DNA from: Octopus vulgaris | Lineage: Eukaryota | Assembly (NCBI GenBank): GCA_951406725.2 | Contig: OX597815.1 | Location: forward strand, 7,378,001-7,442,000 | Direction of reading: 5' to 3' | DNA length: 64,000 nucleotides | In this document: piece after piece, positions 1 through 64,000 of the stretch | Position numbering within the stretch: position 1 is the stretch's first letter | Layout of the letters: every line of letters starts with the position of its first letter | Program-made: the position numbers and the translations under genes | The notes under the pieces: generated by a model | Told to the model about the DNA's origin: nothing | The model's database searches: none | What the model saw: the letters and a program-made list of their open reading frames with translations, nothing else

Positions 1-98
1 TTGGAATCCCTGTGGGAAATACATCACTTCGTTTGCATCATAAAGAATCCGCCATTGTCGTCTGTTTTAATGAATACACACACGCACGTACATGTCTC

Positions 99-182
99 CA
101 TACATGCATACATACATACATACATACATACATACATACATACATACATACATACATACATACATACATACATACATACATA
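99..182. repeat. (TACA)n microsatellite
   Basis: Direct tetranucleotide run. Confidence 0.97.
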
Positions 183-469
183 AGTTATGTATGTATTTTA
201 TTTAAAATTTGACCCAATATCAGTACTAGCATTTCACGTTTATCTGTAACTGTTCTCAGCAGACGTTTATGGCTGAAAACATTTGCACTGGTCTATGGCG
301 CATGCGTAGGTGTGTGTGCATGTGTGCGCACACGCACGCACACAGAGACATACACACACATGTATAGGGGGAGAGTTCACGAAAAAAAACAAAAGACGAA
401 GACAGGTGGTGTACAAAACAAACAGATGTATTAGTATAACATGTATATGTCTGTCTGTCTATCTTTCTT

Positions 470-1056
<587 letters not shown>

Positions 1057-1064
<8 letters not shown>

Positions 1065-1509
1065 CTGAGCAATAAGTATACGGATTGTTGCCATAGTAAC
1101 GAAGCTAAAGCACGAAGAGTAAAGCCGCTTTTCAAAAATTGATCTTTGAAAATTGAATTCTGCTGTGCATGCGCACTAAGTTTTAACGTTCTAGCTCACT
1201 TCCGCTGTTTACTGCAGTGCTTCGAAGGAACGTGTGGAGTGTGTGATCGTCGCATGCTGTTTACTGCAGTGCTTCGAAGGAACGTGTGGAGTGTGTGATC
1301 GTCGCATTGACCATCACAGAGTAAGTTGAGTAGAGAATCTACATCAAATTTTGCCAAAACCTTGGTGATACCTGCTCAGAGACCTACGCAAAGTTTTCAA
1401 AAAGATTTCATTGTTCTCGATACAATCAAGGAGATCTTGTGCAACTGAAACAAGTCTTTTAGGTTAGCTGAAAGCAGTTTGGCACAAACTTGGTAGACAT
1501 ACGTCTCAT
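1057..1509 (+). mobile_element. Rearranged mariner transposon remnant
   Basis: TIR-like start TATGAGAGCTGAGCAATAAGT; + strand 1327-1393 reads E*RIYIKFCQNLGDTCSETYAK (mariner N-terminal HTH-like); - strand 1509-1393 reads MRRMSTKFVP/KLLS../VSVAQDLLDCIENNEIFLKT (mariner linker preceding the catalytic domain). Confidence 0.75.
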
Positions 1510-1626
1510 ACACAATCTCTAGTGGGGGTTGTATATAGATGTACATAGATAGACAAAAAGATAGATAGAGACACGCCCCCCCCCCCACACACACGCAGAT
1601 CTCCGCACGCTTAGTATTACAGTATA

Positions 1627-2186
1627 TCTTTATATATAAAAGTGAGGTTGTGTGCTGTCTGTCTCCTACGATTTAGATTCTTAACTACTCCCATATTTTG
1701 CGGTGCAGTTTAACCAAAACCGGGTATCTTATAGTCGTGATTCATATCGAGCCCTTCTGGGTATTAGCGCGCGTCTACGATGAGTCTACGATTTTAAAAA
1801 TATAAAAGTGAAGTTGTGTGTCTGTCTCCTACGGTTTAGATTCCTAACTACTCCCACATTTTGCGGTACAGTTTAACCAAATTCGGGTATCTTATAGTCG
1901 TGATTCATATCGAGCCCTTCTGGGTATTAGCGCGCGTCTACGATGAGTCTACGATTAAAAAAAAAATTACCATCATTTTTTTCCATTTTAATGCATTTTT
2001 CGCTATTATATAAGGGAAGTAACTCTCTAAAAATGTCTACGATGAGTCAACGATTAAAAAAAATTTACCATAATTTTTTTTTCCATTTTTAATGCATTTT
2101 TTGCTATTTTTTGGCTATAACTCTCTAAAAATGCTTATATAGTTATTTCCCTTACAAACCCGAGCAACGCCGGGCGATACTGCTAG
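1627..2186 (+). mobile_element. Non-autonomous Helitron with internal ~165-bp tandem duplication
   Basis: A|TC start, GC-rich subterminal hairpin (CCCGAGCAACGCCGGG), CTAG|T end; 1636-1800 is repeated at 1801-1960; related copy at 63455-63853. Confidence 0.85.
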
Positions 2187-2721
2187 TTTATAATGAAGTA
2201 TTTGTTAGAGTGTGTTTTTGTCCCAAATTGCTCAAAGCGTACCTGTATTAAAGTGTGTAAATTCAACGATGTGTACAGTAAACCAATATAAACCGCATGA
2301 ACCCTTCAGGTAAAGGAATACTGTCCGGTTTACAAACACATGACTCTGTGTATGTGTATGAGTGCATGCGTATGTGTGTGTATGTGTGTGTGTGATCGCG
2401 CGCGTGCAATTCTTCGTTCCATTCGTTTGCAACGGCCCCCAATCAAAAACCCCTGTGTTCTTTCGAGGATGTTGTTGAGTTATAATTTTAACAAGATGAA
2501 GGTCTCAGGAACAGTTTAGGGGTGTCTGTCTTATGTTGTCACATACAATTGTCGAAGGGAGAACCAAAATCCGACTGTCTTCAATAACAATAAATAATAC
2601 TTTATTTTTTCCGGGTTTCGCAAATAAAAGATATATACACATATATTTTCCTTAAGGGCGAACCGGTAGCCAAGTCCACAAGACTGTTCACAAATGTTCA
2701 CTTGTGTGAGCCAAAATTACC

Positions 2722-2951
2722 TATTTCTTTATTACCCACAAGGGGCTAAACACAGAGGGAACAAACAAGGACAGACATAGGTATTAAGTCGATTACATCG
2801 ACCCCAGTGTGTAACTGGTACTTAATTTATCGACCCCGAAAGGATGAAAGGCAAAGTCGACCTCGGCAGAATTTGAACTCACAACGTAACGCAGACGAAA
2901 TACCGCTAAGCATTTCGCCCGGCGTGCTAACGTTTCTGCCAGCTCGCCGCC
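2722..2951 (-). mobile_element. tRNA-derived SINE family A (monomer)
   Basis: Reverse complement of GGCGGCGAGCTGGCAGAA..GAGTTCAAATTC..AAAGAAATA; A/B-box-like motifs; many copies in the window. Confidence 0.9.
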
Positions 2952-3039
2952 TTACCGTCTCCGATCCCGCTTAGAAGAGAGCTTCTCTATATGTAGGGTT
3001 TTCCCTGAGAGAAGATTGGTCACGTCCACTCGGTAGGGT

Positions 3040-3190
3040 TGCTGATTCAAAAAAGGACAGATTTAGCGGGAACGCTTTCAGTTTACAGTTCTCTGCGCAT
3101 GCACATGAAGGAACTTCCGGCGGCCTACCGGAAGTAATCCAAATCTGCGCATGCGCGTTGAAAACTTCCGAAAATAGCGTCACTACATGA
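3040..3190. promoter_or_regulatory. Possible housekeeping-type promoter
   Basis: Non-repetitive CpG-containing island with inverted ETS-like sites (ACTTCCGG..CCGGAAGT, 3113-3134) and two NRF1-like TGCGCATGC motifs (3094, 3146); motif evidence only. Confidence 0.35.
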
Positions 3191-3427
3191 TTATCGTATA
3201 TTTGCTGAGCAAAGCTGTCAAGGCAAGTCACAAATTTGATTTGGAGAACTAGAAGCTGACCTAGTTTTTAAAAAGATAGGTAATTTCACATGAGCTCGTT
3301 TTATATATTTTCTATTTATTCTTTTTCTTTCTTTTTCTTTTGAGTCGCCAAAGTTTGTCCCATATTTCTCAAGTAGAATAATGTCCGAGTTCAAAATAGT
3401 CTGTTAACTATTCATCGAGCGCTTTAA

Positions 3428-4210
3428 GGCGGCGAGCTGGCAGAACCGTTAGCAGGCCGGGCGAAATGCTTAGCGGTATTTCGTCTGCCGTTACGTTTGT
3501 GAGTTCAAATTCCGCCGAGGTCGACTTTGCCTTTCATCCTTTCGGGGTCGATAAATTAAGAACCAGTTACGCACTGGGGTCGATCTAATCGACTTAATCC
3601 GTGTGTCTGTCCTTGTTTGTCCTCTCTGTGTTTAGCCCCTTGTGGGTAATAAAGAAATAGGTATTTCGTCTGTCGTTATGTTCTGAGTTCAAATTCCACC
3701 GAGATGGACTTTGCCTTTCATCCTTTCGGGATCGATAAATTAAGTATCAGTTACGCACTGGGGTCGATGTAATCGACTTAATACCTATGTCTGGCCTTGT
3801 TTGTCCCCTCTGTGTTTAGCCCCTTTGTGGGTAATAAAGAAATAGGTATTTCGTCTGCTGTTACGTTCTGAGTTGAATTCCGCCGAGGTCGACTTTGCCT
3901 TTCATCCATTCGGGGTCGATAAATTAAGTACCAGTTACACGCTGGGGCCGATGTAATCGACTTAATCCCTTTGTCTGGCCTTGTTTGTCCCCTCTATGTT
4001 TAGCCCCTTGTGGGTAGTAAAAAAATAGGTATTTCGTCTGCCGCTACGTTCTGAGTTGAATTCCGCCGAGGTCGACTTTGCCTTTCATCCATTCGGGGTC
4101 GATAAATTAAGTACCAGTTACGCTCTGGGGTCGATGTAATCGACTTAATCCCTTTGTCTGTCCTTGTTTGTCCCCTCTATGTTTAGCCCCTTGTGGGCAA
4201 TAAAAAAATA
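3428..4210 (+). mobile_element. SINE A head-to-tail tetramer
   Basis: One full head plus three ~184-bp headless units; 17-bp TSD TATTCATCGA(G/A)CGCTTT at 3409-3425 and 4212-4228. Confidence 0.92.
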
Positions 4211-4557
4211 ATATTCATCGAACGCTTTGTGACGTTACACTTCAGGTAACATAACGTTCGACACAACGTTCTGCGTTCAATATATATACGCTCGATCGCT
4301 ATATAAGCTACTTCTGGATCGATTACCTTACGACTCAATTGATTTAATTCCAGGTACTTTTATTTTAACAAAAAGGCTTTTGGGAAGAACACAGTGACCT
4401 GTCTCGGAATGCAAAATAGGTTTTTTGATATATCAAACAAAAAGGATCTTAGAGAACTAACTCAGATTGACCACTGGTATGTATTGACAAATACTGAGAT
4501 ATGGAATACCGATATTTACCTAATGGCAAATTATGACACAGTCTCGAGACGCGAAAA

Positions 4558-4947
4558 TCTCTCTATATAAAGCTGAAGTTGTCTGTGTATGGCAGGTTTG
4601 GTAGCCTTCAACTAACGTTATCTCCTCCGAGACCCTGCGGCGCAAGTTGACCAAAATTGAGAGTATGATAGAAGAAGGCTTGCTCTTCCTTCCGTAGAAG
4701 ATAAAATTCAAATCGGACCATGTTAACACCAAAAATTATTTACATCAAAAAGGTGCTTTTTTTTCTATGAAAATCCCTAGTTTTTACGATTTTTTGACTG
4801 CTGTGTCGCCATTTTTCGGTGTATTTCAACCAGAAAAATGTTCACTTAAAGAGAATAACAAGCTACATAATGCAAAATTTTTACTTTTCAAAAATTCCAA
4901 TTCCAAGGGTCGAAACAAACCCGAGCAACGCCGGGCGATACTGCTAG
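4558..4947 (+). mobile_element. Non-autonomous Helitron, second subfamily
   Basis: A|TC start; same 3' hairpin and CTAG|T as 1627-2186 but unrelated interior. Confidence 0.8.
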
Positions 4948-5138
4948 TAATTTTAATAAATCAATGAATTTATGTTGTATGTTATTTCATATATCCCTAT
5001 TTATCTATTTCACATATGAATATTTATTATTTTGTTATGTAGGCTAATGTCGTAGATTTAAATATATTAACCTATTGTTAACTATTTATGGAGGACTTTG
5101 TGTCATTAGGCCTTAGATTTGATAGGCCGTAATTTACC

Positions 5139-5368
5139 ATATATATATATATGTATATTTATATATGTGTATATATATGTATATTTATATATGTGTGTAT
5201 ATATATATATGTATATTTATATATGTGTGTATATATATATATATATATGTATATTTATATATGTGTATATATGTGTGTGTGTGTGTGTGTGTGCGTGTGT
5301 GCGTGTGTGTATGTGTGTGTGTGTGTGTATGTGTGTGTGTGTGTGTGTGTGCGTGTGTGTGTGTGTGT
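5139..5368. repeat. (TA)n/(TG)n microsatellite
   Basis: Direct. Confidence 0.95.
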
Positions 5369-6073
5369 TGTCTGATTTTTGTATTTGTTCCAGAAAATTC
5401 TTGATCTGGAAGCTATGAATTAATAAAAACTCGAACACTGGTTATAGTTCACTTTTTGTCGTTTAATTAATTCGTTAATTAACTATCAATTACGTCTTCA
5501 AAGTATTCCACCGCATTACTATAGCCTTTTCAATGGCTCCTCATCCCGTAACAGGTCTTCCTTTTTATGGTTGCTAATTATTTGGATTTAAGAATTAGTA
5601 TATATCTTCGTGTTACTGTGAGTGCGCACGCGCGTGCTTGTGTATGTAAATGAGGAAAACAAGAGCAAGGCAAAATTAACCAGAAGAAACGAAGAGCAAA
5701 TACATAGTTCTCACACATAGTTATACATACAGACGCTACTACTATAAACGCATATGTCACTACTACGATTAAAATCATTTGCACAAACACATACTTAAAT
5801 ATATATAAAATACCAGACACAAAGAAAAATAGTTGCAAAAGGACTTCGTTAAAGAAGTTGCAGTTGTCTGGTGAAAGACCTTGACAGAGTAGTTAATTCA
5901 TTAATTAACAATAAAAAGATGAAATTATAATCATTGTCCTTGTGTATGTTTGTCGACTATGTTACATCTAATGCACAACAATATATTTCATGTCTAGATG
6001 CGTGCCTTGTCTTTAAAAAAAATGGCGTGCAGGGCCCAAAGATGGACACTATATCAACACGATTGTTGATAAA

Positions 6074-6675
6074 GGCGGCGAGCTGGCAGAAACGTTAGCA
6101 CGCCGGGCGAAATGTTTTGTGGTATTTCGTCTGCCGCTACGTTCTTAGTTCAAATTCTGCCGAGGTCGACTTTGCCTTTCATCCTTTCGGGGTCGATTAA
6201 ATAAGTACCAGTTACCCACTGTGGTCGATATAATCGACTTAATCCTTTGTCTGTCCTTGTTTGTCCCTTCTGTGTTTAGCCCCTTGTGGGTAGTAAAGAA
6301 ATAGGTATTTCGTCTGCCACTACGTTCTGAGTTCAAATTCCGTCGAGGTCGACTTTGGCTTTCATCCTTTCGGAGTCGATAAATTAAGTACCAGTTACGC
6401 ACTGGGGTCAATGTAATCGACTTAATCCGCTTGTCTGTCCTTGTTTGTCCTCTCTGTGTGTAGCCCCTTGTGGGTAGTAAAGAAATAGGTATTTCGTTTG
6501 CCGCTACGTTCTGAGTTCAAATTCCACCGAGGTTGACTTTGCCTTTCATCTTTTCGGGGTCGATTAAATAAGTACCAGTTACGCACTGGGGTCAATGTGA
6601 TCGACTTAATCCGTTTGTCTGTCCTTGTTTGTCCCCTCTGTGTTTGGCCCCTTGTGGGTAGTAAAGAAATAGGTA
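6074..6675 (+). mobile_element. SINE A head-to-tail trimer
   Basis: Junctions at 6303/6304 and 6487/6488; 19-bp TSD TATATCAACACGATTGTTG at 6050-6068 and 6677-6695. Confidence 0.92.
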
Positions 6676-6924
6676 GTATATCAACACGATTGTTGGTGGT
6701 TCATTACTGAAGCTATCTAACACTAGGAAATGCGTTGATGTGTTTTCCCAGAAAATTACGCTTCGTTATGAATGGGCAGAGGCAGCTTTTGGCCAATTAA
6801 TAAATGTAAAAATAAAAATCAATGTTTCGTATGTGCCTAAACTTAGAACCGGAGTTTCTTGGCCATTATTAGTGTTCGTGAATCAGTTTCTAAGAATCGT
6901 GAAGAAGTTGACATATTTGCTTCG

Positions 6925-7400
6925 TACAATTTCCGATGACATCAACCTGGATACAGAAGTAGATCACCGCATACGAGAGGCTGCGTTCGTTTACAAAAAC
7001 ATTAATGATCGTCTGTGGAAGAAACAAAAATAGGCATAGAACGGTCGATAAAATGCGAAGTGTACCAAGCAATAATACGATGTTGTGCGTTGTATTCTGC
7101 TGAGACATGCGCACAGGCTCGTCGACATAGAAAAATGATGACCTGTCGGTTGTACTAGCTGCGATCCATAATGAATATTTCTTAGGAAGATCTCATCTCT
7201 AACGAAGCGGTCCTACGGCTGCAATGTGCAAATATGCTAATTGGATGGGATACGTGATCTGCATGTAGGATAGGCGAATCACCAATGATACTCTTTACAG
7301 CGAGTTAAAATGTGGAAGCCATCGGGGAGGGCGACGGAAACACCGTCATAAGGATGTTATGAGAGTAATCTCAGCGAAGCTTGGGGCCTGATTGGAATGC
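6925..7400 (+). mobile_element. Degenerate RTE-clade LINE fragment
   Basis: Broken frames read DINLDTEVDHRIREAAFVY..DRLW and WMGYVICM*DRRITNDTLYSELKCG, typical of the post-RT region of RTE LINEs. Confidence 0.7.
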
Positions 7401-7517
7401 ACAGGGACAAGATACTGAATCACTGCTTAACACTGTCGAAGGGCTATCGAACAAGGAGCAAAAGGGACAGATTGAATATGTAGTGACGTCATATTCCAAT
7501 GTGCGCACACGCAACGC

Positions 7518-7595
7518 CATTCTTCAGTGTGCGTGTGCGGAACGTCCTTCTTCAGTGTGCGTGTGCGGAACGTCCTTCTTCAGTGTGCGTGTGCG
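7518..7595. repeat. 28-bp minisatellite, ~3 copies
   Basis: CCTTCTTCAGTGTGCGTGTGCGGAACGT in tandem. Confidence 0.9.
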
Positions 7596-8077
7596 GGGTT
7601 GGAACCTTCTGGAACCTTCTGGAAAGGCATAAGGAAGTTCCCTCATGCACATGCGATAGAGACTGGGGAAGAAATTCTATCGCGTTCCTTAATAGCGTCG
7701 TTGACTTGAGACACGGCGATAGAAGGGAAAGGACGTATTTTTAAAGAACATTTTTTTTTAAATATAGGGCACGAGTGTAAAGAAGCAACCAGTTCCCTTT
7801 ACAAATAAGATGAAAAAAGAAAAGAAAAGAAAGAAACTGCGAGAGCAAGATTCACTACAGTAGGACTACCAACAACATTCTGTAATTACTGTGGTCACAG
7901 TTCGTCTGATTCTGCGATCAAACTGGGTCAGTAGTTTTCCTTTGCAGTCACACGAAAGAGCAAATAATCATTGAAGCTTCTCCATTATATTTCAGGTAAA
8001 AAAAAGTCCATTTCTTCTACCAAGTCATACATGATTACGGGTGATAGTTATGAAGGATGTACATACATACGTACACA

Positions 8078-8112
<35 letters not shown>

Positions 8113-8365
8113 TCTTTTACTTGCTCCAGCCATTTGACTGCGGCCATGCTGGAGCAACGCCTTTAATCGAACAAATCAACCCCAGGACTTATTCTTTGTA
8201 AGCCTAGCACTTATTCTATTGGACTATTTTGACGAACCGCTTCTTTCAGTTTCCATCTACAAAATCCACCCACAAAGCTTTGGTTGGCCCGAGGCTATAG
8301 TAGAAGAAAATTGCTCAAGGTGCCACGCAGTGGGACTGAACCCGGAACCATGTGGTTGGGAAGCA
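8113..8365 (-). mobile_element. SINE family B, internally deleted
   Basis: Matches both ends of the full copy at 53516-53917, middle missing. Confidence 0.8.
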
Positions 8366-8759
8366 CATGGAGGAAAAAACTCGCCAACGATCCACATGTA
8401 CTTAAATACATACATATATATATGGTGGCTGCCCCCTCGTTATCGAGTATGGCCATTGCACGAAGCTTAATTAATGTTGTTATCGTGCAATGTCTGTGCA
8501 AGATTTTTCTTTAAAGTGAAGAAAGGCTGTGCACTGAGTCAATCCCACTCACTAAGCAACAGCAGCCATAATCCGAAAAGAAGAACAAGTCAACATCATC
8601 GGTAACAACTGAGGTTTTATGTTGGAGTTATCCCAGTTACCTGAGTTACCTTCTCCTAGAAGGATGCCCTAACAAAGGCTAGGAGTCCTTCACTCCCAAA
8701 GGTTTAACCGCGCGATCGGGTATTCAGTCCGATTATTTCTATGTCCCCGCGCATGATAC

Positions 8760-8966
8760 AGCCTTAAGACATTTATTGGATGGCTGTTGACTCTCAAGAG
8801 TTCCTCCGCCCTTTGACGGGTTTTGTTTTTCATCTCGCAGGGTGTCCAATAACGCCCCCCTCACCAAGCAAGCTTGGTGGGGTTGGCGGTTTAGTCGCCG
8901 ACGACCCGACCATGCAACAGGTTGTACTGGGTTACATGTTACCAGTAGCACTCGAAAGTGACCTGA
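8760..8966 (-). repeat. Interspersed repeat, possibly a LINE 5' region
   Basis: 8890-8965 is homologous to 33403-33480 (GTTTAGTCGCCGAC..CCATGCAACAGGTTGTACTGG); family assignment is inference. Confidence 0.5.
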
Positions 8967-9567
8967 CATAACATATATACATACATGCTTGCATACATAC
9001 ATACATACATACATACATACATACATACATGCATATATACATACATGCATACATACATACATACATGCATACATACATACATACACATATATATGTATAT
9101 ACGTATGCAAGTATCTTTGTCTTTCTCCCCCTCTCCCTCTTTCCACACACACACATATTTTGAATGAAACAAGTCTTGCTTTTTGTCATGAGAAGGAAAT
9201 ATTACATATCGACATATGTGAAAGTATAGACAAATGCTTTTTTTCACACGTTTCCACATAAAAGTTTTACTGTAAAAAAACATTATTGTATGTTTTCACG
9301 CAGTGACTTTTGCACATATACAAACACAAACACACACACACACGCATGCTCGCACACTCACGCTCACACACACACAGCTGCACAAAGTAAAGAAAATCTC
9401 ATTTAACTACAATAAAAATGTTTTGCTGAATGGTTTATATTGTCATCAGCTTTTCAAAGTTTCAATACACTTCGATGCAATTTGCAGGTCATGAGCACGC
9501 TCGCACACACATACACTTATATAATACCCACACTTAACCCAACAGACATGCATACACACACATACGA

Positions 9568-9657
<90 letters not shown>

Positions 9658-9746
9658 AGGATGATCCGGTTCTTGACTGAAGATTAAAGGCTTCGAATGA
9701 CCCGTCCGTATCGTCTATCTGGACGTTTTGCGTTCTTGTCCCATTT

Positions 9747-9829
<83 letters not shown>

Positions 9830-9830
9830 C

Positions 9831-9869
<39 letters not shown>

Positions 9870-10844
9870 TGCTATATTTCGGAATGGTCATTTTGCCTGT
9901 TTAGCCAATAAAAACACAATAAAATATCTTGCACAACAAATATATATAAACGTACTATATATATATATATATATATTGCAAAACCTCCCCAAACTAAATA
10001 CCAATATCTAAGTACTGTCTAAGCCTAATTAGATTACCTATGATGATAAACAAACAATACCAATGTATTGAATCCGAAAACAGTTCCCAATTTGCAAGAA
10101 TGAAGAACAACTCAGAAGAACGAGACTAAGATATAAGGAATTCACAATCAAGCATAAAAATGGGCATTCCTATCATCAGCTGTCACACGGATACCATTAT
10201 GTTTTCGACAGCTCAGCGGTTACCGGGCGGTGTCAACAGCGTTAGAAATATAAATGCTGTTATATCCATCAGCTTGTTATAAAAAAAAGTAACAACATCA
10301 TAGCACACAAATAATGTTGTTCATATATCTATCTTCATTTTTTCTTTTTCCGTAAATCTCAACTATATACATACATATGAATAATAGCTCGTCTGACGTA
10401 AATGGTTAAAAATTTATATAGGAAAGTGTTATGTATTTATGCATTTATGGCGTCAAAATGAAAGTTAGAAAGGAAAAAAAAGACAAATTTCGACTGAAAC
10501 CAAAGCACATATATCTGTCAATTTCTTATGTCGTATTTTTAAATAATATTTATATCATACATAAATGGTTTACGTAATAGCTAATTGCTATATATATATA
10601 TATATAATTTTATATGAACGTCAATATGATTGTGGATTGTGCAAAAACGCTTGTGGACTAACCTATCTTTTGGTGGTAGAATAGTCACAAAGCTGTTTAT
10701 AATTCTCAAGATAGGAGTTAATAATGTTAGGTTAGTCAATCTAGCTAATGGTTATAAGTTTTGATGTGACAAAAAGGTATTTATGGAACTACTTTGCGTA
10801 CTCGATAGCCTGTTCTACTAATAAGCGATTACTACTGATACCCC

Positions 10845-10903
<59 letters not shown>

Positions 10904-10985
10904 CAAAGTTGAGTTGTGGGGTATCGCACGAGTGGAATTATATATACGAAAGAAGGTTTGAAAATGCAATTTAAAAGATGTTTAT

Positions 10986-11030
10986 TTACTTAACCGGTTT
11001 CACTCTTTGGAAAAAGATTGTCAAAAGTAA
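10986..11030 (-). ncRNA. Type-I hammerhead ribozyme motif, U3:A8 variant (mirror copy)
   Basis: Exact reverse complement of 11157-11201. Confidence 0.7.
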
Positions 11031-11156
11031 CATAGAATATTATGAATTCAAAAAAGTTTGCAACAACCAATAATTATGTAAAAAAACTTTTTTGAATTCA
11101 TAATATTCAATGTGGCAATTATGTAAAAAACTTTTTTGAATTCATAATATTCTATG

Positions 11157-11201
11157 TTACTTTTGACAATCTTTTTCCAAAGAGTGAAACCGGTTAAGTA
11201 A
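11157..11201 (+). ncRNA. Type-I hammerhead ribozyme motif, U3:A8 variant
   Basis: UUACUU-UUGACAA-UCUUU(UUCC)AAAGA-GU-GAA-ACCGGU-U-AAGUAA: 6-bp stem I, 5-bp stem II, palindromic stem III. Confidence 0.7.
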
Positions 11202-11239
11202 ATAAACATCTTTTAAATTGCATTTTCAAACCTTCTTTC

Positions 11240-11343
<104 letters not shown>

Positions 11344-11499
11344 TCATAATAATATTTTACTAGCTGGACCCGTGAAAAATTCACGGAAAATATAAAAAAT
11401 GTAAGCATCTGTAAATTGTGTACTGGTGCCATGAGAAATGTTCCTATATTCTTTTCTAGTCTAGACACAAGGCCCGAATTCTGGGGGGAAGTGGGGCCA

Positions 11500-12085
11500 G
11501 TCGATTAGATTAACCGCAGTACACAGCTGGTACTTAATTTATCGACCCTCGAAAGGATGAAAGGCAAAGTCGACCTCGGCAGTATTTGAACTCAGAACGT
11601 AGCGGCAGACGAAATACCTATTTCTTTACTACCCACAAGTGGCTAAACATAGAGAGGACAAACAAGGACAGACAAACGGATTAAGTCGATTAGATCAACC
11701 CCAGTATTTAATTTATCGACCCTGAAAGGATGAAAGGCAAAGTCGACCTCGGCGGAATTTGAACTCAGAACGTAAGGGCAGACGAAATACGACTACACAT
11801 TTCGCCCGGCGTGCTAACGATTCTGCCAGTTCGCCGGCTTTAACAGTCACAATAGAGAAACATTTCCAAGGCGGCGAGCTGCCAGAATCGTTAGCACGCC
11901 GGGCGAAATGTCTAGCCGTATTTCGTCTGCCCTTACGTTCTGAGTTCAAATTCCACCGAGGTCGACTTTGCCTTTCATTCTTTCGGGGTCGATAAATTAA
12001 GCCCCATTTGCATACTGTAATTGATGTAATCGGCTGCCCACCCCACAAAAAAAAATCCGGACTTGTGCCTATAGTAGAAAAGTAT
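11500..12085. mobile_element. Head-to-head SINE A cluster
   Basis: Minus-strand composite 11500-11838 and plus-strand copy from 11870. Confidence 0.85.
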
Positions 12086-12798
12086 ATTGCGACAGTTACA
12101 ACACAGAAAGAAGTGTAAAACCGATAACTGCATAATCCAACCAAAATAACTCAGTTATGCAAATGTAAACAGAATTACTATTTAGCATTAAAATACATCG
12201 TAAATATTCAAAGGACCTACCTGGTTTAGTGGTCGTTCTCTCCTTCTACGCTGGCGCTCTCGTGCTGCGACCCTCGTGCGATTATCCATATTTTAAAACT
12301 TGTTATTAAAACAATAAATCTCCAAAAAGAATTCAGAGTGTGTCAATTGAAAAAAAAACATATACAAAAATGTATTTGACAGTTTTTGTTTAAAAGTTGA
12401 AAATATTTCTGAAATACTCACCTAATATGCAAGGACACAGTATATAGGATAAGGTAATTAATTACATCGTAGGAAAGCGAAAAGTAAAGGGAAAAATAGA
12501 ATTGGTACTTTTAATTTTGTTCGGCTCTATGAATTTAATTTTTTTATGTTTTCGTCAATTGTTTGATACAAGAAAAAAAAAATTGGGAAAATCCTGACCA
12601 AAATAGAGAAATTATAACTTAACAAAAATATAGAAATGAAGAAAAAGTTTGTATTCGAAAGCCAAAAGATATTTTATAGCTGAAGTGTAATTTTCTAATT
12701 CAAACAAGTACAAAATTTAAATTTCGGAACATGAGACTTAACAGGTTATCTGGTGTATGGCTGAATTCAAATGGGTAGAAGACCTAAAACAAATGTGT

Positions 12799-12851
<53 letters not shown>

Positions 12852-12941
12852 TGTGTGTGGTTGGACCTTTAATAGCCAGGGGTCAATTGCAGTTCAATCG
12901 TAGAAAGGAATTTGAATACCTATCAGGCACTTCTTCTTACA

Positions 12942-12978
<37 letters not shown>

Positions 12979-13225
12979 GCTTCCTCTCTCTCTTGCTCGA
13001 TACACATCGAGCACGTATCTTAATTAAGTATCTTAATTTTCTCATTCTGATTGTTGCTGCTTCGATGGGTATTGAGAAGAAGTAATACAACACATACGTG
13101 GTGGTTTCAAATCGCTTCCAGAAATTACATGAGATCTAATTTTTATTTAAGCAACAAACTTTCTTTCTCTTAAGCGTGACATACGCGTCAGGTACGCACA
13201 AAAAGCAAATTGGCGTATTAATACT

Positions 13226-13670
13226 ATTGATTTTTCGATTTGAAGCGGCAATTTTTAAATGCAAACAAATGACTGAAAAATGATGAGCTAACCCCAGCCA
13301 GAATCGAACCCACAATTAGGTTTTCTCTCCATAACTTACAAAGCCTTCGGGGTATGTTTACAAATATTATATGTAGTATTAGACTGCTTAAGTATATAGT
13401 AACTAAATTTGGCTGAAATTGCTGAGTGAGCGTTTGGCCCAATCGGATGCTCAAGGAGCCATGTTAGCGTTGATTTGTGGGTTCGATTTTGGCTGGGGCT
13501 AGCTCATCACTTTTTAGTCATTTGTTTGTATTGAAAAATTGTCGCTTCAAAGCGGAGAATAAGATATCATTATGATATATTATTATAGTTATTATTATAC
13601 TATGAATCTTCCATAGTAGCTTTCTCTTTGTAACTTACAAAGCCTTTCGGGTTTCTTTATAAATATTATA
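13226..13670. repeat. Rearranged MITE-like element
   Basis: Imperfect inverted arms 13226-13313 and 13477-13562; direct repeat 13321-13370 and 13620-13670. Confidence 0.6.
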
Positions 13671-13678
13671 AATATATA

Positions 13679-13714
<36 letters not shown>

Positions 13715-14060
13715 TAGAGTGTTCAGCCATATGTACGTTAATTTCACGAGCACACAGTCCCGTTGATCTGATCAACTAGAACCCTCGTCGCCGCAGACGA
13801 CGAAGTTCCATCATCAATCTATCTAGCTAACTATCTATCTGTCTATCTGTCTATCTATCTATCTAAACATATTTATATATATATATTAGCAGTATAACCC
13901 GGCTTTGCTCGGGATTAAGTTAGGATTATTAAGCTAATCAAACTCTTTATTTCAAAGCAAACTAAACAACATCGACGTCAAATAAACAAAAGACGAAGGC
14001 AGGTGGAGTACAAACAAACAATTGTATTAGTATGGCGCTCAGGAATAGAAATAGAACAAG

Positions 14061-14098
14061 TCTTTTACGTTTCGAGCCGACGCTCTTCGACAGAAAGA
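14061..14098 (-). ncRNA. Minimal hammerhead-like motif, A6U variant
   Basis: UCUUU-CUGUCGA-A-GAGC(GUCG)GCUC-GAA-ACGU-A-AAAGA within a repeat (13975-14175); a truncated relative lies at 380-440. Confidence 0.6.
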
Positions 14099-14172
14099 TA
14101 CACAGAAAAAAAAACACGGAGAGAAACAAGGAGAGAAAAAAATGCGTGCAGGAGCTAACGATTCAACATGGC

Positions 14173-14212
<40 letters not shown>

Positions 14213-14252
14213 CACACATATATATATAACAACACCGGCCTTTTCTTCTGTC

Positions 14253-14293
<41 letters not shown>

Positions 14294-14446
14294 ACTGAAC
14301 TAGTCTAAACCAGTTTACGGCTTAAAAGTCACACAACAAGAACTTTACCTATTTTTGTTTTTGTTTTATTTCCTAAACTTCGACAGTATTACAAGTTGGT
14401 GCTAGCATCTATTCATAGACGGCGCTGTCTCTTTATTATGCGTCTG

Positions 14447-14532
<86 letters not shown>

Positions 14533-15219
14533 GAGGGAGAGAGAGAACTATATATATATATATATACACATTCATGTGTGTGTGTGCATGTACATTAGTA
14601 CTGTGTATATATTCGCGTATGTGGGTGGAGACAGGCGGTAATATCTATAGAAAATCTTCTCCCACTCAGATTTGATTATATTTATATATGTATGTATATA
14701 TAAATATGTATATAATACATATATATATATATGTATGTATGTATATAATATATATATGTAGTTATGTGTGTATGTATATATGTATCTACGTATATATATA
14801 TTTATACATATACGTATGTATGTATATCTATATATGCATACATATATATATATATGTAAGCATATATAGACATAAATGTATATATGTATGCACGTGTGTA
14901 TGCGTATGTATTTTAACATTAATATAAATAAATATATACACATAACCAAATTCGCATTGATTATACGCATATTGTTTGCAGGGGTGGTTATATATTTTCT
15001 GTATTCAGTCGCTATTTTTCCGCGAGATCTAATAAAACGGATTGCTTTTTGTCCAAACAGCCTGTTGTTAATATGGCGACCGAGTGTTCAAAGTAACTTG
15101 AACAATGTTAATAAGAACCTATTGTATGCGTTTGATTTATTACTAACGGTCAGTGAACAACTTACAGCATCTGCTCTGTTTTCTGACCCAACCTCTCTCA
15201 CTGCTTTCAATAGGCACAG

Positions 15220-15655
<436 letters not shown>

Positions 15656-15778
15656 TAAAGGCTGCTTAGCAAGCTACCCTCAACTGTGATTTGTATACAT
15701 GTTTATCGATGTGTGTGTTTATCGTTTGTATGTCTACGTGTGTTGGGTGTACGTGTGAGAGCGTGTTTGTGTGAAGTG

Positions 15779-15809
<31 letters not shown>

Positions 15810-15877
15810 CCTAAATGATATAGATATGCAAATATAGTTATGTATTTAAAGATAACTATACGGATATATACTGTACT

Positions 15878-15953
15878 GATAGACAGACAAACAGACAGAG
15901 ATAGATAAACAGATAGATAGATAGATAGGTAGATAGATAGATAGATTGATAGG

Positions 15954-16035
<82 letters not shown>

Positions 16036-16045
16036 GACAGACAGT

Positions 16046-16097
<52 letters not shown>

Positions 16098-16105
16098 CAG
16101 ACAGT

Positions 16106-16198
<93 letters not shown>
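15878..16198. repeat. (GATA)n microsatellite
   Basis: Direct. Confidence 0.97.
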
Positions 16199-16199
<1 letters not shown>

Positions 16200-16749
16200 T
16201 ACCACACCTGTGTTACCGAAACAAAGGACTCTGCACGATCTATAAAACATACGTACTCTGGCCTCAACCGTTTACAACAACGTATGAACTTTTCAGTGAC
16301 AACAGCTACAATATGATTCATAAAAGATTATAAGAGACTAAATGAAAAGAGAATGGTTAAAAGTTAATAAGACAATCAAAGTTTGTGAAAATTAGATAAA
16401 ATTTATTAATTGAATTGCAGACAGTCTTGCGAAGTAAGAGACTGCCGTAATACGTATTTTATTTTATCCCTTGTGTGTCACAATTCTCGTTTTATGTTTT
16501 GGATATCAAAATCAACCTTTGACCTGCAGAAGAACTTAATAAACCAAACACACATGTTCATATGTTTCTATATTTCCTATAAGCAGTATGGAGCAGGCCT
16601 TAGTTTTAGAGTGAAGTGTGTTCTTATATTTCAATATTATTTTCTTGAAACTTTGCACCCCATGAAAGCAATCATTATACCAAACTTGACGATTCCGTAA
16701 TTAGTGCTCCCATATTGGCGATGAAATTCTAATTACCATACACTTTCTT

Positions 16750-19500
16750 TAATCTGTTTTTTCAAGGTCATCGGGGGTCTTTGGCTACGTCAACGTCATC
16801 GCTGGTCTTCCATTTTGAAGTTGACTATGAGAAATGTCTTGGGGTTTCTAGTCTCTTTCATATGAAAGATATGCTCCACTCAGGGAATGTAGGGCTGTGG
16901 CTATGACCCTTTATTTGACAGGGTCTCTGAGACTGGTGCAAGGAGGAGAGAAAATTATCTCCAATCTGAATACATGCAGCAGAGTGAACTCTGCTAAAAT
17001 CACCGAAGGTACCAGGTGATGATGCTAAATCAAGCAACTGCTTGAGTTTGCAATCAAAAATCTCAGTTTGCAGGTAACCCAGAAATGTTTCAATACACAC
17101 TAATATTATAGTTCCTCATCATCGCTGTTTGGTATCTTATCATTCCATGACATATTACATATTAAGCCCAGACATTTCATGTGATACGCAACTAAAGAGT
17201 TGAACTGATTCGTGTATAACGTTCAAATTTCAAATCTTTGTTTGAAGTGAAATATTATGATCTTTCCAGAAGCACTGGAATAAATGTCCAAAAATATGCT
17301 GGCTTTCTAAAGACGAGTGAATTTCGCTATCAATTCTAGCATTTGGGTTTACCGTAGAACAGAGATAGCAAATCGACCGACTGGTGGACTTCATCGGATT
17401 ATTATCGGTTTTTATGACAAGGTTCGATTATGGTGTATTTGGGCTAAGCTGACGAACAAGTCTACTTTTGTCATACTTAATTGTTCGACCAAAATATACT
17501 TTGCGTGCCTTTTGAAAGTCTACTTATAAGGTTTTGTATCTCTTCCGAAGAATACGCAACCAATGCACAGATACCGGCATATAGTAGCTCATGCATCGAT
17601 TTGAGCCCAGTTTCCGTCTTTGCATTGAGCCTTTTGCGGTTCACTAGATGCAAAGAAACATGGAAGAATGCCAGGAAATAAAGCAAGAAAAGGTCTTCAC
17701 AGTTGCGGAAGCTGAAGTCACAATTGCGCAATGTTAAAGAGATTTAAACTCAGACAAGATCATTTAAAAAATTATTTTCCTTACCCACAAGGGGCTAAAC
17801 ACAGAGGGGACAAACAAGGACAGACAAACGGATTAAGTCGATTACATCGACCCCAATGCGAAACTAGACATTCACACCACTCATGCAGTCACCAAAGAGA
17901 AGAAGAGAGTAAGTAATACAAAGCAAGAACAATTTTGGCTATTAGCCATCATATCATCATGAAACGAGCCTATGGTTTTCCTATTAGCCGGTGTATCCAC
18001 TTTTATATCCATGTTTCCTTAATTCCATACCGGAAACAATATATCAAAACAGTTTTGTCCTATATAAACCATGTAGAGTCCCTTATTACACTATCGAGTT
18101 TCCTTTTGAACTTGATTAAAATAAAAGTCGAATGGATCGAAAGCTGGATTGGAATTCAGGATAAATGAACTAAATATACGTCGATTCTACTAAAAATAAT
18201 ACGAGAAAGTATTTTTATAGAAGAGTAAGGAACTACTATGGAAGCATCATTATACTACAGAGGGACGGACCCACACTTCCAAATCACGCATACAGAGTTT
18301 GGTGAGCTTTTTCCTGAGCCCTCTACTGATCAGACGAGATGACTACTTTTGAGAAAGTATGTTAAACATAAAATATATGTCTCAGATTTGAAAGCTAATA
18401 ACGTCGTAAATAAGAGTCAAGGACGATAATCATTCATTGGTTGGTGATTAAAACCCATGTCGTGTATGTGATATTTATTTAAAGAAAAAAATAGGCCATT
18501 CGTTTCTTCTATAAATAAATATTAATGTGCATTAAATAAATATAACAGAGATAATAAGGAACGATGGGAGCATTGTCCTAAATGGCATGTGCGATTCTTT
18601 CACAGAACTAAGTGCCTTCTCGTTTCTTAGCAGTTACATCGAGAATGTTTCAATCAAAGTGAGATAAAAATGGTCCTGTTAAAGGGCCACAAACACCAGT
18701 GGTTTCAAAAGTAATTGGTTACAACATACAATCAGTAAATAACATTGACTATTCAGAAATTATTTGTTCTACCAATAAAATGGTATACCCCTCAAAACAG
18801 TACAATTAAGATTTGAGGCAACAGAATCCACCCCAGTGATACCCTAGTGTAGACAGTAGCCCCCTACTCCAAGAACCACAAAATTATTTAATCTTATCTT
18901 ACGCCAGCAATTCATAACAAAAAGACCTGTTTGATTTCAGAACAGATGGAGCACAGAGGCAAATGTCTACTTTATTATCTTGGTCTGCGACTGTCTCATG
19001 AATCTACCGGTGCTTAAGTAGCATCAATGTAATCTTAAACAATTCCTAGGTTTTCCACAATGACCCTTGTATAGAGGACAATGTATGAGCGTTCACTCTC
19101 AGTGACAAAACAATTCGTAATATATCACTATTTAGCACATTCCCAACGTTTGCAATTGGCTGGACATTGGTCAAGTAACCGAATGTTTTCACTGCTTGAC
19201 TCGTGTCCGATGACATCAGTTCCTTAACCAAAACGGCCAAGTTTAGATTTTATCAAACTAGCATCCCACTCTCGCTGCCATGTTTTATTTGAGCGTATCT
19301 CTGTATTCAGTTTCATCGACTTTGTTGAAGTCACCGTCATTTTCTTGAAGGAATTAGAATTCCTGTAAACGCTGCTGGAAGGGTGGTGCAGTTCACTAGA
19401 TGCAAAGAAACGTGGAAGAATAAAGCAAGAAAAGGTCTTCACAGTTGCGGAAGCCGAAGTCCCAATTGCGCAATGTTAAAGAGATTTAAACTCAGACAAG
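16750..19500 (-). mobile_element. Possible highly decayed DNA transposon remnants (Academ-like?)
   Basis: Weak peptide fragments only (NSLVAYHMKCL near 17170-17200, RVHS near 16985); no intact ORF; boundaries uncertain. Confidence 0.2.
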
Positions 19501-19516
19501 ATCATTAAAAAAAAAT

Positions 19517-19928
19517 TTTTTATTACCCACAAGGGGCTAAACACAGAGAGGACAAACAAGGGCAGACAAACGGATTAAGTCGATTATATCGACCCCAATG
19601 CTTAAATGGTACTTAATTTATCGACCCCGAAAGGATGAAAGGCAAAGTCGACCTCGGCGGAATTTGAACTCAGAACGTAACGGCAGACGAAATACCTATT
19701 TCTTTACTACCCACAAAGGGCTAAACACAGAGGAGACAAACAAGGACAGACAGACGGATTAAGTCGATTATATCGACACCAGTGCGTAACTGGTACTTAT
19801 TTAATCGACCCCGAAAGGATGAAAAGCAAAGTCGACCTCGGCGGAATTTGAACTCAGAACGTAACGGCAGACGAAATACGGCTACACATTTCGCCCGGCG
19901 TGCTAACGGTTCTGCCAGCTCGCCGCCT
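19517..19928 (-). mobile_element. SINE A dimer
   Basis: Same internal junction (GAAATACC|TATTTCTTT) at ~19697. Confidence 0.9.
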
Positions 19929-20491
19929 TTCAGCCAAGGTCGTTTGACAAATCAACATTAAACATTGTCTTTAATTTTTGTTTCACAAGCAAAGCAAAAC
20001 GACTCAAAAGATCGATAATGTCAAAGTAGAACTGTTTCTGAAAAGATAAATCAATTTTGGCTGGAGCAGACAGTTTTTTTTTGTTTTTTTTTGTGAAATA
20101 AAAATACTTGATATTGTTTTATGTCATCGATACTATTAAGTAAATATTGCATCTGTTTCGTGATAGTTGTTGGAAATATAAGGGTCAGTTAAAAATTGCG
20201 CTGACGAAGAACCAGCTTTGAAGTTGAGGGAGAAAATCGGTGGAAAGTGAAAGAGGAGAACGCCCGAACTTCTGTACAACATTTTATGTGCGCCGCAATC
20301 GTGGTTAATTACAAGAAATTCTCGTTTGACGTAACTCACCTTTAGTCTGAAGTAATGTTCTTCCTTCATAAGTTATGCAACAAAGTCCAGGTATTGAAAC
20401 CCCGCTGCTTGATGTGAGTCGGTTGCTGATTCAGGAACGTACTTTATAATATAACCCCCCCCCCCCATCTCTCTTTCTCTCTTTCTCTCTG

Positions 20492-20588
<97 letters not shown>

Positions 20589-20656
20589 GACCGCGTGTGT
20601 ACCGTTGGCGATTTTTTTCCTCCGTCTTCGCTTCTTTGGATCTTTCCTTTTCCTAT

Positions 20657-20691
20657 GCTTCTGACGAAGAGCTCCGCTCGAAACGTTGAAC
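20657..20691 (+). ncRNA. Minimal hammerhead ribozyme motif, canonical core
   Basis: CUGACGA-A-GAGC(UCC)GCUC-GAA-ACGU-U; weak stem I (GCUU/GAAC); inside a ~200-bp repeat (20587-20793) embedded in (TA)n. Confidence 0.6.
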
Positions 20692-20807
20692 CCTCCTTCT
20701 TTCTTTCCTTTCCTCAGCGTCCAATAATACTATACTTGTTTCACGTCCTCGCGTTGTTGTGTTTTCTCTTTGTGTTTTCATGTTTGGATTAACTATATAT
20801 ATATACA

Positions 20808-20936
<129 letters not shown>

Positions 20937-21150
20937 CACACATACTCACACACACACACATAATATACATGCATATACACACACATACACACATAAACGC
21001 GTAACTTCCTTTACATGGGAGAGAAGACGTACTCAATGCATAATGTAGTATGACTATATTATATTCGGCCAAATCGTTTGCCGTTACGTAAGTTACGCTT
21101 TTACTTAGTAACAGTACATACCCCACCTATGCTTGTATATTGGTATGTAA

Positions 21151-21261
21151 GGCGGCGAGTTGGCAGAAACGTTAGCACGCCGGGCGAAATGCGTAGCCGT
21201 ATTTCGTCTGCCGTTACGTTCTGAGTTCAAATTCCGCCGAGGTCCACTTTGCCTTTCATCC

Positions 21262-21263
<2 letters not shown>
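21151..21263 (+). mobile_element. SINE A 5' half ending in (TA)n
   Basis: Head matches consensus and stops at TTCATCCTTT. Confidence 0.85.
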
Positions 21264-21318
<55 letters not shown>

Positions 21319-21337
21319 ATGTATATATACATATATT

Positions 21338-21415
<78 letters not shown>

Positions 21416-21589
21416 TGTGTGTGTGTGTGTGTATAAAATATAAATTAGAGATAAAACCACTATTATGCAATTCAAACAGTGATAGACATAAACTAAAACA
21501 TAAATAACAAATAATATATATTTCTATAAAACATATAACTAGATCTCAAAAAGTATAAAAATGAATGATCAATATATAATAAGTAAAAA

Positions 21590-21689
21590 AACTACGTACG
21601 TTTCATGGCTACAATTAAATTCGAATTACAATTAAGTTTAAATTCAATTGAAATAAATTCGATTTAAAATTATAGTCAATCTTCAGGTT
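21590..21689 (-). ncRNA. Hammerhead motif with long stem II
   Basis: AAC-CUGAAGA-U-UGACUAUAAUU...AAUUGUAGCCA-U-GAA-ACGUACGU-A-GUU. Confidence 0.6.
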
Positions 21690-21760
21690 AATGATAATAG
21701 TTAAATAAATAAGAAAATAGAGTTAAACAATATCTATTTAAAAATAAATAAAATAATAAT

Positions 21761-21873
<113 letters not shown>

Positions 21874-21959
21874 ATATATATGTATATGCATATGTATATG
21901 TATATATGGGTGTGGATGTATATGTATATATGTGTGTGGATGTATATGTATATATGTGT

Positions 21960-22220
21960 GTGTGTGTTTGTCCCCGCACAATCGCTTGAAAACCGATGCT
22001 GGTGTGTTTATGTCCCCGTTAAATAGCGGTTCGGCAAAAGAGACCGATAGAATAAGTACGTACTAGGCTTACAAAGAATAAGTTCTGGGGTCGATTTGTT
22101 CGACTAAAGGTGGTGCCCCAGCATGGCTGCAATCCAATGACTCAAACAAATAAAAGAATAAAAGAATAAAGGCGATGCTCCAGCATGGCCGCAGTCAAAT
22201 GACTGAAACAAATAAAACAA
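21960..22220 (+). mobile_element. SINE B 3' portion with duplicated tail
   Basis: Matches the 3' half of 53516-53917; the CAGCATGGC..GACTGAAACA tail occurs twice. Confidence 0.8.
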
Positions 22221-22228
22221 TAAAAGAA

Positions 22229-22610
22229 CATACAAACATACATACATACATGCATACATGCATGCATAAATACATACATACATACATACATACATACATA
22301 CATACATACATACATGCATACATACATACATGCATATATACATACACACACACATACATACACACACACACATACATACATACATACATACATACATACA
22401 TACACACATACATACATACATACATACATACACACACACATACATACATACATACATACATACATACATACACACATACACACATACATACATACACACA
22501 CATACATACATACATACATACATACATGCATACATACATACATGCATACATACATACATGCATACATACATACATACATACATACATACATACATACATA
22601 CATACATAAT
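22229..22610. repeat. (CATA)n/(CA)n microsatellite
   Basis: Direct. Confidence 0.97.
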
Positions 22611-23150
22611 ACACGCACACACGCACATCCAAACTGCGATTCCTGGCTCTCCTTGGATACTCCATTCAATTTCTCTAATTTTTTTTTACCAGTTTTGTAA
22701 TTCTTTGCAAAAATTTCTTTTAGCCATTTCCTTTCTTTACAGAACTGATACCGTTTCTCTCGTTTATTTATTTAAGTCCAAACCTTTCCTCTGTGTAAAA
22801 ACATTTCACACCCAAAACATTTCCGCACACAACTCTCGCATCCTTCACATTCCTTTTGGCTTTCCAATAAAGAGTTTCGCTAATACCGTATTTATTAAAC
22901 AGTGTACCCCGCTGCATGTTCCGATTATGGCAAGAAATGCATGCTGTAATAGCACCGCAGTATTCGGAAACGCAGTATTCAAATACATAAATACATCTCA
23001 CATCACCAATCGATGTCTAGACGTTATATTAAATTTATAATTTTTCCGAAACACCTTACGGGGAAAAAAAAATCTATGAAAATCGATATAAATAAAGAAC
23101 GAAATAAATGAATTGGAAACAGTTTATGTTTTACGAGTTTATCGGCTTGC

Positions 23151-23181
<31 letters not shown>

Positions 23182-23548
23182 TAAAAAAAGAAAGATAGAA
23201 ATAGAAATTTTTTTTCCACTTTTTTTATATTGTAAAACAGTTATTTGTTTCGATTTTTCTTCGTTTTGTATTTGACCCTATGACAGCTGAGAATACTTTC
23301 AATTTGGTTCTGACTACTATCGCTCTCTTTATATTCACATCTGCACTCATTTTTATCTGCTCTCCATCTTCAAGAATCTCAAAAAAAAAATGATATCGAA
23401 TTTTTTTATTAATTAAGAATTCTTCGTTTGCTTCTTAGCTTCCTCTATTCTGTTGTGGCTATCATCCTCGTCGTCATATGCTGGTTGTTGCTCTAAATTT
23501 AAAGGACTCCATCATTGATGTCCACAATATACCTGTCAACCATTACCT

Positions 23549-23772
23549 ATTTCTTTATTACCCACAAGGGGCTAAACACAGAGGGGACAAACAAGGACAG
23601 ACATAGGTATTAAATCGATTACATCGACCCCAGTGCGTAACTGGTACTTAATTTATCGACCCCGAAAGGATGAAAGGCAAAGTCAACCTCGGCGGAATTT
23701 GAACTCACAACGTAACGCAGACGAAATACCGCTAAGCATTCGCCCGGCGTGCTAACGTTTCTGCCAGCTCGC
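23549..23772 (-). mobile_element. SINE A monomer
   Basis: Consensus match; TSD AACCATTACC on both sides. Confidence 0.9.
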
Positions 23773-24606
23773 AACCATTACCGTTGCCCATTCTAGGCAT
23801 CCCAGATGTAAATCAAGTTGAGGGATTTCTGCTCCGTCTCCTCGAAAATATTTCTGATTTGTGGAGTAACGAATTATATTTTTCTAAACTGCTCTCATAG
23901 TCCTGATTGTTGTTCATTCTCCAAAAATATTTTCAAGATGACATATATATTCATCCATAATACATTCCGGCAGATTCGAACATGAATATACTAATCGCCG
24001 TTGTATTTCGTCATTGAAAACTTCTTTCAGACGAAAATGAGTTCATAATATACTCGATTCATTAGCGTAAGAAGACTTTGGGACAGCCGGTGTTTCGACA
24101 TCGTTATGTCTCCTCATTCAAAGCTTTCTCAGACTATTGGATCTCAAGAGTTTGTGGCTCTTGTTTATAAATCCACTAAATTATTTGTTGATACGTTCTG
24201 ATATCTGCCAACCGATAATAAATCGGTATGTGCACACTGATTCACTTCACTCCTACAGTGGAATATATTTTCAGAATAACCCTGTTGTCTTTCCAGGTCA
24301 TAAGAACCATCTTTGTTGCTATCACGACTAAGACGCTTACCTCTTCCTACGACAATTGATGCGGCTATTTGAATATGACCCCGTCAAATGTGTGTATACG
24401 TCTACCTGAAGGACACAAATGGCCTTCAGGTAGAATTATACACACCCAAAGAAAATTTCCACACAAAACTTTTCCTACGCCATGAAGATGAGACGGAGGT
24501 CAAGTAACCTAAAAAGGTCTGTTGTCAGTAATTCAGAATGGAAAATGAGCCAAAACGTCAACATTAATATCAAACTCAAGTCGTGAATAAGGAATATGTG
24601 AAAGCA

Positions 24607-24965
24607 GTCCCACTGCGTGGCAACTTGGGCAAATGTCTTCTGCTATAGCCCCGGGCCGACCAATGCCTTGTGAGTGGATTTGGTAGACGGAAACTGAAAG
24701 AAGCCTGTCGTATATATGTATATATATATTAGTGTGTGTGTATATGTTTGTGTGTCTGTGTTTGTCCCCCTAGAATTGCTTGACAACCGATGCTGGTGTG
24801 TTTACGTCCCCGTCACTTAGCGGTTCGGCAAAATAGACCGATAGAATAAGTACTGGGCTTACAAAGAATAAGTCCCGGGGTCGATTTGCTCGACTAAAGG
24901 CGGTGCTCCAGCATGGCCGCAGTCAAATGACTGAAACAAGTAAAAGAGTAAAAGAGTAAAAGAGA
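24607..24965 (+). mobile_element. SINE B, 5'-truncated
   Basis: Matches 53560-53917; (TAAAAGAG)n tail. Confidence 0.88.
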
Positions 24966-25907
24966 GTCCACGTATCTCGGGTGAGTTTTTTTTTTTTTTT
25001 TTTCATATATAAGATTATCTTTACATTAGTTCCGAGTTCGAACACATACAAAGGTTATACACCCATCCAGGAATAAGGTACCTGATAACGATGGGAGATA
25101 AACCAACCGAAATATCGTGCCGATAGAAGTATTGGGTACGAGCAAGACTGTGCTATTAAGAGATTTGCTTACCAATCACAAATATCCAGGTTCGATCTGA
25201 CTGGGCGGTACAGTTTGCAAGTGGCTTCTATAATTGCATAGGGCCGGTACAAACCATGTGAGCCAAACTAGGTTTGTAGAAACTATACTGAAACCCGTTG
25301 GATGTCTGCACCTACCTTTGGCTAGTAGGTATAATCCATTCCTGTTTAACATCACCATGTAGTTGGTATTTTTTTTAGCTGAGGTCACTTTATGCAACCA
25401 TTTTCACCAGTTCACCCCTTGTCTATATCAAGATCACCTTATCTCACACTAGTGTCAAAGGCTCTACAAAAACGCCACGAGCACTTTCCTTTCATCACTG
25501 AGAAAGCTATACAAGAATAACTTTAGAAATACATTTTAAAAATGAAGTTAAGAACTCGGAAAAATATATTCTTATTAAGACAGGGAAAAAACCCACATGA
25601 TGTAAAAGATTAAACGACAACTACTGCAGACGTCATATGAGAGCGAGTGTGGCTTAGTAACATGTATCTTGTACCATGTTTTCATGAAACCGCGAATAGA
25701 AGTAGATGTCCTCTTGCTTTGCTGCAATCATGACTAAGAGCAGAAAAAAAAAGAGAGAAACCCGTTCAGTATGACTACTGAATAGAGAGTGGGTTACACC
25801 AGAGCTTCTCAAACTATCTCATGTGGTGTACTGGCTGTTTCTTTTTTCCAATGTGCCAGGGACCGGTAATATTTCTTAGTAATATTAATTTATACCGGAA
25901 ACAATAT

Positions 25908-26196
25908 AAACAATTGCAGCGTGGAAGGTGTTTATAAGCCATTTAAGAAACACACAAAAACCGTTAGATTCACTTCAACATTTAAATTTAATTTGCCAAA
26001 ATATTTTCGTCGCTTTGAGATGCGACCTGTTCATTGACAAAACTGTGATGCAGCACGAAGATTTGTCAGTGAACAGGCCGCGGTCTCAAAGCGACGAAAA
26101 TATTTTGGCAAATTAAATTTAAATGTTGAAGTGAATCTAACGGTTTTTGTGTGTTTCTTAAATGGCTTATAAACACCTTCCACGCTGCAATTGTTT
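25908..26196. mobile_element. Inverted-repeat Penelope-like terminal fragment
   Basis: Near-perfect ~135-bp arms around an ~18-bp spacer; each arm carries a hammerhead motif. Confidence 0.75.
26061..26113 (+). ncRNA. Type-I hammerhead motif, G3:C8 variant
   Basis: AUUUGUCA-GUGAACA-G-GCCGC(GGUCUCAAA)GCGAC-GAA-AAUAUU-U-UGGCAAAU: 8-bp stem I; mirror copy at 25991-26042 (-). Confidence 0.65.
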
Positions 26197-27057
26197 TCTT
26201 TCCAGCACACGATCTCAGACCAGATCACTCGCTATGCAAGTACATTTCCGTATATATATATATAATGAATATGATAAAAGTTGACAATTTTTTCTTTTAT
26301 CTTATATTTATTTTGTAAACAAATAATACAATATTACATAAGCATTTTATAATGTTTCTTTCTTTTCTGGAAACTTACCGCGTACCGGCAGCTGATGGTT
26401 CGCGGACCGGCACCGATCCGCGGACCACCACTTTGAGTAGCACTGTGTTATACTAACACTCAGCTGGCAATATTTCATCGGAGTTGACTGGAACAACAAG
26501 GAACAACATAAAAATACAGCGCTTTGAACACTACTCTACCTGGTTCAAGAATCGAACTCACGACCTTGTACCGCGAGCCCAGTATCCTAAACACTGTGTC
26601 ACGCCCACTTCATAGCGTAGTAGACGCTACAAAAGGGTATGGAGAAGAGAGGTTGTATTGATTTTCTACAGATGTGTAGAGTCTCAAATCTGTTGGATGG
26701 ATATGGAGTTGTTAAGTGTTGTCTCTGTGGTCGTCAGTAATTGATTGGTACATTATTTGATCGACCCCGGAAGGATGAAAGGCAATACTAATCTAAGTGG
26801 GATTTAAGCCGAGAAGGTAAAAAAAAGCCGTAAATAAATGCTGCGAGGCATTTTTGCCTAACGCCAGAACGATTCTGCCAATCCGCCCCCCCCCCCACCC
26901 GCCTACCCCCAACAAAAAAACAAAACAAAAGAAAAACAAAAAAAGACTTGTACTAAGAAGTTAAAAGCGGTGACATCGTAAGTTTCTGTTTCTCCAACTT
27001 TTCTCTATTACTGTCACTTTCCCCCCCCCCCATCACCGCCATTACCCCACAAGTGCT

Positions 27058-27058
27058 A

Positions 27059-27111
<53 letters not shown>

Positions 27112-27115
27112 CACC

Positions 27116-27146
<31 letters not shown>

Positions 27147-27178
27147 TTACTACTACTACTACTACTACCACCACCACC

Positions 27179-27246
<68 letters not shown>

Positions 27247-27259
27247 CACCACCACCACC

Positions 27260-27306
<47 letters not shown>

Positions 27307-27319
27307 CACCACCACCACC

Positions 27320-27384
<65 letters not shown>

Positions 27385-27403
27385 CACCACCACCACCACC
27401 ACC

Positions 27404-27459
<56 letters not shown>

Positions 27460-27472
27460 CACCACCACCACC

Positions 27473-27537
<65 letters not shown>

Positions 27538-27565
27538 TACTACCACCACCACCACCACCACCACA

Positions 27566-27651
<86 letters not shown>

Positions 27652-27678
27652 GGCTGCTGCGGCTGCTACTACTGCTGC
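27058..27678. repeat. Interleaved (ACT)n/(ACC)n/(GCT)n array
   Basis: Direct; alternating blocks with ~60-bp periodicity. Confidence 0.97.
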
Positions 27679-27850
27679 TAATCGGCGGCAACCACGATGT
27701 CAGGTCAACTGTCCTATTAAAACAGTTCAGTTGGAAAAAAAAGCCCCAGATTAGCTTTGATGTATAACAGCGAAAATATTTGTTGTTGTCCGTGTAAACA
27801 TACGACTTACAGGTGTGGTTGTTGATGCGAGAGGGGTGGCGTTATTATTG

Positions 27851-29540
27851 GCAGTGATGGTGGTGGTGGTGGTGGTGGTGGTGGTGATGGTATGATGATA
27901 GTAATGGTGGTGACGGTGGTGATAGTTGCTGTAGTGGTCGTGGCATTAGCATGGTGATGATGATGGTGGTGGTGATCGCGCGGGGCTGGAGTGCTGCTAG
28001 CAAGTTGCAACGAAGATGGTCGTAATGGTGGCGATAATGGGGAGGATATTAGGGGTTTGTGGTTGTAATCGTAATGATGATGGTTAGAAACGTTAGCACG
28101 CCAGGCGAATATGCTTAGCAGTATTTCGTCTGCCGCTACGTTCTGAGTTCAAATTCCGCCGAGGTCGACTTTGCCTTTCATCTTTTCGGGGTCGATAAAT
28201 TAAGTACCAGTTACGCACTGGGGTAGATGTAATCGACTTAATCCGTTTGTCTGTCCTTGTTTGTCCTCTCTGTGTTTGGCCCCTTGTGGGTAATAAAGAA
28301 ATAGATTCTGCCAGCTCGCCGCTTTAATGGTGGCGGTAATGGTGGCGATGTCAATATTGTGGTGGTCATGGCGTTGGTATGGTGATACTGGTGGTAGGGG
28401 TCAAATGGATGGTGGTGGTGGTGGCACTTAATGGTAATGGTCTCGATGGTTAGCAGATTGATTAGTATTTGAACTGATTTCGTTTAACCCCAGGTCTGCC
28501 ACAACTGGGCATTGAGTAGCAGCTCAGCACACTCTGTCCCTTCCAAGGGTATTATACATCTGTGATTACTTTTGTACACTGCATCCTTCCCGTTTCAAGA
28601 TGGTAGAATGTCATTTAGATAAGATGTGGCTGTTATTTCAAGCCGGTCGAATGACCTTTTGGGTTTGATGGTAGTGATGGTGATGGTACTGATAGCAGTG
28701 ATGGTGGTGGTGGTGGTGGTGGTGGTGGTGGTGATGGTATGATGATAGTAATGGTGGTGACGGTGGTGATAGTTGCTGTAGTGGTCGTGGCATTAGCATG
28801 GTGATGATGATGGTGGTGGTGATCGCGCGGGGCTGGAGTGCTGCTAGCGAGTTGCAACGAAGATGGTCGTAATGGTGGCGATAATGGGGAGGATATTAGG
28901 GGTTTGTGGTTGTAATCGTAATGATGATGGTTAGAAACGTTAGCACGCCGGGCGAAATGCTTAGCAGTATTTCGTCTGCCGCTACGTTCTGAGTTCAAAT
29001 TCCGCCGAGGTCGACTTTGCCTTTCATCCTTTCGGGGTCGATAAATTAAGTACCAGTTACGCACTGGGGTAGATGTAATCGACTTAATCCGTTTGTCTGT
29101 CCTTGTTTGTCCTCTCTGTGTTTGGCCCCTTGTGGGTAATAAAGAAATAGATTCTGCCAGCTCGCCGCTTTAATGGTGGCGGTAATGGTGGCGATGTCAA
29201 TATTGTGGTGGTCATGGCGTTGGTATGGTGATACTGGTGGTAGGGGTCAAATGGATGGTGGTGGTGGTGGCACTTAATGGTAATGGTCTCGATGGTTAGC
29301 AGATTGATTAGTATTTGAACTGATTTCGTTTAACCCCAGGTCTGCCACAACTGGGCATTGAGTAGCAGCTCAGCACACTCTGTCCCTTCCAAGGGTATTA
29401 TACATCTGTGATTACTTTTGTACACTGCATCCTTCCCGTTTCAAGATGGTAGAATGTCATTTAGATAAGATGTGGCTGCTATTTCAAGCCGGTCGAATGA
29501 CCTTTTGGGTTTGATGGTAGTGATGGTGATGGTACTGATA
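27851..29540. repeat. Recent ~846-bp tandem duplication
   Basis: 27851-28694 is near-identical to 28695-29540, each with a rearranged SINE A. Confidence 0.93.
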
Positions 29541-30379
29541 GTAGTGATGGTGATGGCGGTGATGGTGGTTGAGTTCGTAGTTGTAGTGGTGATGGATCAT
29601 TGATTGTAATGGTGGTGGTGGCGGTGGTAATAGTGATGGTGGGTAGTCGAGTTCGTGGTAGTAGTTGTAGTCGTGGTAGTAATGATTGCAGTGGTTGTGG
29701 TGGTGTGATAGTGGTGATGGTGGTGGTCGTCGTTTTTACTGGCGTCATTACTGGTTTTGTGGTGACGTTGATGGTGGTTGTTGAGGTTAAGGTTAGAACC
29801 GGTGTCTTTTGTCGGTGTAGCCTCAAGTCATGGCTCACACAACCTCTCACACGTAAATCGTCGGTCTAACAACAAAAACGCGTCAACCACAAATGCAAAT
29901 AAATTAATGCTATCTATAGGTCTGTCTAAGGACCATATATGCGTACTGACAACTGGCTTATCACATAGGATAGAGTGTGTGAATCTTGCCAGTTACGTCG
30001 TCGTCTGTGTCCAGTCTATTTCTGGCGAGAGTCACAGCTGAGGAAGGTCAGATAAACTCGTTTATATTTCGTAGGTTGTTGTTCTGCTTTATTTTCCGTT
30101 GATGATGTGTATGATGACACTGTGCTTCGTTCTAATGAGGCTTTCGACGCTGCTGAATTTCTTATATTCATATATATTTTTTTAAAAATAAATATTTGAA
30201 AAATTGATGTACACAAGGGGATAGACAAAAAAAAAGTGTCACTGATTGAAATTTTCCAATTAGTAGGAGAAAGAAAAAAAAATCTAGGCTATTGTTGGTG
30301 ACTATCAAAGGAAAGGAGGACATGACTTTATGAAATTAACTTCTGGGAGTTGATTTACATGCTTAAGAGAAAGTTAGTT

Positions 30380-30760
30380 CTTTGTTTGCAAGTAAGGGAC
30401 AACTATAAACATGTTCCAGTCTGTTTGACCTCATCAGCACAGTATATTCTACTCAAACTCACTTTTATCAATTGACAAAGATTTTTACGTTGAGCTACGG
30501 ATAATTTTTGACCAATATAATTTTCAGAATTAACCAGCAAAATGATCTAAAGGAAATAATTCAAATTAAGCCGTTGGCACGAATTTGCAAGTTAAGGGCT
30601 GTTTTACTAAATGCTGTATAAAAAGAGAATCTATGGAATCTGCGTGAGATTTTTAGAAGGACCAAAAATTTTATGATGATGGAAGATGAAGATATTTTCT
30701 GGTTGTTAATGGGTTTGGTAATTGAACAGGTCGTGGCAACGAATATATGGATTTAAGCAA
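30380..30760 (-). mobile_element. Penelope-like element 3' remnant
   Basis: Frameshifted KIFGPSKN../IDSLFIQHL/..ALNLQIRA resembles the PLE GIY-YIG C-terminus (ESLxIxxLKPxLNxQ) and is followed by a hammerhead motif. Confidence 0.5.
30403..30442 (-). ncRNA. Decayed hammerhead motif
   Basis: CUGUG-CUGAUGA-GGUC(AAACA)GACU-GGA-ACAUGU-U-UAUAG; GAAA mutated to GGAA. Confidence 0.6.
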
Positions 30761-30949
30761 TGACTGTGAGAGAGATCAGCACGTACACTTGCGTCCACCA
30801 CAATTTCAGATTTCTTTATCGCGTTTTTGGTATCTGATATAAAAAAAGAAAAAAGCGTCGCAGTTATGGTTTTTTGTTTTAGAAGAATGTGAGAAATCTA
30901 ACGCGAATTCCGTCTTCTTCGGGTGATTATGGTAACTTTTCTTTACAAA

Positions 30950-31135
30950 AGAGATTTGGTAAATGTTCTTTAAAAAAAGGTTTGGTAAATATTCTTTAAA
31001 AAAGGTTTTGTAACTGTTGGAAAAAAATGGTTTGGTAACTGTTCTTGGAAAAAAAAAAAAGGTTTGGTAACTGTTCTTGAAAAAAAAAAGGTTTGGTAAC
31101 TGTTCTTGAAAAAAAAAAAGGTTTGGTAACTGTGT
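30950..31135. repeat. ~25-30-bp minisatellite
   Basis: (A)nGGTTTGGTAACTGTTCTTG-like unit, ~7 copies with variable A-tract. Confidence 0.9.
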
Positions 31136-31367
31136 TGCCTAACTGGAGGAACGTACGTTGCTTGAAGTCATAAATGTGCTGTATGACATAACGTGACTAT
31201 TGTTAAAGGATGTTGCTAATGTCGATTATTTTAAATAGTGAATGTCGCTCAGTTTTCTGTTTTTATTCGGTTAATACTCTGTTGTTTTATTGTTTAGTTT
31301 GTATCAGTTGCCTTTTATTTCTTGCTGCAGTCAGTTATTTATTCTATTCAGGACTAAAGGCTTCCTG

Positions 31368-31409
<42 letters not shown>

Positions 31410-31668
31410 CGATTTTACTGTTCCTCGACTCACATGAAAACAAACTCGCTCTTGAAATTAGTTCAATAACCGGGGACAAATGCAGAGAACAATGCACCAA
31501 AACACGCACAAACGCTTCACTCTCTAATGACATTTAACGAAGGCACAGAATAATTTCTGCCTTTATGATAACATATTTAATGCATTATGGAGCTAAAGTC
31601 ACGAGTTGTGGGGATATGTGTGTGTGTGAGTGTGTGAGTCAATGAATGTTTCTATGTAGAGAGATATG

Positions 31669-32101
<433 letters not shown>

Positions 32102-32449
32102 TTCAGGGTTGCAAAATATATCAATATATATAATGCAAGCATCATCTGATGCAAAATTCAGTCGCGTAGGTAAGAGTTGTTATTTACATTTATTACATCA
32201 AAGAGTGATCGTGTCCACTGAGGTTTGCTCTTAGCTCAGCTGTTTACGACCATTGGAAGGTTTAAAGAGTTTAGAGGTTAAAAAATAAGAGTAAGCTGAC
32301 CTTAGATGTGCCCCTGTGTGGCTGAGGTGACACATGTCTTTCGCAACTCATTTAATGATGTAGGGATTACAATGGAAAGTGATCAAAGTATATGTCTAGG
32401 TTATGATAATCCTGCTCTCTGCACACACACACACACACACACACTTATA

Positions 32450-32655
32450 TACGAAGGGATGTTGAAAAGGTCCTGATTTTCAGGGTGCCGCGAAAAAGGT
32501 CTGGTTGGAAGCCCCAAACTTCCGGGTTCTCTTACAGGGCTTAGAAAAGCTGAAGGACGACTGCAATAAGTGTGTGAATCTGAGAGGGGAACATGCTAAA
32601 TAAAATCATAATTTACTGATATATGGCCACAGCTCGTGAGCTGAAACTGGATAAA
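32450..32655 (+). mobile_element. Mariner-derived MITE
   Basis: TACGAAGGGATGTTGAAAAGGTCCTG end; NKCVNLRGEH resembles the mariner transposase C-terminus; same family as 56593-56813. Confidence 0.7.
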
Positions 32656-32663
32656 ATATAAAA

Positions 32664-32739
<76 letters not shown>

Positions 32740-33493
32740 TGACACAAACACATGTGTACTCACACATATGCGTACACGCACACATATACACACACACGAT
32801 GCTGTCCACTCGTAACCGAGGAAGACCATCACTAACTATTGCCCATGCAAAATGTCAGTGATACCTGTGCGTGAGGTTATTGCACCCGCTGGCAGCTTCA
32901 CTCGATTTCCACGCTCGCCGATGCACCCTCCTACTCGACTGGGCATCGGAAAGTCGCGATTGTTCAACCTAAGATTTTAGATCCAATAAGGTTTGCACAA
33001 AACCTCACAGATCCTCTCCTCCCTACTGACATGATCCAGAGACAAGCCAGAGCAATACATCCAGTGCCAATATGAGTCGCAGGGTCAGGATTGTGGGAGC
33101 GCTATGATCACAATATCAAAAGTCCCTCAAAATGTTAAATGCCATTCCCCGCATGCCTGGTTTTATATCATAGCGAACTTTTTCTAGAGACATGCTTTAA
33201 CAAAAGCTGGTGAGTGCCTCACTCCTAGTGGTCTTCCAGCACACCGCACACCAACCCGGAATATCTGAGGGCCTATGCTGTTGCTGGATAATCGTTAAAT
33301 CTACGCTAGGTTCATCCGATCTTTTGAAAGGTCTCGTTTCTAGTCTTGTCCTACTAGATTTCTAGCAACGCTCCTCACTAGGCAATCCGAGTGGAGGTGC
33401 ATGTTTAGTCGCCGACAACTTGACCATGCAACAGGTTGTACTGGATTCCATGTTATCATGAGCACTCATGAGAGTCCCCCTCACTTGTGACAC

Positions 33494-33572
<79 letters not shown>

Positions 33573-33616
33573 CATATATACATATATATATATATTTATA
33601 TATGTATATATATATA

Positions 33617-33664
<48 letters not shown>

Positions 33665-33750
33665 TATTTTATCATATTGAACTGTTATTCCGTCCACATT
33701 TTTTCTCTCTCCGTTTTCGTCGTTCTCTCTCCTTGTTTTCCTCTCAACCA

Positions 33751-33784
33751 TTTCTGTTGAAGAGCGTACGCTCGAAATGTCAAA
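33751..33784 (+). ncRNA. Minimal hammerhead-like motif, A6U variant
   Basis: UUU-CUGUUGA-A-GAGC(GUAC)GCUC-GAA-AUGU-C-AAA in a repeat (33670-33873) embedded in (TA)n. Confidence 0.5.
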
Positions 33785-33897
33785 GACTTTTCCATTCTTC
33801 CCGAGCGTCAAACTAATACACCTGCATATTGCTCCCTCACTTGTGTTCAATTTTTTTTCTGTAAATTTGAACTATATATATATATATATATATATAT

Positions 33898-34208
33898 ATC
33901 ACAGTGATCACGGTGACCGACCAGGCTATCAGATGTTGCTACACATCGCTGGTCACTATGCGCTTCGCATTGTTTTAGCCTTCAAATGACGCTACCCCGC
34001 TGGCTAAGCGAGCAGGCCACCAGTAGAATGAGTGAGAGCGAGAGTTGTGGCGAAAGAGTACAGCAGGGATCGCCACCACCCCCTGCCAGAGCCTCGTGAA
34101 GCTTTAGGCGTTTTCACTCAATAAACACTCACAACGCCCGGTCTGGGAATCGAAACCGCGATCCTACGACCGCGAGTCTGCTGCCCTAACCACTGGGTCA
34201 TTGCGCCT

Positions 34209-34211
<3 letters not shown>
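33898..34211 (-). mobile_element. tRNA-derived SINE family C
   Basis: Reverse complement of GGAGGCGCAATG.CCCAGTGGTTAGGGCAG..GGTTTCGATTCC head. Confidence 0.85.
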
Positions 34212-34276
<65 letters not shown>

Positions 34277-34296
34277 CAAGGATGTACAGGTGTCAA

Positions 34297-34383
34297 TACA
34301 TTACGGCCGTTTCAAACGACTCCTTTTAATTGATCAATGAAAACACTACATCAATTTGAAATAAACCGCTATCTTCAAACGCA
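34297..34383 (-). ncRNA. Decayed hammerhead motif with long stem II
   Basis: UGCGU-UUGAAGA-U-AGCGGUUU..AAUUGAU...AUCAAUU..GAGUCGUU-U-GAA-ACGGCCGU-A-AUGUA. Confidence 0.55.
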
Positions 34384-35087
34384 GATGACCATATAGTTTT
34401 CAAACACAAAGGCTAAACCATTTTTAACAAATTTACATCAATAATAGAACCGGAGATCTGTGCGGACTATACCAAACTGGCAAGGTGCCTCAATTTAAGT
34501 ACCTAATTCAACTGAATCTTAATTATATATATGTATGTATGTGGATAAATGCTTTCTTTGTGCATTTTCAATATTACCATAGGTTTCATGCATTATTATT
34601 CGCAATTTTCAAGTTTTCCTCTTAAGAAAGATGGTATTCCGCCTTCGTTTTTGATTTGGTAGCCAAATATGTGTATATGTGTGTGTGTATGTGTGCATGT
34701 GCGTGTGTGTGTGTATACATGCATTGTCGCTTGTTCCCGTTGTTTGTAAATATGTAGTTGAGTTGTTGCATATATCCGAGTGTGTGCATGTCTACGTGTA
34801 TCCATGTCTATGTGTATATGGATACTTCTCCCTATTGGATATACGGTGTTGGTCTACGTACGTCACCGTAACTTAAATGTTCGGCAAAAGAGAGCAATAG
34901 AGTTAATACCAGACTCACCAATGCCAGAGTATATTCGATCACCTAAACCCTTCGATCTGTCAGTAGCTAAAACAAGTGAAAGACTATATGTGAGTGTATC
35001 TGTATGTGTGTATCTGTATGTATCTGTATGTATCTGTGTGTGTAAGCATTATGCATGTATACGCACACACATACATATATGCATATA

Positions 35088-35228
<141 letters not shown>

Positions 35229-36008
35229 TGTATATACGTGTAAGATTCAGCTTTATTTCATCTGTATTATTGATCAGATAATATTATTTCAATAGACAAT
35301 ATTAGAAATTTCCGAAACTTCCTACCTTCAATATCTTCACAAATAGCTTTCTTACTCCACCCATCATCTTCTCTCTCCTCTTACTCTCCCACTTCAACTC
35401 AACCTACTTTCTTCTCCTCACACTTTACTCTCCTCCTCTTCCTCCTCCGTGTATTATCTCACATCTTCATTGTCTTCTTATATTTTGCCTTCATTTTATA
35501 TAATATTTTTTTTTTTTACTTTTATTTCTCTGAAAGCAAATATAATTACGTAAAAAAAAAAAATATTGTAAGCAAAAATATCTGATAAATTTGTTTTAAC
35601 GTTCATTTTATTGAAATATTCCACTGACGAGTCATCTTCAATGTTCAGTTTCAAAATCTATATATGCATTCCAAACTTTAAACAAAAATTCGCTTTGCTT
35701 TATTACAGTTCTTTGTTACTTTTTTAAAAAATTTTCTTTTTTGCAGACGACAATATGGCTGCGATACTGAGACGTTACTTTCTATTGCCTTTCAAATATG
35801 GCTTATTAATTTTCCAAAATGCTAATTCTTCCTTTCATATCTCTCGTTCATTTGTTCTCCATTACGCACTTATTTTCTGACTGCTTTTTTTTTTTTTTTT
35901 TTTTCTAATTTTCATATTTTTCCATCTTTTCGCTTTTCTTCTTAAATTTCTATAATTCTTTCTCGTTTCTTTCCTTCGTCTCAGCAACGTCATATTTTGA
36001 CATTCAAC

Positions 36009-36480
<472 letters not shown>

Positions 36481-36956
36481 CATACATCAATTATGCAACT
36501 CACACGCGTTCAAATATGATTTATTATCACAAACCAGTTTATTTTAAAGTTAGCGACTCGGCAGTGATAGGCTTTTCATTACCAGTTAGTGAATTGAATC
36601 AAAAAAGAAACCTGTACACATTCGTATGAATTGTCAGAAATAGCAGCCAGATTCTTTCAAATCATATTGTAGAGCGAGTTTTCCTAAGCCGTACGTCTTT
36701 CTTTGTCATCTATGTTATCTACTATCATAGATGATGTCGTTACTCTTGGAAGTTCAGGCCGGCCTATACAAGCATGCGTGTGTAGTCACGTATGTATGTA
36801 GGAATGTATACTTGTTAATCTGAGGGGAGTCAATGTGAGCAGCAACTAAAGGAACATTACAAAATCCACAGAAAGATCAAACACATACATATATTCATAT
36901 ATTCATTTATATCTACAGAACAGATATAAAGTCCGACGTTTAAAAATATAATAATA

Positions 36957-37097
36957 TAAGGTTGTCCCAAAAGTTCGGAGAAAGTCTTGGAAAATAATGG
37001 TCTTTATTTTGAGGAATAATTTTTGTTGTTTTTGTTAGTACTTGGCGAGTAAAAATTCAATTTTCGCAAGTGTTTACGAACTTTTGGGACAACCTAA
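36957..37097. mobile_element. Small Tc1/mariner-type MITE
   Basis: Perfect 19-bp TIR AGGTTGTCCCAAAAGTTCG (36959-36977 and 37077-37095). Confidence 0.75.
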
Positions 37098-37399
37098 TGT
37101 ATAAATAAATAAACATCATATAAATATATAAGAATCAGTGTTGAACATATAACATTGAATTTACGCTTAAAATCATAAAACATTTGGTAAAAATTTGTTA
37201 AATTAAAAGATTTGGGGCAATATTTGTGGGAATGTATATGCATGTTTTTTCTTTAAGCTTTATTTAAGTTCTCCTTAATGGCTTTCAATCCGGTCGTCAA
37301 CAAAGGGACAAGAGTATAGTCGCTTGTTCCCGTTGTTTGTAAATATGTAGTTGAGTTGTCGTTGCATATACCCGAATGTGTGCATCTGATCTTCTAAAG

Positions 37400-37895
37400 A
37401 ATCTCAGATGGAGAATCTTTGGAATGTCTTCCAAATCTTGGATTTGGAGAATATACGTCAGTTTCTTTTGCTCTTTCTTCCAAAGCGTAGTATTGCTAGG
37501 TTTTTGTGTAACTTTGTAGGTACATAACTTAATGCGCCTATAATGATATGTACAAATGCGAATTTATAGCCAGTGTACAAGGGCTGTAAGTTCTGCATTA
37601 ATTCCCCCTAATGTTCTCTTTTTATCGGGTTTTTGATGGTACATTCACATCCACTTGGCAGCTGACATCTGCAACAGTGCATCACGTTTGTCCCCTGTCA
37701 ATATAAGTCCTATTATGTCTGCACCGAATTGTTGCTTTTATTGGTTCTAACATGCCTTTGATGTATACGTCAGGGCTGCCCTTCCTGCAGATAGTGTTGT
37801 AAATAGTCTTTGCAACTATATTATTCCTCGGGGGCAGATAGTATTTCGTAGACATTTTGGGGTAGCTGTTGAATAAGTAGGTGATATCTTCCACA
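37400..37895 (-). mobile_element. RLE-type (R4/Dong-like) LINE 3' remnant
   Basis: PKMSTKYYLPPRNNIVAKTIY (decayed CCHC/RHN region), IRCRHNRTYI, CTVADVSCQVDVNV (restriction-like endonuclease motifs). Confidence 0.65.
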
Positions 37896-37903
37896 CTAGT
37901 ATA

Positions 37904-38560
37904 GGCGGCGAGCTGGCAGAATCGTTAGCACGCCGGGCGAAATGTTGAGCGGTATTTCGTCAGCCGCTACGTTCTGAGTTCAAATTCCGCCGAGGTCGAC
38001 TTTGCCTTTCATCCTTTCGGGGTCGATTAAATAAGTACCAGTTATGCACTGGTGTCGATATAATCGACTTAATCCGTTTGTCTGTCCTTGTTTGTCCTCT
38101 CTGTGTTTAGCCCCTTGTTGTTGGCATCCTTTTTGTCTCGGGAGACAATGGAGTTGCGCATAAAGTAGTCTAGTCTGGCTTTTACATTTCATGTCCTGAT
38201 ACATTTCCTGCTGTGGCTGTGTAGTCCTATCCTGGACAAACACTCCCTCTGGCATGTACCGCAAATGTAGCGAAGACTGTTCCTGGCTGGTTGTAATGCC
38301 ATAGTTTCTTGTTGACGTATTTTCTTGTCTTTCCATTTCTCCTCTCTCTCTCTGTCACTCCTTTGTATTCCCTCTTTACGGTACGTCGCCAGTCTCCACG
38401 GTTGCCGGCAACTGTCTCCCAACCGCTAATATTGATGTTGCAGGGCTTCATGTCCCTTTTGCAAACATCCTTGTAACGTAAGAGCGGTCTACCCACAGAC
38501 CTAGTACCCCTAGCAAGCTCTCCGTAGAGTATGACCTTGTATGTGGGTAGTAAAGAAATA
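37904..38560 (+). mobile_element. SINE A split by an RTE insertion
   Basis: 37904-38118 ends at GCCCCTTGT; the tail GTGGGTAGTAAAGAAATA resumes at ~38543. Confidence 0.85.
38117..38542 (-). mobile_element. RTE LINE 3' fragment
   Basis: LYGELARGTRSVGRPLLRYKDVCKRDMK..W and YICGTCQRECLSRIGLHSHSRKC; short (CAA)n tail. Confidence 0.85.
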
Positions 38561-39379
38561 GGTATAGCAGAGCCGATATTTTCTATTACAACGTGGAGGT
38601 TGGTGGTATCTTTGTCTCTCTTCTTGGTCCGGTATCTAATAGCTAACTCCTGTTCCAGAATAATGAAGGCATATTCTTCTAGGTCGAATGTAATGTATCT
38701 GTCACAAGTCTAGAAGAAGCTACTCCATCTGTCTATACTGTTGTTATCCTCTAGCTTACGAGATGTGAACCCATGCATTGCTTATTGCTGGTATGATGCC
38801 TACTTCTCCTCGAAGCTTCTGTTTAGATAGGCCAGTCCAGCCTACTTCGGGCTACATGAGGAAGCTGTATTCTCAGAGTACCTACCCAGTAGTTCTTTCC
38901 CAACTCTGAAGATTTTGTTGCTCTCATTTTTGAGTATGAATGTAATGTACTCATTACCTTACATTTCAAGAGGTGTTGTCTGAGTAATACAGTGCGATAT
39001 TTAAGGGCTGTTTGGACTCACCTTACTCATTGGCTGCCATTTATTTGTCTCACATAGATCCTAACGATGGTACCTAATTAGTGCTCGCAGCGAAAACCAC
39101 AAAGTTTGGTGAGGTGCTTGTCATATTATATACTACATACTGTATATTATATATGCGTGTATGTGTGTATGCCGATATTCATATATACCAATTAGGATTG
39201 CTGCTTATTATAATTACTGTAACGTAGTTGGAATTTTGCACGCTACGCTATCCGGGGGTGGTGGGTGACCCTCGTTTAATCGCGTTAGGTATAGGAGCGT
39301 AGTGCAGAATATTCTAGCAAACTCGAACCTGTGGTTGAGCCTCGCGACTTGTAGTGTATTTTTTACTGTACCATACTCT

Positions 39380-39418
39380 ATCTATCTTTCTATCTGTCTG
39401 TTTGTTTGTCTGTCTGTC

Positions 39419-39464
<46 letters not shown>

Positions 39465-39591
39465 TATACACATACATACATACATACATACATACATACA
39501 TACATACATACATACATACGTAAATATACGTATATATATATATACATGCATATATGCATAATACAAATATATACACACGTATATATATGTA

Positions 39592-39658
<67 letters not shown>

Positions 39659-39922
39659 ATATATATATATATGTATACACATACATACATACATACATAC
39701 ATACGTACGTACGTACATACATACATACATACATACCTACATACATACATACATACATACATACGTACATACATACATACATACGTACATACATACATAC
39801 ATACATACATACATACATACATACATACATGCACGCACACACACACACTTATATATTGAACAGGGCACGAGCGCCGCGAATGAGAGAGGGAGAGAGGGAG
39901 ACAAGCAGAGAACGAGAGAGAG

Positions 39923-39972
<50 letters not shown>
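39380..39972. repeat. Compound (TA)/(TACA)/(TATC)/(GA) microsatellites
   Basis: Direct. Confidence 0.95.
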
Positions 39973-39978
<6 letters not shown>

Positions 39979-40409
39979 AGCCAGAGAGAATAGATGCAAT
40001 GGAAAGACAAACTGAGCGCGAAAAAGACAAAAAAGACTCACCATTTTGTCTTTATTTAAGCAGCTACTTGAAACGTAATAAAGGAAGAGTTATTGCTGTG
40101 TGTATATGCGTGTATATATGCGTGTGTATATGCGTGTATATATGCGTGTATATATGCGTGTGTATATGTGTGTGTATAATTAAATTATATATATACACTC
40201 CTAGTCATATTACGAGGAGCATTATGAAGTGTATATAAATTACATAAAAGTGGACTTTGAATAGTCCTCTCGGTTTCTCTGGGGACGACATCTTGACTGA
40301 AAGCTGCTCTTCGTTGACAATATACGTAGGATATTATTATTGTGGGTAATGGGTGCATGTTTGTCTGTGTGGGTATGAGTGTGTGGTGAGCGTGTAAGTG
40401 TTTGTGCGT

Positions 40410-42445
40410 GGAGGCGCAATGGCCCAGTGGTTAGGGCAGCGGACTCGCGGTCATAGAATCGCGGTTTCGATTCCCAGACCGGACGTTGTGAGTGTTTATT
40501 GAGCGAAAACACCTAAAAAAGCTCCACGAGGCTCCGGCAGGGGATGGTGGTGATCCCAGCTGTACTCTTTCACCACAACTTTCTCTCACTCTTACTTCCT
40601 GTTTCTGTTGTACCTGTATTTCAAAGGGCCGGCCTTGTCACTCTCTGTGTCACGCTGAATCTCCCCGAGAACTACGTTAAGGGTACTCGCGGTCATAGGA
40701 TCGCGGTTTCGATTCCCAGAACGGGCGTTGTGAGTGTTTATTGAGCGAAAACACCTAAAAGCTCCACGAGGCTCCGGCAGGGGATGGTGGCGATCCCTGC
40801 TGTACTCTTTCACCACAACTTTCTCTCACTCTTACTTCCTGTTTCTGTTGTACCTGTATTTTAAAGGGCCGGCCTTGTCACTCTCTGTGTCACGCTGAAT
40901 ATCCCCGAGAACTACGTTAAGGGTACTCGCGGTCATAGGATCGCGGTTTCGATTCCCAGAACGGGCGTTGTGAGTGTTTATTGAGCGAAAACACCTAAAA
41001 GCTCCACGAGGCTCCGGCAGGGGATGGTGGCGATCCCTGCTGTACTCTTTCACCACAACTTTCTCTCACTCTTACTTCCTGTTTCTGTTGTACCTGTATT
41101 TTAAAGGGCCGGCCTTGTCACTCTCTGTGTCACGCTGAATATCCCCGAGAACTACGTTAAGGGTACTCGCGGTCATAGGATCGCGGTTTCGATTCCCAGA
41201 ACGGGCGTTGTGAGTGTTTATTGAGCGAAAACACCTAAAAGCTCCACGAGGCTCCGGCAGGGGATGGTGGTGATCCCTGCTGTACTCTTTCACCATAACT
41301 TTCTCTCACTCTTACTTCCTGTTTCTGTTGTACCTGTATTTTAAAGGGCCGGCCTTGTCACTCTCTGTGTCACGCTGAATATCCCCGAGAACTACGTTAA
41401 GGGTACTCGCGGTCATAGGATCGCGGTTTCGATTCCCAGAACGGGCGTTGTGAGTGTTTATTGAGCGAAAACACCTAAAAGCTCCACGAGGCTCCGGCAG
41501 GGGATGGTGGTGATCCCTGCTGTACTCTTTCACCATAACTTTCTCTCACTCTTACTTCCTGTTTCTGTTGTACCTGTATTTCAAAGGGCCGGCCTTGTCA
41601 CTCTCTGTGTCACGCTAAATCTCCCGAGAACTACGTTAAGGGTACTCGCGGTCATAGGATCGCGGTTTCGATTCCCAGAACGGGCGTTGTGAGTGTTTAT
41701 TGAGCGAAAACACCTAAAAGCTCCACGAGGCTCCGGCAGGGGATGGTGGTGATCCCTGCTGTACTCTTTCACCACAACTTTCTCTCACTCTTACTTCCTG
41801 TTTCTGTTGTACCTGTATTTTAAAGGGCCGGCCTTGTCACTCTCTGTGTCACGCTAAATCTCCCCGAGAACTACGTTAAGGGTACTCGCGGTCATAGGAT
41901 CGCGGTTTCGATTCCCAGAACGGGCGTTGTGAGTGTTTATTGAGCGAAAACACCTAAAAGCTCCACGAGGCTCCGTCAGGGGTTGGTGGTGATCCCTGCT
42001 GTACTCTTTCACCACAACTCTCTCTCACTCTTACTTCCTGTTTCTGTTGTACCTGTATTTCAAAGGGCCGGCCTTGTCACTCTCTGTGTCACGCTAAATC
42101 TCCCCGAGAACTACGTTAAGGGTACTCGCGGTCATAGGATCGCGGTTTCGATTCCCAGAACGGGCGTTGTGAGTGTTTATTGAGCGAAAACACCTAAAAG
42201 CTCCACGAGGCTCCGGCAGGGGATGGTGGTGATCCCTGCTGTACTCTTTCACCACAACTTTCTCTCACTCTTACTTCCTGTTTCTGTTGTACCTGTATTT
42301 CAAAGGGCCGGCCTTGTCACTCTCTGTGTCACGCTAAATCTCCCCGAGAACTACGTTAAGGGTACTCGCGGTCATAGGATCGCGGTTTCGATTCCCAGAA
42401 CGGGCGTTGTGAGTGTTTATTGAGCGAAAACACCTAAAAGCTCCA
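40410..42445 (+). repeat. SINE C-derived 240-bp tandem array (8 units plus a partial unit)
   Basis: One full head at 40410; units start with ACTCGCGGTC at 40443, 40685, 40925, 41165, 41405, 41644, 41884, 42124, 42364. Confidence 0.96.
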
Positions 42446-43320
42446 TGCTTTTCTGCCGGTGGCACACATCCCACCGGCATATCATTGGGATCTGTCGGCG
42501 GCACATCAACCTTCACCGACCGTCTCCCATTTTTTCCTTTTCTTCTTTTATTTCTCTTCTCTGGGCTTGCGGTAGTCAGGGCCTCTATCGGCTTATCTGT
42601 GAGGTCTGCCTCCTCTTCCGCAACCTGTATGTCTTTTGGTGAGCAACCATTGTTGCTCGCCTTTCTTTTCCTTTTCGGAGAGGCGACCGCCTCCACTACT
42701 TCCTCCGTCTTCCCCTCCAATGGGGTTGGGGCGTAGGGCACCTTTTCTTTTTTCTTCTGCTCCAGGGCCTTACCGCAGCCCTGGGGGCAGTTCTTTTTGA
42801 TGTGGCCTGGTTCGAGGCACAGGGGACACTTGGGGGGAGCGACCCTTAAGAATCACCGGAATAAGAATCAGGGAATACTAGGTCTCCGGCCGACTGAGTC
42901 CAAAGGGTCAGAACTGCTTTTGACCCCGCCCAATCGGTCGCGGCCTCCACCCCGACACTGAGGAGCTTGGTTCCACTACCGCCCAGACCTCTACGAATGG
43001 TCTGTTCTATCCACTCAGATCGAATTCCGGGTGGCAGCCCACATACCCAAGCCCTCATTATTTTCTTCCCACAATATGTGGGAAAGAACAAAATCTCATC
43101 CCCTTCTAGGGGTTGACTTGCCGCAGTGCAAGCTTTCTCAGGGGTGTCAAATAGCAGCCGCACCGTTGCATACCTGACACCCCTGGACACAAAGTAACTT
43201 TTTTGCTGGCAAACATTTTGCCAGCTCTTTATCAATGATACTCTTGTCGAATAGGTCCGTAGTATCACCGTCCTCCTCTCAATGTTTTCAAGCCACTGCT
43301 TGGGTGGGACAATCTCAAAA
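42446..43320 (-). mobile_element. L1/Tx1-like LINE ORF1 (gag-like) fragment, frameshifted
   Basis: Zinc knuckle CPLCLEPGHIKKNC (42787-42828) preceded by an RRM-like segment (RAWVCGLPPGI) and followed by a basic low-complexity tail; clade is inference. Confidence 0.7.
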
Positions 43321-43321
43321 G

Positions 43322-43627
43322 CGGGTATCTTATAGTCGTGATTCATATCGAACCCTTCTGGGTATTAGCGCGCGTCTACGATGAGTCTACGATTTAAAAA
43401 AAATTTACCATCATTTTTTATTCCATTTTAATGCATTTTTTCGCTATTATATAAGAGAAGTAACTCTCTAAAAATGTCTACGATGAGTCAACGATTTAAA
43501 AAAAAATTTACCATAATTTTTTTCCATTTTTAATGCATTTTTTTGCTATTTTTTGGCTATAACTCTCTAAAAATGCTTATATAGTTATTTCCCTTACAAA
43601 CCGAGCAACGCCGGGCGATACTGCTAG
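43322..43627 (+). mobile_element. 5'-truncated Helitron
   Basis: Matches 1884-2186 including hairpin and CTAG|T. Confidence 0.88.
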
Positions 43628-43694
43628 TAGTTCATAAAAGAAAGAGAGAGGAAACACAACAGTTCACAAAGAGTAAATAAAAATATATAGTTCC

Positions 43695-44772
43695 AGGCAG
43701 AAAAAAAATTCAGGTCACAATGGTACTCCGGCCCTATTCGATCCCGGCTCCATTGCAACTCTCAATTTGATGGTAAAATCCAGTTCTTTGCTTGTAACTA
43801 AGTAAAAAAAAGTTTTTAATCTCTTCTTCAAATCCATAATTTTCGAAACTTCTTAGTTGGTTTGAAAACAACAATAATTCTTCTTCAATTTTTCTCCTCT
43901 GTCGAGAAACAACAATTTACTTCAAAAAGTTCCAGCTTGCTTCTCCGGCTGTTCAAACAGTCCCACCAGCAACAAGCCACACACACTTTGCTTGCAAAAC
44001 AAGCAACTAATTCACCGCCAAACGTAAGCGAAAATGCCCCCAGAGCAGGGCAGAATATACTGTAATAAAAATGAGACAATTCTACTCAGCTCAGAAAAAA
44101 CAAAATCGCTCACCCTGACGGCGACCTTTTTCTCTAAGACGGAGCTAAACAGCTAACCGTCTTCAATAAAGGCAGAAGAAATAAAAATACGTAAAGTGTA
44201 CTAGCCATCTGAATGTGGCTAGCCACTGGGGGTGGAGTGTTACTGACGCTTTTAGCCCCAGGAGATCAACGTCACCAGCTGGCCTTAGACACAATTTCAG
44301 TGCCCTTGTGTTATTTGCAAAGGGAGGTCATCCTCCCTCGAAAACCTAAGTGATACATACGGACTATAGTTTCAAGGTAATTGCCTCTCGTCAGCGCATG
44401 GTAAACACCGGTTTTCGACGAAGGAGACCCTCTGCAAATAATAATATTTAACGTTTTTCACAGCAACCACAGTCACTGATTTAGAAAAACTGTCTGAAAG
44501 CATTAATAAATCTCATATTAAAAGAAAGAGAAAGGAGGCAGAAAAAAATTCAGGCCACAATGGTACTCCGGCCCTATTCGATCCCGGCTCCTTTACAGCT
44601 CTCAATTTGAGGGTAAAATCCAGTTCTTTGCTTGTAACTAAGTAAAAACATTTTTAATCTCTTCTTCAAATCCATTATTTTCGAAACTTCTTAGTTGGTT
44701 TGAAAACAACAATAATTCTTCTTCAATTTTTCTCCACTGTAGAGAAACAACAATTTACATTGAAAAGTAGCT
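43695..44772. repeat. ~240-bp direct repeats flanking a hammerhead-bearing interior
   Basis: 43697-43936 is similar to 44538-44772. Confidence 0.8.
44356..44400 (-). ncRNA. Complete canonical type-I hammerhead ribozyme motif
   Basis: CAUGCG-CUGACGA-GAGG(CAAUUA)CCUU-GAA-ACUAUAGU-C-CGUAUG; GUC cleavage triplet. Confidence 0.8.
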
Positions 44773-45314
44773 CAGCTTCGTGCGTGTATGTGTGTGTGCA
44801 TGTATTTGCGTGTGTGCGTGCGTATGCGTGCGTGCGCTCGTGTATGTATATTCTATGTGGACACTATATTCTCTATACGCGCGTGTGTGTGTGTGTTGAC
44901 ACTATATATTTTCTCTATTTATAGGTAAAATAGACACCGGAGATGCTTTGCCCGGAGCGGAAACTGCAGGGGCTACTCTGAGATATTGCAAGCGTTTCTT
45001 ATGGCGACAAAATCTATTGCTTGCAATGCAGGAAACTCTGTTCTTTCTTCAGCAAGTATATATTAGTGTCAGTGGCTATTTTGCCTCTTAGCTTGTCCTC
45101 TTCTCCTGCTTGCGGTGCGAGGATTAAATTAACCATCCTCTGCAGAAGTGTTCCATCTGTTGTTGATCGCAACTACCTTGAACCAGTCTCAGCTGCCATG
45201 TTTATCTTTTTGTTGGTTTTCTGCAGTTGTTTCCGTTACGTGAACATTATATATTTTCTCCGTTTGCATATGTAATTATATAGAGACTACATATTCTTTC
45301 TGTTGACATCTTCT

Positions 45315-46006
45315 AGGGAGTGCTTAAAAGTTCCTGGCTTTTGGTAAAAGAAAATACAGGAGGATCTATTAATTACGATTTTATCCAACGTATTCTCCTC
45401 TCTCCTCGCAGATTCACTCTTATTGTAGAGGTCCTTCAGTTTTTCTAAGCCATGTAAGTATCTAAGTAGAGATTTCAAACTTAAAATCTTCAAAGCCACA
45501 GTCGAACCAATTCTACTATATGGCTTAGAAACCTGGACGTTATCAAAGAAGCTTGAGAGGCGGTTGGATGGAACCTACACTCGCCTCCTTATGAGAGCTC
45601 AAAATCTCTCGTGGAAGCGCCATCCAACCAAAGTACAAATATATGGGAAACTACCACCTGTGTCATCTCTTGTGAAAGGTAGAAGAGTCCAGTTTGCTGG
45701 ACATTGTTGTAGAGCTGAAAACCAGGTAATTTCTACTCTTCTCCTCTGGAAGCCATCTGCTCGCGATACCAGAGGGCGCACACTCTCCTACCCTGATGTA
45801 ATCTCCAGAGATACAAGAATCCAGCAACAGGACCTCCGTAATGCCATGATGGACCGTGAAGTCTGGCGTAACATGGTAAATTCCATTGTCTCGACCACGG
45901 TCGAACGATGATGATGATGAAGCTCTGTAAAAGAACTCGGAAGTTTGGACCCTCAACCAGGCCTTTCGCGATACCCTAAAAGCCAGGGACTTTTCAGCAT
46001 CCCCTA
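45315..46006 (-). mobile_element. Mariner-derived MITE split by an RTE insertion
   Basis: 45315-45457 and 45920-46006 join to match 56593-56813. Confidence 0.75.
45458..45920 (+). mobile_element. RTE-clade LINE 3' fragment
   Basis: Open frame KLKIFKATVEPILLYGLETWTL..FAGHCCR..AMMDREVWR, (GAT)n tail, TSD-like AAGCCATGTAA / AAGCTCTGTAA. Confidence 0.88.
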
Positions 46007-46078
46007 TAATTATACTAATGTGTCCATCTGTTTTAATTTAATTAAATTAAAGCAGATGGGCACATTAGTATAATTATA
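46005..46078. repeat. 74-bp AT-rich palindrome
   Basis: 35-bp arms with two mismatches. Confidence 0.85.
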
Positions 46079-47115
46079 CCTAAAATCTCCCATAAGTTAA
46101 GGAGATAGACAAAGAACATGCTGCCTTACCTCCAGCATAGAAGCTACATAGAAGCTGTTTTAATTTAATTAAATTCTATGTCTTTGTGCAGCTGAGGATT
46201 GCTCTGCATTTTAAATTGATGTAATATTTGCATTGTTCAATTAAATGAAGTTGCATGAAACAATCGTACTGCATTACCTCTGGATATCGTTGTTGCTTAT
46301 TTTGATTTTAATCACCTTACTTTGAAAGTGTATTGATAATAACGTACTAAATTCTGGTGCCTTAACGTAAGTACCATATTCATCTGAATCTAAATTTTTG
46401 CTATATATGTATATATATATATATATATCGTTGCTCACACGTGACCATCGTCCATCTTTCTTTCTCTGCACAGGCGTTTAAACGAATGGACGCTTTATTC
46501 CTCTCTCTCTCTTCTATCTTTTTGAAAAAAAAATGTTTCTTCCAGCGTTCAGTATTTTCTTCCCGTTCTGGTCTAGCGACCCTCCATGTTTGTTTTCGTT
46601 CGGTTCCCTTGTATGTCTCCATTGTCATTTTTTTTGTTCCCAACTTTGACCCTCCATAAATCTTAAATTTTATTGACTCATTGTCGTTGAATGCTCGAAA
46701 TGAGGAGTAGATAGACAACCGACAACTGATGAAGGGTCCTTTCTCTGTGTTAAATTGTCCGATTTTCCATTTTTTTTCTCGTTGATTCACTCGTTTGTTT
46801 ATATATTTCATGTTATTTGCACCGTTGGTGACGTCCTGTACCCATATATGCATGTATGTATCACCTTCGAAACGTAGAGTAGATGAAACCATAGCGACTG
46901 AAGAAGGGCTTTTTTCTTTGTGTTAATTGTCCTGTACTCTATTTTTTATTGTTGTTTAAAAAAATGTCCAGTTCCTTTGGTTTGTGTCTATGTTTTCGTT
47001 TCTCATTGTGTTCGACGTCTTTTTGGTGTCCTGTACTCATATATGCGTGTATAATATACATGTAGAGGTAGGTACGTACATATATGTTTATATATATGTT
47101 TATTTTATTTATTAA

Positions 47116-47165
<50 letters not shown>

Positions 47166-47654
47166 TCATATTTTCTCTGTCTCTTTCTATGAAAACACTA
47201 TACATTCTTTCTGTTGACGTACATTGCAGACACTATATATTTACATTCATATTCGTGTGGACACTTTATCTAATCGGTCCGTTTGCACAGATCTACACAA
47301 ATAAAAGAATTTTAAATATAATTGGAAACTCGTTATGTATTTATGCCTGGTATGTAAACGGATTAACTTCTAAGTTTTTCATAATTTTACGCTCGAAAAT
47401 CCCGTGAAAAGCGTATCCGTCCGTTATTTAATTATACATAATGATGTCTCATCCTCTTCCCATTATAATTTTTGTTCAATTATTGCGTTTAATTAAGTTG
47501 AACGGAAACCAATTAATTACTATTGTCTCCTTGGTTTTAGTGCAAAACAGTTCAACCCACGAAGCAGTCGGTGAAGAGACTTTTATCCGGCAGAGAGACG
47601 AACGAACCTAAATAGGATCCTTCTCCACGCTGTGCATACACCACCTCTCCTATA

Positions 47655-47680
47655 TTTCTTTCTTTCTTTCTTCCTTTCGT

Positions 47681-47728
<48 letters not shown>

Positions 47729-47849
47729 TCCTTCTTCCTTTGTTTCTTTCCTTCTTTCCCTCCTTCTTTCCTTCCTTTCTTTCTTTCTTTCTTTCTTTCC
47801 TTCTTTCTTTCCTTCTTTCCTTCCTTCCTTCCTTATTTCTTTCTTTCTT

Positions 47850-47885
<36 letters not shown>

Positions 47886-48240
47886 TTTCTTTCTTTCTTT
47901 CTTACTTTCTTTCTTTCTTTCTTTCTTTCTTACTTCCTTTCTTTCCATTCTTCATTTTCTCTCCTTTTCTCTTTTTCTTTCTTCCTTCTTTCTTTCTCTC
48001 TTTCTCTCTTTCTCTCTCTCTCTCTCTTTCTTCTCCTCTTTCTTGTTTTCTTTCTTTCACTTTCTTTCATTCCCGTTATCCTTTCTCTATTTTCTCTCCT
48101 TTCTCTTTTTCACTTTCTTCCTTTCTTTTCTCTTTTTTCCTTAACCTCCTTCTTATTTCCTCTTTTCCCCCTCTTTCTTCCTTGTCTTCTCTCGTCATTC
48201 TTTCTTTTCTCTTTCTTTCTCCTCATTCTTCCTTCCTTCA
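47655..48240. repeat. Polypyrimidine (TTTC)n/(TC)n tract
   Basis: Direct. Confidence 0.95.
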
Positions 48241-48354
48241 ATCTGCCCCCCTCTACCAAATCACACCGGTGTACCTGTCCCAATATTTGAATATTGTTTA
48301 TGTGGTAGGTTTTTTTTTTGCCCAACTTTAGATAGAACAGTGGTGCATCACTAT

Positions 48355-48825
48355 CACAACCACCACCGCCGCCGCCACCTCCACCACTACCACCCCCACC
48401 ACCACCACCACCACCACTACCTCCACCACCACCACCACTACCACCTTCACCACCATCACCACCGCCGCCACCTCCACCTCCACCTCCACCACTTCCACCT
48501 CCACCACCACCACCACCACCACCACCGCCGCCACCACCACCACCACAACTACCACCTTCACCACCATCGCCGCCACCTCCACCTCCACCTCCACCACCAC
48601 CACTACCACCTCCACCACCACCACCTCCACCACCTCCACCACTACCACCACCACCACCACCTCCACCACCACCACCACCTCCACCACCTCCACCACCTCC
48701 ACCACCACCCACCACCACCACCACCACCACCACCACCACCACCACCACCACCACCAACACCACAGCAATCAATAACGACAATAGCCACCACCACAACCGT
48801 CACTACTACTACTACAACTACTACA

Positions 48826-48871
<46 letters not shown>

Positions 48872-48873
48872 AC

Positions 48874-48905
<32 letters not shown>

Positions 48906-48910
48906 CACCG
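48355..48910. repeat. (CCA)n-rich trinucleotide array
   Basis: Direct. Confidence 0.95.
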
Positions 48911-49257
48911 CAATCTCCACCAGCAAGGGTAACAGTATAACCCGTAGTATCACCACCAGCACCACCAACGCTACCCACATCACCCGACCAACACGTAGAC
49001 CTTCGTTTTATGATGAGCAAACAAGAGACGTCTTCGTGTGGTGGTAGCCGAGCCTGCTGGAAACACAGCAGCCAAATCTCCCTCATATCACAATGTACAA
49101 TATTGTAAGAAAAAAAAAAAGACAAACACAATGGATAATATAGTCTTGGACAATGTATGGGATAGAACAAAAAATAAATATCAGATGCGATGGTCACATC
49201 TGGAACGTATTTATCATAAATTTGCCCATTTTGGGTCAAGAACAACTACTGCTCCTG

Positions 49258-49258
49258 T

Positions 49259-49291
<33 letters not shown>

Positions 49292-49320
49292 CACCACCAC
49301 CACCACTACTACAACTACTA

Positions 49321-49408
<88 letters not shown>

Positions 49409-49409
49409 C

Positions 49410-49453
<44 letters not shown>

Positions 49454-49484
49454 TACTACCACCACTACCACCACCACCACGACC

Positions 49485-49537
<53 letters not shown>

Positions 49538-49538
49538 C

Positions 49539-49579
<41 letters not shown>

Positions 49580-49616
49580 CACTACTACCACCACCACCAC
49601 CACCACCACCACGACC

Positions 49617-49666
<50 letters not shown>

Positions 49667-49667
49667 C

Positions 49668-49705
<38 letters not shown>

Positions 49706-49768
49706 CACTACTACCACCACCACCACCACCACCACGACCACCACCACCACTACTACTACTACTACTAC
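49258..49768. repeat. (CTA)n/(CCA)n array with higher-order periodicity
   Basis: CCACGACCA marker recurs at ~49478, 49609, 49732. Confidence 0.95.
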
Positions 49769-50463
49769 TGAGATCTTCCAAAAATCCACCTTATTGCCGC
49801 TAAACGAGCGTTTAAAATTACCCCAATTTTTTTTCTTCTTACTTTTGAAGGGGATTCGGGAGTAGGGGTTAGCAAAGTAAGATATAACTTTGAACTTATG
49901 ACCCAAAGCTAAAAAAAAAATAAACAGAAAAGAAAAAAAATATATCAAAAGATTGTTTGAAAAACAGCAAAAAAAAAAGAAAAAAAAAAGAAAAAGAAAA
50001 GAAGAAAAAAGATCTTTAAAGTATAATCCTTCTGAAATTTGAACCAGCATCCACAGTGTTTGAATAAGAATCAGTTACACAGCCCGGATAAATACTTTGG
50101 TAAACATAAACATTTTTCCTTTGACAAGCTGAAGTCTTCGGAAATGGATATGTCATGTGATCTAGCTTAGATCTTTTCACTCTGGTTACATAGAACACCC
50201 CTCTGACACCCGATCTACTTTCAATTAGCATAGTCACATAGTACACCTACCCGCACTTCTCCCCCACCCACGGTTCACTCCCCTTCTTTCCTTATATCCC
50301 TGCCCCGTTCTCCCCGTCTCCTCGTCAGACCATCATCATGACAAGTCCCCTTACCACCGCCAACAACAACAACAATCTCCACTTGTCTACGCTTCCCTTG
50401 TACCACATTTTTTCTTCCGTTATCCCCCGCCACCACCACTACGATCATCACCGCCATCAAGAT

Positions 50464-50494
<31 letters not shown>

Positions 50495-51689
50495 GCTGTG
50501 CTGCTGCTACTACTACTACTACTATTACTACTACTACTACCATCATCATCAACTTCACAGCTACCACCACCACCGCCGTCACCAACATTAGCACTTCCAA
50601 CACTACAGACACCATCAGCACCACCACCATTACCATCAGACAGCTCACATAGTCATCCGACTTGCTAGAAATAGCAGCCAATATATATATTCCGTTTGTT
50701 TCTTTCGTTGTTCGCAAAAAAATTCGTATTCCATGTTTTCGTATTTTGTATTTCATGTTGTTTTCGTAATACCACAAAGCATTTCGCCCGGTGTGCTAAC
50801 GTTTCTACCAGCTCGCCGCCTTACCGCTGCTATTTATATTTAGTGGTCCAGCCCATTCTCGCCAGGGAGCGTCGTACTCTCGCACAACACATACATACAT
50901 ATATACATACACACACACACACACACGTACACGTTGGCAGGCACATACACGCACATAATAAGCTCTCAGACAGACAAACGCGATCTCTGCAATCAACAAT
51001 CATTGAAAGGGTGGCAAGAACCAACAAAACAAATTTGACAAACAAAAACAAAACAAATCAGTTGAATTTTTAACCAGTTTACTAATTATAAGGAAGTGAA
51101 ATTGAACCAGTGTGTGTATTAAATATATTGGCATCATGACCTCCCCTAGACTCAACAAAATTAATAAAAGATATTACCAGAAAATGCCAGTTTCCAAATC
51201 CTGTTTTCTGACTGGGTAAAAACAATCAAAATTTAAACCTCCGTAACATTTTTCTGAAGTTTTTCTTGAAAAAATGAATAACAACATCTAGATTCAGCGT
51301 GAAGAATGATCTTGATACTCCAAATTTGAAAATGTTCACTCAATTTAAACATTTTAAAAATTGAAAGCCAAGCAAAAAGATTTCCCACCTTTTCAACCGT
51401 TACCTGCACCACCGTCATACGGACAACTTCACACAGTGATGACATTCTTATTCATTAGCCATTCTCCAGATATAGTTGCCTAACTTACCAAGATCACTTC
51501 GACATCTAGATCCAAAGATTTGAAGTAACGCCTTACAAAAACCATTGTCTCCCTTCTCAGTAGCAATAAGAGAGAATATCAAATACAGCCATCATATTCA
51601 GCAACATGGATGCGCTCCTTGCGCGCGCACACACACGCACACATTGGTTTCAAAGAATGGAACAAGGCCAACACATTCAGGAGACGATG

Positions 51690-52689
51690 TAAGTCGATTA
51701 CATCGACCCCCAGTCCCCAAATGGTACATATTTTATCGACTCCGAAAGGATGAATGACAAAGTCAATCTCGGCGGAATAAGAATGTGAAAACAAACGAAA
51801 TACCTATTTCTTTACTACCCACAAGGGGCTAAACACAGAGGGGACAAACAAGGACTGAACAAACGGATTAAGTCGATTATATCGACCTCAGTGCGTAACT
51901 GGTACTTATTTAATCAACCCCGAAAGGATGAAAGGCAAAGTCGGCCAGGGGGAATTTGAACTCAGAACGTAACGACAGACGAAATACTGCTAAGCATTTT
52001 GCCCGGCGTGCTCAACGTTTCTTATTTCTTTACTACCCACAAGAGGCTAAACATAGAGGGGACAAATAAAGACAGACATAGGTATTAAGTCGATTATATC
52101 GACCCCAGTGCATAACTGGTACTTAATTTATCGACCCCGAAAGGATGAAAGGCAAAGTCGACCTGGGCGGAATTTGAACTCAGAACGTAACGACAGACGA
52201 AATACTGCTAAGCATTTTGCCCGGCGTGCTAACGTTTCTTATTCCTTTACTACCCACAAGAGGCTAAACATAGAGGGGACAAACAAAGACAGACATAGGT
52301 ATTAAGTCGATTATATCGACCCCAGTGCGTAACTGGTACTTAATTTATCGACCCCGAAAGGATGAAAGGCAAAGTCGACCTCGGCGGAATTTGAACTCAG
52401 AACGTAGCAGCAGACGAAATACTGCTAAGCATTTTGCCCGGCGTGCTCAACGTTTCTTATTCCTTTACTACCCACAAGAGGCTAAACATAGAGGGGACAA
52501 ACAAAGACAGACATAGGTATTAAGTCGATTATATCGACCCCAGTGCGTAACTGGTACTTAATTTATCGACCCCGAAAGGATGAAAGGCAAAGTCGACCTC
52601 GGCGGAATTTGAACTCAGAACGTAGCAGCAGACGAAATACGGCTACGCATTTCGCCCGGCGTGCTAACGTTTCTGCCAGCTCGCTGCCT
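51690..52689 (-). mobile_element. SINE A concatemer (~5 units, two junction types)
   Basis: ~218-bp units joined at CGTTTCT|TATT(T/C)CTTT (~52022, 52239, 52457) and one GAAATACC|TATTTC junction (~51804). Confidence 0.9.
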
Positions 52690-52971
52690 CACAGAAGACA
52701 AAAATATTAGGAGTTATATGTAAGTCAACCACGTTCAGCATGCACAGAAACGACATACTACGAAAAGCAAAAACGGTGCGCAAATATACGATACTTAGAG
52801 CAACCACAGACACCATATTTGGCTAAGAGAAAGAAACGAATCACGCTGCAGAAACGATAGATGAAAATCATCATAGACAGTGTCAAGTCTGTCTGGACCC
52901 TTAATCTCTCTGCACCAAATCCCAATAAACTATAAAGAACACAAGGCTGTGGATTATACATTCTTACAGCT

Positions 52972-53199
52972 GGCGAGCTGGCAGAAACGTTGAGCACGCT
53001 AGGCCAAATGCTTAGCGATATTTCGTCTGCCGTTACGTTCTGAGTTCAAATTCCGCCGAGGTCAACTTTGCCTTTCATCCTTTCGGGGTCGATAAATTAA
53101 GTACCAGTTACACACTGGGGTCGATGTAATCGACTTAATCTGTTTGTCTGTCCTTGTTTTTCCCCTCTGTGTTTACCCCCTTGTGGGTAGTAAAGAAAC
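52972..53199 (+). mobile_element. SINE A monomer
   Basis: TSD TATACATTCTTACAGCT at 52955-52971 and 53201-53217. Confidence 0.9.
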
Positions 53200-53515
53200 A
53201 TATACATTCTTACAGCTTGTACGTAGCCTACATCTACACACTATCTACACAAAAATTGCTTGCTCTGCTTGGCAATATATATGTACAGAGTGCACGCCGC
53301 ACCTATAACCGGCTGGCAGAAGATCTGCCTGGGGTTAAACTAGTAGTAACACGGAACAGACACTCTGATGTGGCGATTAACTTTTCTTTTTATTATAGTT
53401 ACTACTTTTATCTCATATTGAGGTTTTACAAAACATTTTCTCGTGGACTCTTAAAATACGACCGTAAATCCTCAATTTACTGTTTTGTTTGCATGGCTGC
53501 CCCCCAAATTTTTAT

Positions 53516-53917
53516 TGTGTGGTAAGTAGCTTGTTTACCAGCCACATGGTTCCGGGTTCAGTCCCACTGCGTGGCACCTTGGGCAAGTGTCTTCTACTAT
53601 AGGCTCGGGCCGACCAAAGCCTTGTGAGTGGATTTGGTAGACGGAAACTGAAAGAAGCCCGTCGTATATATGTATATATGTATATATATATGCGTGTGTG
53701 TGTTTGTGTGTCAGTGTTTGTCCCCCTAGCATCGCTTGACAACCGATGCTGGTGTGTTTATGTCCCCGTTACTTAGCGGTTCGGCAAAAAGAGACCGATA
53801 AAATAAATACTGGGCTTACAAAAGAATAAGTCCCCGGGGTCGAGTTGCTCGATTAAAGGTGGTGCTCCAGCATGGCCGCAGTCAAATGACTGAAACAAGT
53901 AAAAGAGTAAAAGAGTA
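53516..53917 (+). mobile_element. SINE B, near full length (CORE-like)
   Basis: tRNA-like head (GGTTCAGTCCC), CORE-like CACCTTGGGCAAGTG, internal microsatellite, (TAAAAGAG)n tail. Confidence 0.88.
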
Positions 53918-54339
53918 AATATGGAAAAACTGAGCTGGATGGTGATACTATAGCATAACTGGGAAGAGAGATCTGGGAAGCGCAACTCGACGTTTCAGCC
54001 GGTTTAACTGCGAACCCTTAAGGGCTGCTCGATGTGAACTGACACGGAACTGGCAGCGTCGTTAACAACAGTAACACCAACAACAAGCCTTCAAGAACAA
54101 CACCAGCAAACATTAACACGAATACTACCACCATTAATAACAAAATTAACACCACCACCACCACCACCACTATCAACAACAACAACAATACCAACAACAA
54201 CAGCAAAAAGCCTAAAAGTCCACCGTCTCTACGTTGGATGTCCAGGAATTTTAAGTCATGAAAATCGTTTGATTTAGCCGAAAGATATCGTTTAGTCTTC
54301 CCTCTACAAACCCCCAAACACTGCACCGAACAGCACACT

Positions 54340-55216
54340 ACAACACCATCACCACCAAAACTACCACCACCACTACCATCACCATCATCACCACCATCAT
54401 CACCACCATCATCACCATCATCACCACCATCATCACCACCATCACTACCACACAAACTCCATCATCATCATCACCACCACCACCACCACCACCACAAGAA
54501 CCGCCGCCACCGCCACCACCACCAATACCACCACCACTACCATCATCACCATCATCACCACCATCCTCACCATCATCACCACCATCATCACCACCATCCT
54601 CACCATCATCACCACCATCACTACCACACAAACTCCATCATCATCATCATCACCACCACCACCACCACCACCACAAGAACCGCCGCCACCGCCACCACCA
54701 CCAATACCACCACCACTACCATCATCACCATCATCACCATCATCACCATCATCACCACCATCATCACCACCATCACTACCATCACTACCACACAAACTCC
54801 ATCATCATCATCATCACCACCACCACCACCACCACAAGAACCGCCGCCACCGCCACCACCACCAATACCACCACCACTACCATCATCACCATCATCACCA
54901 CCATCATCACCATCATCACCACCATCATCACCACCATCACCATCATCACTACCATCACTACCACACAAACTCCATCATCATCATCATCACCACCACCACC
55001 ACCACCACAAGAACCGCCGCCACCGCCACCACCACCAATACCACCACCACTACCATCATCACCATCATCACCACCATCATCACCATCATCACCACCATCA
55101 TCACCACCATCACCATCATCACTACCATCACTACCACACAAACTCCATCATCATCATCATCATCACCACCACCACCACAAGAACCACCGTTGCCACCAAT
55201 ACCACCAACACCGCCG

Positions 55217-55254
<38 letters not shown>

Positions 55255-55270
55255 ACCACCACCACCACCA
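54340..55270. repeat. Higher-order minisatellite (164-176-bp units) built from CCA/TCA triplets
   Basis: Anchor CTACCACACAAACTCC at 54445, 54621, 54785, 54958, 55131. Confidence 0.93.
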
Positions 55271-56592
55271 CACCCCTTACTCCCCCCCACCCCCCGCCAC
55301 ACACCCCACTGACAAGGTCAGCCTGTTTGTGAAATGACAACCACTACCATCATCACCATCATCACCACCATCATCACCATCATCACCACCATCATCACCA
55401 CCATCACCATCTCCTGCCGTCTGTTTACAACGTTCATCAAAAGGTGGCGCTGCAGTGGCCAGCGACTGAATGGCTGCAACTGATATTTCCGAGTCGCCAT
55501 CTTCTTTGCCTTTCGGTGGCTTTTCTTTTTTTTGTTTTTGTTTTTGTTGTTCTTTTTTTTTTTGCTCTTATTTACGACTTTCCTCTTTTCGTTTCGGTTG
55601 TTTGTTTCTTGTTTTGTACTTCACATTCCTAAACTTCCAAGAACGTTAGCCTAACATACCTACTCCCCCCCTCTCTTTCTTTCTCTCTCTCTCTCTCTCA
55701 TTCCTTTCCTCTCTGTTTCTCTGTCTCTTTCTCTTTCTCTCTCCTTCTTACTCGTTATTTATTTTGGTCTTTATCTCTCTCTCTCCTCACCTCTCTCTCT
55801 AGCTGTTTGTTGATGTATGTACACATCTTCGTCTGTATCTGTCTGTCTGTCTGTCTGTTTCTCGTTCACTCTCTCTCACTCTCTCTCCTTCTCTTTCACT
55901 CTCTCTCTCTCTCTATATATATATATTTATCTATGTATCTATCTATCCGTGTCTGTCGGTGTGTTTGTGTGTGTGTGTATATAGACAGTAAGTAGCCTTG
56001 ATCCGTTTTCCGGTTTAACAGCACCACCAGCTCTGGCCCTTCGGGTGTCCTCAGTGGTGTCCACTCAGTTGTAAAGCCTCGAACCAGGTCTCCGGTTTAG
56101 TGGCAGCTCGTCGATAAAATTGTTGGGGTGCTGCTTTCAGAAAATTTTTAACCGTTGTTTTAATATTGTGTAAAAGGAAACAAACATGTAAAAAGAATAT
56201 TTATACATAAACTTATTCGGTTCGCGTTTTAGCCACTGCCGAGTAGTGTGTTTAATTTGTTCACTGAACAATGCCGAGAATTCCCCCTTGTTTTTCAAAA
56301 ATCACAAAATAAGGTGGGGGGGAAAACCTGCCCTATTTTTCAAATCCTGGCAGCAAAACTGAAGCTGAAAGCAAGATAATAATCTAATTCTACCCTTTAT
56401 CACATTCAAGAATATAAACACGTTTTTAAGCATAACATTCGTTGATTCAAAAAGAAACACTACCTTTCACCGGCTCTGCGTGAACGACAGTACTCTCTTT
56501 CCCTAGCGTGAAGCTTCCTGTCTCGGACATGTGAGCATGCGCACAACAGCCAAACACCGTGTCGCTGAAACTGTGAAGCACACAGTTCTATA

Positions 56593-56813
56593 CACGAGGG
56601 GGTACTGGAAAGTTCCTGGATCTGGGTAAAAGAAAATACAGAAGGTTCAGTTAATTATGATTTTATCCAACATATTTCCCTCACAGATTCATACACTTAT
56701 TGCAGCGGCCCTTCAGTTTTTCTAAGCCCTGTAAAAGAACTCGGAAGGCTGGGCTTCCAACCAGTTCTTTTATGATATCCTTCAAGCCAGGAACTTCTCA
56801 GCATTCTCTCGTA
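56593..56813 (-). mobile_element. Mariner-derived MITE, complete
   Basis: Imperfect TIRs 56593-56619 and 56787-56813. Confidence 0.75.
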
Positions 56814-57465
56814 TGCCAATATTTAAAGGAAAAATTCAGCATTTCTTTAATACTAAAAGATCGTAATGGAGTAATTCTCAAAACACTGTTTATTAAAAAC
56901 AAAAACAAAAGCAAAAAACAGTTTTTAATATACTTGAGTTAATCATTTAAAAACCGACTAAATTTTTTCTCATGATTCTGAGATTAAAAACGTCTATAAT
57001 TATAATTGTAATTTAATTAAATGCTTGTAATTATAGAGGTTTCCATTAGTTAAAAGTCGAAATATTCGCTTAATTAATCTTATAACTCTATTTCAAACTG
57101 TTTGTCGTACGGTTAAAATGCACTTACAGACTTAAATTAAGAAATTGCATAAGTATAGTTCAATTAGAATCATAATTAATGGATTAATGATGCTTTTCGT
57201 GTATGATAAATTATTAGAATTATTAGAAGTTCAAGAAGAAACTGGGTTGCATTAATAGGAAGAGGTAATTGTGGAATTCTGATACCATTGTGGATTAATG
57301 AGACCATTGAACCAGAAAGGTTTAAGTAATGGCCGTTTTTGAATACATTCGTATATTAGATTTAATAAATTTTAGATAATTAAAATAATTAAGAAATATA
57401 AAATACAACTTATAGCCATATCATATATTTTCAATACATTAATTCTTAAATATAAAAATCAATAA

Positions 57466-57517
<52 letters not shown>

Positions 57518-57641
57518 GATAAGAAAGGTGGTTTGTGAAAGCACGTGGTTGAATATATAGAAAATAGTAAATATTGACTTAAATATATATTCTTTAACCG
57601 TTTAAAACAAGCCTTCTGAAGTTTTTTCACTTTTTACTATT

Positions 57642-57713
<72 letters not shown>

Positions 57714-57815
57714 TATATATATATAATACATGGCATGTTGTGGTCGCCCGTAATATATTGGCTACACTCACAGACTAAACTCAGTATATGTAGTGAGATA
57801 TCGTACTTAAATTAG

Positions 57816-57920
57816 ACACCTGACGAAACACAGCCTGCATTGATGGATGCAACACAACTAGCTGTACAATACCCCACTCGTAAGGGACAGATGCAAGATG
57901 GGTCGAAATGATCGTCGTGT
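57816..57920 (+). ncRNA. Hammerhead motif with long stem II
   Basis: ACAC-CUGACGA-A-ACACAGCCUGCAU...AUGCAAGAUGGGU-C-GAA-AUGAUCGU-C-GUGU, then AATAAA. Confidence 0.6.
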
Positions 57921-58499
57921 TGAATAAAGATTCTTACTAAATCTGTTTTCCGTTTCCCTCATTCATTATAAATTCAAGGAATACTGCGAGATTTCTGACG
58001 TAGATTCAGTGACAATTATATCATAACAGTTGATAATATTATGTAGCTTAAACGGCCAAAGAGCTTTAATCGGCATACTTGCGCACCTTAGTTCATTGGG
58101 ATCACCATTATTATCTCCCTTTCACTCAACCACTTTTATTACTATTATTTCCCTTTTATTCAACCTCTTCTTTTCTAGTCATCCCGCTATGTTGGATCTC
58201 TGAACTCTACACACCTTTTTCTCTCACCGTTTTTTCGCTCTCTCTCTATCTTTTCCTCATTCCTTTCTTTCAAAGAGCGTAGGCTCGAAACGTAAAAAAC
58301 TTTTCCATTTTCTCGAACATTAAACTAATACACCTGCTTGCGTCTTATTTTATTATCTTATTTTTAAATTTGAACTATATATATATATGTATATATGATA
58401 TATATGAAAAAAGAAAAAGAACGACTTCGTTGGCAGTTCTAATCAGTTTAATTTATTATTTAAAAACATTTAATAATATAAGCTTTACTGAAAACGAAA

Positions 58500-58643
58500 G
58501 AGTATAGCAGGGATTGCCACCATCCCCTACCAGAGCCTCGTGGAGCTTTAGGTGTTTTTGCTCAATAAACACTCACAACGGGAATCGAAACCGCGATCAT
58601 ACGACCGCGAATCCGCTGCCCTAACCACTGAGCCATTGAGCCT

Positions 58644-58647
<4 letters not shown>
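58500..58647 (-). mobile_element. SINE C 5' fragment
   Basis: Degenerate head and body. Confidence 0.75.
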
Positions 58648-58674
<27 letters not shown>

Positions 58675-59038
58675 CTAGCAGTATCGCCCGGCGTTGCTCG
58701 GGTTTGTAAGGGAAATAACTATAAAGCATTTTTAGAGAGTTATAGCCAAAAAATGGAAAAAAATTATGGTAAATTTTTTTGAGAGTAAAAAAAGGTGGAT
58801 TTGCGTCCCCTAGACAGTTTGCGGTTTGTGTTTCTGATTCTCGACCCCATGTCGAATTTATCGATTTTTTCAGAACTGGGGGAACTTTTCAAAATTTTCG
58901 CTGCGTTAGTTTTGAATTATGACATTGGGCTATGTGTGTGTTAAGTTTCATCAGAATCGGTTGAAAGCCGTGGTCAGAGTGAGGGTACGAGAAAACAGAC
59001 ACACAGAAACACGCACAGACAAACTGCCGTTTATATAT

Positions 59039-59043
<5 letters not shown>
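58675..59043 (-). mobile_element. Non-autonomous Helitron, third subfamily
   Basis: TC start, shared hairpin and CTAG end, distinct interior, inserted in (TA)n. Confidence 0.82.
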
Positions 59044-59075
<32 letters not shown>

Positions 59076-59076
59076 T

Positions 59077-59114
<38 letters not shown>

Positions 59115-59146
59115 GCATACACACACACATATATATATATATGCAT

Positions 59147-59191
<45 letters not shown>

Positions 59192-59193
59192 TA

Positions 59194-59312
<119 letters not shown>

Positions 59313-59777
59313 TACACACAATATATATGTACATACATATATTTGTATATACATCGACTTAATCCCTTTGTCTGTCCTTGTTTGTCTCCTCTATGTTTAG
59401 CCCCTTGTGGGTAGTAAAGAAATGTATGAATAGTAGCGGTCTGAGTAAGTGAGGTAGTAACTAGTTCGTGTGTTGAGAGTTCAAAGCTGGAGTTTACAGT
59501 TCGAGTTAGCGTGTTGGATAGTTGTTTCTTAAAAGATTATTGTGATGTTCCGTGTGGTCACTGCTGTTTGTCTCGATCCTATTATTATTACATTTTTGCA
59601 GTTGTTTCGTTTATCCATAACGATACAACATCTGTCGATGAGGATCATTCGAATCTCACATTGGTTGTTTGACAATTTCTGCGTCATGGGAAACCTATTA
59701 GCCGCAGTAGTATAGCTTCAAGAGAAGCAACAGAAACAACTACAGGAGTTGCAAAAACAAATACAGCAACAACAAGC

Positions 59778-60143
59778 GGAGGCGCAATGGCCCAGTGGTT
59801 AGGGCAGCGGACTCGCGGTCGGAGGATCGCGGTTTCGATTCCCAGACCGGGCGTTGTGTCTGTTTATTGAGCGAAAACACTCAAAGCCCCACGAGGCTGG
59901 GCAAGGGGTGGTGGCGACCCCTGTTGTACTCTTTCGCTCCAACTTTCTCTCACTCTTTCTTCCTGTTTCTTGTCCCCGACTTCCTACGCAACCGCTGAGC
60001 CTGGATGCGGATTCATCCATCCGTCGATGCTCTCGGTGTCGGGGGTTGACCTGCTTTCTCTTCTGCGGGTCTTACGAATAGCAAAAGGACCACGTTTCGG
60101 ACTTCTCCCATCTTGCGAGCTCTGGGACGAGGACCGTTCGATC
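59778..60143 (+). mobile_element. SINE C inserted in gypsy gag
   Basis: Full head; interrupts the CAA/CAG-rich poly-Gln stretch. Confidence 0.88.
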
Positions 60144-60510
60144 AACAGCAACAGCATCAACAGCAATAACAGCAACGATTGATTGAGTTACAGTCGCCGA
60201 AGTCCGAAAATCCAGTAAGCTCGATTACGCCCGACGACGTGGCTAACACAACTTCTGAATTATAATACGGAGGAGGGTATTACGTTCCTCGCGTATTATA
60301 GAAGATACGAGGAAATTTTTAACAACGTGTGCAAGACGTAGTCGGATGAGTAGAAAGTCAGGCTTTTACTACGCCAGGTAGCTCCTACCGAACATGAGAG
60401 TTACCGTAAATTTATTCTGCTCAAAAAGTCGAGTGAGGCTGGTTTTCAAGAAACCGTAGAACTGCTTTCAAAAAATTTTTTGTGATAGAAGTTTATTATT
60501 CAACACCAGA

Positions 60511-61329
60511 ATGGAATGTTGGAACTTAACGAAAAATGAGGAGGATGGTTTTATCACCTACGCCAGAGCAGTCAACCGTATGTGCGAAAATTGCAAGCTC
60601 CAGGATCTCACTCAGGATATGTTCAAATCACTTATCTCTGTGCAAGGACTTATAGCACCTAAAGACAGAGAAATTCGAGTAAGAATTCTCTCGAAAATGG
60701 AGCAAGCGAACCAGGATGTATCTCTGCAGACCATTGCAGAAGAATATCAGACTATGGTAAACCTTAAACATGGTGTGGAAAAAATACATGATAAAGAGTC
60801 TTCAAGAATTCAAATGTGTCGTCCAGGGAAGCACGATAAAAAAAAAAATGTGTCAGGCTCCAATCTATATTATGGTTGTGGAGGCCTACACTACAAACAG
60901 GATTGTCCGTGTAAAAACAAAAAGTGCTATAGTTGTCAGAAGCTTGGACACAGGAGTTCTCAATGTAGAACAAGACTACGAGGCTCAAACATAAAAAGTT
61001 CTAAGGTGTTTCCAGTAGAGAGTGATTGCGACGGAAAAACAAGAAAATTAGGGCACGTAAAAATAAATGATGTGAATACCAAATTACAGTTAGACACAGG
61101 TAGTTGCATTTCGGTTATAAATGCGGATACTTGGAAAAACATTGGTAAACCGAGATTACGTAAAACAGCGAAAATAGTGCGTGATGTAACGGGCGATAGA
61201 TTTACAGTTCATGGGCAAAACATTTCGAGAGAGAGACACTCGAAGCAAAATTATTCGTTGTGGATAATACAATCAATCTGCTCGGCACAGATTGGTCAGA
61301 ACTGTTCGATTTATGGCACCGCCGCATAA
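60511..61329 (+). pseudogene. Gypsy gag-protease residual ORF
   Basis: 272-aa ORF with zinc knuckle and aspartic protease DTG motif, frameshifted at the end. Confidence 0.85.
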
Positions 61330-63454
61330 ATATTGCAATAACATAAATGGTTGTCCCATTAAAAACAAGTCTTAGGAAGAACTGAAGAAAACATTGAAAA
61401 CGTGTCCCCGCAAGAGTTAACAGAGGATTTAGGTTTATGTAGAAAGACAGAAGTTTATTTCCAAGTAAGTGAAAACGCTGTATCTGTATTTAAAGCAAAC
61501 AGAAAAGTACCGTTCGCGGCAATTGAAACCGCAAATGAAGAGTTGGACAGACTCGAAAAGAGTAGAGCCATCAAAAAGGTAGATTACTCGAAGTGGGCGG
61601 CACCCATGGTATGTATTTTTAAAAAATAAGAAGATTAGGCTGGGCTGTGTGCCGATTTCTTTACAGGATTGAACAACTGCTTTTTACTCCCGGCTGCAGA
61701 GTTTTCAAAGTTAAATGATGGAAGAATTTTTTCCAAATTAGATCTGTCTGAAGTTTACTACAGATAAAAGTAAATGAAAAATGCTCGAAGTATTTGACAA
61801 TAAGTACACACAGAAGATTGTACAGACACACACGATTAACTTTTGGATTAAAAGTGGCACCAGCAATATTCCAGCAAATCATGGATAATACGTTATCTGA
61901 TTGTGAATTTGCAATCTAAAACTTGGTCGATATTTTAATCAAGAGTTATTCTTGTGAACAGCTTATGGAACACGTAAAAGCTGTGTTTAAGAAAATTAAA
62001 GTTTTCGGGTTCACTTTGAGTGAAGAAAAATGCGAATTCTTTCTACCCCAAATTAAGTACTTAGGGTAAGTAATTAATTAAAGAGGTAGACGTCCTGACC
62101 CATCGAAAGCAGATCCAATAAGGAATATGCCTGCGCCAACTAATATTCCAACTTTACAAGCATTTCTTGGGTTGGTAAACTATTATCGAAGCTACATTCC
62201 TGATATGCACAAGTTAAGGGCTCCATTGAACGATTTATAAAAAAAAAAGGAATAAAGCGGAATTAGTGTACTAAATGTCAGAACACTTTTGAAGAAATCT
62301 TTAAAAAAATTCTTATCTCAGACATGTTGATCTCGAAATGGACGTCGCTGTAAAGTCTGATGCTTCCGAGCATGGATTAGGTGTAGTTCTACTTCGTAAA
62401 TACGAAAACGGAAGTACAAAACCAGTGGTTCATGTTTCGCGCTCGCTAATAGCGACCGAGAAGAGATAGGGTCAAATTGAAAAGGAGGCCCTAGCAATTA
62501 ATTTTGCTGTTAAAAAAGTTTCACAGGTTTCTGGAAGGCAGAAGTTATTTATTGTAAATAGCGGTGGGGCCCCAGCGTGGCCGCGGCCTTCGGGCTAAGG
62601 CATTTTAAAGGATTTTAAGGATTTTAAGAACATAGACTTTTGCTGTCGATTTATGGGTTTAGAAAAAGGTTACCGACTCATACTGCGAACCACCTGCAAC
62701 GTTGGGGGTGTAGTATTACTAAATTATAATTTCAAAATGCAATAAATTCCATTGAAAAAAGTCGGCCATGCGGACTGCCTTTCGAGATTAATTCCAAAAA
62801 AATATGGAACCACCAGAAGAGGCAGAAAGTGAAATTAAAAGTGTTATGACGAACGTTATCCAAGAACTACCATTGACGGCATAGGATACGAGAATGAAAG
62901 CTGTAGATGCTGAGTATATTAGGAAAATAAAAGAAGCTTTTAAAAATAAACAGAATAAAAATGCAGATGCCAGTAGTTCTTCGATTTGTGACTATATTCT
63001 GATGAATGCCCAAAGAGTGGTGGTTCCAACAATATTACAAAAAGGTGTATTGCAGCGATTTCTCAGAGGACATCCAGGAATGGCAAGGATGAAAGCTCTG
63101 ATATGAGTTATGTCTATTGGCCGTCTATGGACCGAGATATCGAAAACTTGGTGAGAACGTGTTGAGGTTGCGCACTCGCGGCCAAAGCCCCACCGGTAAA
63201 ATATCAGTCGTGGTCAGAGATGGAGAACCCATGGTCTATGTTACACATTAACTATGCCGGAGCGGTAAACGTCACTTGTTACCCAATCGTAGTAGATAGC
63301 TGTACTAAGTGGCCAGAAGTTAAACAACACTAAAAATAAATTTAAAAAAAAAAACATAAAATAAACAAGCTTTTGACGGTTTTATAGAATTTTCAGAATT
63401 ATGATGCTATGATTCTATGTTTTGATGATTTTGGCCAAATCCTATATATATATA

Positions 63455-63850
63455 CTAGCAGTATCGCCCGGCGTTGCTCGGGTTTGTAAGGGAAATAACT
63501 ATATAAGCATTTTTAGAGATGTAAAGTATAATAGCCATCTCAATATGGCTAACCACAAAGGGGGGGGGGTGTTACTGTAGCTTTTTACGTTCTGAGATTT
63601 AATAATACATTTTTAGAGAGTTACTTCCCTTATATAATAGCAAAAAATGCATTAAAAATGGAAAAAAATGATGGTAATTTTTTTTTTTAAATCGTAGACT
63701 CATCGTAGACGCGCGCTAATACCCAGAAGGGCTCGATATGAATCACGACTATAAGATAGCCGCTTTTGGTTAAACTGCACCTCAAAATGTGGGAGTAGTT
63801 AAGAATCTAAATCGTAGGAGACAGACACACAACTTCACTTTTATATATAA

Positions 63851-63853
<3 letters not shown>
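63455..63853 (-). mobile_element. Non-autonomous Helitron
   Basis: TC..hairpin..CTAG; related to 1627-2186. Confidence 0.88.
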
Positions 63854-63884
<31 letters not shown>

Positions 63885-64000
63885 GACGGGATTCTTTCAG
63901 TTTCCATCTACCAAATCCACTCACAAGGCATTAGTCGGCCCAAAACTGTAGTAGAAGACACTTGCCCAAGGTGCCACGCAGTGGCACTGAACCTGGAACC
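63885..64000 (-). mobile_element. SINE B 5' part (runs off the window)
   Basis: Matches 53549-53665. Confidence 0.8.

Follow-up and report, generated by a model that had tools for sequence, protein, structure and literature searches.

A palindrome in an octopus MITE as a probable head-to-head insertion of Penelope-like element pLTRs with a predicted G3:C8 hammerhead

A stretch of 64,000 nucleotides of the Octopus vulgaris genome (contig OX597815.1, positions 7,378,001 to 7,442,000; the whole stretch is called here the window) contains a palindrome whose two arms, 25908-26020 and 26084-26196, are 113 nt long each and 100% complementary, and each arm carries a hammerhead-like motif of type I directed outward. 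An earlier note had described it as a twin-ribozyme palindrome with a G3:C8 core, nested in a hAT MITE. The locus raises the question of what kind of element makes such a palindrome, and whether its unusual 3:8 pair is the state of a family or the accident of one copy. From the comparisons of sequences described below we are fairly confident that the palindrome consists of two head-to-head pLTR copies of an EN+ Penelope-like element (PLE) that inserted, likely from one uncleaved RNA, into a pre-existing hAT-type MITE, at its TA tract, and that the fixed G3:C8 pair of the predicted hammerhead is likely under selection. The features of the locus are the following:

25792-25799 (+), left copy of the MITE target duplication, decayed; the right copy, 26446-26453, is identical at 6/8 positions
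25800-26445 (no strand), host hAT-type MITE, ~300 bp without the insert, with 16-bp imperfect TIRs at 25800-25815 and 26430-26445
25908-26250 (no strand), whole PLE insertion, two head-to-head pLTR copies in the TA tract of the MITE
25908-26046 (-), left arm, a pLTR copy with the short 3' end and a slight 5' truncation
25991-26042 (-), left hammerhead motif, with A3 mismatched to C8, a perfect stem II and a loop II lacking one base
26047-26250 (+), right arm, a pLTR copy running from the usual 5' start of the family to the long 3' end
26061-26113 (+), right hammerhead motif, with the predicted cut after 26105
26061-26068 with 26106-26113 (+), stem I of the right motif, 8 bp including one U-G wobble
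26069-26075 (+), core of the right motif from G3 to A9, GUGAACA
26076 (+), extra G between A9 and stem II
26077-26081 with 26091-26095 (+), stem II of the right motif, with one C-A mismatch
26096-26099 (+), GAAA of the right motif, followed by U16.1 at 26104 and U17 at 26105
26162-26251 (+), first 30 codons of the PLE ORF (MAYKHL...), spanning the tail
26197-26250 (+), one-sided tail of 54 nt, one-sided in 20/22 palindromic copies

The palindrome and its hammerhead-like arms are as the earlier note had them. The right arm has the GUGAACA core with an 8-bp stem I and a single mismatch in stem II, in the left arm stem II is perfect and position 3 is A (its core, AUGAACA, begins at 26034 on the minus strand and its loop II is one base shorter), and both arms combined restore the ancestor, the sum of the arms being the majority sequence of the family. 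That reading had gone without the 54-nt tail, the extra G before stem II and U17, all three of which are present. In folding predictions, stems I and II of the left motif form with pair probabilities of 0.69-1.0, whereas the right motif alone folds weakly (stem I ~0.14, stem II at most 0.11). Each arm of the palindrome bears a damaging change, and neither is likely to be active in this copy. Rfam gave no hammerhead match in the window, either at gathering scores or at relaxed E-values, and the relaxed search returned only models of long-hairpin miRNAs and noise. A type I hammerhead descriptor, composed after these window examples were known, has four matches in the window (26069 on the plus strand, 44394 on the minus strand and both arms of another palindrome at 11 kb) and one match in 100 block-shuffled windows. 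The 5' start of the unit (26047-26052) is complementary to the end of the tail (26243-26249), over 5-7 nt in the family majority; a short RNA might close on itself through these segments, and the complementarity could be due to chance.

The host MITE is found genome-wide as 954 first-look candidates. Of its other copies, 7/11 examined have both TIRs, a length of 290-306 bp and an empty TA tract at the insert site; with the same TIRs around an empty site, the nesting proposed before holds. Four of these seven empty copies have 8-bp target duplications with 7-8/8 matching bases. Short TIRs, an 8-bp duplication, a uniform small size and a high copy number characterize the host as a hAT-type MITE, the hAT assignment being a presumptive one, by the 8-bp duplication and the TIR style. 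The MITE flank is shared by 0/21 other palindromic copies, and the nesting is a single chance insertion. Both the palindrome and its location in the MITE are ordinary.

The coding parent of the insert was reached from a loose-end motif; 845 genomic copies have an upstream motif in common. A first search for the parent with the Pfam GIY-YIG model on the genome yielded 150 scored matches, and the 30 and 20 loci fetched from it corresponded to other PLE families. In the parent copies a 3' UTR of 1 kb accompanies an ORF that encodes RT motifs, a CX3CxxC linker, a CCHH motif and a GIY-YIG domain; one of these copies (L316) has an open frame of 1,025 aa with YVDD. The Pfam GIY-YIG model scores 25.4 bits on the parent frame (cut-off 22.6), while Pfam RVT_1 does not match the parent protein and matches a 54%-identical homologue weakly (E 0.004); the solved structures searched with the parent protein gave no match. 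By its short linker and other motifs, the parent would tentatively belong to the Nematis clade. The definition of EN+ PLEs includes the CCHH motif of the endonuclease and a CX2-5CxxC linker (PMC8557442), and the parent has both, together with RT and C-terminal GIY-YIG in one ORF, direct pLTRs, an inverted copy and a tail.

The complete layout is visible in L337, where an inverted truncated copy is followed by the 5' pLTR, the ORF (broken here) and the 3' pLTR; its same-strand pLTRs, at 4723 and 8984, lie 4.26 kb apart, and its three motifs are all G3:C8. L338 likewise has direct pLTRs, and its frame runs from the ATG of the pLTR through the tail into the PLE protein. This MAYKHL frame, which also matches the N-terminus of the ORF of a sister family, had been considered non-coding because of 3 synonymous versus 12 non-synonymous codon differences to an older relative, and it shows no third-position bias, but L338 and the sister ORF overrule that view. 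The tail is the start of the PLE ORF. The right arm shares 89.7% identity over 203 nt with the pLTR of an ORF-bearing copy. The identity of the element as a PLE pLTR, missed in the earlier reading, explains the palindrome. One stretch of 100 aa is encoded identically at 19 places, indicating that the parent subfamily is young. Most of the older short copies have no 3' UTR (0/73 loci match it), which would fit a reverse transcription that begins in the 5' pLTR and runs back to where the transcript starts. The parent protein shares 20-22% identity with a different PLE family of this genome, with a 781-aa protein. At L148 and related places a further young PLE family has U3:A8 and numerous intact RT-endonuclease frames of 781 aa, with a 359-aa frame upstream. 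The sister PLE family is also young (L318, 3013-7100 on the minus strand, and L319-L333), with intact ORFs of up to 1,312 aa.

We have searched the genome with a family pattern in which any base was allowed at positions 3, 7 and 8, at the extra base and at the first base of the loop, obtaining 1,425 exact matches versus 0 for the control. The alignment has 133 arms and covers 73 loci; removed beforehand were 1 duplicate place and 8 loci with copies of a single insertion that lies inside a larger foldback repeat. This foldback repeat, of ~4 kb, has captured and amplified one pLTR palindrome (L065, L066, L037, L044-L046, L052, L057-L060), and copy counts are inflated by it; two 2.7-kb pairs met in the search for the parent are also a larger foldback repeat bearing one copy. 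The family unit has ~205 nt, with a near-fixed 5' start and two alternative 3' ends, long and short, and loop II differs between its subfamilies. The sequences that continue the tail at non-TA places have nothing in common in 30 loci, and no tandem array of monomers was present in the 73 loci examined.

A foldback MITE, i.e., a DNA transposon whose long TIRs resemble hammerheads by chance, is hardly credible as an explanation of the palindrome. It would account for the length and perfection of the inverted arms, for the TA target and for over 2,000 first-look candidates, but in place of fixed symmetric ends and a fixed interior we found a one-sided tail and an inversion junction ranging from a few bases to several kb, which is why the palindrome is not a MITE. 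Solo and direct-tandem pLTR copies also occur in the genome, and the parent with RT and GIY-YIG refutes this reading.

How two pLTR copies come to lie head to head can be approached through the pairs themselves. Among 52 head-to-head pairs, 42 join a long and a short end, 8 a long and a truncated end, 2 two short ends and none two long ends. Rare changes common to both arms number 25 versus 213 private ones, when a rough hand estimate of the chance expectation is 1-2. Arms that begin at the predicted cut number only 2/133, and for one of them microhomology in stem I is the explanation; nearly all arms hold the whole motif, suggesting that the insertions derive from uncut RNA. In PAc, the Poseidon PLE of Anolis, AT-rich targets are cut on both strands and extended by the protein, reverse transcription starts at two internal sites bounding the tail, and insertion in vitro proceeds without need for cleavage (Frangieh et al., 2024, PMC11167929). 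As in PAc, the ORF begins in the pLTR here and two start sites would bound the tail, although the ORF starts ~60 nt past the motif here and inside the motif in PAc. The PLE protein of the octopus would cut both strands at the TA tract, and reverse transcription would be primed twice, at two start sites inside the first 90 nt of the ORF, both cut ends priming on one uncut RNA, one per start site. Each cDNA would then extend back across the uncut hammerhead toward the 5' end of the RNA, and the two cDNAs would be joined head to head, yielding the palindrome as a by-product. We lean slightly towards this double priming on one RNA with joining of the cDNAs.

A doubtful alternative, yet one to be taken seriously, is that a single cDNA folded back or switched template to give the inverted arm, priming itself at a short palindrome. 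The junctions show microhomology and short inverted repeats, stem I itself among them, such junction palindromes have been read as self-priming (PMC3846280), and the shared rare changes would fit equally. Fold-back alone leaves unexplained the bias to long plus short pairs (42/52, with no long plus long pair), as well as the fact that either arm of the head-to-head copies can be the complete one.

The proposal that the palindrome is a functional twin-ribozyme unit cleaving as a dimer is very improbable. The motif is certainly in both arms, and minimal PLE hammerheads have been reported active as dimers (PMC4209133), but the arms lie on opposite strands and cannot dimerise in cis, and the read-through RNA of the palindrome is predicted to be a single hairpin of -228 kcal/mol in which stems I and II have probability zero. 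In most head-to-head copies picked independently of the palindrome, one of the arms is incomplete, and the truncation often falls within the motif.

With the head-to-head pLTR insertion as the preferred reading, the question of function moves to the family. The family majority has the type I core (U4, G5, A6, A9, G12, A13, A14, A15.1:U16.1 and H17, with a U17 that obeys NUH), and an intact family arm forms stems I and II with pair probabilities of 0.6-0.99. Stem III could form six A-U pairs in a dimer, of which RNAcofold predicted none; it is non-palindromic in the older relative and in the sister family. The latter has a C in place of the conserved A9 in 19/19 copies among those listed, and the clade thus tolerates a core change expected to impair catalysis. 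The predicted ribozyme of the family is somewhat more likely than not to be active. If so, it would be slow and protein-assisted, acting on full-length transcripts with direct copies 4.26 kb apart, and not across the palindrome. The hammerhead of PAc cleaves only with protein, and an engineered C3G/G8C exchange partly rescues it (PMC11167929).

It is unlikely, on the other hand, that the hammerhead fold is kept without cleavage as a structural signal, e.g., for protein binding or as part of the pLTR promoter or of its translation start region, with the 3:8 pair serving for folding only. The C9 of the sister family with its non-palindromic stem III, an older relative that also lacks the palindrome, and insertions that carry the uncut motif would be in agreement with such a role, as would the absence of cut-site reads and a cleavage dispensable in vitro (PMC11167929). 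Against it, G5, G12, A13, A14 and the 15.1:16.1 pair remain the same in families with divergent loops and flanks, the 3:8 pair is part of the catalytically active fold (PMC3884650), and the PLE hammerhead that has been assayed cleaves with protein help (PMC11167929).

As the earlier note had anticipated, a genome-wide survey places G3:C8 as the family consensus. This pair is present in 90/104 aligned arms covering both positions, C3:G8 being present in none, and a hand count of the first 100 of the 1,425 matches gave 94 G3:C8 and 0 C3:G8. It is likewise found in 32/33 arms of loci chosen by the tail instead of the core, and in 26/30 loci chosen by the upstream motif (3 had no match and 1 was G:G). 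Contigs of four sequencing runs labelled as four other organisms contain variants at positions 3 and 8 that are all below 8%. A loose genome-wide G3:C8 pattern yielded 96 matches versus 170 for the control, which is no evidence by count.

The window contains further elements of interest for the comparison of 3:8 pairs, together with other retroelement fragments recognised by eye:

10900-11245, second head-to-head PLE-type palindrome with a tail and a U3:A8 motif (motifs at 11163 on the plus strand and 11024 on the minus strand)
20650-20700 (+) and 24075-24125 (-), further hammerhead-like motifs, one C3:G8 and one decayed (A3, G8)
42334-43364 (-), gag-like zinc-knuckle frame fragment, by eye
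44350-44400 (-), minimal hammerhead of the canonical C3:G8 type whose stem III is an 8-nt palindrome, missed by Rfam
45429-45911 (-), end fragment of an RTE-type LINE, by eye
60460-61329 (+), gag-protease frame fragment of an LTR retrotransposon, by eye

The family of the 11-kb palindrome is very young, with 21 identical 136-nt copies among 40 scored and 1,244 candidates; its longer copies have non-coding microsatellite-rich interiors, with no ORF in 20 loci. The region of the motif at 44350-44400 is 70% similar to a region downstream of a PLE endonuclease (L149), and the first of the two further motifs (20650-20700) matches the flank of PLE endonuclease loci (L134, L163).

Three different Watson-Crick 3:8 pairs in one window had been put forward as covariation. 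The G:C, U:A and C:G pairs do exist, but they belong to different families and prove little. No compensatory 3:8 change was seen among the aligned arms of the G3:C8 family. Within the family, the core varies at 7/370 versus 107/2,998 elsewhere in the tail-ascertained set, a purifying-selection test that was not significant. In the older relative (43 arms), 33/33 constrained positions are identical, with compensation at one pair of stem I; differences are found at N7, in loop II and in the spacer of stem III, and 96/130 positions are identical downstream. The P of 5e-5 for this comparison is naive, and the family was first spotted with a pattern that requires the core. In the sister family, whose protein is 54-57% identical, the corresponding pair is C3:G8 and a stem II pair is compensated, in 19/19 copies among those listed. 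In a 9-row alignment of related rows, both sides have changed in 5/14 pairs, 3:8 included, a number equalled in 84/500 shuffles.

Other PLE families of this genome extend the comparison. Family B (L188-L193, L199-L218), attached to a different PLE endonuclease and with the motif at the 3' ends of the PLE, has 78 A:U, 15 G:C, 4 A:C, 0 G:U and 3 other pairs by hand count among the first 100 of 158 matches. Its closely related subfamilies switch between A3:U8 and G3:C8 and are the cleanest natural pair for a test; they differ at 7 of ~320 element columns, positions 3 and 8 among them, in groups that were themselves defined by the 3:8 state. Another, very uniform PLE family (L154, L168-L177) has A3:U8 in 99 among the first 100 of 163 matches; its motif lies 285 nt behind a GIY-YIG domain, and in it stem II is short and stem III palindromic. 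U3:A8 is found beside a GIY-YIG ORF and in the 11-kb family, and C3:G8 at 44394. All four Watson-Crick 3:8 pairs are fixed somewhere among the PLE families of this genome. The independent 3:8 switches between homologues are two, each switch between families counting as one event. As the catalytically active fold includes the 3:8 pair (PMC3884650), a compensated exchange argues for selection on that fold, and the exchange between the homologues of this family suggests that selection has kept the motif. That octopus PLEs use the four Watson-Crick pairs with repeated compensated changes between homologous families is a tentative proposal, which we put at a little short of even.

Much of this architecture has precedents. 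The PLE hammerheads of PMC4209133 have, like those described here, a type I topology, a vestigial stem III, an extra base before stem II and G10.1-C11.1, and they also form opposite-strand pairs 100-700 bp apart with most copies truncated; the extra base of their consensus is H, not G, as opposed to the G found here, and a U3-A8 variant is described, whereas neither G3:C8 nor A3:U8 appears in the available part of that source. Inverted 5'-truncated PLEs (Arkhipova et al., 2013, PMC3846280; Craig et al., 2021, PMC8557442) share with the octopus family the head-to-head inverted pLTR, the tail at one end, the overlap of the pLTR with the ORF start and the TA targets, although their tail has 30-40 nt and that of the octopus 54-57 nt. 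The Hydra-clade rows of File S2 have C3:G8 in 26/26 and U17 in 10/26 cases (PMC8557442); the motifs of our family were not found in that supplement, in which line wrapping could hide a match. Animal non-LTR retrozymes (PMC7229834; bioRxiv 10.64898/2026.07.22.740005) are likewise short non-coding hammerhead repeats related to PLE pLTRs, but here a coding parent exists and the loci examined hold no tandem monomer arrays.

Natural covariation at 3:8 has been reported as U3:A8 (Perreault et al., 2011, PMC3088659), the only pair that the core variants of that paper name in the text available, whereas G3:C8 and A3:U8 occur here too. G3:C8 was engineered in PAc, as it also was in PMC3884650, whereas the young octopus family has it by nature. 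The literature searched on natural G3:C8 or A3:U8 pairs and on octopus hammerheads returned G3:C8 as an engineered pair only. A 2017 work of Lunse, Weinberg and Breaker, outside that search, reportedly contains a very large set of PLE-linked hammerheads with short stem III that cleave as dimers, and it may hold natural ones. The head-to-head architecture, the extra base, U17 and U3:A8 were already described.

Minimal PLE hammerheads cut poorly in vitro, and in the sole reconstituted system cleavage is dispensable for insertion. The octopus genome holds young ORF-bearing families for each pair type, including a full-length G3:C8 element, and thus the question of whether, and to what end, they cleave in vivo becomes testable on natural sequences. 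Standard descriptors and Rfam miss such motifs, and the number of hammerheads in animal genomes may therefore be underestimated. If octopus PLEs do use the four pairs as proposed, a large purine-3 class (G3:C8 and A3:U8) would escape searches based on CUGANGA, and the compensated changes would be natural evidence for selection in vivo of the catalytically active fold of PLE hammerheads. The identity of the pair would then perhaps tune the cut rate, leaving enough full-length RNA for copying.
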